The position numbers and the translations under genes were made by a program. Shown here piece by piece: positions 1-64,000 of a stretch of 64,000 nucleotides of DNA; the first letter of the stretch is position 1, and the number at the start of each line of letters is the position of its first letter. The notes beneath the pieces are model-generated. The model saw only the letters and a list, made by a program, of their open reading frames with translations, made no database searches and was not told where the DNA came from. Source of the DNA: an uncultured Thiohalocapsa sp. (GTDB lineage: Bacteria; Pseudomonadota; Gammaproteobacteria; Chromatiales; Chromatiaceae); assembly GCF_913062725.1 (NCBI RefSeq), contig NZ_CAJXWY010000016.1, positions 2,320-66,319 on the forward strand. Direction: 5' to 3'.

Positions 1-2
1 CC

Positions 3-608
3 CTGCGCGTCGGCGTCGGCGGCCCCGTCGGCTCCGGCAAGACGGCACTGCTGGATGCCCTGTGCAAACGCCTGCGCGGCGAGTACGAGATCGCCGTGGT
101 CACCAACGACATCTATACCCGCGAGGACGCGGAGTTCCTGATCCACTCCAAGGCGCTGGACGCCGCGCGCATCGTTGGGGTGGAGACCGGCGGCTGTCCG
201 CACACGGCGATCCGCGAGGATGCCTCCATGAATCTCGCCGCCGTCGAGGACCTGCAGGCACGCTTTCCGGCGCTCGACATCATCTTCATCGAGAGCGGTG
301 GCGATAACCTGGCGGCCACCTTCAGCCCGGAGCTCGCCGATCTCACTATCTACGTCATCGACGTGTCTGAGGGAGAGAAGATCCCGCGCAAGGGCGGGCC
401 TGGCATTACCCGCTCGAATCTGCTGGTCATCAACAAGATCGATCTGGCGCCCTACGTGGGTGCGTCGCTGGACGTCATGGCGCGGGATGCCGCGCGCATG
501 CGCGGCGAGCGTCCGTTCGTGCTCACCAACCTGCGCACCGGCGAGGGCCTGGATGCGGTGGTGGACATGGTCCGCCGCGAGGGACTGCTGTCGGCGGCGG
601 CTGGCTGA
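3..608 (+). CDS. ureG: Urease accessory GTPase UreG (5'-truncated by the window edge)
   Basis: Frame from nt 3 reads [17 protein letters not shown] (P-loop), then [15 protein letters not shown] and NKIDL motifs. Confidence 0.95.
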
Positions 609-615
609 GCCGATC

Positions 616-957
616 ATGACCAAGGTCAGCACGTACCGCCAGACCTGGGCGCGGCGGCTTGCGCTCGCGCCACTCGTGGTGCCGATCAAGGCCTACCAGT
701 ACATCATCTCGCCGCTGATCGGCCCGCGCTGTCGTTTCCTGCCCACCTGCTCCGATTATGCGTTGGAGGCGCTGGCCCGGCACGGTGCCGTGCGCGGTGG
801 CTGGCTCACGCTGCGGCGTCTCTGCCGTTGCCATCCCTGGGGCGACTCGGGCTTCGATCCGGTACCGCCTGTGTGTGGCGAAGCGCGGTGCGGGCAGCCC
901 GCCGAGGATACCGAAGCACCCGGCGACGCCACGCGTCCTGGCCCGCCTCGACGGTAA
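616..957 (+). CDS. yidD: Membrane protein insertion efficiency factor YidD
   Basis: [22 protein letters not shown]...[17 protein letters not shown] signature with three Cys; ATG at 616. Confidence 0.88.
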
Positions 958-1011
958 TCCCGGACCACCAAGGCCCACCGCCCACGACCACTGACAACGG
1001 GTGACGACGCC

Positions 1012-2184
1012 ATGAGCGAGACCCACACCACCGAGGCCCAAGCACCGGCCCGGTCGCCGGTCCTGCCGCGTGCACAACACGACCCGGCCATGGAAGCCGC
1101 CATCCGTATCGGGCTCCTCGGTGCCCTGTTGCTGCTGTGTTATCGCATTATGGAGCCCTTCCTGGTGCCCATCGCCTGGGGCATTATCCTGGCGGTGGCG
1201 ACCTGGCCGGGCTACCGGCGCTTACTGGACCTGCTGGGTGGACGGCCTGCGCTCGCGTCGGTGGCGTTCGTGCTCATCGCGCTGTTGGTGCTGCTGGTAC
1301 CGGTGGCGATGCTGAGCGGCACCGTGGCCCATGGGGCGGAGTGGCTCGCGCAGGGATTCCAGAGTGGTGATCTGCAGCTGCCGGCGCCGCCCGATCTCAG
1401 CGGCGTGCCCCTCATCGGCCCGGATCTCGAGTCCCTCTGGCGCGACGCCTCGACCAACATCGAGGGCACCCTGCGCTCGCTCGAGCCGCAGCTGAAGGCG
1501 ATGGGCGGCTGGCTGCTACATCTTGCCACCAGTGCCGGCATGGGCCTGTTGCACTTCGTGCTGGCGATTTTCATCGCCGGCGTCCTGCTCGCGAAGAGCG
1601 ATACCGGCCGTCGCGCGGCCGATGCCATCGGCTGGCGCCTGGCGGGCAGACGCGGTCTGCGCTTCGTGCGCCTGGCGGAGGACGTGGTGCGCAGTGTCTC
1701 CCGCGGCATTCTCGGTGTGGCGTTGATCCAGGCGGTGCTGGCGGGGCTCGGCATGCTGGCCGCGGGCGTGCCCATGGCGGGGCTCTGGGCGCTGGTGGCG
1801 CTGCTGTTGGCGGTGGTGCAGATTGGCGCCTTTCCGGTGTTGCTGCCGGTCATCATCTATCTGTTCTATACCGCTGACCTCAGTACGGCGGTGCTGTTCG
1901 CCCTGTGGTCGCTGTTCGTCGGCTCCATCGACAATGTGCTCAAGCCCGTGCTGTTGGGCCGTGGCGCCGCGGTGCCCATGCCGGTGATCTTCATCGGCGC
2001 CATCGGCGGTTTCATCGCCGCCGGCATCATCGGCCTGTTCGTGGGTGCCGTGATCCTGGCCCTGGGCTATGAGCTGTTCCTGGCCTGGCTGGCGGCGGTG
2101 GCGCCGCCCGGCGTCGAACCGGGCGGCGCGGCTGTGGCATCCGCGCAGAAGCCGATGACCGGCGACGCGGCCATCGGCGACTGA
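1012..2184 (+). CDS. AI-2E family transporter (YdiK-like)
   Basis: Multi-TM protein with SIDNVLKPVLLG and GAIGGFIAAGIIGLFVGAVILAL motifs. Confidence 0.88.
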   Translation: MSETHTTEAQAPARSPVLPRAQHDPAMEAAIRIGLLGALLLLCYRIMEPFLVPIAWGIILAVATWPGYRRLLDLLGGRPALASVAFVLIALLVLLVPVAMLSGTVAHGAEWLAQGFQSGDLQLPAPPDLSGVPLIGPDLESLWRDASTNIEGTLRSLEPQLKAMGGWLLHLATSAGMGLLHFVLAIFIAGVLLAKSDTGRRAADAIGWRLAGRRGLRFVRLAEDVVRSVSRGILGVALIQAVLAGLGMLAAGVPMAGLWALVALLLAVVQIGAFPVLLPVIIYLFYTADLSTAVLFALWSLFVGSIDNVLKPVLLGRGAAVPMPVIFIGAIGGFIAAGIIGLFVGAVILALGYELFLAWLAAVAPPGVEPGGAAVASAQKPMTGDAAIGD

Positions 2185-2224
2185 GCCGCCTTCCGGGCCG
2201 TGCCTGTTGGCTTGGCTGGTGGCG

Positions 2225-2404
2225 TCAATGATGCGATTTCAGCAAGAGCCGCAGAATCTTGAAGTTGATGATCCAGAACCGAAAGAACTGCCAGACAATG
2301 CTGGTGCGCAGCCAACGGACGAGCTTGGTGGGCACCGGCGGATAGTAGGCCTGCTGATAGGGCTCTTTGTTTTTGGGCCTTGGTGTCAGGGTGTCGGTGG
2401 ACAT
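2225..2404 (-). CDS. 59-aa small amphipathic membrane-associated protein downstream of sqrD (absent from the ORF track)
   Basis: Manual translation: MSTDTLTPRPKNKEPYQQAYYPPVPTKLVRWLRTSIVWQFFRFWIINFKILRLLLKSHH*. GAGG RBS about 9-12 nt upstream; mostly G/C third codon positions; fills an otherwise empty gap, co-oriented with sqrD. Confidence 0.75.
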   Translation of the reverse strand: MSTDTLTPRPKNKEPYQQAYYPPVPTKLVRWLRTSIVWQFFRFWIINFKILRLLLKSHH

Positions 2405-2528
2405 GGCGCAACCTCTGCATGCATGACAGGATTAGGTGGATCCGATGCGCCCGCAGCCGGGCCGACCGCTGTGCGGTGCCGCCGGGGCCACGGGTGCTCG
2501 CCCGGGTGTAAGGCGCGTCCCAGTCCGC

Positions 2529-3986
2529 TCAGTCCGGGAGCACAGACCAGCCCGGGCGCAGCTTGGCCTGATACATGAAGACGTGGTGCAGGATGTACTT
2601 CATCCAGTGGCCGGCGAGACCGATCTCGCCGAAGGTCAGGTGCATGTCACGGCCGTACTCCGGGTAGGTCTCATAGTCCGGCACCACGGGGAACACCGTC
2701 ATGGTGGCCGCCGTGCCCTTGAGCACATGGAAGCCCGTGGAGGCGACACAGGCGGCGCCCATCTCCGCCATGGAGGCCGAGTGGCTCAGCTCGGTGGCGC
2801 CCTGCAGCAAATCGCGGATGTTTTCCGCCACGGCCTTGCCGATGGCCGCCGAGGGCATGCCCGTGCGCGGCGGCGTCGGACTGATGGGCGTGCCGCTGGG
2901 GCTCTTCATGGGCTTGCTGATGGGGTGGGGCGGTGCGAAGGCGATACCGATGGCGAAGATGTTCTTGTACTTGGGCGTCTGGTAGGTGCGCGGCCAATCG
3001 GCCTTGCTCCACTCCTCGTAGGGCTTCGGCGTGTAGTCGCCGTCCACCTTCATGAAGCCGTTGGGGGCGAAGAGCTCGGCGGTGATGTCGGTTCCGCCGG
3101 CGTCGAAGGCCTTGAGCGGTTGGCCGGCGAAGGGCGGAATCAGCATTGCGAAGTCGAACGCCAGCGTGTGCTCACTGCCGTCGAGCAGCTCGTACGTGAG
3201 CTCGCCGGGCTGCACCTGTTTGACGGCGGCACGCACGATCCACTCGATGCCACGCTCCACCATGAGCGACTCGGCGAACACCTTGCCGTTGGTGATGTAG
3301 CCACCGCGCTTGATATGCACGCCACCCATGCCGAAGTCGCCGAGCTCGTACTCGTTGCTGATCCACACCAGCCGGCCCTTGTCGCGCACACCGGCCTGGC
3401 GCAGCATGTGGTCGACGTTGTAGATGTACTCGAAGGCGGCGCCCTGACAGGTGCACATGCCGTGCCCCGTGCCGACCACGAAGGTCTTCTGCTGGCCCTG
3501 TCGCATGGCTGCGATGGCCGCCTGCAGCTGCTCGTTGGCGTGCAGCGCATGCTGCGGTGTGCATACGGAGGTGGTATAGCCGCCGTCCGGCCCCAGGCCC
3601 GGGGTGGCGCCGAAGTTGAGCTTGGGCCCCGTGGCGTTGACGAGATAGTCGTAAGACAGCGTCGTGGTCTCACCGGCGCGGTCCGGGTCCGTATACTCGA
3701 TGGTGACGTGCGGCTCCCGTATGGCGCCGCCGCCATCGGGGTGTATGGATAACGCCCGGGCCTGGTGGAACTTGACGTTGATCTTACGGTAGATCGGTGC
3801 GAGCGCGAAGGTGACCTGCTTTTCGGTCATCTCGCCGACACCCACCCAGATGTTCGATGGGATCCAGTTCCACTTGGCGTTCGGCGACACCACGCTGACC
3901 TCGTGCTCGTTACCGATCCACTTGCCGAGATAGCGGGCGGTTGTGTGTCCGGAAATGCCGGCACCCAAAATCAGAATACGTGCCAT
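2529..3986 (-). CDS. sqrD: Sulfide:quinone oxidoreductase, type IV (SqrD-like)
   Basis: GAGISG FAD motif; WNWIPSNIWVGVG; LVNATGPKL; SVCT; CTCQGAAFEY; PPRTGMPS; AACVAS; C-terminal amphipathic helix; 485 aa; strong GAGGAGG RBS. Confidence 0.85.
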   Translation of the reverse strand: MARILILGAGISGHTTARYLGKWIGNEHEVSVVSPNAKWNWIPSNIWVGVGEMTEKQVTFALAPIYRKINVKFHQARALSIHPDGGGAIREPHVTIEYTDPDRAGETTTLSYDYLVNATGPKLNFGATPGLGPDGGYTTSVCTPQHALHANEQLQAAIAAMRQGQQKTFVVGTGHGMCTCQGAAFEYIYNVDHMLRQAGVRDKGRLVWISNEYELGDFGMGGVHIKRGGYITNGKVFAESLMVERGIEWIVRAAVKQVQPGELTYELLDGSEHTLAFDFAMLIPPFAGQPLKAFDAGGTDITAELFAPNGFMKVDGDYTPKPYEEWSKADWPRTYQTPKYKNIFAIGIAFAPPHPISKPMKSPSGTPISPTPPRTGMPSAAIGKAVAENIRDLLQGATELSHSASMAEMGAACVASTGFHVLKGTAATMTVFPVVPDYETYPEYGRDMHLTFGEIGLAGHWMKYILHHVFMYQAKLRPGWSVLPD

Positions 3987-4190
3987 GGGGTGACCTCCTC
4001 TGATGATCGCCCGCCTACGCTACTCCCCTTGGCGTGCGCCGGACAAAGACACAGATCAATGGCGATGGAGCTTGAACGATTGGCTGGATTCAGGCTTTCG
4101 CGGCCGTGACCCTGTCAGCCGTGCGGCGGCCTCGCCGCGGGACTGACCGGGCGCCGAGACGTCCCCGGCCAACTGCGGCCACGATCGCCA

Positions 4191-5474
4191 CTACCCGCTG
4201 CGCCGCGCCCAGACCGCATGCAGCGGATCGGATAGGGTGAGCCTGCGCGCGTAGCGGTCGTCCGCGGGCCTCGGCAAACCGCGCAGGCTCCAGGTGTTGA
4301 GGGCCCGAAAGCAGTCCGTGGCGCGGAAATACTCCAGCACCAGCCCGGGACGCTCGAATGCGTGCAGTTCCTGCCAGAGGCGGATGGCCTTGGTGGGGAA
4401 CCAGCGATTGGAGAAGGTCATCACCGCGATGCCGCCCGGGCGGAGCACCCGGCCCAGCTCACGGAACACCGCGAAGGGGTTGGTGAGGTATTCCACCGAC
4501 ACGGTGCAAACGACGGCGTCGAAGGTTGCGTCCGCGCAAGGTAGGCGTGGCTCGGTGTTGAGGTCGTGGAGCATCCGCTGCGTGAGCGCCGGATTCCGTG
4601 CCAGCTCCTCCGCGTTCATGCCGACGCCGGCGACCTGTGCCGGCGCCAGCGCGGCGGGCAGGTGGGAATGCCAGCTGGCCATCAGATCCAGGATGCGGCT
4701 GCGGCGGGGGATGAGGCGGCCGTACAGTGCCCGGATCTCGGCGATGGCGGCGCTGTCCAGGTGGTCCACCAGCCGTGGGCGGGCGTAAAACCCCGGGTCG
4801 TCGTCATCCGCGCGCAGGAATGGCTCATCGGCGAAGAAATCCGTCGGCTGGTCCCGCCAGCGGCCCTGCATGCCGGGTCCGTTGGCGGTGAGCAGCGCGC
4901 GAAGGTCCTTGGGCGAGTCCTCCCCGGCGACGACCGGGCCCGTCGTCGGCGCGGAGATGCTGCCGGTACAAACCTCCAGGGGCTTGCCGGCCAGCGGGTG
5001 GTTGAAGTCGATCCTGAGGCTGTGGGTGTCGACATCGACGACGCGCAGGGGTGCGCCGCCGCCGGGCTGGTCCCGGGCGGTCACCAGGAGGCTTCCGGGG
5101 TAGAAGCGTCCCCGCCGCGGCTGTATCGGCCCCCCGCCGAGATCGCGCCCATCGAATGTGCTCGGTTGTACGGTCACGAGGCCTTGGGGATCCCAGTCCG
5201 CCAGTAGCTCGCCGGGCGCGAAGCGGTGGGTCGTGACAGCGCCTGCGGGCGTGTCCGTCACCGCTTGCGCCAGTGGCTCCGGCAGTACGGCCTGCGCCAG
5301 TTGCGCCCGGGGCAGGACGAGGCTGTCGCAGTGCTGCACGCCATCGCTGCGCCAATGCAGATCCAGGCGTAAATCGAGCGGTGGGGTCGCGATGTCGGGA
5401 ACGCTTGCGCGCGGGGCTCGGCGACCTGTGTCGGCCGCGGGCGCCCCGCTGCTCGCCGGGGACTGGCTCGTCAT
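4191..5474 (-). CDS. Fusion of FKBP/SlyD-like N-terminal domain and class I SAM-dependent methyltransferase
   Basis: LRIDFNHPLAGKPLEV (SlyD-type FKBP motif), followed by RLVDHLD..ILDLMASWHSHLP..FDAVVCTVSVEYL..TFSNRWFPTKA (methyltransferase). Confidence 0.75.
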   Translation of the reverse strand: MTSQSPASSGAPAADTGRRAPRASVPDIATPPLDLRLDLHWRSDGVQHCDSLVLPRAQLAQAVLPEPLAQAVTDTPAGAVTTHRFAPGELLADWDPQGLVTVQPSTFDGRDLGGGPIQPRRGRFYPGSLLVTARDQPGGGAPLRVVDVDTHSLRIDFNHPLAGKPLEVCTGSISAPTTGPVVAGEDSPKDLRALLTANGPGMQGRWRDQPTDFFADEPFLRADDDDPGFYARPRLVDHLDSAAIAEIRALYGRLIPRRSRILDLMASWHSHLPAALAPAQVAGVGMNAEELARNPALTQRMLHDLNTEPRLPCADATFDAVVCTVSVEYLTNPFAVFRELGRVLRPGGIAVMTFSNRWFPTKAIRLWQELHAFERPGLVLEYFRATDCFRALNTWSLRGLPRPADDRYARRLTLSDPLHAVWARRSG

Positions 5475-5539
5475 GACAGTGGCCGTCGCAGCTTCATCGG
5501 TATGCCAGTGGTGGCGGTGCCCGGCTCGGTCGACGCGGC

Positions 5540-7105
5540 TCAGGTGCTGGCTGCCGGTGCACGCTCACCGTGTTGCCGGCCCAGCAATGCACGCACCAAT
5601 GCCACCACCTGCAGCAGCAGGAACAGCGTGAACGGCAGGGCGCCGATGATGGCCACGGCCTTGTTCACATCGACATCGTTGCGCAGCAGGAGTCCGGCGG
5701 TGAGCGCCGTCAGTAACAGGCCCCAGCCGAGCTTGCTGGTCAGGTCCGGCTGGGTGCGGCCGCTCGACAGCATACCGAGCACAAAACAGGCCGAGTCCGC
5801 GCTGGTGACCATGAATATGAACAGGAGTGCGCACACCAGCCATGCCAGCAAGTTGCCCGATGGCAGGGCATCCAGCCACAGGAATAGGGGGCGTGTGTAA
5901 TGCTCGGCCAGGGATGCGTGCAGCAGCTCGCCCTCCGCCGCATCGTAGGCCAGGGCACCGCCGCCGAGCACGGCGAACCACAGCATGGAGACCAGCGTCG
6001 GCACCAGGATCGCGCCCAGCAGGAAAGTACGCAGCGTTCGCCCCCGGCTGATACGGGCGATGAAGAGCCCAACGAAGGGTGTCCAGGCGATCCACCAGAC
6101 CAGGTAGGTGATGGTCCAGTCGCCGGCCCAGTCGTCCGTGGCGGGCGCATCGGCGGCGTGCATACGGATGGGCGCCAGCGACCAGTCCGGCATGGCGGCG
6201 AGCCAGGTGCCCAACGCCTCGACGCCGAGCGCAGCCACCGCAGCGGGGTTGCCGAGTACCAGCAATGCCAGCATCAGCGCCAGCGCGGTGGCCAGATTCA
6301 GATTACTGAGCCAGCGGATGCCGCCGCCGATACCCGTGGCCGCCGAGCCCGTGAAGGCCGCCGCCAGGAGCGCCAGCAAGGCCAGCTGCAGGCCCATGCT
6401 GGACGCCGTCCAGCCGATGGCAGAGTCGATGCCCGCCTGCAGCAGGATGATGCTGTTGGCCAGCGCCCCGGCGACGCCGAAGATCACGGCGGCGACGCCC
6501 ACCAGATCCGCCGCGCGCCCGAGGGCGTGACACAGCGGCCCGGGGAGCCAGCCGCGCCAGCCGGCGGCGATGCTGGCGGATGGCGTCTCCGGGAGGCCGC
6601 GACGGGTATGAAACCAGGCGATGGCCAACGCCGCCAGCGCGTAGATGGCCCAGGCATGCAGGCCCCAGTGGAACCAGGTGATGGCCATGGCCGTCGCCTC
6701 GGCACCCGTCGTGCTCACGGCGCCGGCGGCCAGGGTTTGGCTGTGCGTCAGGGGCTCGGCGACGCCCCAGAAGACCAGGCCCGAGCCCATGCCCGCCGCG
6801 AAGAGCATGGCGAGCCAGGACAGCAGACTAAACTCTGGTGTCGCCTCCGGTGGGCCCAGGCGAAGTCGCCCCGCCGGGCTCACGACGATCAGCGAGCCGA
6901 GCACGAGCAGGGCGGTGGCGAACAGCAGCACCAGCCAGCCGGCGGTATCCACGATCGCGCCGGTGATGGCGCCGATGGCGCTGGTGGCGGCCGCCGGCCA
7001 GCCCAGGATCCACAAGGTGAGCAGGGCGACCACCGCCAGCGCCGCTCGGGTCCCGCGACGTCGGTCAGCGACAAGCTGTGGCTGGCTCGGGGGCGGTGTG
7101 TGCAT
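5540..7105 (-). CDS. BCCT family (betaine/carnitine/choline) transporter
   Basis: SWLAMLFAAGMGSGLVFWGVAEP; HWGLHAWAIY; WTITYLVWWIAWTPFVGLFIARISRGRT. Confidence 0.93.
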   Translation of the reverse strand: MHTPPPSQPQLVADRRRGTRAALAVVALLTLWILGWPAAATSAIGAITGAIVDTAGWLVLLFATALLVLGSLIVVSPAGRLRLGPPEATPEFSLLSWLAMLFAAGMGSGLVFWGVAEPLTHSQTLAAGAVSTTGAEATAMAITWFHWGLHAWAIYALAALAIAWFHTRRGLPETPSASIAAGWRGWLPGPLCHALGRAADLVGVAAVIFGVAGALANSIILLQAGIDSAIGWTASSMGLQLALLALLAAAFTGSAATGIGGGIRWLSNLNLATALALMLALLVLGNPAAVAALGVEALGTWLAAMPDWSLAPIRMHAADAPATDDWAGDWTITYLVWWIAWTPFVGLFIARISRGRTLRTFLLGAILVPTLVSMLWFAVLGGGALAYDAAEGELLHASLAEHYTRPLFLWLDALPSGNLLAWLVCALLFIFMVTSADSACFVLGMLSSGRTQPDLTSKLGWGLLLTALTAGLLLRNDVDVNKAVAIIGALPFTLFLLLQVVALVRALLGRQHGERAPAAST

Positions 7106-7245
7106 CAGGGGCAGGCGGTGGCGAGTGGCGGGGGCAGATGCCCGAACCGGGCGCCCCGGGTAGGACCGGCGCCGGTACGCGTTATCAGCCGAGACAGCGC
7201 GGCTCGCCGCACAGCGATCGGCGGGACAGGATCTGGGTCAAGGCA

Positions 7246-7260
7246 ATAATATAAGCTTAT
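7246..7260. promoter_or_regulatory. Perfect ATAA-N7-TTAT dyad (LysR-type T-N11-A box candidate)
   Basis: ATAATATAAGCTTAT in an AT-rich patch within GC-rich DNA, between divergent starts at 7105(-) and 7334(+). Confidence 0.5.
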
Positions 7261-7333
7261 GCTAATGTACCGATTGAGATGCCGCCGGCCGATGGGCCGG
7301 GGCGAACGGTTGCTGTCGTCGCAGGAGGTGGTC

Positions 7334-7549
7334 ATGTTTCCTTCGCTGGTCGCCAGTGGTTTGACGTTGGTGCTCGCCGCGGCCAGCCAGGTGGCGGCCG
7401 AAGGTGGCGCAACGGTCGCCGTCGCGCAGTCATCGGTGCCCTTGGTGGCCCAGACCCCCGACGCCACCGCCGCTCCGGACCCCGCCCGGTTACCAGGTGG
7501 CGGCTTGTTCCGCCTGGACCAAGGCACCGGTGGTGGCGACGGCGGGTGA
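7334..7549 (+). CDS. Putative 71-aa secreted small protein
   Basis: AGGAGGT RBS directly upstream of ATG 7334; signal-peptide-like N-terminus MFPSLVASGLTLVLAAASQVAA; overlaps the 3' end of the agmatine deiminase ORF by 60 nt. Confidence 0.45.
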   Translation: MFPSLVASGLTLVLAAASQVAAEGGATVAVAQSSVPLVAQTPDATAAPDPARLPGGGLFRLDQGTGGGDGG

Positions 7550-8596
7550 CGCCATGCGCCATTGCCCGGCGGCCCGGGGCAGTTGCATGGTGATGCAGTG
7601 CAGGCTGCCGCCTTGGCGGATGAGCGCCCGGCAATCGATGATCTCCACGCGACGCCCGGGAAAGCAGGTGGCGAGCCGCTCGGCGGCGACGGCATCGGCG
7701 GCATCGCCGTAGCCCGGCAGTAGCACCGCGCCATTGATGATCAGGAAATTGGCGTAGCTGGCGGCCAGCACACGCGCGTGCGCATCCGTGAGCGGCGCCG
7801 GTGCCGGTAGCGGCACCAGTTGGTAGGGACGGCCGTCGTCACCGCGCAGCGCGGCCAGTTCCGAGCGGAGCCCGGCGAGGGCGGCCCGCTCCGTCGCAGA
7901 GGCGCTCGGGTGGGCGGTGACATGGCAAATGACGGCGGGCGCACAAAAGCGTGCCAGGGTATCGATGTGACCGTCGGTGTCGTCGCCGTCGAGCTGCCCC
8001 TGTTCCAGCCACAGACAGCGGCGGATGCCGAGCGTCCTCGCGAGCTCCGCCTCGACCGTCGCCTGCTGCCAGCCCGGATTGCGTGCGGGGTCCAGCAGCG
8101 TACGGCGGACCGCCAGGAGCGTGCCCGCGCCGTTGGTATCCACGGCACCGCCCTCCAGCACGAGCCGGCTCGTGATCAGCGGCGCCGTCCCGAGCCAGCC
8201 GCCGGCGTGCAGGTGCCCTGTGATGCGGTCATCGAGGTCGGCCGCGAACTTGGCGCCCCAGCCGTTGAAACGGAAATCCACCGGCCGCGCCCCGCCGGCG
8301 CTGTCCAGGACCGTGAGTGGGCCGTGATCCCGTGTCCAGGTGTCGTTGCTGGGTGCGATGGCGAGCGCCGCCGCATCGGGGGCGATGCCGTGTGCGACGA
8401 GGCGCGCGCGCACGTGCCGGCGGTGATCGGTGTCGTGGCAGACGACCAGCAGGCGCTGGCGGGCCGTGATGGCGGCGGCGATCTGCAGGTAAACCGCCTC
8501 GACCGCGTCGATCTGCGCCGCCCAGTCCGTGGCCGGATGCGGCCAGGTCAGCAACACCGCGTACTGCGGCTCCCACTCCGCCGGCAGGCGTGCCAT
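7490..8596 (-). CDS. Agmatine deiminase / peptidylarginine deiminase family protein
   Basis: RLPAEWEPQ; NDTWTRDHGP; LEGGAVDTNG; DDTDGHID; ASYANF; GGSLHCITMQ. Confidence 0.92.
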   Translation of the reverse strand: MARLPAEWEPQYAVLLTWPHPATDWAAQIDAVEAVYLQIAAAITARQRLLVVCHDTDHRRHVRARLVAHGIAPDAAALAIAPSNDTWTRDHGPLTVLDSAGGARPVDFRFNGWGAKFAADLDDRITGHLHAGGWLGTAPLITSRLVLEGGAVDTNGAGTLLAVRRTLLDPARNPGWQQATVEAELARTLGIRRCLWLEQGQLDGDDTDGHIDTLARFCAPAVICHVTAHPSASATERAALAGLRSELAALRGDDGRPYQLVPLPAPAPLTDAHARVLAASYANFLIINGAVLLPGYGDAADAVAAERLATCFPGRRVEIIDCRALIRQGGSLHCITMQLPRAAGQWRMASPAVATTGALVQAEQAATW

Positions 8597-8654
8597 GGTG
8601 CAGGGGTGGGACTCAGACAGACGGCACGACGCGATGGCGCGGGTCAGGCGCGGG

Positions 8655-9260
8655 TCAGGCGGTTACCGAGCCCCGGGCCTTGCGCTCCTTGGCCGCCGTG
8701 CGCGCCGCCAGCGCGACGAACACATAGGCCCAGCCGTTGAAGATCAGCTCGATGGCGATGAAGAGGCCGATGACCCAGAGTCCGGACTGTGGCCATTCAA
8801 GCAGGATCATCACACCCAAAAGCACCGAGACGACGCCGGATAGCAGCGGCCACCACCAGCCCTTCGACGGGCGCACCTGAAAGGCCATGACGGCCCGCAG
8901 GATGCCGACGGCGATGAGGGCGTAGGCGATGATCAGCGTGAGCGACAATGCGGCGAGCTCGGTTTGCAGCAGCATCAGCAGGCCGGTACCCACGTAGAGC
9001 AGGGCGATGAGGACATGCCAGGCGATGCTCTTCCAGCCGCGGCACTTGATCGCATCCAGCAGCTGGAACACGCCGCCGACCACCAGGAGCACACCGAAGA
9101 ACACCACCGAGAACTCGGTCAGCAAAAAGGTCATGCCAAGCCCGAGTGTGCCCAGCACGATGGAGACCAGACCGAACAGCAACAGCCAGCCCCAGTTCCT
9201 TTCGAGCTCGCCGAAGACGGGCGGTGGTGGTGGTAGCAGCGTGCTGGAGTCGGTGCTCAT
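8655..9260 (-). CDS. HdeD/DUF308 family membrane protein
   Basis: NWGWLLLFGLVSIVLG; repeated TM hairpins; WPQSGLWVIGLFIAIELIFNGW. Confidence 0.88.
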   Translation of the reverse strand: MSTDSSTLLPPPPPVFGELERNWGWLLLFGLVSIVLGTLGLGMTFLLTEFSVVFFGVLLVVGGVFQLLDAIKCRGWKSIAWHVLIALLYVGTGLLMLLQTELAALSLTLIIAYALIAVGILRAVMAFQVRPSKGWWWPLLSGVVSVLLGVMILLEWPQSGLWVIGLFIAIELIFNGWAYVFVALAARTAAKERKARGSVTA

Positions 9261-9336
9261 GTTGCTCTCCTGGTCAGTGGGCATGCGGGGGTGGGACGCC
9301 GGTTGCCGGTCGCCGGGTCAGGGCGGAGCGCCGTGC

Positions 9337-9810
9337 TCAGCCCCCGCCGGCGGCCACGGCTTGCTCGGCCTGGAGCTTGGCGTGGATGAAAACATTGTGC
9401 GGCACATAGAGTAGCTCGGAGAGCTTGCGGACTAAATACTCTTCGTAGCAGCCCAGACGCTCGTCGGCATAGGCGACCTGCCATAAGGCAGACACCAGGC
9501 GCGCCTTGTCCTCGGGCCCGTAATGCTCGTTGATCAGCGAGGTGAACTGGAAATAGTCAGTCGATGCGCTGCGCTCGGCCTCGGCGCAGCCCAGCAAGGC
9601 TTCGGCTTGGGAGTAGGTCATGCCGAAGCACTCGCGCACCAGGGACATGACCGTTTCACGCTCGATGGCCTGGGGCTCCTCCGACATATGCGTCATCTCG
9701 AGCAGCAGCGCTGCGGCCGCACGGCGCACGGCCTGCTCTGCGGCCTCGGGGGCGCGCTCGCTGGGACGAGACAGGTGGGTATTGAAAAAAGTACGAATGC
9801 TGTTGAGCAT
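9337..9810 (-). CDS. TerB family tellurite-resistance-like protein
   Basis: AAAALLLEM; DYFQFTSLINEHY; LWQVAYADERL..EEYLVRKLSELLYVPH. Confidence 0.85.
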   Translation of the reverse strand: MLNSIRTFFNTHLSRPSERAPEAAEQAVRRAAAALLLEMTHMSEEPQAIERETVMSLVRECFGMTYSQAEALLGCAEAERSASTDYFQFTSLINEHYGPEDKARLVSALWQVAYADERLGCYEEYLVRKLSELLYVPHNVFIHAKLQAEQAVAAGGG

Positions 9811-9899
9811 GGTGATTTGTGTCCTGTTCGCGCCTCGGTATCTCGGCGTTGCGAGGGGCCTCGGCGGGCCCGGAGTCGACTTAGATGGGGGCGGCGGCG

Positions 9900-10505
9900 T
9901 CAGCTTTCCGTAGCCGCCGCGGGTGCACGCCCGGGGCGCAACGCCTGACCGCAGGCGCGGCAACGATAGCGGGCACCGCGCAGGATGCGGTTGTGGCGAA
10001 TGCTCGTGAGTGCATGCTCGCCGCACTGGCAGTGATACGGATGACGCCGCAGGCGTCTCGTCGTCAGCCCGGCGACATCGAAATCGTGGCAGCGTCGGGG
10101 ATCGGCGCCGAGTGCGCGCATGAGCTGCTGCCACTGCGGGCCGTGCGGGCGGATGTGGCAGCCGAAGCGCAGATAAGCCAGGTAATGGGCAACTTCGTGC
10201 GGCACCGTCTGGGCCAGGAACTGCGCCTCTTCGCGTGCCAGCAACGCGCAGTTGTAGCGAATACTGGCCTCGCCGCCGTCCACCCGGAATTGGCCCGCCG
10301 AGCGGCCGCGCAGATCAAAAGTGATCCGTGGGCGCGGGACGGGTCGCGCGATGAGCGTGCTGCCGGCGGCCAGCAGCGCCGTGGTCTGCGCCAGGGCGCG
10401 CTCCCGCGCGGCTTCGCCAGCGTCGGCCTGCGTGCCGACCGCAGCGGGTGTTGCCCGCCCGGCGTCGGGGCTGGCATCGGGGGTTGGCACGCACGAGATC
10501 GTCAT
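9900..10505 (-). CDS. sprT: SprT family zinc metalloprotease
   Basis: FDLRGRSAG; TVPHEVAH (HExxH); PHGPQWQQLM; C-terminal CxC...CxxC zinc ribbon. Confidence 0.88.
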   Translation of the reverse strand: MTISCVPTPDASPDAGRATPAAVGTQADAGEAARERALAQTTALLAAGSTLIARPVPRPRITFDLRGRSAGQFRVDGGEASIRYNCALLAREEAQFLAQTVPHEVAHYLAYLRFGCHIRPHGPQWQQLMRALGADPRRCHDFDVAGLTTRRLRRHPYHCQCGEHALTSIRHNRILRGARYRCRACGQALRPGRAPAAATES

Positions 10506-10637
10506 GGCACGGATTACACGGGAATCCATGCGCTCTGTCCAGACGGCGCGCTCAGGATGCCGGCGTGGTCGCGTCGATCGAGCCGGCCCGCATGCCTGGC
10601 GGGTCGAGCGGCGGATGTGCTGAAGTTGGCGTGCACC

Positions 10638-10666
10638 TTGCGGAAAGTGCGGAGTCGGGGTACTAT
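10638..10666 (+). promoter_or_regulatory. Sigma70-type promoter for the rimP-nusA-infB operon
   Basis: TTGCGG-N17-TACTAT. Confidence 0.65.
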
Positions 10667-10811
10667 TCCGCGGCTTGGGCACCAGACCCCCAGGTCGCGT
10701 CCGAGCAGCGCCACAGGCATTGCCGACGGTCGGCCAAAGGTGCGGTGATGCTGGTCTGCGCCGCTCGCGGAGGCTGACACCGCCTGCTCGACAGGTTCGG
10801 GCACAAACGAT

Positions 10812-10836
10812 TGGGCCGCCGGCCCATTTTTTGTTT
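10812..10836 (+). terminator. rimP-leader intrinsic terminator/attenuator
   Basis: TGGGCC-GCC-GGCCCA hairpin followed by TTTTTTGTTT upstream of rimP, the known position of the rimP leader. Confidence 0.7.
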
Positions 10837-11002
10837 CTGGTGAAACGCAAAACGCCGTGCGTGGTCAATGGCCGGCGGTCACGCCAGCGGCGACCGGCAC
10901 GTCGCGGCGGCGCATGCCATCGATCCATGGGGCCCGGCAGCCGCTCACACGGACACCTGCACGGCAGGCTAAGAGGTATTTCCCGACGGCGTCGGGCACA
11001 GC

Positions 11003-11452
11003 ATGAAAGGCGTTCAATCTCAGCTCCGCGATCTCGTCTGCTCCGTGGTGGAGCCCATGGGCTACGAATGCGTCGGCGTCGAGCACGAGGCCGCCGCCGC
11101 AGTGCTTCGGGTCTATATCGACCATGCCGACGGCATCGGGCTCGATGATTGCGAGTCGGTGAGCCACCAGCTGAGCGGCGCCCTCGACGTCGCTGATCCC
11201 ATCGCCGGTCACTACGATCTGGAAGTGTCCTCGCCGGGTCTCGACCGACCGCTGTTCGCGCTCGAGCACTTCCAGCGCTTCACCGGCGCGCGGGTCCGCG
11301 TGCGGCTGGCCGAGAAGCTCGATGGACGCCGTCGATTCGATGGGCGCATCGCCGGCGTCGACGGCGAAACGGTGTGGCTCGACGCGGAGGGCGGGCGCCT
11401 TGCGCTGCCCTTCGCGCAGATTGAGTCGGCGCGGCTCGTGCCCGAATTCTGA
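11003..11452 (+). CDS. rimP: Ribosome maturation factor RimP
   Basis: LRVYID..GLDDCESVSHQLSGALDV.DPI..YDLEVSSPGLDRPLF; synteny. Confidence 0.96.
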   Translation: MKGVQSQLRDLVCSVVEPMGYECVGVEHEAAAAVLRVYIDHADGIGLDDCESVSHQLSGALDVADPIAGHYDLEVSSPGLDRPLFALEHFQRFTGARVRVRLAEKLDGRRRFDGRIAGVDGETVWLDAEGGRLALPFAQIESARLVPEF

Positions 11453-11467
11453 TTACCGGTTTACACT

Positions 11468-12970
11468 ATGAGTAAAGACATTTTGCTGGTGGTGGAGGCA
11501 GTCTCCAACGAAAAGGACGTGCCCAAGGAGATCATCTTCGAAGCCATGGAGGCCGCTTTGGCCTCAGCCACCCGCAAGAAGCACGGCGGCGACATCGAAG
11601 CGCGCGTCGCCATCGACCGCGAGAGCGGCGACTACGAAACCTTCCGGCGCTGGGAAATCGTCCCCGACACCGACGGCGAGCCGCTCGAGGCGCCTGAGCG
11701 CCAGATCACACTGTCCGCCGCGAAGGAGCTCGAGCCCGCGCTGGACCTCGGTGATTACATCGAAGAGCCCGTGGAATCCGTCCTGTTCGGGCGCATCGCT
11801 GCGCAAACCGCCAAGCAGGTCATCGTGCAGAAGGTGCGCGAGGCCGAGCGCGCCAAGGTGGTGGAGATGTTCCAGCACCGCCAGGGCGAGCTGGTGACGG
11901 GCATCGTCAAGAAGGCCGAGCGCGGCACCATCGTCCTGGATCTGGGTGGCAACGCCGAGGCGCTGGTACCACGGGACCAAATGATCCCGCGCGAGAACGT
12001 GCGGCCCAACGATCGGCTGCGCGGTCTGCTCTACGAGGTACGCTCCGAGCTGAAGGGCCCCCAGCTTTTCGTCAGCCGAACGGCGCCGCAGCTGCTGATC
12101 GAACTGTTCAAGCTGGAGGTGCCGGAGGTGGGCGAGGGCACCATCGAGATCCTCGCCGCAGCACGCGATCCCGGGTTGCGCGCCAAGATCGCCGTGCGCA
12201 CCAAGGATGCGCGCATCGATCCCGTCGGCGCCTGCGTCGGTATGCGGGGCTCGCGCGTGCAGGCGGTCTCCAACGAGCTCAACGGCGAGCGCGTGGACAT
12301 CATCCAGTGGGATGAGAATCCGGCGCAATTCGTCATCAACGCCATGTCGCCGGCGGATGTGGTCTCCATCGTGATCGACGAAGATGCCCGCAGCATGGAT
12401 GTGGCGGTGAAGGAGGACAATCTCTCCCAGGCCATCGGGCGCGGCGGCCAAAACGTGCGCCTGGCGAGCCAGCTCACGGGCTGGGAGCTCAACGTCATGA
12501 GCGAGGAGGACGCCGCCGCCAAGGGCGAGGAGGAGGCCCGGCGCATCGCCTCGCTGTTCATGGACCAGCTGCAAGTCGACGAGAACGTCGCCTTCGTGCT
12601 CGTCGAGGAGGGCTTCACGAGCATCGAAGAAGTGGCGTATGTGCCCACGGCGGAACTGCAGTCAATCGCCGAGTTCGATGACGAGATCATCGCCATCCTG
12701 CGCCAGCGTGCCAAGGACGTGCTGCTCACGCGCGCCATCACCGGCACCGACGACGACGAAGGCCAGCCGGCGACGGATTTGCTCAGCATGACGGGTATGG
12801 ATGACGAACTGGCCTACGCCCTGGCGCGGCGCGGCATCGCCTCGATGGAGGAGCTTGCCGAACAGTCTGTGGACGAGCTGATGGAGATCGAAGGCATGGA
12901 CGAAGAACGGGCCGCCCAACTCATCATGACCGCGCGCGAGCCCTGGTTCGCCGAGTCGGAACAGGCCTAG
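11468..12970 (+). CDS. nusA: Transcription termination/antitermination factor NusA
   Basis: [22 protein letters not shown]; [12 protein letters not shown]; [17 protein letters not shown]; [13 protein letters not shown]. Confidence 0.98.
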
Positions 12971-12985
12971 CTTGCGGAGGTGTCT

Positions 12986-15787
12986 ATGAGCAGCGATGTA
13001 ACGGTCAAACAACTTGCCACCACGGTGAACATCCCGGTGGAGCGCCTGCTCGCCCAGCTGAATGAGGCCGGGATTCAGGCCGACGCCGCCGAGGCCACCA
13101 TCACGGAGCAGGAGAAGCTCCAGCTCCTGAACTATCTGCGCCGCAGTCACGCGAAAAAAGAAGCGCCCGAAGAGCCGGCGAAGCGTCAGGCGACGGTGCA
13201 CCGACGCGAGTCTCCGGATGCGCGCGCTCGCGGTGCGCAGACGCGCCCATCGCGACCGACGCTGAGCAGCCGCGGCGGTGGCGCCCAGCGCACGCAAAAG
13301 ACGGTCTCGGTGGAGGTCCGGCGCAAGCGCACGCAGCTGCGACGCGACGAGCCCAAGGCACCCGAGCCCCAGACGGCGCCGGCGCCCGCCGAGGCGGCGC
13401 CGAAGCCGGCGCCGGTGCCACAACCACCGCCACCACCCCAGCGCAAGCCGCAGCGCGGTGTCTCCGACGAGCAGCGACGCCGCACCCAGCTGGAAGCCCG
13501 CCGGGCCGAAGAAGACGCCCGCCGCCTGGCCGAGCAGGAGGAACAGGAACGCCTGCGCGCCGAAGAAGAGACACGCCGCCGCGCCGAGGAAGAGGCGCGC
13601 AAGCGCCGTGAGGCGGAGGTGCGGGCGCAGAGGCAAGAGCCGCAGCAGGCAACCATCGCTGCGGCTGCGCCGCCGAGTGAAGCACCCGGTGAAGCGCCCG
13701 GTGCCCCAGCCGCAGAGACAGCGCCTGCGCCTGCCGAGGGTGTCGGACAAGCACCGGCGGGCGCGGAAGCGGAGACGCACGAGCGCCATCGCAAGCACGT
13801 CAAAAAGCACGAAGAGCGCCCGGAGCGCGATAAGGAAAAGCCGGCGAAAAAGGTCGGCAAGAAGGATGCCGGCAAGGTCCGTCGCAGCACCGGCGGCCGG
13901 GTGGACGACGACGACGATGCCGCGGCGCTCGGTGTCATCACCCGGCCCTCCGTGCGCCGGCGCAAGAAGTCCGGCAAGCCCCAGCTGGCCGAGAGGCACC
14001 AGTTCAAGAAGCCCACGGCGCCGGTGGTGCGCGAGGTGGAAGTGCCGGAGTCCATCTCCGTCGCCGATCTCGCCCAGCGCATGTCCGTGAAGGCCGCGGA
14101 TCTGGTGAAGATGCTGTTCAAGCAGGGGATGATGGTCACCATCAACCAGATGCTCGACCGCGACACGGCGATGCTGCTGGTGGAGGAGATGGGCCACCGG
14201 GCCGTGGAGGCGCAGGACAAGAGCGCCGAGGACAGCCTGATGGAACTGCTCGGCGAGGAAACCGAGCAGGCCGAGAGCCTGCCGCGGCCGCCGGTGGTGA
14301 CCATCATGGGTCACGTGGACCACGGCAAGACCTCGCTGCTGGATTATATCCGCCGCACCCGGGTCACCGCCGGCGAGGCGGGTGGCATCACCCAGCACAT
14401 CGGCGCCTACCATGTGGAGACGGACAAGGGGATCATCTCGTTCCTCGACACGCCCGGCCACGCAGCCTTCTCGGCCATGCGCGCCCGGGGCGCCAAGGTG
14501 ACCGACATCGTCATCCTGGTGGTCGCCGCCGACGACGGCGTGATGCCGCAGACGATCGAGGCGATCCAGCACGCCAAAGTGTCGGGGGTGCCCATGGTGG
14601 TCGCCATCAACAAGATGGACAAGCCTGAGGCCAATCCAGATCGCGTGCTGCAGGAGCTGACCCAGCACGAGGTGGTCGCCGAGGATTGGGGGGGCGATAC
14701 CATCACCGTCAAGGTGTCCGCCAAGACCGGCGACGGCATCGATGACCTGCTCGACGCCGTGCTGCTGCAGGCGGAGGTGTTGGAGCTCAAAGCCCCCAAG
14801 GACAGCCCGGCACACGGCACCATCGTCGAGTCCAGTGTGGAGAAAGGCCGCGGTCCGGTGGCCACGGTGCTGGTGCAGTCCGGCACGCTGCATCAGGGCG
14901 ATACCATCGTCAGCGGCTCCGAGTATGGCCGCGTGCGCGCCATGTTCAACGAGAACGGTGATCCGGTGCAGCAGGCGGGGCCTTCGATACCGGTGCAGGT
15001 GCTGGGGCTGTCGGCGGCACCCAATGCCGGTGATGATGTCATCGCCGTGGCGGACGAGCGCAAGGCCCGCGAGGTGGCAGAGCTGCGCGCCGAGCGCGAC
15101 CGCCAGTCGCGCATCGATCAGCAGGGCGCAGCCAACCTCGATCAGCTCTTCTCGCAGCTCAAGGAGAGCGCGGTCAAGTCGGTCAACATCATCCTCAAGG
15201 CGGATGTGCAGGGGAGCGTGGAGGCCTTGCGTGAGGCGCTGGTGAAGCTCTCCAACGACGAGGTGAAGGTGTCGGTGGTCGCCTCAGGTGTCGGCGGTAT
15301 CACCGAGTCCGACGCCAACCTGGCGGTGACCTCCAACGCCATTCTGCTGGGCTTCAATGTCCGCGCCGATGCGGCCGCGCGTCGGGTGGTGGAAAGCCAC
15401 GGCCTCGACCTGCGCTACTACTCGATCATCTACGAGCTGATCGACGATGTGAAGCAGGCCATCGTCGGCATGCTGAGCCCCATCGTCACGGAAGAGATCA
15501 TTGGTCTCGCCGAGGTTCGGGACGTCTTCCGCTCCTCCAAGTTCGGCGCCATCGCCGGCTGCATGGTGGTGGACGGCGTCATCAAGCGGAACAATCCGAT
15601 CCGCGTGCTGCGCAACAATGTCGTCGTCTACGAGGGTGCGCTGGAGTCGCTGCGCCGATACAAGGACGATGTCGCCGAGGTGAAGGCCGGCACCGAGTGC
15701 GGTATCGGTGTGAAGAACTACAACGACGTGCAGCCCGGTGACCAGATCGAGGTGTTCGAGCGCACCGAGCGGGCCCGCGAACTGTGA
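12986..15787 (+). CDS. infB: Translation initiation factor IF-2
   Basis: [20 protein letters not shown]; DTPGHAAF; NKMD; GGAGG RBS before ATG 12986. Confidence 0.98.
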
Positions 15788-16158
15788 GCGAGGGCGCGCG
15801 GGCCGAGCGGGTCGGGGCCGAGCTGCTGCGCGAGCTCTCGACCCTGCTGCGTACCGAGGTGCGGGACCCGCGCATCGGCCCGGTCACCCTGCAGGAAGTA
15901 CGGGTGAGCCGGGATCTGGCCCACGCCAAGATCTACTTCACTTGTTTCCCACTGGATGAATGCGACGAGACACAGACGCAGGTCCTCAACGGCACGCTGG
16001 CGGGCTTCCTGCGCCGCGCGTTGGCGCGGCGGGTACGCCTGCGCGCCGTGCCCGAGCTGCGCTTCATTCACGACACCTCCGTACGCGATGGTGAGCGCCT
16101 GAGTACGCTCATCGACAGCGTTGTGCCGCCGCCGGCGTCGGGCAACGGCGATTCCTGA
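15784..16158 (+). CDS. rbfA: Ribosome-binding factor A
   Basis: [24 protein letters not shown]; [13 protein letters not shown]; synteny. Confidence 0.95.
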
Positions 16159-16237
16159 AGCCCGACGACCCAAGGCATTCCACAGGCTCACGAACACAGT
16201 GCCGACCCGCCCTGCGCGCGTCGGGCGGATGTCCATT

Positions 16238-17152
16238 ATGGCGAGAAGACGCAAACAAGGCCGCCCCGTCGACGGCATCCTGCTGCTGGACAAGCCGAGC
16301 GGCCTGTCGTCGAACCAGGCGCTGCAACAGGTCAAGCGTCTGTACAAGGCGGCCAAGGCCGGCCACACGGGCAGTCTGGATCCCCTGGCGACGGGCCTGT
16401 TACCCCTGTGCCTGGGGCAGACCACCAAGTTCTCGTCCTTTTTGCTGGATGCGGATAAGCGCTATCGGGTGGGCGTCACCCTGGGGATCACCACCGACAG
16501 CGCCGATGCCGACGGCGAAGTGCTGCGGACCCGGCCCGTCGATGGCGTCGACGCCGATGCCGTGCGGGCCGTGCTGCCGCGCTTCACCGGGAGCATCGAG
16601 CAGTTGCCGCCCATGTACTCCGCGGTCAAGCACCAGGGGCAGCGGCTCTACAAGCTCGCCCGCGAGGGCAAGGAAGTGGAGCGTCAGCCGCGCACGGTGC
16701 AAATCTTCACGCTGGCGCTGACGGCGTTCACGCCGCCGACGCTCGAGCTGCTCGTGCATTGCTCCAAGGGCACCTATGTGCGCACCCTTGCAGAGGAGAT
16801 CGGCGAGGCGCTGGGTTGTGGGGCCCATGTGTCGGCGCTGCGGCGCACCGGCGTTGGACCCTATGTGGAGGGCGAGACCCGGTTCGTGACCATGGCCGAT
16901 GTGGAGGCCGCCGCCGAGCAAGGGCTGGCGGCGATGGATGCGTTGCTGCTGCCCCTCGACAGCGTCCTCGGCCATTGTCCGGCGGTGCGGCTGTCGGCGG
17001 ACGCCGCGTTCTACCTGCGCCAGGGACAGCCGGTGCTGGTGCCGCAGGCGCCCACCGAGGGGATGGTGCGCCTGTACGCCGGCGGTGATGCATTCATCGG
17101 GGTGGGCGTCATCCTCGACGACGGCCGCGTCCAGCCGAAGCGATTGATCTGA
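16238..17152 (+). CDS. truB: tRNA pseudouridine(55) synthase TruB
   Basis: GILLLDKPSGLSSN; KAGHTGSLDPLATG; PPMYSAVK; CSKGTYVRTL. Confidence 0.97.
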   Translation: MARRRKQGRPVDGILLLDKPSGLSSNQALQQVKRLYKAAKAGHTGSLDPLATGLLPLCLGQTTKFSSFLLDADKRYRVGVTLGITTDSADADGEVLRTRPVDGVDADAVRAVLPRFTGSIEQLPPMYSAVKHQGQRLYKLAREGKEVERQPRTVQIFTLALTAFTPPTLELLVHCSKGTYVRTLAEEIGEALGCGAHVSALRRTGVGPYVEGETRFVTMADVEAAAEQGLAAMDALLLPLDSVLGHCPAVRLSADAAFYLRQGQPVLVPQAPTEGMVRLYAGGDAFIGVGVILDDGRVQPKRLI

Positions 17153-17215
17153 CCGGCGATCCCGCTGCCGTGGTCGACGCTCGCCGGTGGCCTGCCACGC
17201 GACTGTCACAATCGG

Positions 17216-17244
17216 TTCAACTGGATCGGAAAGGCCGTTAACAT
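17216..17244 (+). promoter_or_regulatory. Sigma70-type promoter for rpsO
   Basis: TTCAAC-N17-TAACAT about 150 nt upstream of rpsO. Confidence 0.55.
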
Positions 17245-17391
17245 ACGCTCGCTTTACAAGTTCCCGGACGGCGAATGCCGGCCGGGAATCCCGGCGCCGC
17301 GATGGTGCGCCCTGGAGTCATTGCCGGGGGACACACGCGCTGCGCCGTCAACCAGGTGCCGCAGCCGGCGCCGCTCACCAGGAGCTCAGCA

Positions 17392-17661
17392 ATGACAGTG
17401 ACCACAGAGGACAAGCGCCGCATCGTCGAGGAGCACGGCAGCGGCCCCAGCGACACCGGCAGCACCGAGGTGCAGGTCGCACTGCTCACCGCGCGCATCA
17501 AGGATCTCACCGAGCACTTCAGTCAGCATAAGAAAGACCATCATTCCCGCCGCGGCCTGGTGCGGATGGTCAACTCCCGGCGCAAGCTGCTTGACTATCT
17601 CAAGCGCAAGGATCTCGATCGCTACCGGGCGCTGATTCAGAAGCTCGGACTACGCCGGTAA
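17392..17661 (+). CDS. rpsO: 30S ribosomal protein S15
   Basis: [41 protein letters not shown]. Confidence 0.98.
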
Positions 17662-17664
17662 CCG

Positions 17665-17706
17665 CGCATCCTTATCCGGCGGCGTCCATCGGGCGCCGCG
17701 GATGCG
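17665..17706 (+). other. Stem-loop in the rpsO-pnp intergenic region (possible processing site or terminator)
   Basis: CGCATCC/GGATGCG outer stem enclosing GCGGCGTCC/GGGCGCCGC inner stem. Confidence 0.45.
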
Positions 17707-17830
17707 GCGGCCGGCGCCACCGGCTGCGACCGACGAATCGGTCCGCCGCAGCACAGCAGCCTCGCCGCCAGCAGACGCCGACCGCACCCCGTCAGGACAT
17801 CCTGAGGACCCATCCAGAGGACCCAACCCA

Positions 17831-19936
<2,106 letters not shown>

Positions 19937-20013
19937 GGCGTCCGACGCCCCCAAACCGCGCAAGGACGCGCAGAGCCTCCCACGCGATCTCGCCACCGGG
20001 TCCGCACGTCGGC

Positions 20014-20883
20014 ATGAGCACGATGTTCGTTGTCCTGGCGGCGCTCTGTTGGGGCCTGTCCGGCGGCATCGGCGGGATGCTCATGGCCGACGGCTGGGAT
20101 CCGTACGTGGTCTCTTTCTACCGCGGCGCCATCGGGCTGTTGTTCGTGCTCGTCTGGCTGGCGCTCATGCCCCGCGGCAGCGGACTCGCAAGCCGCCGAT
20201 TATGGCTCTGGTCGGCACTGGCCGGTGTTGGCGTCGCCGGCAATTTCGCCTTCTATTTCCTGAGCATCGCAGAGGGTAGCGTGGCGGTTGCGGCGACGCT
20301 GATGTACTGCGCGCCGGTGTTCGTCTACCTGGTGTCCTTCGCCCTCAAGCTCGAGCGACCCACCGCACTCAAATGGGCCGCAATCGCCGTGGTCATGGTC
20401 GGTGTGGTGCTGCTCACGCGCATTTATGAGACGGGTGCTGGCGGTGTCACGCCGATGGGTGTCGGCGCCGGGCTGCTGTCGGGCCTGTCGTACGCGGTCT
20501 TCATTTTCGGCTTCAAGTATGCGACATCCCATGGCAGCCCCCAGGCGATTCTCGCCATCGCCTTCGCGGTGCTCATGGCCATCCTCATCTGGCCGGGTGA
20601 TACCCAGCAGGCCGTTGCGGTGCTGAGCACGCCGAGCTGGCCGTTGTTCGCCGTGCTGGGTGTGCTCGGCGCAGGCCTGTCCTTCATGCTCTACATCGTC
20701 GGCCTGGCCCATACTGCCCCGGCCGCAGCCTCCATCATCGCAATGGTCGAGCCGGTCACCGCCTCCCTGTTCGGCGTCGTGGTCTTGCACGAGAGTCTGG
20801 CCGGTCTACAGATGCTGGGGATGGGATTGATCCTGCTCACGGTCACCGCGCTGAGCATCAGCGCGAGCGGTCGCTGGACATGA
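20014..20883 (+). CDS. EamA/DMT family transporter
   Basis: Ten-TM duplicated domain; LMYCAPVFV; IIAMVEPVTASLFG. Confidence 0.88.
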   Translation: MSTMFVVLAALCWGLSGGIGGMLMADGWDPYVVSFYRGAIGLLFVLVWLALMPRGSGLASRRLWLWSALAGVGVAGNFAFYFLSIAEGSVAVAATLMYCAPVFVYLVSFALKLERPTALKWAAIAVVMVGVVLLTRIYETGAGGVTPMGVGAGLLSGLSYAVFIFGFKYATSHGSPQAILAIAFAVLMAILIWPGDTQQAVAVLSTPSWPLFAVLGVLGAGLSFMLYIVGLAHTAPAAASIIAMVEPVTASLFGVVVLHESLAGLQMLGMGLILLTVTALSISASGRWT

Positions 20884-20985
20884 GCACGGCGCAGCACCGA
20901 CGAGAACGCGCAAGGACACCCATGCCGCTGGACGGATTGCCGGATTGGGCGCACACTGATGGATTAGATCTGCGAGCCGACGCGC

Positions 20986-21663
20986 TTGACTACCGCCACA
21001 GCCGGTTCCCTCCCGCCCGCCCAACCACCGCAAGAGCCCCCGCCCGGCCCACCCGAGCCCCCTGGCTCACCTGAACAGATCGCCGCCACCCTGGCCGAGC
21101 AGGGCTGGTGCGTGAGCGATGCCTTCGTGCCGCCACTGCTCGTCAGCCAGCTCCGACACGAAGCGCGGCAGGGTTGGGAAGCGGGCGAGTTTCGCCGCGC
21201 CGGCGTTGGCCGCGGCGCAGATCGTGAATTACGATCCGAGGTCCGTACCGATCGCATCCTCTGGCTGGAGGTCGGGGCGCTCTCAGGTGCCCAGCGGGCC
21301 CTTTGGGAGCGCCTGGAGGGGGTGCGCCTTGCGGTCAACCGGCGCCTGTTCCTGGGGTTGTATGAGCTGGAGGCCCACTTCGCGGTCTATCCGGCGGGTG
21401 CTTACTATCGCAAGCATCTGGATCAATTCCGCGGCATGGGCCGGCGCCGGCTGAGCTGCGTGCTTTACCTGAATCACGGCTGGCAGCCGGCGGATGGTGG
21501 TGCGCTTCGCATCTACACGGACGCCGCGGACACCGCCGCGTTCGTCGAGGTCCTGCCCCTTCACGGGCGCCTGGTGACGTTCTTGTCTGCGCGCTTCCTG
21601 CATGAAGTGCTGCCGGCGCGGCGCGAGCGTTTCAGCATCACGGGCTGGTTCCGTACCCGCTGA
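20986..21663 (+). CDS. 2OG-Fe(II) oxygenase, prolyl-hydroxylase (PHD/SM-20)-like
   Basis: VRTDRILWL; AVYPAGAYYRKHLD (HxD); SCVLYLN; FLHEVLPA; RFSITGWF. Confidence 0.85.
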   Translation: MTTATAGSLPPAQPPQEPPPGPPEPPGSPEQIAATLAEQGWCVSDAFVPPLLVSQLRHEARQGWEAGEFRRAGVGRGADRELRSEVRTDRILWLEVGALSGAQRALWERLEGVRLAVNRRLFLGLYELEAHFAVYPAGAYYRKHLDQFRGMGRRRLSCVLYLNHGWQPADGGALRIYTDAADTAAFVEVLPLHGRLVTFLSARFLHEVLPARRERFSITGWFRTR

Positions 21664-21735
21664 GACGCGGCCCGGCGGCAGGTGACTGTGGCCCGTGATG
21701 CCGACGACGACACCCGCGATCCACGGGCGCTCGGC

Positions 21736-21954
21736 TCAGAGCTTGGACTGCACGTCCTTCGGCAGCGCCTTCACGAGCAGACCCGTGACGACGGAGAAGG
21801 TGGCGGTGACAGCGGCGATCTTGGCCAGTTCCTGTGCCGGTGGCATGGTGAGCTTGAATTCGCCTTTGGCCTTGGCCTGACCCATGTTGTAGTGAATCAG
21901 GGCCTCGGTCATGAACACGCCGAAGGTGATGCCGGTGACGATCAGGTTACCCAC
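21736..21954 (-). CDS. 72-aa two-TM hypothetical membrane protein
   Basis: MGNLIVTGITFGVFMTEALIHYNMG...; strong GC3 bias; AGGAG RBS upstream; last gene of a co-oriented trio. Confidence 0.7.
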   Translation of the reverse strand: MGNLIVTGITFGVFMTEALIHYNMGQAKAKGEFKLTMPPAQELAKIAAVTATFSVVTGLLVKALPKDVQSKL

Positions 21955-22038
21955 GGGGCAATCGACTCCTGGTTGCGGGGTGATGCTCGAAAAGATAGCA
22001 CAGGGACTGAAGCGCGCCGCCCGGCGCCTGCGCGCAAT

Positions 22039-22530
22039 CTAAGGATGACTCGTGGCGCCGGTGGCGGAGGGGTGATGGGCGTGCCCGGCCGCCGCGTCCC
22101 GCTCCATGCGCATGCCGACGGCGAGGTCGACGATGTAGAGCAGCATGGTCAGCGCCGGCGCCAGCAGCTGGCCCCTGAGCAGTTGGTGGATGGACAGCGT
22201 CGCCATGATCAGGAAGACGACGATGCGCATGTCGTTGATCGTGACATGAAAAAGATGGCGCTCTGCGTGCTTCGGGTGGCGTTGGTGGTCGTCCAGCGGT
22301 GCCAGACCGCTGCGACTCAGCGCGGCCGGAAGGGCTGCGTCGTGTACGGGGTCGAACCAGATCAGTACGCTGGCGGTGGCGGGATTGATGGTGACCTCAT
22401 CGATGATCGGCTGTGTGCGCAGCGATTCGTACAACGACAGGAAAAAGGGCAGATCGTGACGGCGCTGCGGCAGGCGCAGGCGCATGCGCCCGGTGCTGCG
22501 GTGGCTGATGCGGGCGGTTTCGGCGGTCAC
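22039..22530 (-). CDS. HMA2-domain membrane protein (His-rich)
   Basis: ISHRSTGRMRLRLP and VTINPATASVLIWFD (HMA2-type motifs); C-terminal TM QLLRGQLLAPALTMLLY; GTG start 11 nt after the DUF5132 stop. Confidence 0.75.
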   Translation of the reverse strand: MTAETARISHRSTGRMRLRLPQRRHDLPFFLSLYESLRTQPIIDEVTINPATASVLIWFDPVHDAALPAALSRSGLAPLDDHQRHPKHAERHLFHVTINDMRIVVFLIMATLSIHQLLRGQLLAPALTMLLYIVDLAVGMRMERDAAAGHAHHPSATGATSHP

Positions 22531-22540
22531 GGTGCTTGCG

Positions 22541-22843
22541 TCAGGCGTCCTGATCGGTGCCCTGGTCACGGGTGTCTTGCACGCTCGACAGGCTGGCCTC
22601 GCGCTCTTCGCGGAGCTCATCACGGACTTCCGCCACCAGGTCTTCCATCAGCTCGCCGAGCTCGGCGGCGGCCTCTTTGCTTTTTTCGTAGGCGATGAGG
22701 CCGGCCTTCAACGCTGACCGCGCCGCCGGTCGCACGTAGGGCGCGAGCAGGGTCACCGCCACCGGCACCAGCACGGCCACCCCGATGCCGACAGCCGTGT
22801 TGCGCACCATTTTGTTGCGGCCCTTGTGATTGGGTTGGGGCAT
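22541..22843 (-). CDS. DUF5132 family protein
   Basis: GIGVAVLVPVAVTLLAPYVRPAARSALKAGLIAYEKSKEAAAELGELMEDLVAEVRDEL; GGAGG RBS. Confidence 0.8.
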   Translation of the reverse strand: MPQPNHKGRNKMVRNTAVGIGVAVLVPVAVTLLAPYVRPAARSALKAGLIAYEKSKEAAAELGELMEDLVAEVRDELREEREASLSSVQDTRDQGTDQDA

Positions 22844-23208
22844 GTTTGCGCCTCCACTGATACCCGGCGGACGTCAATGTCCGGCGCAGACGCCAGCGGA
22901 CCGGGTGGCGGCGGGCGGGGGACGCCGTAGATTACGTCCCTGTAGGCTTCACGACCGCATCCCTGCGGTCGAGACCCCCGCCCGCCGCCACCCGGTCCGC
23001 AACAACCGAGCACACCGGGTGCGACGCGTCTGACGCTCGCGCTCGGGTCCCGGAAAGCCGCTGGCCGGTTTTTCACATCGTAGTCTAACGCAAAGTGGTG
23101 CGCAGGGTTTCGGTCCGCTGCGGGGGACGTCGTGGCCCTCGCTCTGCAGGCTTCACGGCGGCAGCCCTCCTAGGTAGACTGTGGGTGTTCGCCGCTACCC
23201 GCATGCCC

Positions 23209-26127
23209 ATGAACCTTCTCGTTGCTGTTCTGATTCCGCTGCTCGGTGCGCCTCTGGTCGCCTGGGTCGCGCACTTCGGTCGCTACCGAGCCGCTTGGGC
23301 GGCGGGTCTGCTGGCCGCGCTGGCGCTTGCGGTGTTGGTGCCGTCCATGCCGGCGGTGTTTGCCGGCGAGACCCTGGTGGCGACGATCCCATGGCTGCCG
23401 GCGCTGGGGCTGAACCTGGCCTTTCGGCTGGACGGGCTGGCGATGCTGTTCGCGATTCTGGTCCTGGTCATCGGCCTGCTGGTGATCCTCTATGCCCGGT
23501 ACTACCTGAGCGAGCGCGACAGCACCGGGCGCTTCTTCGCGTATTTCCTGTTGTTCAAGGGCTCGATGCTGGGCATCGTGCTGGCCGAGAACATCCTGTT
23601 GCTGCTGATGTTCTGGGAGATGACCAGCCTGTCGTCCTTCCTGCTCATCAGCTACTGGCAGCACCGCAGCGATGCCCGCAACGGCGCCCGCATGGCGCTG
23701 GCCGTCACCGGGCTCGGCGGGCTCGCCATGCTGGGCGGTTTTCTGCTGCTGGGGCATATGGCCGGCAGCTATGCGCTCTCGGATATCCTGACTCAGGGCG
23801 ATGCCATCCGCGCGCATGCGCTGTACACGCCTACGCTGGTGCTGATTCTGCTTGGGGCCTTCACCAAGTCGGCGCAGTTTCCGTTCCACTTCTGGCTGCC
23901 CCAGGCCATGGCGGCGCCGACACCGGTGTCGGCCTATCTGCACTCCGCCACCATGGTGAAGGCGGGGGTTTTTTTGCTGGCACGCCTGTTTCCGGTGCTC
24001 TCGGGCACCGATGCCTGGTCCAGCCTGGTGATGGGGGCGGGGTTGATCACCCTGGTAATCGGCGCCTACTTCGCGCTGTTCAAGCACGACCTGAAGGGGC
24101 TGCTCGCCTACTCCACCATCAGCCATCTCGGGCTGATCACCCTGCTGTTCGGCATCGGCACGCCGCTGGCGGCGGTGGCGGGCGTTTTCCATATCATCAA
24201 CCACGCCACCTTCAAGGCGTCGCTGTTCATGGCTGCGGGCATCATCGACCATGAGTGTGGCACCCGGGACATGCGCCTCATCAACGGCCTGTGGCGCTAC
24301 ATGCCCTACACCGCCACCCTGGCCATGGTGGCGGCGGCTTCCATGGCCGGTGTGCCGCTGTTCAATGGTTTCCTATCCAAGGAGATGTTCTTTCACGAGG
24401 CGGTGAACTTCGCCCGGTATACCCCCTGGGACTGGCTGCTCACGGTATCCGCCGCGGCCGCCGGCGTCTTCGCGGTGGCCTATTCGCTGCGCTTCATCCA
24501 CGATGTCTTCTTCAACGGCGAGCCGGTGAATCTGCCGCGCGAGCCGCATGAGCCGCCGCGCTGGATGAAGGTGCCGGTGGAGATACTGGTGGCGCTTTGC
24601 CTGCTGGTGGGCATCCTGCCGGCTTACACCGTCGGGCCGTTGCTGAAAGTCGCCGTGGTCGGCGTGCTGCAGGCGCCGCCGCCGTACTACAGCCTGGCCA
24701 TCTGGCACGGCTTCAACGCCGCGCTGGTGATGAGCGTCGTGGCCCTGGTGGGAGGGGTGCTGGTCTATCTGGGACGGCGGCCCTTGTTCAGGCTTGCGCA
24801 GCGCTGGCATGGGGTGCTGGACGCCCCGGCGGTGTATCTGTGGATCCTGGAGGCGGTACTGGCGCTGGCGCGCAGCGTCACCCGGCTGCTGGATACGGGC
24901 TCGTTGCAGCGCATGCTGGCGGTGCTCATCGTCACCGCCATCGCAGCGGGGGCCATGGGCATCATCCCGCCCCATGTGCCCATTACCGGCCCGGTGCCCG
25001 TGAGCGTGCCGGATGTCGCCAGTGTGCTGGTGGCGGCGGCCCTGGTGGCGGTGGCGCTGGCGTCTGCGCTCATCCACCAGCGCCGGCTCACGGCGCTCAT
25101 CGTGCTCGGCGCCGTCGGCCTGCTGGTGTCTCTGATCTTCGTGAAGTTCTCGGCGCCGGACCTGGCCCTGACGCAGTTGTCGGTGGAAGTGGTCACCATC
25201 GTGCTGTTGCTGCTGGCCATGTACTTTCTGCCTCGGCGTACGCCGGTGGAAGCCGACACCGGCCGCCGGCTGCGGCATTTCCTGATCGCGCTGGCGTCAG
25301 GCAGCGGCGCGGGTATTTTGTCCTGGGCGGTGCTGACCCGCCCACACACGCCGATTTCCGACTTCTTCCTCGACAACAGCGTCTCCGGCGGCGGCGGCAC
25401 CAATGTGGTGAATGTCATCCTGGTGGACTTCCGGGGCTTCGACACCCTGGGCGAGATCACCGTGCTGGCGCTGGCCGGGCTCGGCATCTATGCGCTGCTC
25501 AAGGACCTGCGCCTGGCCGCTCCGGCCTACGACATCCTCGGCCGGCCCTGGAACTGGGATCTGCACCCGCCCATCATGGCGGCGCTGGTGCGGCTGCTGC
25601 TGCCGCTGGCGCTGTTGGTGGCGGTGTTCATCTTCCTGCGCGGCCACAACCTGCCCGGCGGCGGCTTCATCGCCGGGCTGGTGACGGCGGTGGCCTTGAT
25701 CATGCAGTACCTCGCCAACGGCGTCACTTGGACCCATGAGCGCATGCCCGGTAATCTGCATCCGGCCATCGGTCTCGGGCTCCTCATCGCCGTGGCCACG
25801 GGCGTCTTCAGCATGCTGTTGGGCTATCCGTTCCTGACCTCGGCCTTCACTCATGTGCACTGGCCCTTCGCCGACTTCGAATTGGCTTCGGCCATCGCCT
25901 TCGATCTTGGTGTCTATCTGGTGGTGGTGGGGGCCACGCTGCTGATCCTGGTGCACATGGGCCTGATGCACGGTGCGAGCCATGCGGTGGATGTCGCTGA
26001 TGCCGGGGCAATCGTCGAGCCCGCCGTGCACCCGCGCCCGCGCCCGGATGCGGTTGCGGATGCGGCGACGGGTGGGGCGGCCGTGTCCGGCCGCGCGCCC
26101 GACCCCTCCCTCACGACCGCTGACTGA
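23209..26127 (+). CDS. phaA: Mrp/Pha cation:H+ antiporter subunit A/B fusion
   Basis: FWEMTSLSSFLLI; GAFTKSAQFPFHFWLPQAMAAPTPVSAYLHSATMVKAG; DFRGFDTLGE; MrpB part GHNLPGGGFIAGL. Confidence 0.95.
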   Translation: MNLLVAVLIPLLGAPLVAWVAHFGRYRAAWAAGLLAALALAVLVPSMPAVFAGETLVATIPWLPALGLNLAFRLDGLAMLFAILVLVIGLLVILYARYYLSERDSTGRFFAYFLLFKGSMLGIVLAENILLLLMFWEMTSLSSFLLISYWQHRSDARNGARMALAVTGLGGLAMLGGFLLLGHMAGSYALSDILTQGDAIRAHALYTPTLVLILLGAFTKSAQFPFHFWLPQAMAAPTPVSAYLHSATMVKAGVFLLARLFPVLSGTDAWSSLVMGAGLITLVIGAYFALFKHDLKGLLAYSTISHLGLITLLFGIGTPLAAVAGVFHIINHATFKASLFMAAGIIDHECGTRDMRLINGLWRYMPYTATLAMVAAASMAGVPLFNGFLSKEMFFHEAVNFARYTPWDWLLTVSAAAAGVFAVAYSLRFIHDVFFNGEPVNLPREPHEPPRWMKVPVEILVALCLLVGILPAYTVGPLLKVAVVGVLQAPPPYYSLAIWHGFNAALVMSVVALVGGVLVYLGRRPLFRLAQRWHGVLDAPAVYLWILEAVLALARSVTRLLDTGSLQRMLAVLIVTAIAAGAMGIIPPHVPITGPVPVSVPDVASVLVAAALVAVALASALIHQRRLTALIVLGAVGLLVSLIFVKFSAPDLALTQLSVEVVTIVLLLLAMYFLPRRTPVEADTGRRLRHFLIALASGSGAGILSWAVLTRPHTPISDFFLDNSVSGGGGTNVVNVILVDFRGFDTLGEITVLALAGLGIYALLKDLRLAAPAYDILGRPWNWDLHPPIMAALVRLLLPLALLVAVFIFLRGHNLPGGGFIAGLVTAVALIMQYLANGVTWTHERMPGNLHPAIGLGLLIAVATGVFSMLLGYPFLTSAFTHVHWPFADFELASAIAFDLGVYLVVVGATLLILVHMGLMHGASHAVDVADAGAIVEPAVHPRPRPDAVADAATGGAAVSGRAPDPSLTTAD

Positions 26128-26142
26128 CGCCCCTGCATCGTT

Positions 26143-26526
26143 ATGGAAGCCCTGCTCGCCGGCATCATCGCCAGTCTGACCGGTTTTGGCGTGTATCTTT
26201 TATTACGCGCTTACACCTTCCCTGTGGTCCTGGGGCTGACGCTGTTGTCCTACGCCGTGAATCTGTTCCTGTTCGCCACCGGTCGGCTCACCGTCGGCCA
26301 GCCGGCGGTGATCGGCGCCGAGGCCGCCGGTTATGCCGATCCGCTGCCGCAGGCGCTGGTGCTCACCGCCATCGTCATCGCCTTCGCCATGACCGCCTTC
26401 GTGATCGTGCTCGCGCTCAAGGCGCGGGCGGTGCTGGGCAACGACCACGTGGACGGCCGCCCCGTCGATGGCGGTGAAGGCGGTGCGGTATCCCACCGGG
26501 GCGATGCGCCCGAGGAGGGCGCTTGA
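26143..26526 (+). CDS. phaC: Mrp/Pha subunit C
   Basis: YADPLPQALVLTAIVIAFA. Confidence 0.95.
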   Translation: MEALLAGIIASLTGFGVYLLLRAYTFPVVLGLTLLSYAVNLFLFATGRLTVGQPAVIGAEAAGYADPLPQALVLTAIVIAFAMTAFVIVLALKARAVLGNDHVDGRPVDGGEGGAVSHRGDAPEEGA

Positions 26527-28142
26527 GTCAAGCCGTCATTTTGCCGCTGCTGCTGCCGCTGATTGCGGCCATCGTGCTGCTGCTGACGCGGCGGCGGGTG
26601 TCGCTGCGCATGCGCCGGGGCATCAACCTGGGCGCCACCGTGCTGGAATTGCTCGCGGTACTGTGGCTGCTGGTGCTGGTGACGGCCGAGGGCATCCTCG
26701 TCTATCAGGTCGGCGACTGGCCCGCGCCCTATGGCATTTCCCTGGTGGCCGATCGGCTCAGCGTCTGGATGCTGCTGATCACCGCCCTGCTGGCCTGCTG
26801 CGCGCTGTACTACGCCGTGCAGGGCACCGACAGCGGCAGCCGCCATTTTCATCCGCTGTTCCAGCTGCAGATCTTCGGGCTGAACGGCGCCTTTCTTACC
26901 GGCGATCTGTTCAATCTGTTCGTCTTCTTCGAGGTGCTGTTGCTGGCTTCCTACGGACTGCTGCTGCACGGCGGCGGCCGCGCCCGGGTGCGCGCCGGCC
27001 TGCACTTCGTGGTGTTGAATCTGGCGGGCTCCACCCTGTTTCTGTTTGCGGTGGGTACCCTCTACGGCATCCTCGGTACCCTCAATATGGCGGATCTGGC
27101 CGTTCGGGTGGCGGATACGGCGCCCGCGGATGTGGGCATCGTGCGCGCCGCCGGCCTGCTGTTGTTCACCGTCTTCGCACTGAAGGCGGCCCTGGTGCCG
27201 CTCTACCTGTGGCTGCCGGGCGCCTATGCCAGCACGTCGGCGCCGGTGGCCGCCCTGTTCGCGATCATGACCAAAGTGGGTGCCTACGCCATCCTGCGGG
27301 TGGAGACGCTCATCTTCGGCGATGCGGCGGGGCCCTTGGCCCATCTCATCGAGCCCGTGCTGCTGCCCCTCGCCCTGATCACCATGGCCGTCGCCGTGCT
27401 GGGCGTGCTGGCGGCCCAGGGCCTGCGCCGGCAGGCGGCCTACCTGGTGGTGCTGTCCATCGGCACCCTGCTCACCGCCTTTGCGCTCGGCACCCGAGCG
27501 GGTATCGCCGCCGGTCTCTACTATCTGCCGCACAGCACCTTTGCCGCCGCGGCCCTGTTCCTGTTGGCGGGCATCGTCGCCCGCGGCCGCGGCGCCATGG
27601 GCGAGCGCCTGGAGCCGGGCCCGGCCGTGCCGGCGGCGCCGCTGGTGGGCGGCGTGTTCTTCCTGCTGGCGGTGCTCATCGCCGGGCTGCCGCCGCTGTC
27701 CGGTTTCCTTGGTAAATGGATGCTGCTGCAGGCGGCCCTGGCGCAGCCGGCGATGGCCTGGATCTTCGCGGTGGTGCTGACCGCCGGCCTGCTGACCATC
27801 GTGGCACTGGCCCGCAGCGGCAGCTTGCTGTTCTACCGGGGCGCGCAGGGCGGCGGAGACGCCAGCGCCGTGGCCTGGGCCTCAGGACTCGCCGCCGCCG
27901 TCGAGCACGATGCTGGCGGTGGGCACGGTGACGGTCGGCGCTGTGACATCGAGGCGCCGGCGGTTGCTGCCGGGCCGGACTGGAAGCGGCTGATCCCCGT
28001 CATGGTCCTGGCGGGGCTCTGCCTGGGGCTGGTGGCCGCCGCCGCCCCGGTGACGGCTTTCAGCGCCGCCACGGCGGAAGCGCTGCTGACGCCCGAGCGC
28101 TACATCGAGGCCGTGCTCGGCGGCGCCGCCGGAGAGCCCTGA
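26523..28142 (+). CDS. phaD: Mrp/Pha subunit D
   Basis: GAFLTGDLFNLFVFFEVLLLASY; WLPGAY; IMTKVG; GLPPLSGFLGK; TTG start overlapping the phaC stop. Confidence 0.93.
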   Translation: MSQAVILPLLLPLIAAIVLLLTRRRVSLRMRRGINLGATVLELLAVLWLLVLVTAEGILVYQVGDWPAPYGISLVADRLSVWMLLITALLACCALYYAVQGTDSGSRHFHPLFQLQIFGLNGAFLTGDLFNLFVFFEVLLLASYGLLLHGGGRARVRAGLHFVVLNLAGSTLFLFAVGTLYGILGTLNMADLAVRVADTAPADVGIVRAAGLLLFTVFALKAALVPLYLWLPGAYASTSAPVAALFAIMTKVGAYAILRVETLIFGDAAGPLAHLIEPVLLPLALITMAVAVLGVLAAQGLRRQAAYLVVLSIGTLLTAFALGTRAGIAAGLYYLPHSTFAAAALFLLAGIVARGRGAMGERLEPGPAVPAAPLVGGVFFLLAVLIAGLPPLSGFLGKWMLLQAALAQPAMAWIFAVVLTAGLLTIVALARSGSLLFYRGAQGGGDASAVAWASGLAAAVEHDAGGGHGDGRRCDIEAPAVAAGPDWKRLIPVMVLAGLCLGLVAAAAPVTAFSAATAEALLTPERYIEAVLGGAAGEP

Positions 28143-28144
28143 GC

Positions 28145-28642
28145 ATGCTGCACCGTCTGCTGCCACATCCGCTGCTGACCGTTACGCTGGCGCTGACATG
28201 GCTCTTGCTGGTGAACAGTCTCACGCCCGGTCAGGCGCTGATCGGGCTCATCCTGGGCTGGGCCATTCCGGTGTTCACCCGGCGGTTTTGGCCGGAGCGG
28301 GTGCGTATCGCCCGGCCCTGGTGGCTGGTGTTCTTCCTGATCAAGGTCCTGTGGGACATCCTCGTCGCCAATGTGGCCGTCGCGGTGCTGATCGTGGGCG
28401 GGCAGCGCTTCGCGCGGCCGGCGTTCGTGGCCGTGCCGTTGGAACTGCGCACGGAGCTTGCCATCGGCATCCTGGCGAACACCATCTCGCTGACGCCCGG
28501 AACCGTCTCGGCGTGGCTGAGCCCGGACCGCAAGCTCTTGATGGTGCATGGCCTGCGGGTGAATGATCCCGACGCCCTGGTGCAGGAGATCAAGACCCGC
28601 TACGAGCGACCGCTGGTCGACATCTTCGAGCCGCCCTGCTGA
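28145..28642 (+). CDS. phaE: Mrp/Pha subunit E
   Basis: LANTISLTPGTVS; LMVHGL; IKTRYERPL. Confidence 0.93.
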   Translation: MLHRLLPHPLLTVTLALTWLLLVNSLTPGQALIGLILGWAIPVFTRRFWPERVRIARPWWLVFFLIKVLWDILVANVAVAVLIVGGQRFARPAFVAVPLELRTELAIGILANTISLTPGTVSAWLSPDRKLLMVHGLRVNDPDALVQEIKTRYERPLVDIFEPPC

Positions 28643-28671
28643 GTCCCCGATTGAGCCACTTGTTGAGCCCC

Positions 28672-28941
28672 ATGTTGAGCATCGCCCTGATCATCGCCTT
28701 CACGCTCGTCTGCGCCGCGCTGATTCTGAGCCTGTGGCGCCTGCTGGTGGGGCCGGATCACCCGGACCGCATCCTGGCGCTGGACACCCTGTACGTGAAC
28801 ACCATCGCGTTGCTGGTGCTGCTCGGTATCCTGCTCGGCAGCGCCCTCTATTTCGAGGCGGCGCTGCTGATTGCGATGATGGGCTTCGTGGGAACCGTCG
28901 CGCTGTGCAAGTACCTGCTGCGCGGCGACATTATCGAATAG
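28672..28941 (+). CDS. phaF: Mrp/Pha subunit F
   Basis: GPDHPDRILALDTL; FVGTVALCKYLLRGDIIE. Confidence 0.93.
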   Translation: MLSIALIIAFTLVCAALILSLWRLLVGPDHPDRILALDTLYVNTIALLVLLGILLGSALYFEAALLIAMMGFVGTVALCKYLLRGDIIE

Positions 28942-28948
28942 GTGCAGC

Positions 28949-29299
28949 ATGCTCGAGATTGCCATCTCGGTACTGATCATCATCGGCGCCGCCTTCACCT
29001 TCATCGGCTCACTGGGGCTCGCGCGGCTCGGGGATTTCTACACCCGCCTGCACGGGCCCACCAAGGCCACCACGCTCGGCGTTGGCGCCCTGCTGATCGC
29101 GTCGGTGATTCACTTCAGCACCACCGGTCAGGGTGTGAGCCTGCACGAAGTGCTGGTGACGATCTTCCTGTTCATCACCGCACCCGTCAGTGCCCATTTG
29201 CTGGCCAAGACCGCGCTCCATCTGCGCGTTGGCTCGCTGGCGCCGACGCCACCCCGGGCCGAGGCGGCCGCCGCGGCGAAAGCGCAGCGCGACGACTGA
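28949..29299 (+). CDS. phaG: Mrp/Pha subunit G
   Basis: DFYTRLHGPTKATTLG; FLFITAPVSAHLLAK. Confidence 0.93.
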   Translation: MLEIAISVLIIIGAAFTFIGSLGLARLGDFYTRLHGPTKATTLGVGALLIASVIHFSTTGQGVSLHEVLVTIFLFITAPVSAHLLAKTALHLRVGSLAPTPPRAEAAAAAKAQRDD

Positions 29300-29399
29300 C
29301 ACCGGGGCCGATCCGTCGGATGTCGAGCCGCCGCGTTGTTCTTGCGCGGCCTCACCCCGACTTTCCCTGACCACGAGAATGCAGGCGCGCGCTGTGCCC

Positions 29400-30785
29400 A
29401 TGAGCCGCCCGAGCAGCGCGCGCCTCGAATACAGACCAGCCAACGATTGCAGCCAGTCCGTGCGTACCGCCGTCAAATTCCTGTTGCCCATCCTGGTGCT
29501 GACCATCGGCGTCGGCGCCTTCCAGGTGCTCAAGTCCACCAAGCCCGCGCAGACACCGCCGCAGGTGCAAGAACGGGTCTGGCGCGTGGCAGTGGAGCGC
29601 GCCGTGCCCCAGCGCCTGGCACCCGAGCTGACGCTGTATGGCCGGGTGGAGACGCCCGACTTGCTGCGTGCAACGGCCTCCGCAGCGGCCTGGGTCACCG
29701 AGGTGGCGGTGGAAGACGGCCAGCGTGTGGCGGCGGGCGACGTGCTGGTGCGCCTCGACGAGCGGGATTTCCTGCCGCGCATCGCGCAGGCCGAGGCGCA
29801 GGTCGCCGAGCTTGAAGCGGAGATCGAGAGCGAGCGTAACCGCTACGAGACCGACCGGCTGGCGCTCGAGAAGGAGCAGCGTCTGCTGCAGCTCGCCCGT
29901 GACGCCGTTGCCCGTCAGGAACGCCTCAAGACCCAGCGGGTGGGCGCTGAGCAGGCCCTGGATGAGGCGGAGCAGGCCGCGGTACAACAGGCGCTGGCGG
30001 TCTCCAACCGTGAGATGAGCCTGGCGGATCATCCCATCCGCGTGCGCGCGCTGCAGGCGCGTCTCGCGAGCAGCCAGGCGCGCCTGCAAGAGCTGCAGCT
30101 GGAGTACGAGCGTGCCACGCTGCGCGCCCCCTACGACGGCATCGTCACCGCCGTGGACGCGACCGAGGGCGATCAGGTGACGAAAGGGCAGGTGCTGGCG
30201 CGTATGTTCGCGCTTGCCAGCCTGCAGGTTCGCGCGCGCATCCCGGCCCCCTACCAGGCGGAGCTGCTGACGGCCCTCAGCGAGGCCGGCGTCCTGCCGG
30301 CGGAGGCCGAGATCGGCGATGTCCGCCTGGCACTGACGCTGGAGCGCATCGCCGGTGAGGCGGGGCCGAGTGGCGTCGATGGACTGTTTCATGTGGACAG
30401 CGATCCGGCGGCGCTGCGGCTCGGTCAGATGCTGACGCTGCGCCTGGCGCGTCCGGCCCGCGACAACGTCATCGCCGTGCCCTTCCGGGCGGTCTACGGT
30501 GGCGGGCGCATCTATAAGCTCGAAGGCGGCCGCATGGTAGGCGTGGACGTGGAGACGCTCGGCGAGCGCAGCGGCGGTGGGGACGACGATGAGCGTCTGC
30601 TGGTGCGCTCACCGCAGATCCAGGCCGGCGATCTCATCGTCACCACGCACATGCCCAACGCAGTCGACGGTCTGCGGGTCGAAACCCTCGCCGAAGGTCG
30701 GGTGGCGAAGGCGCCCCCGGGCCGTGCCCGGCAGGTGGGCGCATCCGGCGCGGATGGCTCTGTTCAACCGCAGGCGGTCCAATGA
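29400..30785 (+). CDS. RND efflux periplasmic adaptor (membrane fusion protein); start uncertain (29379 or 29400)
   Basis: N-terminal TM; VEDGQRVAAGDVLVRLD lipoyl motif; coiled coil; LRAPYDGIV. Confidence 0.85.
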   Translation: MSRPSSARLEYRPANDCSQSVRTAVKFLLPILVLTIGVGAFQVLKSTKPAQTPPQVQERVWRVAVERAVPQRLAPELTLYGRVETPDLLRATASAAAWVTEVAVEDGQRVAAGDVLVRLDERDFLPRIAQAEAQVAELEAEIESERNRYETDRLALEKEQRLLQLARDAVARQERLKTQRVGAEQALDEAEQAAVQQALAVSNREMSLADHPIRVRALQARLASSQARLQELQLEYERATLRAPYDGIVTAVDATEGDQVTKGQVLARMFALASLQVRARIPAPYQAELLTALSEAGVLPAEAEIGDVRLALTLERIAGEAGPSGVDGLFHVDSDPAALRLGQMLTLRLARPARDNVIAVPFRAVYGGGRIYKLEGGRMVGVDVETLGERSGGGDDDERLLVRSPQIQAGDLIVTTHMPNAVDGLRVETLAEGRVAKAPPGRARQVGASGADGSVQPQAVQ

Positions 30786-33700
30786 GCGAGCCCACCTCCG
30801 CGTCGACGGGTGGCGCAGAGCGCAGCGGCGACTCGCGCACCCCGGCACGACAGCAGCCGCAAATGCACCACCGCGGTGACCTGATCGGGCTCTTTGCCCA
30901 TCACAAGGTCGCCGCCAATCTGCTGATGATCATCATGATCCTCACCGGTGTGTTCGCGCTGGACCGGCTCAACGTGCAGTTCTTCCCCACGTTCGAGCTC
31001 GACATCGTGCAGGTGCGGGTGGTCTGGACCGGCGCCAGCGCAGAGGACATTGAGGACGGCATCACCGAGCCGCTGGAACAGCGGCTGCGCAGCGTCGATA
31101 ACCTGGACAAGATGACCAGCACCTCCAGTCAGGGCATTGCGGCCATCACGCTGGAGTTCGACGAGGGGATAGATCCGCTGCTGGCGCTGGATCAGGTGCG
31201 TCGTTTCGTCGATGAGTTCCGTAACCTGCCGCAGGACGCCGAGAAGCCCGAAGTGTCCCTGCTCACGCGTTACGAGCAGGTGGCGCGCCTGTTGGTGACC
31301 GGTCTCGAGGACCCGGATGAGATGCGCAAGCTTGCGCGCCGCTTCGAGTCCGAGCTTCTCGACCGCGGCCTCGACAAAGTCAACATCAACGGTCTGCCGG
31401 ACGAAGAGATCGCGATCGAGGTGCCCACCGAGCACCTCGAGCAGCTGGAGCTCGGCTTGCAGACGCTCGGCGATCGCGTCGGTGCCTTCAGCCGCGACCT
31501 GCCCGCGGGCGCCGTGGGTCGGGGCGAGGGCGCCCGCGAGCTGCGCAGCCTGGACAAGCGCCGCGACCCGCTGGCCTTCGGCGATCTGCCGGTGAAGACC
31601 GGCGACGCACTGCGCATCGACCTGGGTGATGTCGCCGACATCGACCGCGGCCCCAGTGACAACACGGTGGACGTGACCGTCGACGGCAAACCGGCGGTGG
31701 AAATGGTCGTTCAGCGTGCAGAGAGCGGCGACACCCTGGAATCCGCCCTTGTGCTGGCGGACTGGCTCGCCGAAACCCGGCCCACGCTGCCGCCCGGCGT
31801 GGAGATCACCGTCTACGATGCCTCCTGGGAACTGGTGCGCGAGCGCATCATGCTGCTGGTGCGAAACGGCTTGGGCGGCCTGGTGCTGGTGGTGCTGATC
31901 CTGTACCTCTTCCTCACCGGGCGGGTGGCCTTTTGGGTGGCCTGGGGCATTCCCGTGTCCTTCGCCGCGACCCTGTTCATCCTCTACCTCACCGGCGGCA
32001 GCATCAACATGATCACGCTGTTTGCGTTGATCATGGCCCTGGGCATCATCGTCGACGACGCCATCGTCGTCGGCGAGGACGCCATGGCCCACTACCAGAT
32101 GGGCGAGGCCCCGCTGTTGGCGGCGGAAGGCGGTGCCCGGCGGATGCTGGCGCCCGTCATCGCCTCCTCCCTCACCACCATCGCCGCCTTTCTGCCGCTG
32201 ATGCTGGTGGGCGGGCGCATCGGCAACATCCTCGGCGCCATCCCGCTGGTGATCATCTGCGTCATCCTCGCCTCCCTGGTGGAGAGCTTCCTGGTGCTGC
32301 CGGGGCATCTGCGCAATGCCTTCGTGCACACGCACAAGCTCAAGCCCAACTCCATGCGCGCCCGCCTGGACCGGGGCTTCGAGGCCTTCCGCGACCGGGT
32401 GTTCCGACCCTTTGCCAGTGCCGCCATCGCCAATCGCTTCACAACGACGGCGGCGGCGGTCAGCTTGCTGCTGTTCGCCCTCGGGCTCATGGCCGGAGGA
32501 CGCATCGGCTTTACCTTCTTCCCGACGCCCGAGTCCCAGATCATCAACGCCAACGTCACCTTCGTCGCCGGCACGCCGCAGTCCACGGTCGACCGCTTTC
32601 TGCGCCATCTGGAGGAGACCCTCTACGCCACCGAGGCGGCGTTGGATCACCAGCCCACCGACGGTCAGCTCATCAACGCCGTCGTCGCCTACCATGGCAC
32701 CAAGACCGGCGATGGCGGCAACGCCGACCAGCTCGGCGGCCTGACGGTGGAGCTTATCGACGGCGATCTCCGTACCGTGCGCAACACCGAGCTCATCCGC
32801 GCCTGGCGCGAGCGTATCGCGCTGCCGGCGGGGCTCGAGAATCTGAACATCGGCTCGCGCCGCGTCGGCCCGCCGGGGCGGGACCTCACCATCCGTCTCA
32901 CCGGCCGCGATGCGGAGCGGCTCAAGGCGGCGGCGGTGGATCTCTCCGAGACCATCGCCGGCATCGAAGGTGCGCGTGAGGTGGAAGATGACATGCCCTA
33001 CGGTCGCGAGCAGCTCATCTATTCCCTGACGCCCGCCGGCGAGGCCCTGGGGCTCACGGTGGCGGATCTCGGGCGGCAGCTGCGCAACGCCTTCGACGGC
33101 CAGCTGGTGCAGATTTTCCAGGACGGCCCGGACGAGGTCGAAGTGCGCGTGCGCCTGCCGGACGCCGAGCGCGCGAGCCTGGCGAGCCTCTATCGGCTCA
33201 ATATCCGCACACCCGCCGGCGAGTCGGTGCCACTGACGGCGGTTGCTACGTTTGACTCACGCCGCGGCTTCGAGGTGCTGCGCCACGCCGATGGGCAGCT
33301 GGCGGTGGAGGTGACGGCCGATGTCAATGCCCAGGTCAACAATGCCAACCGCATCATCGAGGCGCTGGAGCAGGGGCCGCTGCCGACGCTGGCGCGCGAG
33401 TACGGCATCGATTACTCCTTCGAGGGACGCTCGGCGGATCAGCGCGATACGCTCTCCGATATGCGCAAGGGCCTGGTGCTGGGCCTGATCCTGATCTACC
33501 TGATCCTGGCCTGGGTGTTCTCGTCCTACGGCTGGCCGCTGGTGGTCATGGCCGTGATTCCCTTTGGTCTCACCGGCGCCCTCATCGGGCACTGGGCCAT
33601 GGGCATCGACCTCACCATTTTGTCGCTGTTCGGCATGTTCGGTCTCTCCGGCATCGTGGTCAACGACAGCATCATTCTGGTGACCTTCTACAAGCACCTG

Positions 33701-33991
33701 CGCGCCAGCGGCATGTCCATCCACGAGGCCCTGGTGGAGGCCGCCTGCCAGCGCCTGCGCGCCGTGCTGCTGACCTCGCTCACCACCATCGCAGGACTGA
33801 TGCCATTGCTCTTCGAGCAGTCCTACCAGGCCCAGTTCCTGATCCCCATGGCCACCTCCATCGCCTTCGGTCTCGCTTTTGCGACGGTGCTGGTGCTGCT
33901 GGTGATCCCATCGCTGTTGTCCATGCACGAGAGCGTCCACGGGCTGCTTCAGCGCCTCGGCGGCAAGCCCGAGCCGGCACCCAGCACCTGA
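30782..33991 (+). CDS. RND efflux permease (AcrB/AcrD/AcrF family)
   Basis: 1069 aa; LGIIVDDAIVVGE; SSLTTIAAFLPL; LSGIVVNDSIILV; RLRAVLLTSLTTIAGLMPL. Confidence 0.93.
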   Translation: MSEPTSASTGGAERSGDSRTPARQQPQMHHRGDLIGLFAHHKVAANLLMIIMILTGVFALDRLNVQFFPTFELDIVQVRVVWTGASAEDIEDGITEPLEQRLRSVDNLDKMTSTSSQGIAAITLEFDEGIDPLLALDQVRRFVDEFRNLPQDAEKPEVSLLTRYEQVARLLVTGLEDPDEMRKLARRFESELLDRGLDKVNINGLPDEEIAIEVPTEHLEQLELGLQTLGDRVGAFSRDLPAGAVGRGEGARELRSLDKRRDPLAFGDLPVKTGDALRIDLGDVADIDRGPSDNTVDVTVDGKPAVEMVVQRAESGDTLESALVLADWLAETRPTLPPGVEITVYDASWELVRERIMLLVRNGLGGLVLVVLILYLFLTGRVAFWVAWGIPVSFAATLFILYLTGGSINMITLFALIMALGIIVDDAIVVGEDAMAHYQMGEAPLLAAEGGARRMLAPVIASSLTTIAAFLPLMLVGGRIGNILGAIPLVIICVILASLVESFLVLPGHLRNAFVHTHKLKPNSMRARLDRGFEAFRDRVFRPFASAAIANRFTTTAAAVSLLLFALGLMAGGRIGFTFFPTPESQIINANVTFVAGTPQSTVDRFLRHLEETLYATEAALDHQPTDGQLINAVVAYHGTKTGDGGNADQLGGLTVELIDGDLRTVRNTELIRAWRERIALPAGLENLNIGSRRVGPPGRDLTIRLTGRDAERLKAAAVDLSETIAGIEGAREVEDDMPYGREQLIYSLTPAGEALGLTVADLGRQLRNAFDGQLVQIFQDGPDEVEVRVRLPDAERASLASLYRLNIRTPAGESVPLTAVATFDSRRGFEVLRHADGQLAVEVTADVNAQVNNANRIIEALEQGPLPTLAREYGIDYSFEGRSADQRDTLSDMRKGLVLGLILIYLILAWVFSSYGWPLVVMAVIPFGLTGALIGHWAMGIDLTILSLFGMFGLSGIVVNDSIILVTFYKHLRASGMSIHEALVEAACQRLRAVLLTSLTTIAGLMPLLFEQSYQAQFLIPMATSIAFGLAFATVLVLLVIPSLLSMHESVHGLLQRLGGKPEPAPST

Positions 33992-34143
33992 GAGCGCACC
34001 GGCGACGGAGTGCATTGGTCCATGTGGCGATAGCAGCCGGTGGCCATCGCAACCGCGGGCGGGGATTCGCGGCGAGCGCGGACGACGGCGGGCGCCCGGG
34101 CCGGCGTCGGAGGCTAACGACGCGTCAATGGCCGCGGACTTAC

Positions 34144-34152
34144 TGCTAGACT
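34144..34152 (+). promoter_or_regulatory. Extended -10 promoter candidate for the dab operon
   Basis: TG-C-TAGACT about 100 nt upstream of the dabB start. Confidence 0.35.
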
Positions 34153-34250
34153 GCGGCCCGTGGTCGGTGTCTCTGCGGTGCATGTCGCAGCAAGGCCGGC
34201 GTCGCGCGCGGCGCGCGGCAGCCATCATCATCGAGGTCTGATTTCGCCCC

Positions 34251-35930
34251 ATGGCCCTGCTCACCTATGCACTGGTGTTGCTGATGCTGTGCTCCGCGCT
34301 GGCGGTGCAGCTGAGCGCACCGCGGCTCGGCGAGGGCATTGCGCGCATCAGCGTCGCTGCCAGCGCCATCACCTTTGCGCTCGCCGTGGTGTTGTTCAGC
34401 TGGCGGCTCGGCACCGGCGACACCCCGCTGCTCAGCATCGGGCTCGGGCTGTTCTCGCTCTATGTGGACGCCCTCAGCACCCTGATGGCCGTGCTGGTGA
34501 GCGCGGTGGGGCTGGTGGTGCATGTGTTCAGCGTGCGCTACATGCAGGATGATCCGGCTTACACCCGGTTCTTCGTGCTCCTGGATGTCATCATTGGGGT
34601 GATCCTGCTGATGGTGCTGGCGGGAGACCTGCTGACGCTGCTGCTCGGCTGGCACCTGTTGGGTGTCTGCCTGTATTTCTTGCTCAACCACGACACGCGC
34701 CGTCCGGCGGCGAATCGCTTCGCCTTCTGGACACTGTTCACGCATCGGGTGGGGGATCTGCCGCTGCTGGCGGCCATCGCGCTGATTTACCATGCCTATG
34801 GCACGCTGAGTCTGCCGGCGGTGTTCGAGGCCGTCGCCGCCGAGCCCGACAAGGCGACGCTGCTGGGGCTACCGCTGGCGGAGACCCTGGGCCTGCTGGT
34901 GCTGCTGGCGGCCTTCGCCAAATCCGCCCAGTTCCCGCTGCACACCTGGCTGCCCTACACCATGGATGGTCCGACGCCGGTGTCGGCGCTGATGCACGCG
35001 GGCATCGTCAATGCGGGGGGCTTTCTCATCAATCGCTTCGCGCCGGTGTTCGCCGAAACCCAGTCGGTGTTGCTGCTGGCCTTTGCGGTGGGGCTCATCA
35101 CGACCATCATGGGCGCGCTGATGATGCTGATGCAGAGCGATATCAAGAAGGCGCTGGGCTACTCCACCATGGGCCAGATGGGCTATATGGTGATGGAGTG
35201 TGGGGTCGGGGCCTTTTCCCTCGCCATCTACCACCTCATCGCCCATGGCGTCTTCAAGGCGACGCTGTTCCTCGGCTCCGGCGCCATCATCGCCAATGCC
35301 CGCAAGGATCCGAATATCCCCGAAGGAGAAATCTACAAGTTCATGGTGGAGCGCAAGGTGCCGCATCCGCCCCTGTCCTGGGTGGTGTTCGCGGGTATTA
35401 CCATCACCGTCCCGCTGCTGATCGTGCTCGCGGCGCACCAGTTGGTGGATGAGGGCTTCCTGCACCACCAGGGCGCCTTGATCTTGCTTCTGTTCGGCTG
35501 GATCACCGGGGCGCAGACGCTGTTTTTCGTCTACAAGATCGGCGGCGAGCGGCCGTTCTCGGTGCTGCTCTATGTGGCACTCTCCTTCGCCGCCGTGATT
35601 CTGACCTATGTCCTGGTCGGTCACGCCTTCGATGCGCTGCTCTATCCCGATCCGGCCTTGCGCGAGGCGCTGTATCGGGCGGCTTCGGTGAATGCCACCA
35701 CCTTCGCGCTGGTGCTGGTGCTGCTGATGGTGCTGATTTCCGCCGGCTGGCTGGTGGTGTTCCGCTCCGAGGCGGCGCAGCAGCCGTTGACCCGGCGCTT
35801 CCGGGAGCTGCATCTGCGCCTGTATGCGCTGCTGTCGCGGGAGTTCTATGTGGCGGACTTCTACAGTCGCCTGGCCGAGCAAATGCTTGCGGCGTCCCGA
35901 CGGTTGAACGCCTGGCTGCGGTGGGTCTGA
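34251..35930 (+). CDS. dabB: DabB / NuoL(ND5)-like membrane subunit of the DAB inorganic-carbon pump
   Basis: AKSAQFPLHTWLPYTMDGPTPVSALMHAGIVNAGG; STMGQMGYM; HLIAHGVFKATLFLGSG; adjacent to DUF2309. Confidence 0.88.
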   Translation: MALLTYALVLLMLCSALAVQLSAPRLGEGIARISVAASAITFALAVVLFSWRLGTGDTPLLSIGLGLFSLYVDALSTLMAVLVSAVGLVVHVFSVRYMQDDPAYTRFFVLLDVIIGVILLMVLAGDLLTLLLGWHLLGVCLYFLLNHDTRRPAANRFAFWTLFTHRVGDLPLLAAIALIYHAYGTLSLPAVFEAVAAEPDKATLLGLPLAETLGLLVLLAAFAKSAQFPLHTWLPYTMDGPTPVSALMHAGIVNAGGFLINRFAPVFAETQSVLLLAFAVGLITTIMGALMMLMQSDIKKALGYSTMGQMGYMVMECGVGAFSLAIYHLIAHGVFKATLFLGSGAIIANARKDPNIPEGEIYKFMVERKVPHPPLSWVVFAGITITVPLLIVLAAHQLVDEGFLHHQGALILLLFGWITGAQTLFFVYKIGGERPFSVLLYVALSFAAVILTYVLVGHAFDALLYPDPALREALYRAASVNATTFALVLVLLMVLISAGWLVVFRSEAAQQPLTRRFRELHLRLYALLSREFYVADFYSRLAEQMLAASRRLNAWLRWV

Positions 35931-35933
35931 CCG

Positions 35934-36758
35934 ATGGGCGGGTTATTGGGCTCGATGCTGGCGCTGCCCTGCTTTGTACTGGCGGGACTCTGTCTGCCGC
36001 TGTTTCCGCTGAGCGTTGGCGTCAATCGCTTGTTGCAGCGCCAGCCAACGCGCGCCGGCGATCGGCTGGCGCAGCCGGGCACCAAGGCCTTGGTGCTGGT
36101 GACCCTGCCGCTGGTGGGCGTTACGCTGCTGGCGGCCGGGCGCTGGCTCGCGGCCGATGATGGCGGTTGGCTGGTGCGCGGCTTCGCGCTCTGGGGCGGG
36201 CTGACCTCGCTGCTGTACGCCTTTCGGCTGCTCAGCGCGCGGGATGGGCAGATCTGGATCGGTCAGCTCTACACCTCCGCCCTGGCGCTGGTATGGGTGG
36301 GTGTCGCCCACGACGTGCCGCCATTGCTGCCGGCGCTGGGACTGGCGCTGTCGCTGCTGCCGCTATGGTTCCTGCTGGACGGCCTGACGCGGCGCTTCGG
36401 CATCGCCCGCACCGGGCTCTATCCAGGGCTCGCGCTGCGCATGCCGCGATTTGCGGCGCTGTTCATCGTCGCCGTGCTGGTGGCCGTGGCCGTGCCTTTC
36501 TCGCCGGGCTTCTTCGCCATCGCCGACCTCGCCTTCGGCGGCGTCGGCGCCAATGCGCTGCTGACCCTGCTGCCGCTGAGCCTGGCCTGGCTGCTGTGGA
36601 CCTGGGCCGGCATCAATCTCCTCGCCGGTATCGTCTTCGGTGAGCCGCGGGTCGACCTGGACTATGCGGACTTGGACGGCCGCGCCGTGTTGGGGCATGC
36701 GGGCGGCATGATGTGTCTGGCGCTATTCGGCCTGGTGCTGGTGGAGCGCATGCTATGA
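35934..36758 (+). CDS. Membrane protein resembling a truncated, degenerate NuoM/ND4 antiporter-like subunit
   Basis: About 8 TM; GLALRMPRFAALFIVAVLVAVAVPFSPGFF resembles the NuoM C-terminal GL..MP....LA..GLPG..GF motif; tightly coupled to both neighbours. Confidence 0.65.
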   Translation: MGGLLGSMLALPCFVLAGLCLPLFPLSVGVNRLLQRQPTRAGDRLAQPGTKALVLVTLPLVGVTLLAAGRWLAADDGGWLVRGFALWGGLTSLLYAFRLLSARDGQIWIGQLYTSALALVWVGVAHDVPPLLPALGLALSLLPLWFLLDGLTRRFGIARTGLYPGLALRMPRFAALFIVAVLVAVAVPFSPGFFAIADLAFGGVGANALLTLLPLSLAWLLWTWAGINLLAGIVFGEPRVDLDYADLDGRAVLGHAGGMMCLALFGLVLVERML

Positions 36759-37309
36759 CCAAAGCGGTGTACGACGAGGCAGCAGGGATGACCACAGACG
36801 TCCATGGACAAGCCCCCGCCGACGAAGCGGCTTCGGGGCAGCGCCCGGGGGATGGCGGTAAGCATCGTCTGGCGCTCGGCAAGCAGCTCAAGATCCGCAG
36901 CATGGTGACCGTGGCCGGGGAGGTACTGCCGTTCTTCTGGCCCATGCGTCAGTTCATCCACCACAATCCACTGCACGGGTTGGAGCATCTGCCGTTCGAG
37001 GACGCCGTCACCGAGGCCGCGCGACTCTTCCATGCCCGGGGTTGGCTGCCGCGCTCGGCGTATCAGCGTATGCTCGCCGAGGGCGCATTGAACCGAGATG
37101 ATATCAGCGCGGAGGTTGACGCCTTCGTGACCGCCTGGCTCGGCGACCGGAGCCAGGGCGACGCCGCCGCGACGGACGGCGAGGTCGCCGCAATGCTCCG
37201 GGAGATACTGCTCGCCATGATGACCGCCACCAGCCAGCCGGGTCCCGGCGACCGCGAGCCCTGCGCCGAGGACGTCCTCGCCTGTCTGCGCCGCGGCGGG
37301 CGCGGCTGA
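36755..37309 (+). pseudogene. dabA: DabA (DUF2309) N-terminal part, ends at an apparent +1 frameshift
   Basis: FWPMRQFIHHNPLHGLEHLPFEDAV is the DUF2309 N-terminal signature; stop at 37307-37309; the next frame is open from 37224. Confidence 0.75.
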
Positions 37310-37346
37310 GCCGCAGCGGCGAGTCGTTCTGCGTACGCTGTCCATC

Positions 37347-40106
37347 ATGACCACCGCCTCCGCCAAGCCACTCGCCGAGCAGCTCGGGCGCGACCTCACG
37401 CTCTACGATGCCGCCGATCAGCTGTTCGGCACCCGCATCGGCGAGACGCTGAACGAGCTGCTCATCAAGGGCCTGATGGACTTCTTCGACGAGGGCCAGT
37501 CCGTCTGGCGCATGCCCGGGCGCCAACAGGGCCTGTTTCGCGCCTGGGCCAACATCGCCCGACGCAACCGTCGCCTGCGCATGCGCGGCCTGGATGTCGC
37601 CGCCATCCTCGATCGGGCGGACGAGCCCGAGGCCATGATCGACCTGGTGATGACGCGTCTCGGCGTGCCGGAACAGCACTGGATGCGCTATGTCACCGTG
37701 GAGCTCTCCCGCCTGCACGGCTGGGCCGGCTTCGTGCGCTGGCGGGCGCAGGCGGTCCACTATTACTGGCAGCAGCGCAATCCTGCGGACCTGACGGATT
37801 ACCTGGCGGTGCGCCTGGTGCTGGCGCTGGCGCTGCTGGAGGACGCCGGCCGGCGCCTCAGGCGCGACCTGCGCTGGCCGGCGCTGCTCGATTTTGCGGC
37901 TGCCCATCCGCGCGAGTGCCTGCTGCGTCGGGAGCTCAACGCCGGCACCGTCCTGCCGGACTTTGCGCACCGCATCGAAGTGGCGCTGGATGCGGGCGAG
38001 CCGGCGGGCCTCGACGCCCTGTACCTGGACTACGAGCGCGAGAAGATCACCCGCGAGGCCCGCACCCGAGCACGGCGGGTGGAGACCATGGCCGCCGCCG
38101 CGGGGATGGGCCGGGACGCCTTGCTCGGTCGCGACGATGAGACGCTGCACCAGGTCATCGACGGTGTCTACGCCGCCAAGGCCCATGAGGGCATGCTCTG
38201 GACCCGGTCGCTGGAGCGGGCGCATCTTCGCTGGCTGCTGGCGCAGATCGATGCGGCCGCGGCGGCGGATGCGCCCGGCGCGGCGCCGGCTGGCCCCATG
38301 GCCGGCGGCATGCCGCAGGGCCCGGGCGATGCGGTACAGGCGTTGTTTTGTATTGATGTTCGTTCCGAGCGCCTGCGCCGGCATCTGGAGGCGGTGGGCG
38401 ACTACGAGACCTTCGGCATCGCCGGCTTCTTTGGCATACCCATCGCTTTCGTCGAGTTCGGCAAGGGGCACGAGACCGCCCTGTGTCCTGCGGTGGTGAC
38501 GCCGAAGCACGTCGCCGTGGAGATGCCCCACAGCCATGCCAAGCACGCCGAATCGCTCTTCGAGCTGGCGCACGAGGTGGTGCATGACCTCAAGAACACG
38601 GTGCTCGCGCCCTATGTCACCGTGGAGGCGGTGGGGCTGTTGTTCGGCTTCGACATGGTGGGCAAGACCTTTGCCCCGCGTGCCTACAACACCTGGCGGC
38701 AGCGTCTGGAGACGCGGAAACCGCCGGCGCGCCTGCTGTTCGACAAGCTGTCCGAGGCCGACGCCTTGGAGTTGGTGGCCAATCTGCAAGACGAGATGGT
38801 GCTGCGCGCCGTGGAGCGGCACTTCGCGGTCAAGCGCGAGCAACTCACCAGCCCCATGATCCGCGAGCTGCGGGAGACGGCACTGGAAAACCGCAAGGGC
38901 CAGACCGAGCTCGCCCGCCGCTTCGGGCTGGATGCCGCCGGTGAGGCGGTGTTCATCCGCTCGCTCCAGGTTGAATACCGGGTCAATCCGGATCAGGCGC
39001 GTATCCAGCTGGAGCACCTCGCCAAGATCGGCTTCCGCCCACAGCGCCAGGCCCAGCTCGTCGGCGCGGCCTTGCGCGGCATCGGGCTGACGGGCGGATT
39101 CGGGCGGACGGTGCTGGTGGTGGGCCATGGCAGCACGTCGGAGAACAACCCCTACGAATCGGCCCTCGACTGCGGCGCCTGCGGTGGCGATCACGGGCTG
39201 GTGAATGCCCGCATCTTCGCAGCCATGGCCAACCGCCCGGAGGTACGCAAACTGCTGAAAGAGCAGGGCGTGGACATCCCCGCCGCGACCCGGTTCATTC
39301 CGGCCCTGCACGACACCACCACCGACGAGATCCGCCTGGCGGACCTCGACGAGCTGCCGCCGGCGCTGCTCAGACGCATCGACCGGATTTGCGAAGACCT
39401 CACCGCCGCAGGCCGCCTCACCGCCGCAGAGCGCTGCCAGGCGCTCGGCGAAACCGGCATCAGCGGCCCGGACGCCGCCGCCCGCCGGGTCAAGCGCCAT
39501 GCACTGGACTGGACCCAGGTGCGCCCGGAGTGGGGCCTGTCGAAGAACGCGTCCTTCGTGATCGGCCGCCGCGAACTGACCCAGCGGGTGAATCTGGACG
39601 GCCGCGCCTTTCTGCACAGCTACGACTACCGCGTCGATCCCAAGGGGCGTCTGCTCGAGACCATCCTGACGGGGCCGCTCATCGTTGCCCAGTGGATCAA
39701 CCTGGAGCATTTCTTCTCGGTGGTGGATAACGAGGCGTTCGGCAGCGGCAGCAAGGTCTATCACAACGTTGTCGGTCGCTTCGGCGTGGTCACCGGGAAC
39801 CTGAGCGATCTGCGCACCGGACTGCCGGCCCAGACCATGCTCCGCGGCCACGCGCCCTATCACCAGCCCATGCGGCTCATCACCGTCATCGAGGCGCCGC
39901 TCGCGTTGGTGGAGGCGTTACTGGCCAAGCTCTATAAACCGCGGGAGCTGGTTCACAACGGCTGGATCCGCCTGGTGGTGCTGGACCCCGAGACCGGCCG
40001 AGCGCAGGTGTACGATCCGGAGCACCGCGAGGGCGGTGCCTGGCGGCCGCAGCCCATCCGGCTCCCGGCGTGGGCAGAGCGCCATAACATGCAGGCGCCG
40101 TCATAG
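37347..40106 (+). CDS. dabA: DabA (DUF2309/UPF0753) main body, beta-carbonic-anhydrase-like soluble subunit
   Basis: LHGWAGFVRWR; QALFCIDVRSE, VGHGS and DCGACGG (Cys/Asp/His/Cys Zn ligands); RPEWGL; FLHSYD; GPLIVAQWINLEH; SGSKVYHNV. Confidence 0.9.
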   Translation: MTTASAKPLAEQLGRDLTLYDAADQLFGTRIGETLNELLIKGLMDFFDEGQSVWRMPGRQQGLFRAWANIARRNRRLRMRGLDVAAILDRADEPEAMIDLVMTRLGVPEQHWMRYVTVELSRLHGWAGFVRWRAQAVHYYWQQRNPADLTDYLAVRLVLALALLEDAGRRLRRDLRWPALLDFAAAHPRECLLRRELNAGTVLPDFAHRIEVALDAGEPAGLDALYLDYEREKITREARTRARRVETMAAAAGMGRDALLGRDDETLHQVIDGVYAAKAHEGMLWTRSLERAHLRWLLAQIDAAAAADAPGAAPAGPMAGGMPQGPGDAVQALFCIDVRSERLRRHLEAVGDYETFGIAGFFGIPIAFVEFGKGHETALCPAVVTPKHVAVEMPHSHAKHAESLFELAHEVVHDLKNTVLAPYVTVEAVGLLFGFDMVGKTFAPRAYNTWRQRLETRKPPARLLFDKLSEADALELVANLQDEMVLRAVERHFAVKREQLTSPMIRELRETALENRKGQTELARRFGLDAAGEAVFIRSLQVEYRVNPDQARIQLEHLAKIGFRPQRQAQLVGAALRGIGLTGGFGRTVLVVGHGSTSENNPYESALDCGACGGDHGLVNARIFAAMANRPEVRKLLKEQGVDIPAATRFIPALHDTTTDEIRLADLDELPPALLRRIDRICEDLTAAGRLTAAERCQALGETGISGPDAAARRVKRHALDWTQVRPEWGLSKNASFVIGRRELTQRVNLDGRAFLHSYDYRVDPKGRLLETILTGPLIVAQWINLEHFFSVVDNEAFGSGSKVYHNVVGRFGVVTGNLSDLRTGLPAQTMLRGHAPYHQPMRLITVIEAPLALVEALLAKLYKPRELVHNGWIRLVVLDPETGRAQVYDPEHREGGAWRPQPIRLPAWAERHNMQAPS

Positions 40107-40179
40107 ACTTTGCCGCAACCGGGGTTGCGGTGAGGCGGTGTCAGTCGGACCTTCTAACGCCATAACCCGGAGACCCCTC

Positions 40180-40515
40180 ATGCACGCGCTCAAGCACAGT
40201 CAGTTGAAAAAGCTGGAGATCATCGTTCAGGGGGAGCAGCAGGAGTTCGTGCTCGATCTGCTGGAGCGTGCCGGCGTCAGCGGCTGGACCGTGTTCCATC
40301 ATCTCTCCGGCAAGGGCAGCCACGGCGCCCACGATGCCCATCTCATGTTCAACGAGGACGACGTGCTGGTGATGATCATCACCGCCGTGCCGGCGGACAT
40401 CGCCGATGCGATCCTCGAAGGCCTCACGCCCTTCTTCAACCGCCACATGGGCGTCGTTTTCAGCACCGATATTCAGGTGAGTCGACTCGCAAAGTTTCAG
40501 CCGGTGGGGGGATGA
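40180..40515 (+). CDS. PII-like (SbtB-type) small regulator of the dab operon
   Basis: KKLEIIVQGE..LERAGVSGWT..SGKGSHG; GVVFSTDIQVSR; GGAG RBS. Confidence 0.8.
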   Translation: MHALKHSQLKKLEIIVQGEQQEFVLDLLERAGVSGWTVFHHLSGKGSHGAHDAHLMFNEDDVLVMIITAVPADIADAILEGLTPFFNRHMGVVFSTDIQVSRLAKFQPVGG

Positions 40516-40660
40516 CCGCCTTTGCGAGGCGTGGATTGGATCGGGTGTCGCCGGGCAAATGCCGCACGCGTAAGCCGTCTGTGACCGACGCCGAGGATGG
40601 CATGCCGAGTGTACGCCGCGTCATGCGATCCTCGTGCCCCGCGGCGCTGACCACACCCGC

Positions 40661-42349
40661 CTAGCCCGACGTCACCACCTGCCCGGCGCGCTCCGCCACC
40701 GCGCGCTTCAGCGCATCGGCGCGCTTGTCGATCCAGTTCTCCATGCGCACCACGCGTTCCAGACGCAGGCTGAGCAGGCGCTTGCGGGGCTGGGGATTGA
40801 GGCCCGCGAAGTAGACGCGGCAGCCGTGATGCACGGCATCGCGGACCGCGCCTTCGATGGCGAGCGCCGTGGTCACGCCCAGGTGGGGCACGTCGGTGAG
40901 GTCGACCACAAGGCTTTTGGCCTCGGCCATCTCGTGCTGCTGGCGGGTGATGGCCTTGGCGGCGCCGAAGATCAGTGGCCCGCTGAGGCAGAGCAGGGCA
41001 ATACCGTTGCTCGGGTCATCGAGAATTTTCTTTTCCTCTTCGGTCGCCTCCACGCCCTCGGCACAGCGAACGCCCGGTTCCTGACCTGGCAGGCCGAGCA
41101 GCTTGACGCCCTCCGATTGCAGGTCGGCGAGTCGGCGGATAGTGAGCACATTGGCGACGAACAGCCCAATGCCGACGGCGGTGATGAGATCCACGAAGAC
41201 CGTCATCAGGATGACGCCGTACATGATGAGCGCACCGCGCTTGGAGACCCGCTGTGCACGCCTCAGAAAGCCCCAGTCGATGATGTCGATGCCCACTTTG
41301 ATGGCGATGCCGGCGAGCACCGCTTTGGGAATGGGCTCCACGAGGGAACTGGCGCCGAACACCACCACAGCCAGGATGACGGCGCGTGTCAGGCCCGATA
41401 GCGCCGTACGCGCACCGGTCTGGATATTCACCACCGTGCCCATGGTGGCGCCGGCCCCGGGCAGGCCACCACACAAGCCCGAGACGAGATTACCGAGGCC
41501 CTGGCCCATGAGCTCCTTGTCGGAGTCGTGCTGGGTGCGGGTCAGGCTGTCGGCGATCACCGACGTCAAGAGGGCGTCGATGGAGCCGAGCAGCGCCAGC
41601 ACCACGGCATCGATGACCATGGTCTGCCACTCGGCGGTGCTGAATACGGGCATCTGGATGCTCGGCAGGCCGCCGGGCACCGCGCCGATGGCCCGATAGG
41701 ACCCGCTGCCCAGCAAGAAGACGGCCAGCAGTGTGCCGACCACCAGGGCGAGGAGCTGCGGTGGCATGAACCGCCGCCAGCCCCGCGGCATGAGAAACAA
41801 AATGGCCAGCGCCAAGCCGCCGAGGGCCGCCTCGCCCGGGTTCACATTGGCGACCAGCTCCGGCAGCGCCGTGAGCGACCCTAGCACGCCGCCGGCGGGG
41901 GACGCGAAGCCGAGCAGCGGTGGTAGCTGGATGATGATCAGGATGAAGCCGATGCCGGACATGAAGCCGGAGATGACCGTGTAAGGCATCATGGTCACGT
42001 AGCGGCCCAGCTTGAGCACGCTGAACAGCATCTGGAACAGCCCCGTCATCATCACCGTGGTGAAGGCCATGGCCAGGCCGTTCTCGGGGTTCGTGGCCAC
42101 CATGGTGGTGATGACCGCCGTGAAGATGACGGTCATGGGCCCCGTCGGCTCGGAGATCAGCGTTGGCGTGCCGCCGAAGAGCGCCGCGAACAGCCCCACG
42201 AGCACGGCGCCGTAGAGTCCCGCCTCCGCACCGGCACCGGAGGCCACCCCGAAGGCCAGCGCCATGGGCAGCGCGATGACCGCCGCCGTGACGCCGCCGA
42301 AGAGATCGCCCTTGGCGTTGTCGAGTCTGATGTCGTTGAAGATCCGCAT
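40661..42349 (-). CDS. bicA: SulP/SLC26 anion transporter, BicA-like bicarbonate transporter with STAS domain
   Basis: GDLFGGVTAAVIALPMALAFGVASG..GGTPTLISEPTGPMT..NGLAMAFT..KLGRYVTMMPYTVISGFMSGIG closely follows cyanobacterial BicA as I recall it; C-terminal STAS. Confidence 0.8.
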   Translation of the reverse strand: MRIFNDIRLDNAKGDLFGGVTAAVIALPMALAFGVASGAGAEAGLYGAVLVGLFAALFGGTPTLISEPTGPMTVIFTAVITTMVATNPENGLAMAFTTVMMTGLFQMLFSVLKLGRYVTMMPYTVISGFMSGIGFILIIIQLPPLLGFASPAGGVLGSLTALPELVANVNPGEAALGGLALAILFLMPRGWRRFMPPQLLALVVGTLLAVFLLGSGSYRAIGAVPGGLPSIQMPVFSTAEWQTMVIDAVVLALLGSIDALLTSVIADSLTRTQHDSDKELMGQGLGNLVSGLCGGLPGAGATMGTVVNIQTGARTALSGLTRAVILAVVVFGASSLVEPIPKAVLAGIAIKVGIDIIDWGFLRRAQRVSKRGALIMYGVILMTVFVDLITAVGIGLFVANVLTIRRLADLQSEGVKLLGLPGQEPGVRCAEGVEATEEEKKILDDPSNGIALLCLSGPLIFGAAKAITRQQHEMAEAKSLVVDLTDVPHLGVTTALAIEGAVRDAVHHGCRVYFAGLNPQPRKRLLSLRLERVVRMENWIDKRADALKRAVAERAGQVVTSG

Positions 42350-43252
42350 GCCGTAGTCCTCCGCCGGGGCGCGGGTGCCGTGCGCAAATCGGCCACGCAG
42401 TGTCGCGATGTCCGCACCCTAAGGGAAATCGATAAATCGAATCGAGAAAATAGAGGTTGGTTTATACCTGCAGCCACATTCTACGCAGGTGTGACAGCGT
42501 CACCAGTAACGACGAGAAATGTCTGCATAAATGGCGTTTGCGGGGACTGCTGAGGTCGGCCAGCCGTTGCCAACCGATGCCGGCCACCCTGCATACGTGT
42601 CCGGTGATGCGAAATCGCCAGCATCTTCGTCCACAACTGAGCCGTTCGATTGCGATGTCCAAGCACGGCCGACGCGGGTTAGGCGAGATTCGCAACCGTT
42701 CGGCGGATGCCAATGGCGACATTGGGCTCAGATGTCGATACTTAAGCGTGCGTGTCGTCACTCGCCGAGGCCAAAATCCTTCATGAGCCGTTGCACTGCG
42801 CTAGCCATCGATATGCCGAATTGCAGCTCTCGCTGCGAGCGCTCGCGTCTCGGCGATCGTCGGCGGGCGGCCTTGCTCGGCGGCTGGTCTCGGTTGACGC
42901 CGCGCCGATCGATTGGGCACACGGCCAAACCGACGGTCTTGATCATCACACGGCAATCCGAGGGCGGTCTTGGCAATCAGGTGTCTGCTCGGACCAGGCC
43001 CGACGGCCGGCAATGCGTGCGCACGTCGCCCGGCATTCAATGGCCATGTGGCCGGCCATCAGCCCTAGCCCTACCGCCCCCAATCGCCCGACGTGCCTGC
43101 GAGTTCACAGGCGCGTATCCCTAGTACCCAACCGGGCTCGCCGTCCGTTGCGAAGCCCGGTGGGCCGACTGCCCTCGATTATCTCCCATTTCCACTCGGC
43201 TCGCGCCATTGCGCTTGCCATGGGTCGTCCTTTGCCTGCGAGCATCGTCACT

Positions 43253-44668
43253 ATGAACAATCCGATTCTGTCATATACACTTAATTTAATATTAGTGCGC
43301 CCGGCACGGGCTGTGCGTGTATTGCGCATGTTCGCCATTGGCCTGGCTGGCGTGTTTGCCGCTTCGTCGGCGCTCGCCACCGATTATTATGTGTCTGCGG
43401 CGGGCGCTGACGGCAATCCGGGGACGGCGTCCGCGCCCTGGCGTACCATCGCCAAGGTCAATGCCACCTCGCTCGCACCCGGTGACCGTGTGCTGTTTCG
43501 CCGTGGTGATGCCTGGGCTGAGACCCTTCGCCCCGGCGCATCGGGTGCGCAGGGCAATCCCATTACCTATGCCGACTACGGCAGTGGCGCAGCGCCCGTG
43601 ATCACCGGTGCATCCAACAACGATTGCATCGGCTGGACCAGCGCCCGCAGTCACCTGGTGTTTCGTAATCTCCACCTCAGGGACTGTGGTCAGCCGAGCG
43701 GTGGCAATCGCGGGGGTATCAATGTCTACAGCAATGCTGGCACGTCACGCGACATTACCGTGGAGAATTCACTGATCGAGAATGCCCAGACCTGGAACAT
43801 CTATATGTCCGGCATCGACGGACTGGTGATCCGGGGCAATACGCTGCGCAACGCCGAGCTGCAGCACGGCATTTATCTGGACGGCTCGCTGGGGGCGGAT
43901 AACGCCTTGATCGAGGACAACCATATCTATGGCAACCCCGATATGTGCGTGCAGTTCAACTCCAATGGCCAAAACCGCCTGAGGAATTTGGTCCTGCGTT
44001 ACAACCGACTCGAGAACTGCGGCGCCGGCGGCCTGAATAATATCGGCGCGGATGGTCTGCTCGCGCATCACAATCTTTTCCATGGTGCCATGCCTGCGAT
44101 CTACAATGGCTGTGATGGTGCGGACAGCGGCTGCAGTCGGGGCGCAATCAATGGCGTCTATGCGAACAACACCATCGTCACTTCGGGTGGCGGCTGGGCC
44201 ACCTGTTTCTCGAACTCGTCCTCCCTGGGGACGCCAACCTTCAGCACGTTCGTCAACAATATCTGTGTGCACGACGCCGCCCGCGGTCCCGCCTTCGAGA
44301 ATGTCGAAGCGATCAGCGGCCAGCGCGTCGACTTCAATCTGTTCTTCTCGACGCGTACGAGCACCTTGGCGTTCGTGTGGGCCGGTCGCGAATACCAAGG
44401 CCTTGCCAGCTACCGGGAGGGTACCGGCAATGAAGCCAATGGTCTCAGCGCCGATCCGGCCTTCGCCGATCGAGCAGCGTCGGATTTCCAGCTCTCATCC
44501 GGCTCTCCGGCGGTTGACTCCGGCACGTCCCTGGGCTACAGCCGGGACTTGGCGGGCGTCGCCGTGCCACAGGGAGCGGCGCCGGATCGGGGCGCGTTCG
44601 AGCTTGCCGACGATGCTGGTGGGAGCACTCCACCAGCCACACCTGAGGGCCTGCGGATCGAGTTCTAG
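43253..44668 (+). CDS. Secreted right-handed parallel beta-helix protein (choice-of-anchor Q-like); start uncertain (43253, 43294 or 43328)
   Basis: Signal peptide ending SSALA; TDYYVS..GADGNPGT..PWRTI..LAPGDRVLFRRG; Asn-ladder repeats; DPAF..DFQLSSGSPAVDSG..APDRGAFE. Confidence 0.8.
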   Translation: MNNPILSYTLNLILVRPARAVRVLRMFAIGLAGVFAASSALATDYYVSAAGADGNPGTASAPWRTIAKVNATSLAPGDRVLFRRGDAWAETLRPGASGAQGNPITYADYGSGAAPVITGASNNDCIGWTSARSHLVFRNLHLRDCGQPSGGNRGGINVYSNAGTSRDITVENSLIENAQTWNIYMSGIDGLVIRGNTLRNAELQHGIYLDGSLGADNALIEDNHIYGNPDMCVQFNSNGQNRLRNLVLRYNRLENCGAGGLNNIGADGLLAHHNLFHGAMPAIYNGCDGADSGCSRGAINGVYANNTIVTSGGGWATCFSNSSSLGTPTFSTFVNNICVHDAARGPAFENVEAISGQRVDFNLFFSTRTSTLAFVWAGREYQGLASYREGTGNEANGLSADPAFADRAASDFQLSSGSPAVDSGTSLGYSRDLAGVAVPQGAAPDRGAFELADDAGGSTPPATPEGLRIEF

Positions 44669-45153
44669 CCCCTGTCTGACGCGGGGCTGCGCCGAGCGCA
44701 TTTGCGGGCCTGTACCCGCAAACAGGTCAAGGAAATGACCAGCGCCATGCCGGGCAGGGATGCCCAAAACCGCTAACCCGCCTTCCCGGTTCTGCCGCCG
44801 GGCCGTGGTCATGTCATCGGCCTGGTGGGCCCGCCCCATCGTCACCCCCGACGCGAACCTCAGGCAAATGCTGATCATGCCCTAGGGCCGGTTGTTCGCC
44901 CCTGTGCGCTGACTATGATGCTGCATCATGCACCGCGCGAAACCTTGTGCCTGAAGCCTGGTTGCAAGAACGTCGATTCATGACAGCAGGCACATCAACG
45001 TGTGGTAAGACCGGCTGACGCGCACACCAGACCGGCCAAGGTCCTAAAGCCGTCATCCGGATTCCGCCGGGAATGGTCAGTTATCGGCCAGTGCGCGCTT
45101 ATCCGTCGCCATCCAACCGGCTAACCCGCTGTGAGCAGCAAATCAGGTGGAGC

Positions 45154-45807
45154 ATGAAATACGAGGCGGATTCAATTTCGACCCAATTGGAGCGGGTGTC
45201 GACCTCGGAAGCGCAAGCCGTCGACGAGCCCGTCATGACAGGGCATGTGCTGGCGATCACCGCCGCCGAGCATGGCGAGGGGGTCACGACGCTGGCGCGA
45301 CGACTGGGACAAGGGCTCTGCGGTCATTTGGGCGATACCATCATCATCGATACCAACATCCGCGAGGGCAGATGGCGCGATGCCAGATCGGGGCAGGGTG
45401 GCCGCCGGCACCCCGGCTTGACCGAGGTGCTGGTCAACGGCGTGCCGCTGGAAAACGCCGTGCAGGTGGACATGGTGACGCAGCTGCATCTGCTCGGGGC
45501 CGGCGGCGGCACGCCGAAGGCGTCGGCGCTATTGGCCTCGGGCGTGCTGCGCCGACTGGTGCAGAAATTGCGCAGAAGCTACCGGTGGGTGCTGCTGGAT
45601 ATGCCGCCCGTTGGGCTGTACCCCGATGCCGGCGCGGTGGGTCGCCTCGCCGACGGTGTGATTCTGACGGTGCACGCGGAAAAGACACGGGCCGAAGCAG
45701 TCGCGGGCGCCCAGCAGGCCATTCTGCGCGGGGGTGGGCAGTTGCTCGGATCGATCCTGAACCGGCGGCGCGCGCATACGCCCGAGTGGCTCGAGCGTTA
45801 TCTGTAA
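45154..45807 (+). CDS. CpsD/CapB-type BY-kinase cytoplasmic domain with degenerate Walker motifs
   Basis: AEHGEGVTT; IIIDTN; PGLTEVL; VLLDMPP; DGVILTVHAEKT; LGSILNRRR. Confidence 0.82.
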   Translation: MKYEADSISTQLERVSTSEAQAVDEPVMTGHVLAITAAEHGEGVTTLARRLGQGLCGHLGDTIIIDTNIREGRWRDARSGQGGRRHPGLTEVLVNGVPLENAVQVDMVTQLHLLGAGGGTPKASALLASGVLRRLVQKLRRSYRWVLLDMPPVGLYPDAGAVGRLADGVILTVHAEKTRAEAVAGAQQAILRGGGQLLGSILNRRRAHTPEWLERYL

Positions 45808-45859
45808 GGTCTGTCGCGCGCAGCGATAGTTTCGTGAGGCACACGCACAGGAGGACGCG

Positions 45860-47110
45860 ATGATCAACGCAGAGGCTTTGCCAGGCAAGACGCGCGTCTG
45901 CATGCTCGTCTTCAGCAACTATCCGAATGACCCCAGGGTGCGGCGCGAAGCCGCAGCCCTGGTCAGAAAAGGTTTGGATGTCGATGTCTATTGCCTGCGG
46001 CAGCCGCACGAATTGAGCGAAGAGGTGTGTGATGGCGTCACTGTCTATCGGATCATGGACACACCGCGGAGCAAGGAAGCTCTGACACGCTACCTGTGGC
46101 ATACGCTCCGCTTCACCTGGCGGGCATTGGTGCGGGTGGGTAACCAGGCGGGTGCCCGGAGCTATGCGCTGTACCAGGTCCATACCATGCCGGATTTCCT
46201 GATCTTTGCCTGTCTTGCGGCCAAATGGCAAGGCAAGCCGATCATTCTGGACCTGCATGACCTCTCGGTGGAATTGTTCGCTGCCAAGCTGCAAGGCGCC
46301 AGGCGACACCTGCTTGCATTGGTGGCGCTGCAGGAACGCCTCGCCTGCCGGTTTGCTGATCATCTGATCACAACCTCCTGGGGATTCAAGGCGCGACTGC
46401 TTCAGCGTGGCAACCCGGAGGCGAAGATCACGCTGGTGTTCAATTCCGCAGACCCATCGTTGTTTTGGCTCGATGACAGCCGACAATTTCGCCCCATCGG
46501 CCATCGGCTGCGGTTGCTCTATCATGGCACCATCGCCGAGCGCTTCGGCCTGCATCTGTTATTGGAGGCCTTGCCGCTGATCCGCTCCAGACACCGCGAC
46601 GTTAGCTTACGACTGTACGGCAAGATCGATCCGAGCTATCAGCGCAGACTTACGCAGATCGTGCGTGAGTTTGGATTGAGTCAGCATGTGGAATTCGCCG
46701 GCTGGCGGCCGGCGGCGGCCCTGATGGATTGCTTTCGGGAGGCGGATCTGGCGGTGGTGCCCTATCTGCATGATGCATTCATGGATCTCGCCGTATCGAC
46801 GAAGACTTTCGAGTATGCAGCGGCCGGCCTGCCAGTGGTGGCGACCCGGTTGCAAGCGATGACCTCGATCTTTCCGGAGGATAGCATCACCTATGTGGCA
46901 CCGAACGACAGCGAGGCGCTGGCGCGGGGCGTGTTGCAGCTGGCCGCCGACCCGGCGCGCCAGGCCCACCAGAGCCGCGCCGCCTATGCCGCACAGCAAC
47001 AGCTCAGCGGCGAGGTCATGGCCGAGCGCTACACGACGCTGGTGGAGCGAATGCTGGGGGCGCAGCATGACGCCGCAACGAGCGTATCGGCACCCTCGCG
47101 TCCGGGCTGA
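45860..47110 (+). CDS. Glycosyltransferase family 4
   Basis: YPNDPRVRREAAAL; DLHDL; STKTFEYAAAGLPVV. Confidence 0.9.
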   Translation: MINAEALPGKTRVCMLVFSNYPNDPRVRREAAALVRKGLDVDVYCLRQPHELSEEVCDGVTVYRIMDTPRSKEALTRYLWHTLRFTWRALVRVGNQAGARSYALYQVHTMPDFLIFACLAAKWQGKPIILDLHDLSVELFAAKLQGARRHLLALVALQERLACRFADHLITTSWGFKARLLQRGNPEAKITLVFNSADPSLFWLDDSRQFRPIGHRLRLLYHGTIAERFGLHLLLEALPLIRSRHRDVSLRLYGKIDPSYQRRLTQIVREFGLSQHVEFAGWRPAAALMDCFREADLAVVPYLHDAFMDLAVSTKTFEYAAAGLPVVATRLQAMTSIFPEDSITYVAPNDSEALARGVLQLAADPARQAHQSRAAYAAQQQLSGEVMAERYTTLVERMLGAQHDAATSVSAPSRPG

Positions 47111-47272
47111 GCAGCGGCGGTGGCCCTACTGGCGTCGGCGTTTGCACGACGACGGCACGTACCGGCGACCGTCTGGCACACCCTGGCATGACTGGCGGGA
47201 CGATCGTCCGGGGGCGAAGCGGATGCAACCGCCATCGTGGTTGGATTGCGGACGCGACTGCAGGGGACAGCC

Positions 47273-48277
47273 ATGGACATGCGCGTGAGTGGATCGGACA
47301 CTCAACCGGGTTATTTCGTGCTCTCGCTCGACACTGAGCTGGCCTTTGGACATTTCGACCGTGATGCGCAGTGGCCGCGGCTGTTCAGCCCTGACGGCAG
47401 CCGCGAGCGCGCAGCCATCCAACGGCTGCTGGAACTGTGTGAGGCGTTCGGAGTGCGCGCCACCTGGGCCGTGGTGGGGCACCTGTTCCATGCCGGCTGC
47501 GAGCATTGCCCGGAATGTCCCATTGAGGCCTGGCAGGGTCGTTACAGCAGCTATGCGCAGATCTACGAGCGCGATCATCCGCTGTGGTATGGCGCCGATG
47601 TGCTGCAATGGCTGCTGGCGCACCGCGATCGCCTGGAGATCGGTTTTCACGGCTATACGCATCGTCCGTTCACGGCCCTGAGCGCTGCCGAAGCGGCGCA
47701 GGAGGCGCGGCTTTGGCAGGCGGTGGCGGCGCGCCATGGCATCGAGCCCGGCGCGGTGGTGTTTCCGCGCAATGCGGTGGCGCATCTGGCGGTGCTGCGT
47801 CAGTTCGGGTTTCGCAGCTTTCGCAGCGCCGACGCCGTGCGCCCACGGGGCTGGCGCTCCACCCTCGGTGCGCCGCTGAAGTTGTTGTCACAGATGGCGG
47901 GCTGGCCGCCCCCCGAGACCTGCGCCGTGGCGGCCATCGGGTTGCGCGACGGCCTCGTGGAGTTACCGCCCTCGGCGTACCTGTTCGACATCCGCCGTTC
48001 GGTGGAATGCCTGCTCGACGGGCTTGGACTGCAGCGCCTGCGGTTGCGCGGCATCGTCGCCGGCATCCGGCAGGCGGCCGCCACCGGGCGGGTGATCCAC
48101 CTTTGGGCGCACCCCTGGGAGTTTCGCACCGAGGCCGACTTCGACAAATTGGCGCATGTGCTCGCGGCCTTCGCCGAGCAGCGCATGGCCGGTCGGATGC
48201 GCTCGGTGACCATGTCGGAGCTCGCCGCGCTCAGTACCGGCGCTCGGCAGGCGGCATCTCAGGGGGGTGAGCCGTGA
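47273..48277 (+). CDS. Polysaccharide deacetylase (NodB-like) family protein
   Basis: SLDTEL; RATWAVVG; EIGFHGYTH; VFPRN; HLWAHPWEF. Confidence 0.85.
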   Translation: MDMRVSGSDTQPGYFVLSLDTELAFGHFDRDAQWPRLFSPDGSRERAAIQRLLELCEAFGVRATWAVVGHLFHAGCEHCPECPIEAWQGRYSSYAQIYERDHPLWYGADVLQWLLAHRDRLEIGFHGYTHRPFTALSAAEAAQEARLWQAVAARHGIEPGAVVFPRNAVAHLAVLRQFGFRSFRSADAVRPRGWRSTLGAPLKLLSQMAGWPPPETCAVAAIGLRDGLVELPPSAYLFDIRRSVECLLDGLGLQRLRLRGIVAGIRQAAATGRVIHLWAHPWEFRTEADFDKLAHVLAAFAEQRMAGRMRSVTMSELAALSTGARQAASQGGEP

Positions 48278-49311
48278 TGGACGAACTGATCAGTGATGGT
48301 CACCCGGTGCCGCTGTCGGTGCTGCTGGTGACCAATACCTTTCCCACCGCCGATGAGCCGGGGGCGACGCCCTGCGTGCGCGATCAGGTGGATGCGCTGC
48401 GCGCAGCCTGTGGCGTGCAGGTCGATGTCCTCCACATCGACCGCCGGCGCAAATCGAATTACCTGTGGGCCGCACTCAGGCTGTTGCGCATGAACCTGGG
48501 CCAGCGACGCTATGACCTGGTGCATGCCCATTATGGCCACTCCGGCTTCGTCGCCTGGTTGCAGCGGCGCGTGCCCCTGGTGGTCACCTTCCATGGCTGC
48601 GATCTGCTGAGCCCGCGCGAGGGTGCCCTGGGACGCTGGCTGGCGCGGCGGGTCGCGGGCGTGATCGTCATGAGCGAGCAGATGAAGCGGGTGTCCGGTC
48701 GCAGCGATGCCGAGGTGATTCCCTTCGGCGTCGACACCGGCAGCTTCTATCCGGTCGCCAAAGCGGCGGCGCGATCACGGCTGGGGTTGGCGCAGGATCA
48801 GCGTTATGTGCTGTTTCCCTACGATCCGCAGCGTCCGGTGAAACGCTTCGATGTGTTGACGGCGACGGTCGAGCGGCTCGCCGCGCAGGGTGAACCGGTG
48901 GAGATCCTGACGGTGCACGGCCAGTCGCGCGAGCGCATGCGCGACTTCATGAATGCCGCCGACCTGATGGTGCTCACCTCCGACCGCGAAGGCTCACCGA
49001 TGGCGGTGCGCGAGGCCCTGGTCTGCGGCCTGCCCGTGGTCTCGGTGGATGTCGGTGACGTCGCCGAGCTGTTGCACGGCGTCGACGGCTGTGCCCTGGC
49101 GCGTCAGGATCCAGCCGATCTGGCACGCCAGATCCGCCTGGTGCTGGCGCGCGATCAACGGCTGCCGGCGGTCGTGCACGCACGCAGGCTGGATGCCGCC
49201 GCGGCGGCCCGGCAGGTGCATGCGCTCTATCGGCGCCTGGCGCCAGCGGGACGATGGATCGGTAATCCAAGCCACCCGGAGTGCCCGGACTGGCTTGGGA
49301 AAGGGCGATAG
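48274..49311 (+). CDS. Glycosyltransferase family 4
   Basis: VHAHYGHSG; TFHGCDL; VIPFGVD; TSDREGSPMAVREALVCGLPVVSVDVGD. Confidence 0.9.
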   Translation: MMDELISDGHPVPLSVLLVTNTFPTADEPGATPCVRDQVDALRAACGVQVDVLHIDRRRKSNYLWAALRLLRMNLGQRRYDLVHAHYGHSGFVAWLQRRVPLVVTFHGCDLLSPREGALGRWLARRVAGVIVMSEQMKRVSGRSDAEVIPFGVDTGSFYPVAKAAARSRLGLAQDQRYVLFPYDPQRPVKRFDVLTATVERLAAQGEPVEILTVHGQSRERMRDFMNAADLMVLTSDREGSPMAVREALVCGLPVVSVDVGDVAELLHGVDGCALARQDPADLARQIRLVLARDQRLPAVVHARRLDAAAAARQVHALYRRLAPAGRWIGNPSHPECPDWLGKGR

Positions 49312-49326
49312 CGGTGACTTCAAGAC

Positions 49327-49392
49327 GCCGCGCAGGTCGTCGGCGATGGCCCAGAGGGTTTTGCCGAGTTGGCTGAGTTGTTTTTGTGGCAT
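49327..49392 (-). pseudogene. hsdM: N-terminal 22-codon remnant of a type I R-M methyltransferase HsdM
   Basis: MPQKQLSQLGKTLWAIADDLRG, then the frame runs antisense into the GT4 gene. Confidence 0.65.
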
Positions 49393-49395
49393 CGG

Positions 49396-49725
49396 TCAAG
49401 GCTTCATGGTGACGGTGCGTGTGTCAAGACCCAGGCGCATGAAGTCGCTGGTGTTATGGGTGATGACGGTCAGGTCGTTGACCAGGGCCTCGCGCACCGC
49501 CATCGGCCAGCCTTCGCGCGCCGAGGCGAGGTACTGGTCGATCTCCTGCCGCGAATGGTGCGCCGCGCCATAGAAGCGCTGAGGGTCGAAGGGCTCGGCC
49601 GCGGGCTGCTGCGGTGCCGATGCCGGCGCTTCCTGGGCGAGTTGCTGCAGGACGATCTGCGCTAAGCGGAGCTTGTCGGCATGCGAGAGCGCGCCGACGG
49701 AAGGCAGGAGTTCATCAATGGTCAT
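49396..49725 (-). pseudogene. Chimera of a small antitoxin-like ORF and a PIN (VapC) C-terminal fragment
   Basis: MTIDELLPSVGALSHADKLRLAQIVLQQLA...IDQYLASAREGW fused in frame to ALVNDLTVITHNTSDFMRLGL (PIN C-terminal motif). Confidence 0.55.
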
Positions 49726-49855
49726 GGGGAATAGCTTCTGCGATGAGCTGAAATGCTTCAGCTTTGGTTTCCGCAGCGGCAATGCATCCCGGGATGTCCG
49801 GCACATAGGCCCCGACACTCGTCGCGCCGTGCTCAAAGATGACGGTGTATTGCAC
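49715..49855 (-). pseudogene. hicB: Truncated HicB antitoxin (46 aa; absent from the ORF track)
   Basis: Manual translation: VQYTVIFEHGATSVGAYVPDIPGCIAAAETKAEAFQLIAEAI-PHDH*; ends early. Confidence 0.75.
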
Positions 49856-49867
49856 TTAAGAGATACC

Positions 49868-50005
49868 TCAATCTGTCATGCCGGCTTGTTTGAGAACATT
49901 CTTCAGCGTTCCTGGTGGAATGTTTACGCTGAGTTTTCCGGCTACGGTTACCGTGCCAGACTTGGTGGGATGGTGAAACTGTCTGTGGCTCCCGCGAGTT
50001 GCTTG
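49868..50005 (-). pseudogene. hicA: 5'-truncated HicA toxin (absent from the ORF track)
   Basis: Manual translation: ATRGSHRQFHHPTKSGTVTVAGKLSVNIPPGTLKNVLKQAGMTD* (GSH motif); N-terminus replaced by the IS4 fragment. Confidence 0.8.
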
Positions 50006-50420
50006 GCAGGTACAGGCCACGCTGTGCTTCATCGCTCAGCGGCCCCAAGCCCTTGATTTGCTGACCATTGACGTCCAGCTCGGTGGTGTCCTGCAGGCAC
50101 AGCACCACCGGGTGAGGCGCCATGCGTTGCGTCGTGCACGCGTGGTGCGGCTCCAACAGATCCGTCCAGTCGAAGGTCTCTTGGCGAAACAACCGATAGG
50201 CCCCTTGCGTCTCCGCCCAGCCCGCACAGGCACCCGGCAGGCTCGCCGTGGGACGATCGGCCAAGCGTTACGCCAGCAGCACGCTGCGTGCCTTCCGGCG
50301 CTTGTCGCCCAGATCCAGATTCCGACATTCCTCGGCTGCCCAACCCATGTTTACCCTCACTGATCAGCATGCTTTCCAGCATGTTACCGGAGGAATCCGG
50401 AGTTGTGTGCGACGAGATGG
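50006..50420 (-). mobile_element. IS4-family (IS50/Tn5-like) transposase remnant with a candidate left end
   Basis: ATG 50348: MGWAAEECRNLDLGDKRR..LA*RLADRPTASLPGAC.GWAETQGAYRLF..VLCLQDTTEL..KGLGPL..RGLYL. In-frame TAA at 50268-50270; truncated after about 114 codons. 50401-50420 loosely resembles an IS50 end. Confidence 0.8.
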
Positions 50421-50423
50421 CCT

Positions 50424-50651
50424 TTACCCGATTGGGCGTGTTGATGCTTTGGCGATGCGTATGAGCGACAACAACGCCTCGTTGACGGCCTCCTCCGTCG
50501 GGAATACCTCAGCAACTTCGGGCCTTAGAAGCACGAGGTTGTTTGACTCCATATATGCTTCGTAGTGCTTGCCTCGAACACCGGTACCGAGATCCTCGCG
50601 TCGATACTCAGGGCGCATTTCGTCGTCGTCGTGGGCGTTATCCGTTTTCAT
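50424..50651 (-). CDS. Antitoxin partner of BrnT (BrnA-like)
   Basis: DEMRPEY..GVRGKHY..VLLRPEVAEVFPTEEAVNEALLSLIR; overlaps the brnT stop. Confidence 0.78.
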   Translation of the reverse strand: MKTDNAHDDDEMRPEYRREDLGTGVRGKHYEAYMESNNLVLLRPEVAEVFPTEEAVNEALLSLIRIAKASTRPIG

Positions 50652-50910
50652 ATATGTCACGCTCTTGGCGGCTCATCTTTCGCGCGCTAATGATTCTGGT
50701 CAAATCGCCCCGCTCGGTGTAGGAGACGATCAGAAATCGGTGCGCTCGCGATACGCCGAAGGTTAAGAAGCGCGCCTCCCCGGAGGAGTGGTCGGGATCA
50801 TCGAAGGTCAAAGCCATCGGATCTCCGAAGACCGTGCCAGCCTCGTGGAACGACACGCCGTGCTTCCGAAGATTAGCAGCGGCTTTGCTTGAATCCCAGT
50901 CGAGTTTCAC
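50638..50910 (-). CDS. brnT: BrnT family (DUF497) ribonuclease toxin
   Basis: WDSSKAAANLRKHGVSFHEAGTVFGDP..DHSSGEARFLTFG..TERGDLTRIISARK. Confidence 0.9.
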   Translation of the reverse strand: MKLDWDSSKAAANLRKHGVSFHEAGTVFGDPMALTFDDPDHSSGEARFLTFGVSRAHRFLIVSYTERGDLTRIISARKMSRQERDIYENG

Positions 50911-50941
50911 GTGACTTGATCAGAGGGCGGCTATCCTCGCC

Positions 50942-51019
50942 CAACAGGATCGGTTCGTGCCGTTGCCCGAGGCGCTGATCCCGGAGCTGAAGCAGTGCAA
51001 ATTGCCGGCGCAAGCTTGA
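50942..51019 (+). pseudogene. Short fragment of a tyrosine recombinase (possibly integron-type integrase)
   Basis: QQDRFVPLPEALIPELKQ resembles the (GKG)xKDRxVPLP motif; only about 18 informative residues. Confidence 0.4.
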
Positions 51020-51071
51020 GCGGGCTGGGTGGCGGCCGGCGCGGGCCCCACCCGTGGCCGGCGAGCCGCCC

Positions 51072-53000
51072 TCAGGCAGCCCGCGACTGCCCCAGCGGCG
51101 CGTTGGCGGCGACGGTGGGTGCGGCGTCGATGTACAGGCGGTGCCAGAGCTCCAGATTGATCAGGCCGACGATCATGGAGGTGTGGTCCTCGCTGCCGCG
51201 CGCGTGCTCGTCGAGCAGTCGGGCGACGAAGCCGGCATCGAAGAGCCCGCGGCGGGCGATGGTCTCGGGGCCGAGGAGATCGTGGGCGAAGTCACGTGCC
51301 GGGCCACGCAGCCAGACGCCGACCGGGACCGGAAAGCCTTCCTTCTTGCGGTGCAGGATGCTGTCCGGCAGCCATTTCGCGCACAGCTGCTTGAGCAGGT
51401 GCTTGCGTGTCCATCCCTTGAGCTTGAAGTGCGCCGGCAGGGAGGCGGCCAACTCCACCAACTGGTGATCCAGGAAGGGCACCCGCGCCTCCAGCGAACT
51501 GGCCATGCTCAGTTTGTCGCCCCGTGCGAGCAGGCAGTCGGGCAAATACACCTTGTTGTCGACATAGAGCATGCGGTGCAGGGCGCCGTCGGCGTCGGTG
51601 CGCGCCAGGTGCTCGTGGAACGCCGGGCCGGTGAGCTCACCGGCCACCAGATCCAGGAAGTCGGCGCTCAACAGGCCCGGCTTGCGACGGTCATCGAACA
51701 GCGGAAACCAGTTCCGCAGCCGTTGCGCCTCATCGCGGTAGCTGAGCGCCTGCAGCATCAGCTTCGGGCGCCGCAGCCCCGGCAGCAGGCGGCTGGCGGA
51801 TGCGCTCAGCCGGGTCAGGGCCGGCGGCAGGGCGTTGCACAGCGGCGCCAACCGCTCGCCGGCGTAGCGGCCGTAGCCGGCGAACAGCTCGTCGCCGCCC
51901 TCGCCGGTGAGCACCATCTTCACCTCCCGGCCGGCGGCCTCGCAGACGCGGTGATAGGCCACCAGGGCGGCGTCGGCGATGGGCTGGTCCAGATGCCAGA
52001 TGACCCGCTCGCTGAGGTCGACGAAGTCGTCGGCGCGCAGCATCACCTCCTGGTGGTCGGTACCGAACTGGCGCGCCACCTGGCGGGCATAGGGTAGCTC
52101 GCTGAAGCGCTCGGCGCCCTGATCGGCATAACCGACGGCGAAGGTCTTCACCGGTGCATCCAGGTACTCGGTCATCACCGCAACCACGGCGCTCGAGTCG
52201 ACGCCGCCGCTGAGGAAAGCACCGAAGGGGACGTCGCTCATCAGACGCAGGCGCACCGACTCGCGAAACAGGGGCTCCAAGGCCTCCAGCGCCGCCGCCT
52301 CGGTGGTCAGCTCGGGGTGCGCACGATAGGACAGATCCCAGTAGCGACGCAGGTGCAAGCCCTTGGCATCGACCGTCGCCGTGAAGCCGGGCGGGAGGGC
52401 ACGGATACCCTCGAACAGCGTCAGCGGCGCCGGGACATACCGTAACGACAAGTACTCGCTCATCGCCCGATAGTCGGGCTGGCGCGGCACCTTGGGGTCT
52501 TGCAGCAGCGACTTGATCTCGGAGCCGAACAGCAGCCGATCGCCGGTGTCGGCGTAGTACAGCGGCTTGATGCCCATGCGGTCGCGGGCCAGCAACAGGC
52601 GCTGGCGGCGCTGATCCCAGAGGGCGAAACCGAACATGCCACGCAGGTGCTGCACGCAGTCCTCGCCATGTTCTTCGTAGAGGTGGACGATGACCTCGCC
52701 GTCGCCCTCGCTGCGAAAGCGATGGCCGGCGGCGCGCAGGCGTCGGCGCAGTTCCCGGTAGTTGTAGATCTCGCCGTTGAAGACCAGGATCAGCGACCGG
52801 TCTTCATTGCTGATCGGCTGCTGCCCGGTGGCCAGGTCGATGATGCTGAGCCGGCGCATGCCGAGCGCCACCGGTCCCTGCAGGTAGCGACCATCATCAT
52901 CGGGGCCGCGGTGGCCGATGGCCTGCAGCATGGCATCGAGGATGCCGGGATCAGCGGCGGTGGGGGTTGCATAATGAACGCTGCCACAAATGCCACACAT
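51072..53000 (-). CDS. asnB: AsnB-like glutamine amidotransferase (EPS-associated asparagine synthase family)
   Basis: MCGICG; HRGPDD; RRLSIID; FNGEIYNY; ARDRMGIKPLYY; FLSGGVDSS; TGEGGDELFAGY; LEARVPFLDH. Confidence 0.93.
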   Translation of the reverse strand: MCGICGSVHYATPTAADPGILDAMLQAIGHRGPDDDGRYLQGPVALGMRRLSIIDLATGQQPISNEDRSLILVFNGEIYNYRELRRRLRAAGHRFRSEGDGEVIVHLYEEHGEDCVQHLRGMFGFALWDQRRQRLLLARDRMGIKPLYYADTGDRLLFGSEIKSLLQDPKVPRQPDYRAMSEYLSLRYVPAPLTLFEGIRALPPGFTATVDAKGLHLRRYWDLSYRAHPELTTEAAALEALEPLFRESVRLRLMSDVPFGAFLSGGVDSSAVVAVMTEYLDAPVKTFAVGYADQGAERFSELPYARQVARQFGTDHQEVMLRADDFVDLSERVIWHLDQPIADAALVAYHRVCEAAGREVKMVLTGEGGDELFAGYGRYAGERLAPLCNALPPALTRLSASASRLLPGLRRPKLMLQALSYRDEAQRLRNWFPLFDDRRKPGLLSADFLDLVAGELTGPAFHEHLARTDADGALHRMLYVDNKVYLPDCLLARGDKLSMASSLEARVPFLDHQLVELAASLPAHFKLKGWTRKHLLKQLCAKWLPDSILHRKKEGFPVPVGVWLRGPARDFAHDLLGPETIARRGLFDAGFVARLLDEHARGSEDHTSMIVGLINLELWHRLYIDAAPTVAANAPLGQSRAA

Positions 53001-53022
53001 GGGATGAACGTCTCCTGCGCTG

Positions 53023-53054
53023 CTGGGGTCGCTGCAAACTGGGGTCGCTGCAAA
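53023..53054. repeat. Perfect 16-bp tandem duplication upstream of asnB
   Basis: CTGGGGTCGCTGCAAA x2. Confidence 0.9.
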
Positions 53055-53096
53055 ACTGTCGTGATCGGGTCCGCGCGCGCCGGCGCGATCCGCGCC

Positions 53097-54398
53097 TTAG
53101 TCCGGCGGTGTCGCGGCGGGTTGTGGGGTGGTCTGTGACGCTCGGGCGGCGCCGGTCTGGCTCAGGCTCGGATCGCCGGCGCCGAGAGGCGTGCCGAGAT
53201 GGCTGCGCAAGGCGTCGCTCAGGCGTTTGGCGGAGGCCGCCCAGGTCCATGCGTTGGCGTCCCCGGCGGCTTGGGCGCCGAGCCGCCGCAAGCCGCTGCG
53301 GGTCTGCCAGATCCGCTCCAGGGCACGGGTCAGATCCGCGACGCTGTTGCTCTCGGCCCAGTAGACGAAGGGGCGCGCGCCGAGCACGTCGGTGTGACAA
53401 CGGATGCGTGTGGCCAGGATCGGCAGCCCGGCGGCGGCGTATTCGAATAACTTGATCGGGCTGCTGACCCGGAACTTTTGTTCGTCCGGAAACGGCAGCG
53501 CACCCAGGTGCGCCTGCTGCAGTAGTTGCGGCACGCGTGCGTGCGCCACCGGCGGCAGGACCCGAATGGTGCCATCGGAATGGGCCGCGATCCGTGCCAG
53601 CTCATCGCGTGCCGAGCCGTCACCGACCAGCGTCAGATGAAAGCGCACCCCCGCCGCATTCGCACGCAGCACCGCGGCGCACAGACTTTGCAGACAGCGC
53701 TCCGTATGCAGCACTCCCACATAACAGAGCATCACCGGCGCCTCCCCCTGCGGCCACCGGCGGGCGTGCGCTGCCACGGCGAAATCCGCCGCCGACACCG
53801 CCGACGGCCAGATGCCCCACAGCTTGTGGGCTGGCACCTGGCATGCCTCCGCCATGGCGGGTGTGATGCAAAGGCGCCCGTCCGCCAGCCTGTTGCCCAG
53901 TCGCCGCATCACATGGAGGTAACCCGCGCGCAGGCGGGCCTTGAGCGAGAGGCCACGCGCCGGCGCCATGAACAGGGTGCGGGTGTCCATCACCAGCCGC
54001 GGCCGCCGTCGTCCGAGCAGCCGCAGTGGCAGCAGCCAGAGTGCCGACATCTCGTGAAAGAGCACCGCATCGAGGGCCTTGCGCCTGGCCAGGATCAGGG
54101 CAAGCGCCCGCAGGTGAAACAGGGTCTGCCCCAGAAACCACAACCGCGGTGCCGCAATGGCGTCGATCGCCACATCATCGATCTGGTCGGGACCGGCCAG
54201 TGCCGGGTCCGGCGTGGCGGTGACGAGCGTCACCGCCCAGCCGAGCCGGCGCAAGCAGTGGGTCGCCTGCAGCCAGGTGGCCGCATCCAGATCGCTGCGC
54301 AGATCCCCGCTGTAGATCCAGACGAGCCGACCGGCGGCTCGGGTAGGGTGCGTGTGGATGGTTGGGCCCATAGCAGGATCGGGTCGAGTCTTGTTCAT
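53097..54398 (-). CDS. Glycosyltransferase family 4
   Basis: MDTRT; YVGVLHTER; SSPIKLFEYAAAGLPILAT. Confidence 0.88.
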   Translation of the reverse strand: MNKTRPDPAMGPTIHTHPTRAAGRLVWIYSGDLRSDLDAATWLQATHCLRRLGWAVTLVTATPDPALAGPDQIDDVAIDAIAAPRLWFLGQTLFHLRALALILARRKALDAVLFHEMSALWLLPLRLLGRRRPRLVMDTRTLFMAPARGLSLKARLRAGYLHVMRRLGNRLADGRLCITPAMAEACQVPAHKLWGIWPSAVSAADFAVAAHARRWPQGEAPVMLCYVGVLHTERCLQSLCAAVLRANAAGVRFHLTLVGDGSARDELARIAAHSDGTIRVLPPVAHARVPQLLQQAHLGALPFPDEQKFRVSSPIKLFEYAAAGLPILATRIRCHTDVLGARPFVYWAESNSVADLTRALERIWQTRSGLRRLGAQAAGDANAWTWAASAKRLSDALRSHLGTPLGAGDPSLSQTGAARASQTTPQPAATPPD

Positions 54399-55381
54399 GC
54401 CGGGTTGTGCCTCTGCAGCGCCAGGGTCGTGAGCTCGTCCATGGTGATGCTGCGCAACTGGCCTCGCTGCATGTGGTGGGCGGCGATGCCGAAGAGTTGT
54501 TGCAGCTTGTCCCGATCGGCCTCGGTGCGCAGCTCCCAGGGGTGCGCCCACAGATGCACCACACCACCATGAGCGGCGGCGTGCTCAATGGCTTGTCCGA
54601 TGCGGCGGAACCGCAGCTGGGACAGGCCTCGTACGTCGAGCGCCTGCTCCAGCGTGCGCGGAAAGTCGAACAGGTGGGCGCTGGCCGGTATCCGCAGCAG
54701 GCCGTGCTCGGGGCGCAGAGCGTCCAGTGTGAACACCTCGAGCCGGCTCAGGGCCAGCACGTCGTCGGTACACTTCAAGGCCGGGCCGAAGCGACGCAGA
54801 TGCCAGCGCGGGCTGCGATCCGGGCTGCGAAAGCAGCGAAATCCGGCGGCGGCGAAGGCGTCCAGATGCGCTGCCCGGTTGCGCGGGAAGACGATGCTCC
54901 GTGGGCGGATGCCAAAGCGTGCGCCGAGCGCCAGCCAGGCATCGATCTCGCGCCGGGCAGCGTCGCCGTCCATGTGCGGGAAGGGCCGATGCGTGAAGCC
55001 GTGGAAGGCGATTTCATGGTGATCGCCGGCGCCGAGCAAGCGGTCACGCACATCTGGTGCGTACCAGAGCGCCGGTGCCGGTCGGGCCGGCGCGTACACC
55101 TCGCTGAAGCCGCGATGACTGCGTTGCCAAGCCGCCACCGGGCAGGGCTGGCAGTCCTCGCAGCGGTCGAACAACAGATGCCCCACCAGGGCCCAGGTGG
55201 CACGGATGCCGTGGCCGTCGCACAAGTCGAGCAGCCAGGTGATGGCACGCCGTTCCCGACTGCCGTCGGCCGAGAACAGCCGCGCGCGCATGGCATCGAG
55301 GTCGTAGTAGCCCCAGGCCAGCTCGGTGTCCAGCGAGAACACCAGGTAGCCCGGTTGTTTGGTTGCGGTCGCCGTCACCAT
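54395..55381 (-). CDS. Polysaccharide deacetylase family protein (paralog of 47273-48277)
   Basis: SLDTEL; RATWALVG; EIAFHGFTH; VFPRN; HLWAHPWEL. Confidence 0.85.
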   Translation of the reverse strand: MVTATATKQPGYLVFSLDTELAWGYYDLDAMRARLFSADGSRERRAITWLLDLCDGHGIRATWALVGHLLFDRCEDCQPCPVAAWQRSHRGFSEVYAPARPAPALWYAPDVRDRLLGAGDHHEIAFHGFTHRPFPHMDGDAARREIDAWLALGARFGIRPRSIVFPRNRAAHLDAFAAAGFRCFRSPDRSPRWHLRRFGPALKCTDDVLALSRLEVFTLDALRPEHGLLRIPASAHLFDFPRTLEQALDVRGLSQLRFRRIGQAIEHAAAHGGVVHLWAHPWELRTEADRDKLQQLFGIAAHHMQRGQLRSITMDELTTLALQRHNPA

Positions 55382-56268
55382 TATCGTATTCCAGCACTTC
55401 CCGTGCCCAGGCCAAGTCTTGCGGCGAAGATGTCACCAATCGTCTTTGCGAAGACGAGCGGTCCGAAGCACAAGGCGCGGCTGATTGCAGCCATCGCCGG
55501 CAGCGGAGCGCCACTGGCGAAGAAGCCTTTGCCGAGACGCAAATAGGCGTGGGTCTTGCCCTCACGGTCGAGCCACCACATGCGCGGTAGATGCCTGTCC
55601 AGGATGCGCTGATGCACGGCAAGAATTTTTGCGCGCGATTGTGTATTGGTAAGCGTTTGCGCATGCTGACGATAGAATGCGAGGTCGCAGTGCACGGGGG
55701 CCAGGCGAAAGCGCATGAATGCCCTGATCCAGAAGTCAAGGTCCTCTGCCAGAAAGAACTCTTCGCTGAAGCCGGTGCTCGCAAAAGCATGGTATCTGGC
55801 AAGGTAGCAGATCCCCACTGGCTTGCGGATGCCTAATTCCTCAGGTTGGCCAACGCGAACTCTTTCGCCGACGGAGCCGTCTGCGTACAGGAGTGAATAA
55901 TCCGAATAGACGATATCGATGTCGGGATGACTCGACAGGAAGTCGAGCAGACACTCGAGGGCGCGTGGCCGGAACAAATCATCATCGGAAAGCCAGGTGA
56001 GAAACGCGCCCCGGGCTTGCGCGATGCCGCTGTTCAACGCCGCCGGCAAGCGGCGCTTGGCGGGGTGGCGCAGGCATCGGATGCGCTCATCGCTGGCGAC
56101 ATACTCGGCAATGACCGCAGGACTCTCGTTGGTGGAGCCGTCATCGACGATGATGAGCTCCCATCCCCGGTGGGTCTGCTCGAGACAGCTTGTGATTGCC
56201 GCATGCAGAAAGCCCGTATTGGCGTTATGCGTCGGCATGATGATCGAAACGCTGGGCTTGTCGTTCAT
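55381..56268 (-). CDS. Glycosyltransferase family 2
   Basis: SIIMPTHN; IIVDDGSTN; ALNSGIAQARG; WLSDDD; EDLDFW. Confidence 0.92.
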   Translation of the reverse strand: MNDKPSVSIIMPTHNANTGFLHAAITSCLEQTHRGWELIIVDDGSTNESPAVIAEYVASDERIRCLRHPAKRRLPAALNSGIAQARGAFLTWLSDDDLFRPRALECLLDFLSSHPDIDIVYSDYSLLYADGSVGERVRVGQPEELGIRKPVGICYLARYHAFASTGFSEEFFLAEDLDFWIRAFMRFRLAPVHCDLAFYRQHAQTLTNTQSRAKILAVHQRILDRHLPRMWWLDREGKTHAYLRLGKGFFASGAPLPAMAAISRALCFGPLVFAKTIGDIFAARLGLGTGSAGIR

Positions 56269-57818
56269 GGCTCACCGGTCCGTTGTAGGGGCGCTGGCTC
56301 GGTCATATCGGTCGTCGTCGCGAAGGGCTCCGCCAATTGTGTTTCGCTGGTGAGCTGCTTGCGCCCGCGGTGCGGTGCCAGCCGCCGAGAGAGTAGCCCG
56401 AAGGCGGCGGCGAGCTCGTGGCGTCTGACGACTGACCCGATGACGGCCACCGGGAGATAGGCCAGTATCAGCAGCACCTGAAAGGCAGGGGGGAGGGTGC
56501 TGCTCATCGTCAGGGCGGCGGCGATGAGGCCTGCGATCAGCATGGGCTTGCCAAAGGCGAAGCTGTCGACCGCGAGCGCGCGACGGCGCAGGAAATAGAC
56601 ATTGATCGGCAGCACGGCGGCCGCTGCGACGAGGGCGGCGAGCGCCGCACCGGCGATACCGAGCGGCGGAATCCAGAAGAAATAGGCGGTCAGTTGCAGG
56701 CCGGTGCGCACGATATTGATGAGCAGCGGCTTATCGGAGTCGCCGAGCGCCGCCAGGGTCGAGCCCAGGGTGGTTTCGATCATGAGCAGGCTGGCGACCA
56801 CCATGAGCAGGGTAAAGGTCGTTGCGCTTGGCAGATAGGTCTCCGAGAACAACAGCACGATGATCTCATCGGCGAAGACGAAAGCGATCAGACACGCGAG
56901 GCCCAGGGCAAAGGCGCCAAAGCGGGTGGAATTGTTGAGCAGTGTCGACACCTGCCCGAGTGCATCGTCGGCGATGCCGCGCACGACGAAGGGGAAGTAC
57001 ACCTGCCGAAAGGCATCGTAGAGCTGCATCAGGCTGTCGGGGATACGCCGGGCGACTTCGTAGTAGGCCACTGCGGTGGTGCCGAGCATGCCGCCGATGA
57101 GCAGCGTGTCGGCGCGCACCGACAGGAACGCCAGGAAATAATTGGCATACAGCGGCAGGGCGTAGCGCAGCATGCGTCGGAGCAGACCGGCGTCGAACAA
57201 CAGGCCCAGCGGCAGCGGTCTGGCCCACCAGGCGTAGCCGAGTGCCAGCACCCGTGATGCGAGCTTGGCGTAGAGGAGCCCCATCAGGCCCGTCTCCAGC
57301 ACCAGCACGAAACCGAGAATGCTGGCGAAGTTGACCAAACTACTGAGTGCGTTGGCGGTGCCGATGGCATTGAATGCGAACTGCGTCTGCAGATAGGTGA
57401 GCACCAGCTTCAAGACCGCTTCGAGGATGAACCAGGCCAGCAGCAGGGCGATCAGCGTCGGGGTTGGCGCCAGCGCGAGCCGGGCCAGCACCGACGGCAT
57501 CACCAACGCCAGCACGAGCACGCCAACGGCGACGGTGAGCAGGCGAAAGAGCAGGGCGGTGTTCAGCGTCAGCCTGCGTTCCTGCGGCGCGTCCATGCCC
57601 GGCAGCCAGCGCTCCAGCGCCAGGTGAATGCCAAACGAACTGCCCTCGGCGGCGAACAGCACCAGCACCTGGAGCAGGAAGAAGGCGCCGAGCTCGTCGG
57701 TCGTGAGCAGGCGTGCGCTCAGCATCAGGCCAAACATGCCGAGCAGCACGACGGACGCACTGCCGATGCCGGTGGCGAGCATGCCGGTGAGAAAACGTTT
57801 GAGGATGGGCTCGGCCAT
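56265..57818 (-). CDS. wzx: Wzx-type polysaccharide flippase
   Basis: About 12-14 TM; RMLRYALPLY; DTLLIGGMLGTTAVAYY; PPLGIAGAALA. Confidence 0.85.
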   Translation of the reverse strand: MAEPILKRFLTGMLATGIGSASVVLLGMFGLMLSARLLTTDELGAFFLLQVLVLFAAEGSSFGIHLALERWLPGMDAPQERRLTLNTALLFRLLTVAVGVLVLALVMPSVLARLALAPTPTLIALLLAWFILEAVLKLVLTYLQTQFAFNAIGTANALSSLVNFASILGFVLVLETGLMGLLYAKLASRVLALGYAWWARPLPLGLLFDAGLLRRMLRYALPLYANYFLAFLSVRADTLLIGGMLGTTAVAYYEVARRIPDSLMQLYDAFRQVYFPFVVRGIADDALGQVSTLLNNSTRFGAFALGLACLIAFVFADEIIVLLFSETYLPSATTFTLLMVVASLLMIETTLGSTLAALGDSDKPLLINIVRTGLQLTAYFFWIPPLGIAGAALAALVAAAAVLPINVYFLRRRALAVDSFAFGKPMLIAGLIAAALTMSSTLPPAFQVLLILAYLPVAVIGSVVRRHELAAAFGLLSRRLAPHRGRKQLTSETQLAEPFATTTDMTEPAPLQRTGEP

Positions 57819-57825
57819 GTCGGGG

Positions 57826-59421
57826 TCAGCGCCTCGGGTTGGCCGCGAGCGTGGTGGCCATGGGCCCCACCGTCCCCGGCAGCGATGGCAGGGATGGGCC
57901 GTGCCACCAGTGCACGCTCGCGAGCATGATGGCGATGACCGGCGTCCAGGACCAGATGAAGATGTAGGGCTCGAGCAGCAGCGCCGGCAGCAGGGCGGCG
58001 AAGGCGACGGTGCTGCCCAGCACCTGTACCGTCGCCGCCGGGTCTGGCGCCGCCGTGCCCGGCACGGCGCCGGCCCGTCGCAGCCGTGCGGATGCCTCGA
58101 ATCCGCCGCGCAGTGTGCCGACGCCGATCCAGACGAAGGCGATCGCCCCCACCAGGCCAAGCTTGAACAGCACCGAGACATAGGCGTTGTGGATGTAGCT
58201 CGGCGCCACACAATCGCGGCTGTCGAGCGTCAGGCAGGGGCGGTAGGCGGCCCCCAGGCCGTGACCGATCAAGGGCGGCGGCAGCACCTGCGGCAGGGCG
58301 TATTCGATCTCGATGAACCGCTGCTCGAGGGTCTGCTTGTTGCTGTCGCCGCGCTGGTAACTGTCGAGGTCGAACATGCTGGCGATGCGGGTGCCGGTGG
58401 CCTGCAGCGAGCGGCTGAGCTCGCTCTTCGGCGCCATGGTGAGGAGGCCGGCGACGCTCAGCGCCAGCAGGGTCGCGGCGAGCAGCCCGGCGCGCAGCAG
58501 GCGGGCGCGCTGGATGGGTGTGATCAGCGGCAGCGCCGCGAGCACAGCCAGCGCCGCGCTGCCCCAGAGCGCGCGTCGGTAGGTCAGCAGCAGACCCACC
58601 GCCAGCAGCCCCATCACCAGCGCACGGCGCAGCCGCCTGAGCGCCTGCTCATCGCTGGCATAGGCGAGCACGGCGACGATCAGCAGCAGGTACAGCAGCG
58701 ATTCCCCCGGCGGGATGACCCGGGCGACGTCGTACACCGCCAGTCCCTGGGTGCTGAGGGCCTCGACGCGGCCGGGGATGATCGGCACCGACGGGCCCAG
58801 CACCGCCTGCAGGATGGCGGCGATGGCGGTGAGCACGGCGAGCAGCATGACCCCGCCCCAGAGCCGCCGCATCTGCGCCGGCGTGTGCAGCAGATTGGTG
58901 ATGACGAAATAGAGCACCAGATAGCCGGCGCCGCGCAGTTCGCGGATGCCCGCGTCGAAGGCGATGTCGCCACTGCCAACGCCCCGCAGGGTCGCGGCGA
59001 TGCCGACGCCCACGAACAGCGCCACCGGTACATCCAACGCGGTGCGGCGAAAGCGCAGCTGGGGCTGCAGCAAGAGCCGCAGCACCAGCAGCGCGAACAA
59101 CCAGAGCACGATGAGGTCGGACAAGTGCAGGCTGCCGACGCCGATGGGCAGGGGTGGCAGCACCTCTTCGCTGAGGATGGTCGAAGTGTAGAGCAGCACC
59201 AGCAGCACACCGAGCTCCGGCCAGCGCGTGATCAGCCACAGCCCCAGTACGACGATCGGCGCGAGCAGCAACACCGGCGGCGGCGCCGTCAGCGCCAGCA
59301 GCCCGAGGATGGCACCGCTGGCGGTCATCGCCAGCAGCACCGGCAGCGGCATGACGGCGCGCGCGCTCGCCCGGTCGAGCACGCGGCCCATGCCCGTGCG
59401 GATGGCAGTCACGTTGTCCAT
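57826..59421 (-). CDS. O-antigen ligase / Wzy polymerase family membrane protein
   Basis: Multi-TM; LLLTYRRALW; large periplasmic loop with GHGLG..YIHNAY. Confidence 0.8.
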   Translation of the reverse strand: MDNVTAIRTGMGRVLDRASARAVMPLPVLLAMTASGAILGLLALTAPPPVLLLAPIVVLGLWLITRWPELGVLLVLLYTSTILSEEVLPPLPIGVGSLHLSDLIVLWLFALLVLRLLLQPQLRFRRTALDVPVALFVGVGIAATLRGVGSGDIAFDAGIRELRGAGYLVLYFVITNLLHTPAQMRRLWGGVMLLAVLTAIAAILQAVLGPSVPIIPGRVEALSTQGLAVYDVARVIPPGESLLYLLLIVAVLAYASDEQALRRLRRALVMGLLAVGLLLTYRRALWGSAALAVLAALPLITPIQRARLLRAGLLAATLLALSVAGLLTMAPKSELSRSLQATGTRIASMFDLDSYQRGDSNKQTLEQRFIEIEYALPQVLPPPLIGHGLGAAYRPCLTLDSRDCVAPSYIHNAYVSVLFKLGLVGAIAFVWIGVGTLRGGFEASARLRRAGAVPGTAAPDPAATVQVLGSTVAFAALLPALLLEPYIFIWSWTPVIAIMLASVHWWHGPSLPSLPGTVGPMATTLAANPRR

Positions 59422-61490
59422 CAGGCCGGCGTCGGGTAGATCAGTGCCGGTGGCGAGAACGGCGGCTGGCCGGGCGGCCGCGGGTCGTCATCGCTGGCGT
59501 CCGGGAACATCGCCGCAAGCCCAACGTCGAGGGGGCCGTCGGTGGCGCCTTCCGGCACCGTCCCCAGGGGTGACATGCCGAAGTCGCGCTCGAGCTGCTT
59601 CGCGCTCGAGATGCCGGCATCGAGGGCGTTCAGTACCAGTGCCAGACCGACACCGCCGGCGGCGGCGGCGAAGATGCCAAGCAGCAGCAGCACCGACTTG
59701 CCCGGCCCCACCGGCTCGGCCGCCACCGTCGGTGGCTGGGCGACGCGGGTGTTGACCAATTCCTCGCGCGACATCGCCGCTGAGATGGTGGCGGTGTCGG
59801 TCTTGCTGCGATACAGCGTATAGGCCTCCTCGGCGCGGGCCAGCTCGCGGCGCAACTCTTTGGCGCGTGTGCCCTGGGTATTGAGGGTGATCAGTTGCTG
59901 GCGCACCTGCTGTGCCTGCGCCTCCAGATCGAGGATGCGCGCGCGGGCGCCCTCCAGCTCGGCCTCGGTCTCGATCATCGCCGCGACCCGGGCCTCGAAG
60001 CCCTGCGCCAGCGACGTACGGTCGTCCATCGTCAGCACCGCGCCGGCGCGGGCGAGCGCCGCCCGGGTCTGCTCGATGTCGGTGGCGATGTCGTCGCCGC
60101 CATCCGCCAGGGCGACGGTGACCGGCGCTGGTAGCGTCCCATCGAGGTCCGCCATGCGCTGGCGCATCATCGCCGCGCGCTCGTCCAGACCGCTGATGCC
60201 GACCTCGGTATCGAGGATTTCGGTTTGCAGATACTCGTACAGGCCGGTGTCCTGGCCGACGTTGAGGTCGTAGCGGCGCAGTTGTCCCAGCTGCGCCAGC
60301 TCCCGGTACAGGCGGTCCACCTCCGCCTTCAGCGCCTTGCCGGTGGTGCTGCCCTGGTCGCGCAGCAGCAGGCCCCGCAGCTTGTCTTCGAGCACGCGGA
60401 TACGCGCCAGCTTGGCCGAGACCTCGGCCTGCTGTGTCTGCAGACGCTGCAGCCGGATGGCCTGCTCGCCGCGGTCCTGCTCGACCTGCATCAGCTGGCC
60501 GCGCAGCGTGGCACGCTGGCGCTCGAGCAGCTCGGTGCGCACGCGAGCCGCCTCGGCGCGCGTCTGCTGGCGGTGTTTCGTCAGCAGGCTGGCGAGCTGA
60601 CTGGCCTGGGCGCGGGTCTCGCTGAGGTCTTCGTCGATGCGCTGCTGGCGCGCCAGCATCGACTGCTTTTCGGCCTCCAGGACATCGTGATCCTCCGGGA
60701 CGTCGATCATGGTGATGCCAGCGTCGCGGAGAAAGTTGTGCAGCTCGGTCTCCGCCGCATTCACCGCGGCGGCGGAGGCGGCGGCCTGGCGGCGGAAGAA
60801 GTCCGCGGCACCGGCGGGCTCGTAGAGCTCGGTGCGGTGGCTTTGGTAGCCGTCCACCAGGGCCTCCAGAAAGACCCGGGCGGCGGTCGGATCGGGCCAG
60901 ACGAAGCGCAGCGCGATGATGTTGGATCTGGGCTCCGGCTCCACCTCCAGCGCCGCCTCCATGGCCGCCACCTGCGCATCGAAATCCGATGCATGATCCG
61001 GCTCGGCGCCGACCGCCTTTGCGAGCATGTGCTCGAAGGGCCGCGTCACCGCCGACAGCCAGTGTGCGAGTGTCCGCCGCCACGCCGGCGGCTCGCTGGT
61101 CACGGGCTTCAGGCTGGGATCATCACGCACCGCAGCTGCCGCGCGCTCGATCAGGAGGTGGCTGGTGAGGATGCCGATCTCGGTGTTGATATCCTCCTCG
61201 TAGAGTTGGTCACTCACCCAGACCGGGGCCTCCCGCGCGCTCAGCGGCTCGCGCGCGGCGCCCTTCTTGACCAGGATCTTGGCCGTCGCCTCATAGCTGT
61301 TGGTATGGAACGCCAGCCCGATGACGACTGCACCGAGCACGCCGATACAGAACCAGAGCACGATCCAGCGGTGGCGGAACAGTCGGTGCAGGAATTCGCG
61401 CAGGTCATGGCCGGCGCCGCGCGACGCCAGGTGGAGGGCCGAGGGCGATAGCCAATGGGCATAGGTGGGGTGCGACTGCATCGGGTCCAC
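59421..61490 (-). CDS. Wzz/GumC (Wzc N-terminal) polysaccharide co-polymerase without a fused kinase domain
   Basis: N-terminal TM; YEATAKILV; long coiled coil; RVAQPPT..PVGP followed by a second TM; short C-tail. Confidence 0.85.
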   Translation of the reverse strand: MDPMQSHPTYAHWLSPSALHLASRGAGHDLREFLHRLFRHRWIVLWFCIGVLGAVVIGLAFHTNSYEATAKILVKKGAAREPLSAREAPVWVSDQLYEEDINTEIGILTSHLLIERAAAAVRDDPSLKPVTSEPPAWRRTLAHWLSAVTRPFEHMLAKAVGAEPDHASDFDAQVAAMEAALEVEPEPRSNIIALRFVWPDPTAARVFLEALVDGYQSHRTELYEPAGAADFFRRQAAASAAAVNAAETELHNFLRDAGITMIDVPEDHDVLEAEKQSMLARQQRIDEDLSETRAQASQLASLLTKHRQQTRAEAARVRTELLERQRATLRGQLMQVEQDRGEQAIRLQRLQTQQAEVSAKLARIRVLEDKLRGLLLRDQGSTTGKALKAEVDRLYRELAQLGQLRRYDLNVGQDTGLYEYLQTEILDTEVGISGLDERAAMMRQRMADLDGTLPAPVTVALADGGDDIATDIEQTRAALARAGAVLTMDDRTSLAQGFEARVAAMIETEAELEGARARILDLEAQAQQVRQQLITLNTQGTRAKELRRELARAEEAYTLYRSKTDTATISAAMSREELVNTRVAQPPTVAAEPVGPGKSVLLLLGIFAAAAGGVGLALVLNALDAGISSAKQLERDFGMSPLGTVPEGATDGPLDVGLAAMFPDASDDDPRPPGQPPFSPPALIYPTPA

Positions 61491-61520
61491 GGTGGGCTCC
61501 TAAAGTGGTCGACGGGAGGG

Positions 61521-62708
61521 TCAGCCGCCCAGTGCGGCGTCGGTGGCCAGCCGGTTCGGGCTGGTTTCGCGCTGTCGTGCCATAGCCTGGCCGTCATGCC
61601 AGTCCGCGATCAGGGTGGCGACCCGTTGCAGCTTCTCCATGCCCAGCTCGGGATATAACGGCAGCGACAACAGCTGATTGGCGGCCTGCTCCGAGACCGG
61701 AAAGCAGCCCTCGCCGTAGCCGAGGTCGTGATAGGCCGGCTGCAAGTGAATGGGCCGCGGGTAGTGGATGGCGCAGCCGACATTGTGCTTGCTCAGGTGG
61801 CGCAGCAAATCGTCGCGTCCGTCGCAGCGCACACCATAGATGTGATAAACGTGCCGCGCCGAATGGGCCTCGGTGGGGGCGCGCAGACCGGGCACACGCG
61901 AAATCAGCTCCTGGTAGGCATAGGCACGCTCGCGCCGGCGCTGGGTCCAGGTATCGAGATGGCGCAGCTTGACCTCCAGCACCGCCGCCTGGACGCCGTC
62001 CATGCGTCCGTTCCAGCCCACCAGCTGGTGGTCGTGCTTCCGCGCCTGGCCATGATCGCGCAGCATCCGCACGCGCGCGGCGAGGTCGTCGTCATTGGTG
62101 GTGACGGCACCGGCCTCGCCGGCGGCGCCGAGGTTCTTGCCGGGATAGAAGCTAAAGCAACCGGCCCGCCCCAGGCCGCCTGCGCGCCGGCCGTGGTAGC
62201 TCGCCCCGTGGCCCTGTGCGGCGTCTTCGATCACCGAGAGGCCATGCCGGTCAGCGATCCGGTTGATGGGATTCATGTCCGCGATCTGGCCGAACAAATG
62301 CACCGGGACCACGGCTTTGGTGCGTGGGGTGATGGCCGCTTCCAGCTTTTTGGGGTCGAGCGTCAGGGTGGCCTCATCGACATCGACGAAGACCGGCCTG
62401 GCGCCGCACACGGTGATCGCCTCGGCGGTGGCAAAGAAGCTGTTGGGGACGGTGATGACTTCGTCACCGGGGCCGACCCCGACTGCCTGCAGGGCGAGCC
62501 AGAGCGCATCCGTGCCGCTGCCGACACCAATGGCGTGGCGGCAGCCGCAATAGTCCGCAAAGGCTTTCTCGAAGCGTTCGACGAAGGTGCCGCCGGCGAA
62601 CGCGCTGCTGGCGAAAACGGCGTCGATGGCGCGGATGAGCTCGCGCCGCAGCGACCTATGCTGGGCATTCAGGTCCAGATAGGGAATGGGCTCTTGCATG
62701 TCGATCAT
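61521..62708 (-). CDS. DegT/DnrJ/EryC1/StrS aminotransferase (WbpE/WlbC-like)
   Basis: GSGTDAL; PVHLFGQ; EDAAQGHG; FSFYPGKNLGAAGEAG; RMDGVQAA; LSLPLYP. Confidence 0.93.
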   Translation of the reverse strand: MIDMQEPIPYLDLNAQHRSLRRELIRAIDAVFASSAFAGGTFVERFEKAFADYCGCRHAIGVGSGTDALWLALQAVGVGPGDEVITVPNSFFATAEAITVCGARPVFVDVDEATLTLDPKKLEAAITPRTKAVVPVHLFGQIADMNPINRIADRHGLSVIEDAAQGHGASYHGRRAGGLGRAGCFSFYPGKNLGAAGEAGAVTTNDDDLAARVRMLRDHGQARKHDHQLVGWNGRMDGVQAAVLEVKLRHLDTWTQRRRERAYAYQELISRVPGLRAPTEAHSARHVYHIYGVRCDGRDDLLRHLSKHNVGCAIHYPRPIHLQPAYHDLGYGEGCFPVSEQAANQLLSLPLYPELGMEKLQRVATLIADWHDGQAMARQRETSPNRLATDAALGG

Positions 62709-63256
62709 TGGCTTGACTCTTGGGTGCAGGGTCTCTCCACAAGGGCGCGCGCGGGATTGCCGACCACAATCGTGTCCGGCGGTACATCCCTGGTCACCAC
62801 AGCGCCGGCGCCGACGATGGCGCGCTCGCCGATGGTCAATCCGCACAGAATGGTGGCGGAAGAGCCGATCGACGCGTGCCGTTTGACAACCGTCGGGATG
62901 CACTGCCAATCCTCATCGCGCTGCAGCTCGCCCTGCTCGGTTACCGCCCTGGGATAACGATCATTGATGAAGGTGACGTTGTGTCCGATGAAGCATCCGT
63001 CTTCGATGCGCACGCCCTCGCAAATGAAGGTATGGCTGGAGATCTTGCAGCGCCGACCAATGGTGGCGCCGCGTTGGATCTCGACGAAGGTGCCAATCTT
63101 GGTGCCATCGCCGATCTGGCAGCCGTAAAGGTTGACGAACCCGTGGATGACGACGTCGACGCCGAGCTCGACATCATCGGCGATGCGATGCAGCAGCGGC
63201 TGCTGTTGCCGTGCCGATTCGCGTCCCCGACGCAGTCCGTATTGCGATCGCCTCAT
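62705..63256 (-). CDS. Hexapeptide-repeat N-acetyltransferase (WbpD/WlbB-like)
   Basis: NLYGCQIG; KISSHTFICEGV; VTFINDRYPRA; GAGAVVTRDVP..VGNPAR. Confidence 0.88.
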   Translation of the reverse strand: MRRSQYGLRRGRESARQQQPLLHRIADDVELGVDVVIHGFVNLYGCQIGDGTKIGTFVEIQRGATIGRRCKISSHTFICEGVRIEDGCFIGHNVTFINDRYPRAVTEQGELQRDEDWQCIPTVVKRHASIGSSATILCGLTIGERAIVGAGAVVTRDVPPDTIVVGNPARALVERPCTQESSQ

Positions 63257-63999
63257 GACAGCGGCACGGATGTGGTGTGGTTGGCCAGGGAGTGAGAGGC
63301 CGCCTCCAGGACACGAACGACGTCGAGTCCGTGGCGCCCCTCGGAGTCGCTGTGGCGGCCATCGCGAATGCGGTCGAGAAAGCGCCGGCTCTGTACGCGC
63401 AGGGGCTCGTCCTGCTCGATGAAGGGGCTGTAGACACCGCCGTAGTGATAGGAATAGAAGAATTCCGCAAAGGTGTCATAGGTGCGCGGCACTTCCACCC
63501 GCTTGTCGAAGATCTTCAGCTTTTCCAGCGGCTCGGTGTCCTCATAGACGATCATCTTGCTCTCGCCGACCACGGTCATGCGACGCACCTTGTTCGGATC
63601 GAGCCAGCTGCTCTGGATGGTGGCAAAGGGACCACCGGAGAACGACAATGACATATTGGTGACATCTTCGATGCCTTTGCGCACATGCGCCTTGCCCTGA
63701 CAGCTCACCGCGTCGGGTGCATCCTCCAGGAGATACAGCAGAATCGAGATATCGTGGGGCGCCAGATCCCAGGCGACATTGATATCCTGCTGGAACAGCC
63801 CGAGATTCAGGCGCTGACAGCCGATGTAGAGCACCCGGCCGATTTCGCCGCTGGCAATGATCTCCTTCATCTTCCGTACCGCGGCGTTGTAGATGAAGGT
63901 GTGCCCCACCATCAGCGTCAGATCACGCGCCTCCGCCAGGGCGATGAGCTGGCGGCATTCGTCGCTGGAGCGCGCCAGGGGCTTCTCGATGAGGGTGTG
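63253..63999 (-). CDS. Gfo/Idh/MocA oxidoreductase (WbpB/WlbA-like), 5' end beyond the window
   Basis: LIEKPLA; MVGHTFIYN; RLNLG; WDLAPHD; SWLDPNKVR. Confidence 0.9.
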   Translation of the reverse strand, partial: HTLIEKPLARSSDECRQLIALAEARDLTLMVGHTFIYNAAVRKMKEIIASGEIGRVLYIGCQRLNLGLFQQDINVAWDLAPHDISILLYLLEDAPDAVSCQGKAHVRKGIEDVTNMSLSFSGGPFATIQSSWLDPNKVRRMTVVGESKMIVYEDTEPLEKLKIFDKRVEVPRTYDTFAEFFYSYHYGGVYSPFIEQDEPLRVQSRRFLDRIRDGRHSDSEGRHGLDVVRVLEAASHSLANHTTSVPLS

Positions 64000-64000
64000 C

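Follow-up and report, generated by a model that had tools for sequence, protein, structure and literature searches.

The window analysed here is the whole 64,000-nt stretch of contig NZ_CAJXWY010000016.1 from an uncultured Thiohalocapsa sp. Near its start, a gene for a sulfide:quinone oxidoreductase (SQR), sqrD, is followed on the same strand by a short open reading frame (ORF) for a microprotein (Table 1), which a first-pass annotation had singled out as a candidate accessory subunit of the enzyme. The local description given there is reproduced: the translation is identical to the quoted peptide, sqrD lies at the given distance on the same strand, and the GAGG ribosome-binding site is found ahead of the ATG. 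The microprotein gene is convergent with an AI-2E family transporter gene (1012..2184, plus strand). Other neighbours in the window are common only to Thiohalocapsa loci. Upstream of sqrD, a minus-strand gene (4191..5474) encodes a 427-aa protein with a C-terminal SAM methyltransferase domain and an N-terminal part of ~240 aa without a clear family; it is conserved at this position only in Thiohalocapsa-group loci (52–68% identical). Within the first 957 nt of the window, reading by eye suggests the 3' part of a ureG-like urease accessory GTPase gene (up to 608) and, at about 616..957, a small yidD-like ORF rich in Cys.

The spacer between the two genes is longer than that of most lineages (about 10–100 nt). 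A promoter/terminator scan found no promoter-like site and no minus-strand terminator in the spacer, which also shows no unusual RNA structure (fold z-score −0.10). The sole terminator-like match of the scan lies on the plus strand, opposite to the operon, and is irrelevant to the sqrD-microprotein unit. Roughly 50 nt past the microprotein stop codon, within the 3' end of the AI-2E transporter gene, a GC-rich hairpin without a U tract is predicted that could mark the transcript end of the sqrD-microprotein mRNA. This hairpin sits between two convergent transcription units and may terminate in both directions.

Table 1 Features of the sqrD-microprotein locus and of the encoded peptide (nucleotide positions refer to the window, residue numbers to the microprotein).
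Feature	Position	Strand	Description and basis
sqrD, type IV sulfide:quinone oxidoreductase	2529..3986	−	485 aa; Pyr_redox_2, solved SQRs, cysteines
Spacer between sqrD and microprotein gene	2405..2528	−	124 nt
Shine-Dalgarno-like GAGG	2412..2415	−	7 nt 5' of ATG; read from sequence
Microprotein gene	2225..2404	−	59 aa; ORF and translation, homologs, alignments
GC-rich hairpin (predicted)	2151..2178	−	z-score −2.57; 2 of 200 shuffles fold as well
Microprotein N-terminus	residues 1–10		variable
Microprotein motif	residues 11–26		KNKEPYQQAYYPPVPT; invariant in Proteobacteria
Microprotein helix	residues 27–57		basic; family-wide invariant P25, R33, Q39, R42, N47
Microprotein C-terminus			KSHH

The base composition of the ORF is coding-like in its frame, with GC contents of 0.45/0.40/0.77 by codon position compared with 0.60/0.46/0.88 in sqrD. 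The codon usage had been called host-like; the GC3 of 0.77 is somewhat lower than the 0.85–0.88 of the neighbours. GC content dips to 0.56–0.58 over the ORF against ~0.68 in its surroundings, in line with the Lys, Asn, Phe, Ile, and Tyr that it encodes. ORFs of 59 codons are commonplace in window DNA of 68% GC, and dozens of spurious ones are listed; the status of the ORF as a gene is therefore decided by comparative data, i.e., by its conservation and not by its existence.

Homologs of the peptide are numerous. A search of 5.8 billion proteins returned 97 clusters at E values of 1e-13 to 1e-33, all 51–78 aa long, a profile search run exhaustively over 1.84 billion representatives returned 277 clusters (at 50% identity) of 40–115 aa at E ≤ 1e-3, and a further profile search seeded with distant members returned 542 clusters. 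In the alignments, N12–T26 (NKEPYQQAYYPPVPT) is essentially invariant among proteobacterial members, five residues are invariant over the whole family (Table 1), and family-wide conservation reaches 90% or more at Y16, T26, W38, F43, K49, and H58. Most of the variation among 70 equal-length genes falls in the third codon position (entropy by position 0.54/0.34/1.29), and pN/pS, estimated after Nei-Gojobori with synonymous sites saturated, is 0.22 overall, with values of 0.047 for the motif and 0.31 for the helix. An ATG lies 9–51 nt ahead of the motif in nearly all loci, and in 150 of 163 related loci a Shine-Dalgarno-like motif is found 5' of a candidate ATG. Judged from these comparisons, the microprotein gene is real and under strong purifying selection, and both the conserved homologs and the selection by which the first-pass annotation proposed to check its candidate are present. 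The opposite view, that the ORF arose by chance in GC-rich DNA and is no gene, draws on the many ORFs of similar size in the window that are spurious, but is already refuted by the conservation data: hundreds of homolog clusters, the low pN/pS, the conserved start codon and ribosome-binding site, and a motif that is invariant in amino acids even though synonymous sites are saturated all stand against it.

The annotation had also described the microprotein as hidden, which goes too far. Neither Pfam nor NCBIfam contains a match to the peptide even at E ≤ 1, and its homologs are all termed hypothetical or uncharacterized, except for one JGI label ('transposase-like protein') on a single homolog (P0047). 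However, many RefSeq genomes do annotate the gene as a hypothetical protein, among them that of Allochromatium vinosum (WP_012971339.1, UniProt D3RVQ4, hypothetical/uncharacterized), and the microprotein is overlooked rather than hidden.

The family contains a few irregular members. One large subfamily (L088–L167) carries '..F..TMIPG.FARKMRTCVIWQFIRF..' instead of the PY..YYPP motif; many of its loci derive from one sample set (contig names Ga02568xx), and in 27 loci a conserved gene of ~284 aa lies 3' of the pair. A 53-aa homolog (P0098) is a frameshifted peptide. An apparent fusion of 424 aa (P0511) was rejected as an unrelated repeat-rich protein that shares a 90%-identity cluster with 53-aa peptides through a clustering artefact. 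In a metagenomic ORF of 114 aa (P0226), the SqrD C-terminus continues via a 12-residue linker into the peptide, the stop codon having been changed to Ser. Such a reading frame stems from a sequencing error or else represents a rare natural fusion, which, if real, would support a physical association of the two proteins.

In purple and green sulfur bacteria, type IV SqrD is a main enzyme of sulfide oxidation; we know of no solved structure of it. The SqrD of the window matches Pyr_redox_2 (E = 7e-10), the FAD-dependent pyridine nucleotide-disulfide oxidoreductase fold, as well as the solved type I SQRs 3HYV and 3SZ0 (E values of 1e-38 to 2e-44). It starts directly with the FAD-binding fold and has no signal peptide. 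Its 'TCQGAAFE' (within 'MCTCQGAAFE') aligns with 'SCFGPAYE' and its 'GAACVAS' (Cys413) with 'SAICIAD', so that both cysteines match the catalytic cysteines of type I SQRs (equivalents of Cys156 and Cys347 in Aquifex aeolicus); both are invariant in 30 SqrD homologs. Relative to the type I enzymes, SqrD carries insertions at residues 224–231 and about 294–332, and 72 residues follow its third cysteine compared with 83 in A. aeolicus and 78 in Acidithiobacillus ferrooxidans.

Assignment to a type follows from several features. Type IV enzymes have Ala before the third Cys in place of Val, and in the type VI enzyme TrSqrF the third Cys lies at residue 332 and the C-terminus is short (PMC9666304). 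The window SqrD has Ala412-Cys413 in a protein of 485 aa. Alvin_2145 of A. vinosum has been assigned to type IV SqrD, and Thiococcus, Thioflavicoccus, and Marichromatium are listed as sqrD carriers (PMC3368242). The SQRs of these three genera and of Allochromatium are 76–81% identical to the window SqrD, and the A. vinosum peptide (ADC63067.1) is identical in two Allochromatium-type loci, where it lies 3' of a 485-aa SQR. Because of the Ala412-Cys413 pair, these identities, and the match of the A. vinosum peptide, we accept the sqrD label of the first-pass annotation, by which the window SQR is classed on sequence grounds as type IV and not as type VI or type I.

The association of the two genes was followed from both sides. 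A scan with one genome per species found a relative of the peptide in 205 genomes; among the best 80 of these 205 loci, 79 have an SqrD ortholog (485 aa, 70–92% identical) immediately 5' on the same strand, and in the lone exception the contig ends 188 nt upstream. These 80 loci belong to Gamma-, Beta-, and Zetaproteobacteria, including Chromatiaceae, Thiothrix, Granulosicoccus, Gallionella, Sideroxydans, Nitrosomonadales, Parasulfuritortus, Mariprofundus, and Ghiorsea, and the top peptide match among them is that of Thiohalocapsa halophila (88%). Distant members (37–54% identical), which lack the EPYQQAYY motif, occur in Bacteroidetes, Verrucomicrobiae, Ignavibacteriales, and on unplaced contigs. 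All seven that were looked up show the same arrangement, the peptide gene starting 2–60 nt past, or overlapping, that of an SqrD ortholog of 484–485 aa (59–65% identical over its full length). Starting from SqrD instead, we took the best 80 of more than 592 metagenome matches, 60–91% identical to a verrucomicrobial SqrD, and a peptide HMM placed the peptide gene 3' on the same strand in 76 of 76 evaluable loci. The other four are cut by contig ends less than 80 nt after sqrD, and no locus lacks the peptide. The linkage of the homologs to type IV sqr, which the annotation had anticipated, is thus confirmed in both directions (79/80 from the peptide, 76/76 from SqrD), for SqrD homologs of at least ~60% identity; lower ones, possibly including CT0117 of Chlorobiaceae, lie outside this sampling. 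Judged from gene order, the microprotein is linked to sqrD in all evaluable loci examined, across several phyla.

All-against-all clustering of ORFs from 168 loci revealed no third conserved gene beside the pair, which makes the conserved unit one of two genes; the next real cluster of neighbours is present in 27 of the 168 loci, larger clusters being alternative-frame artefacts inside sqrD. Pairwise distances of SqrD and of the peptide correlate (r = 0.78, 150 pairs), and none of 999 Mantel permutations reached this value. Its small size, basic charge, and hydrophobicity, which it has in common with many membrane-active peptides, would also suit a membrane peptide that has no function with SqrD and is only carried on the same transcript, e.g., one of a stress or toxin-like kind. 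The linkage and conservation data make such an origin very improbable, however, as the two-way linkage is complete in evaluable loci of several phyla whose flanks are completely shuffled, the peptide co-diverges with SqrD, and no copy away from sqrD was found among the loci examined.

Individual loci have features of their own. In a Gallionellaceae MAG (L040), a second SQR-like gene (2811–4010), 29% identical to SqrD, lies directly 3' of the pair, which places two sqr types in one cluster. Two Verrucomicrobiae loci (L083, positions 1038–5560, and L084) carry a run of genes for an ECF sigma factor, a zf-HC2 anti-sigma factor, a rhodanese, SqrD, the microprotein, a rubrerythrin, and a DUF2231 protein, possibly a regulon that responds to sulfide or redox stress.

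In three metatranscriptomes, RNA contigs run unbroken over the 3' end of sqrD, the spacer, and the peptide ORF (X13, 1501 nt, positions 4925–6425; X14, 417 nt, 5748–6164; X10, a 457-nt contig, 5892–6165). The relatives spanned by them are close to Allochromatium warmingii (L030) and Thiocapsa roseopersicina (L033). All seven differences between the RNA contigs and their references within the peptide ORF are synonymous third-position changes. The peptide ORF is therefore co-transcribed with sqrD in relatives, as read from metatranscriptome contigs that are assemblies and may contain carried-over DNA. The single metatranscriptome for the organism of the window (X9) contains fragments of relatives' sqr, none of them over the peptide ORF, and is uninformative.

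An AlphaFold2 model of the peptide built from 63 sequences shows residues 1–26 as non-helical (pLDDT about 56–61 over residues 1–20) and residues 27–57 as one helix (pLDDT 84–96). The long amphipathic helix described in the first-pass annotation is borne out in part: the helix is rich in W/F/I/L and K/R and the peptide ends in HH, but the hydrophobic moment is strong only locally, with up to 0.7 in an 11-mer and 0.33 over the whole 31-residue helix, a value reached by 18% of shuffles. The peptide carries a net charge of +8. Its invariant residues are spread over all faces of the helical wheel, which suggests, in the modelled helix, packing against a protein rather than simply lying on a membrane. 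A transmembrane helix was considered for the hydrophobic stretch 34–55 and is unlikely because this stretch carries R42, K49, and R52, the first of them invariant family-wide; the helix is more likely interfacial or packed against a protein. Two further ideas were discarded: the peptide lacks the twin-arginine motif expected of a Tat-signal 'hitchhiker', and a PqqA-like precursor, suggested by the Glu/Tyr motif, would be accompanied by a modifying enzyme, none of which is conserved nearby. A 49-member profile of the peptide compared with all PDB chains gave no match at E ≤ 10, the C-termini of solved SQRs included.

The AlphaFold2 model of SqrD alone (30 sequences, pTM 0.75) has pLDDT values below 50 at residues 42–53, 215–233, 352–356, 370–375, and most of 411–485. 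It contains a single helix after Cys413 (457–475), in a C-terminal part whose pLDDT below 50 is too poor for detailed claims. This low-confidence picture of one C-terminal helix is at odds with the two C-terminal helices described for SQRs other than type VI (PMC9666304), and would leave room for a helix from a separate protein. Covariation between the two proteins (weighted MI-APC, 150 pairs), which with an effective number of ~65 sequences and confounding by phylogeny is suggestive only, places the top pairs at SqrD residues 213–252 and 380–485; no top pair lies within SqrD 51–150, which has 63 variable columns. The low-confidence segments 215–233, 411–436, and 448–485 partly coincide with an SqrD-specific insertion and with the top covarying columns, and segments 42–53, 352–356, and 370–375 show no covariation with the peptide. 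The models thereby suggest that the covarying low-confidence segments of SqrD become ordered on binding of the peptide.

On the whole, the data argue that type IV SQR probably works with a small partner protein. The explanation that we favor, at a probability of roughly 55%, is that the microprotein is an obligate small partner of type IV SQR, probably a stably bound subunit, encoded with it in a two-gene operon. On this reading, the peptide would be translated, bind SqrD physically, be located at the membrane, and have a role in the anchor or quinone site. Its Pro/Tyr-rich stretch (..PY.Q.YYPP.PT) would dock in extended form on SqrD, and the basic, aromatic-rich helix of ~30 residues would pack on the C-terminal helix of SqrD (about 457–475) and on SqrD-specific loops, i.e., on the C-terminal, membrane-facing domain at the membrane surface. 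Together, peptide and SqrD would complete the membrane-anchoring and quinone-access domain for which other SQR types use their own C-terminal helices. A stronger version is more tentative, and we would give it less than even odds: type IV SQR would differ from all SQRs characterised to date, which are single polypeptides, in being an obligate two-subunit enzyme, with the microprotein contributing to the site of quinone binding and membrane docking. If it were true, SqrD alone would be inactive or mislocalised, and biochemical difficulty with this class of enzymes would be understandable.

The peptide might instead act transiently, as an assembly or targeting factor outside the mature enzyme that assists folding, FAD uptake, insertion at the membrane face, or signal-less export of SqrD. 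Linkage, co-divergence, and co-transcription support this role on the same basis as that of a subunit, and an SqrD that begins with the FAD-binding fold and lacks a signal peptide would suit it. We nevertheless consider it unlikely, as the peptide itself has neither a twin-arginine nor a Sec-type signal, and a permanent, tight interface would account better for the extreme conservation of the linear 16-residue motif and of positions on every side of the helix. Less probable still is a regulatory or product-handling role, in which the peptide would modulate SqrD or guide polysulfide or sulfur-globule contact without anchoring the enzyme. In its favor, the occurrence of sqrD correlates with intracellular sulfur globules (PMC3368242). 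Anionic polysulfide could be bound by the +8 charge, the invariant Arg, Gln, and Asn residues, and the conserved C-terminal His of the peptide. However, the pair is also found in Bacteroidetes, Verrucomicrobiae, Gallionellaceae, and Zetaproteobacteria, which are not known as globule-forming phototrophs. The same data fit both of these roles as well as that of a subunit, and cannot separate the three.

SQRs are treated as single-gene enzymes in sulfur-cycle genomics and biochemistry. The literature searched, papers on SQRs included, names no small partner of any SQR, and queries for CT0116, CT0118, Alvin_2144, Alvin_2146, and the peptide accessions yielded no paper on the peptide, and so no proteomic or ribosome-profiling evidence for it. 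The microprotein would represent a new protein family in a role of known kind, as the small partner of enzymes that have been regarded as single-subunit. Type IV SqrD was also seen here in many chemolithotrophs. To yield active enzyme, sqrD and the peptide gene are probably best expressed together, and in annotation the two-gene signature would reliably identify type IV SQR. The current picture of the membrane and quinone site of SQRs would need revision, and an unnamed microprotein family distributed over several phyla gains a partner that is clear and can be put to the test. For mass spectrometry, the tryptic peptide EPYQQAYYPPVPT[K/GFTR] offers a convenient target.

One functional parallel to the proposed subunit may lie within the SQRs themselves. 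The type I enzymes of A. aeolicus (3HYV) and A. ferrooxidans (3T31) are anchored by C-terminal amphipathic helices, which also line the quinone channel. Like these, the peptide is helical, aromatic-rich, basic, and associated with an SQR, and on the proposed model it would do the same job in membrane docking and quinone access, an equivalence drawn from the model. Unlike them, it is encoded by a separate gene, shares no detectable sequence similarity with any solved SQR chain, and has an additional, invariant Pro/Tyr motif that resembles a docking element.

Small subunits are well known from respiratory and related enzymes, e.g., CydX of cytochrome bd, CcoQ of cbb3 oxidase, and the small Pet subunits of cytochrome b6f. 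The peptide resembles them in its length of ~50 aa, in adjoining the gene of the catalytic protein in an operon, in being often missed or left without a name, and in its co-conservation with the enzyme; adjacency, co-transcription, and co-conservation are all seen in this gene pair. The helix differs, however: CydX, CcoQ, and the Pet subunits are single transmembrane helices on integral membrane complexes, whereas the hydrophobic stretch of the peptide carries three charged residues and its partner is a monotopic flavoprotein. Pfam and NCBIfam comparisons indicate no sequence relationship to these subunits. The anchors SdhC and SdhD of succinate:quinone reductase are likewise without homology to the peptide, and differ from it as multi-helix, integral, and often haem-binding proteins. 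The concept would nonetheless be shared, in that a separate hydrophobic polypeptide of small size links a flavoprotein of soluble type with both membrane and quinone.
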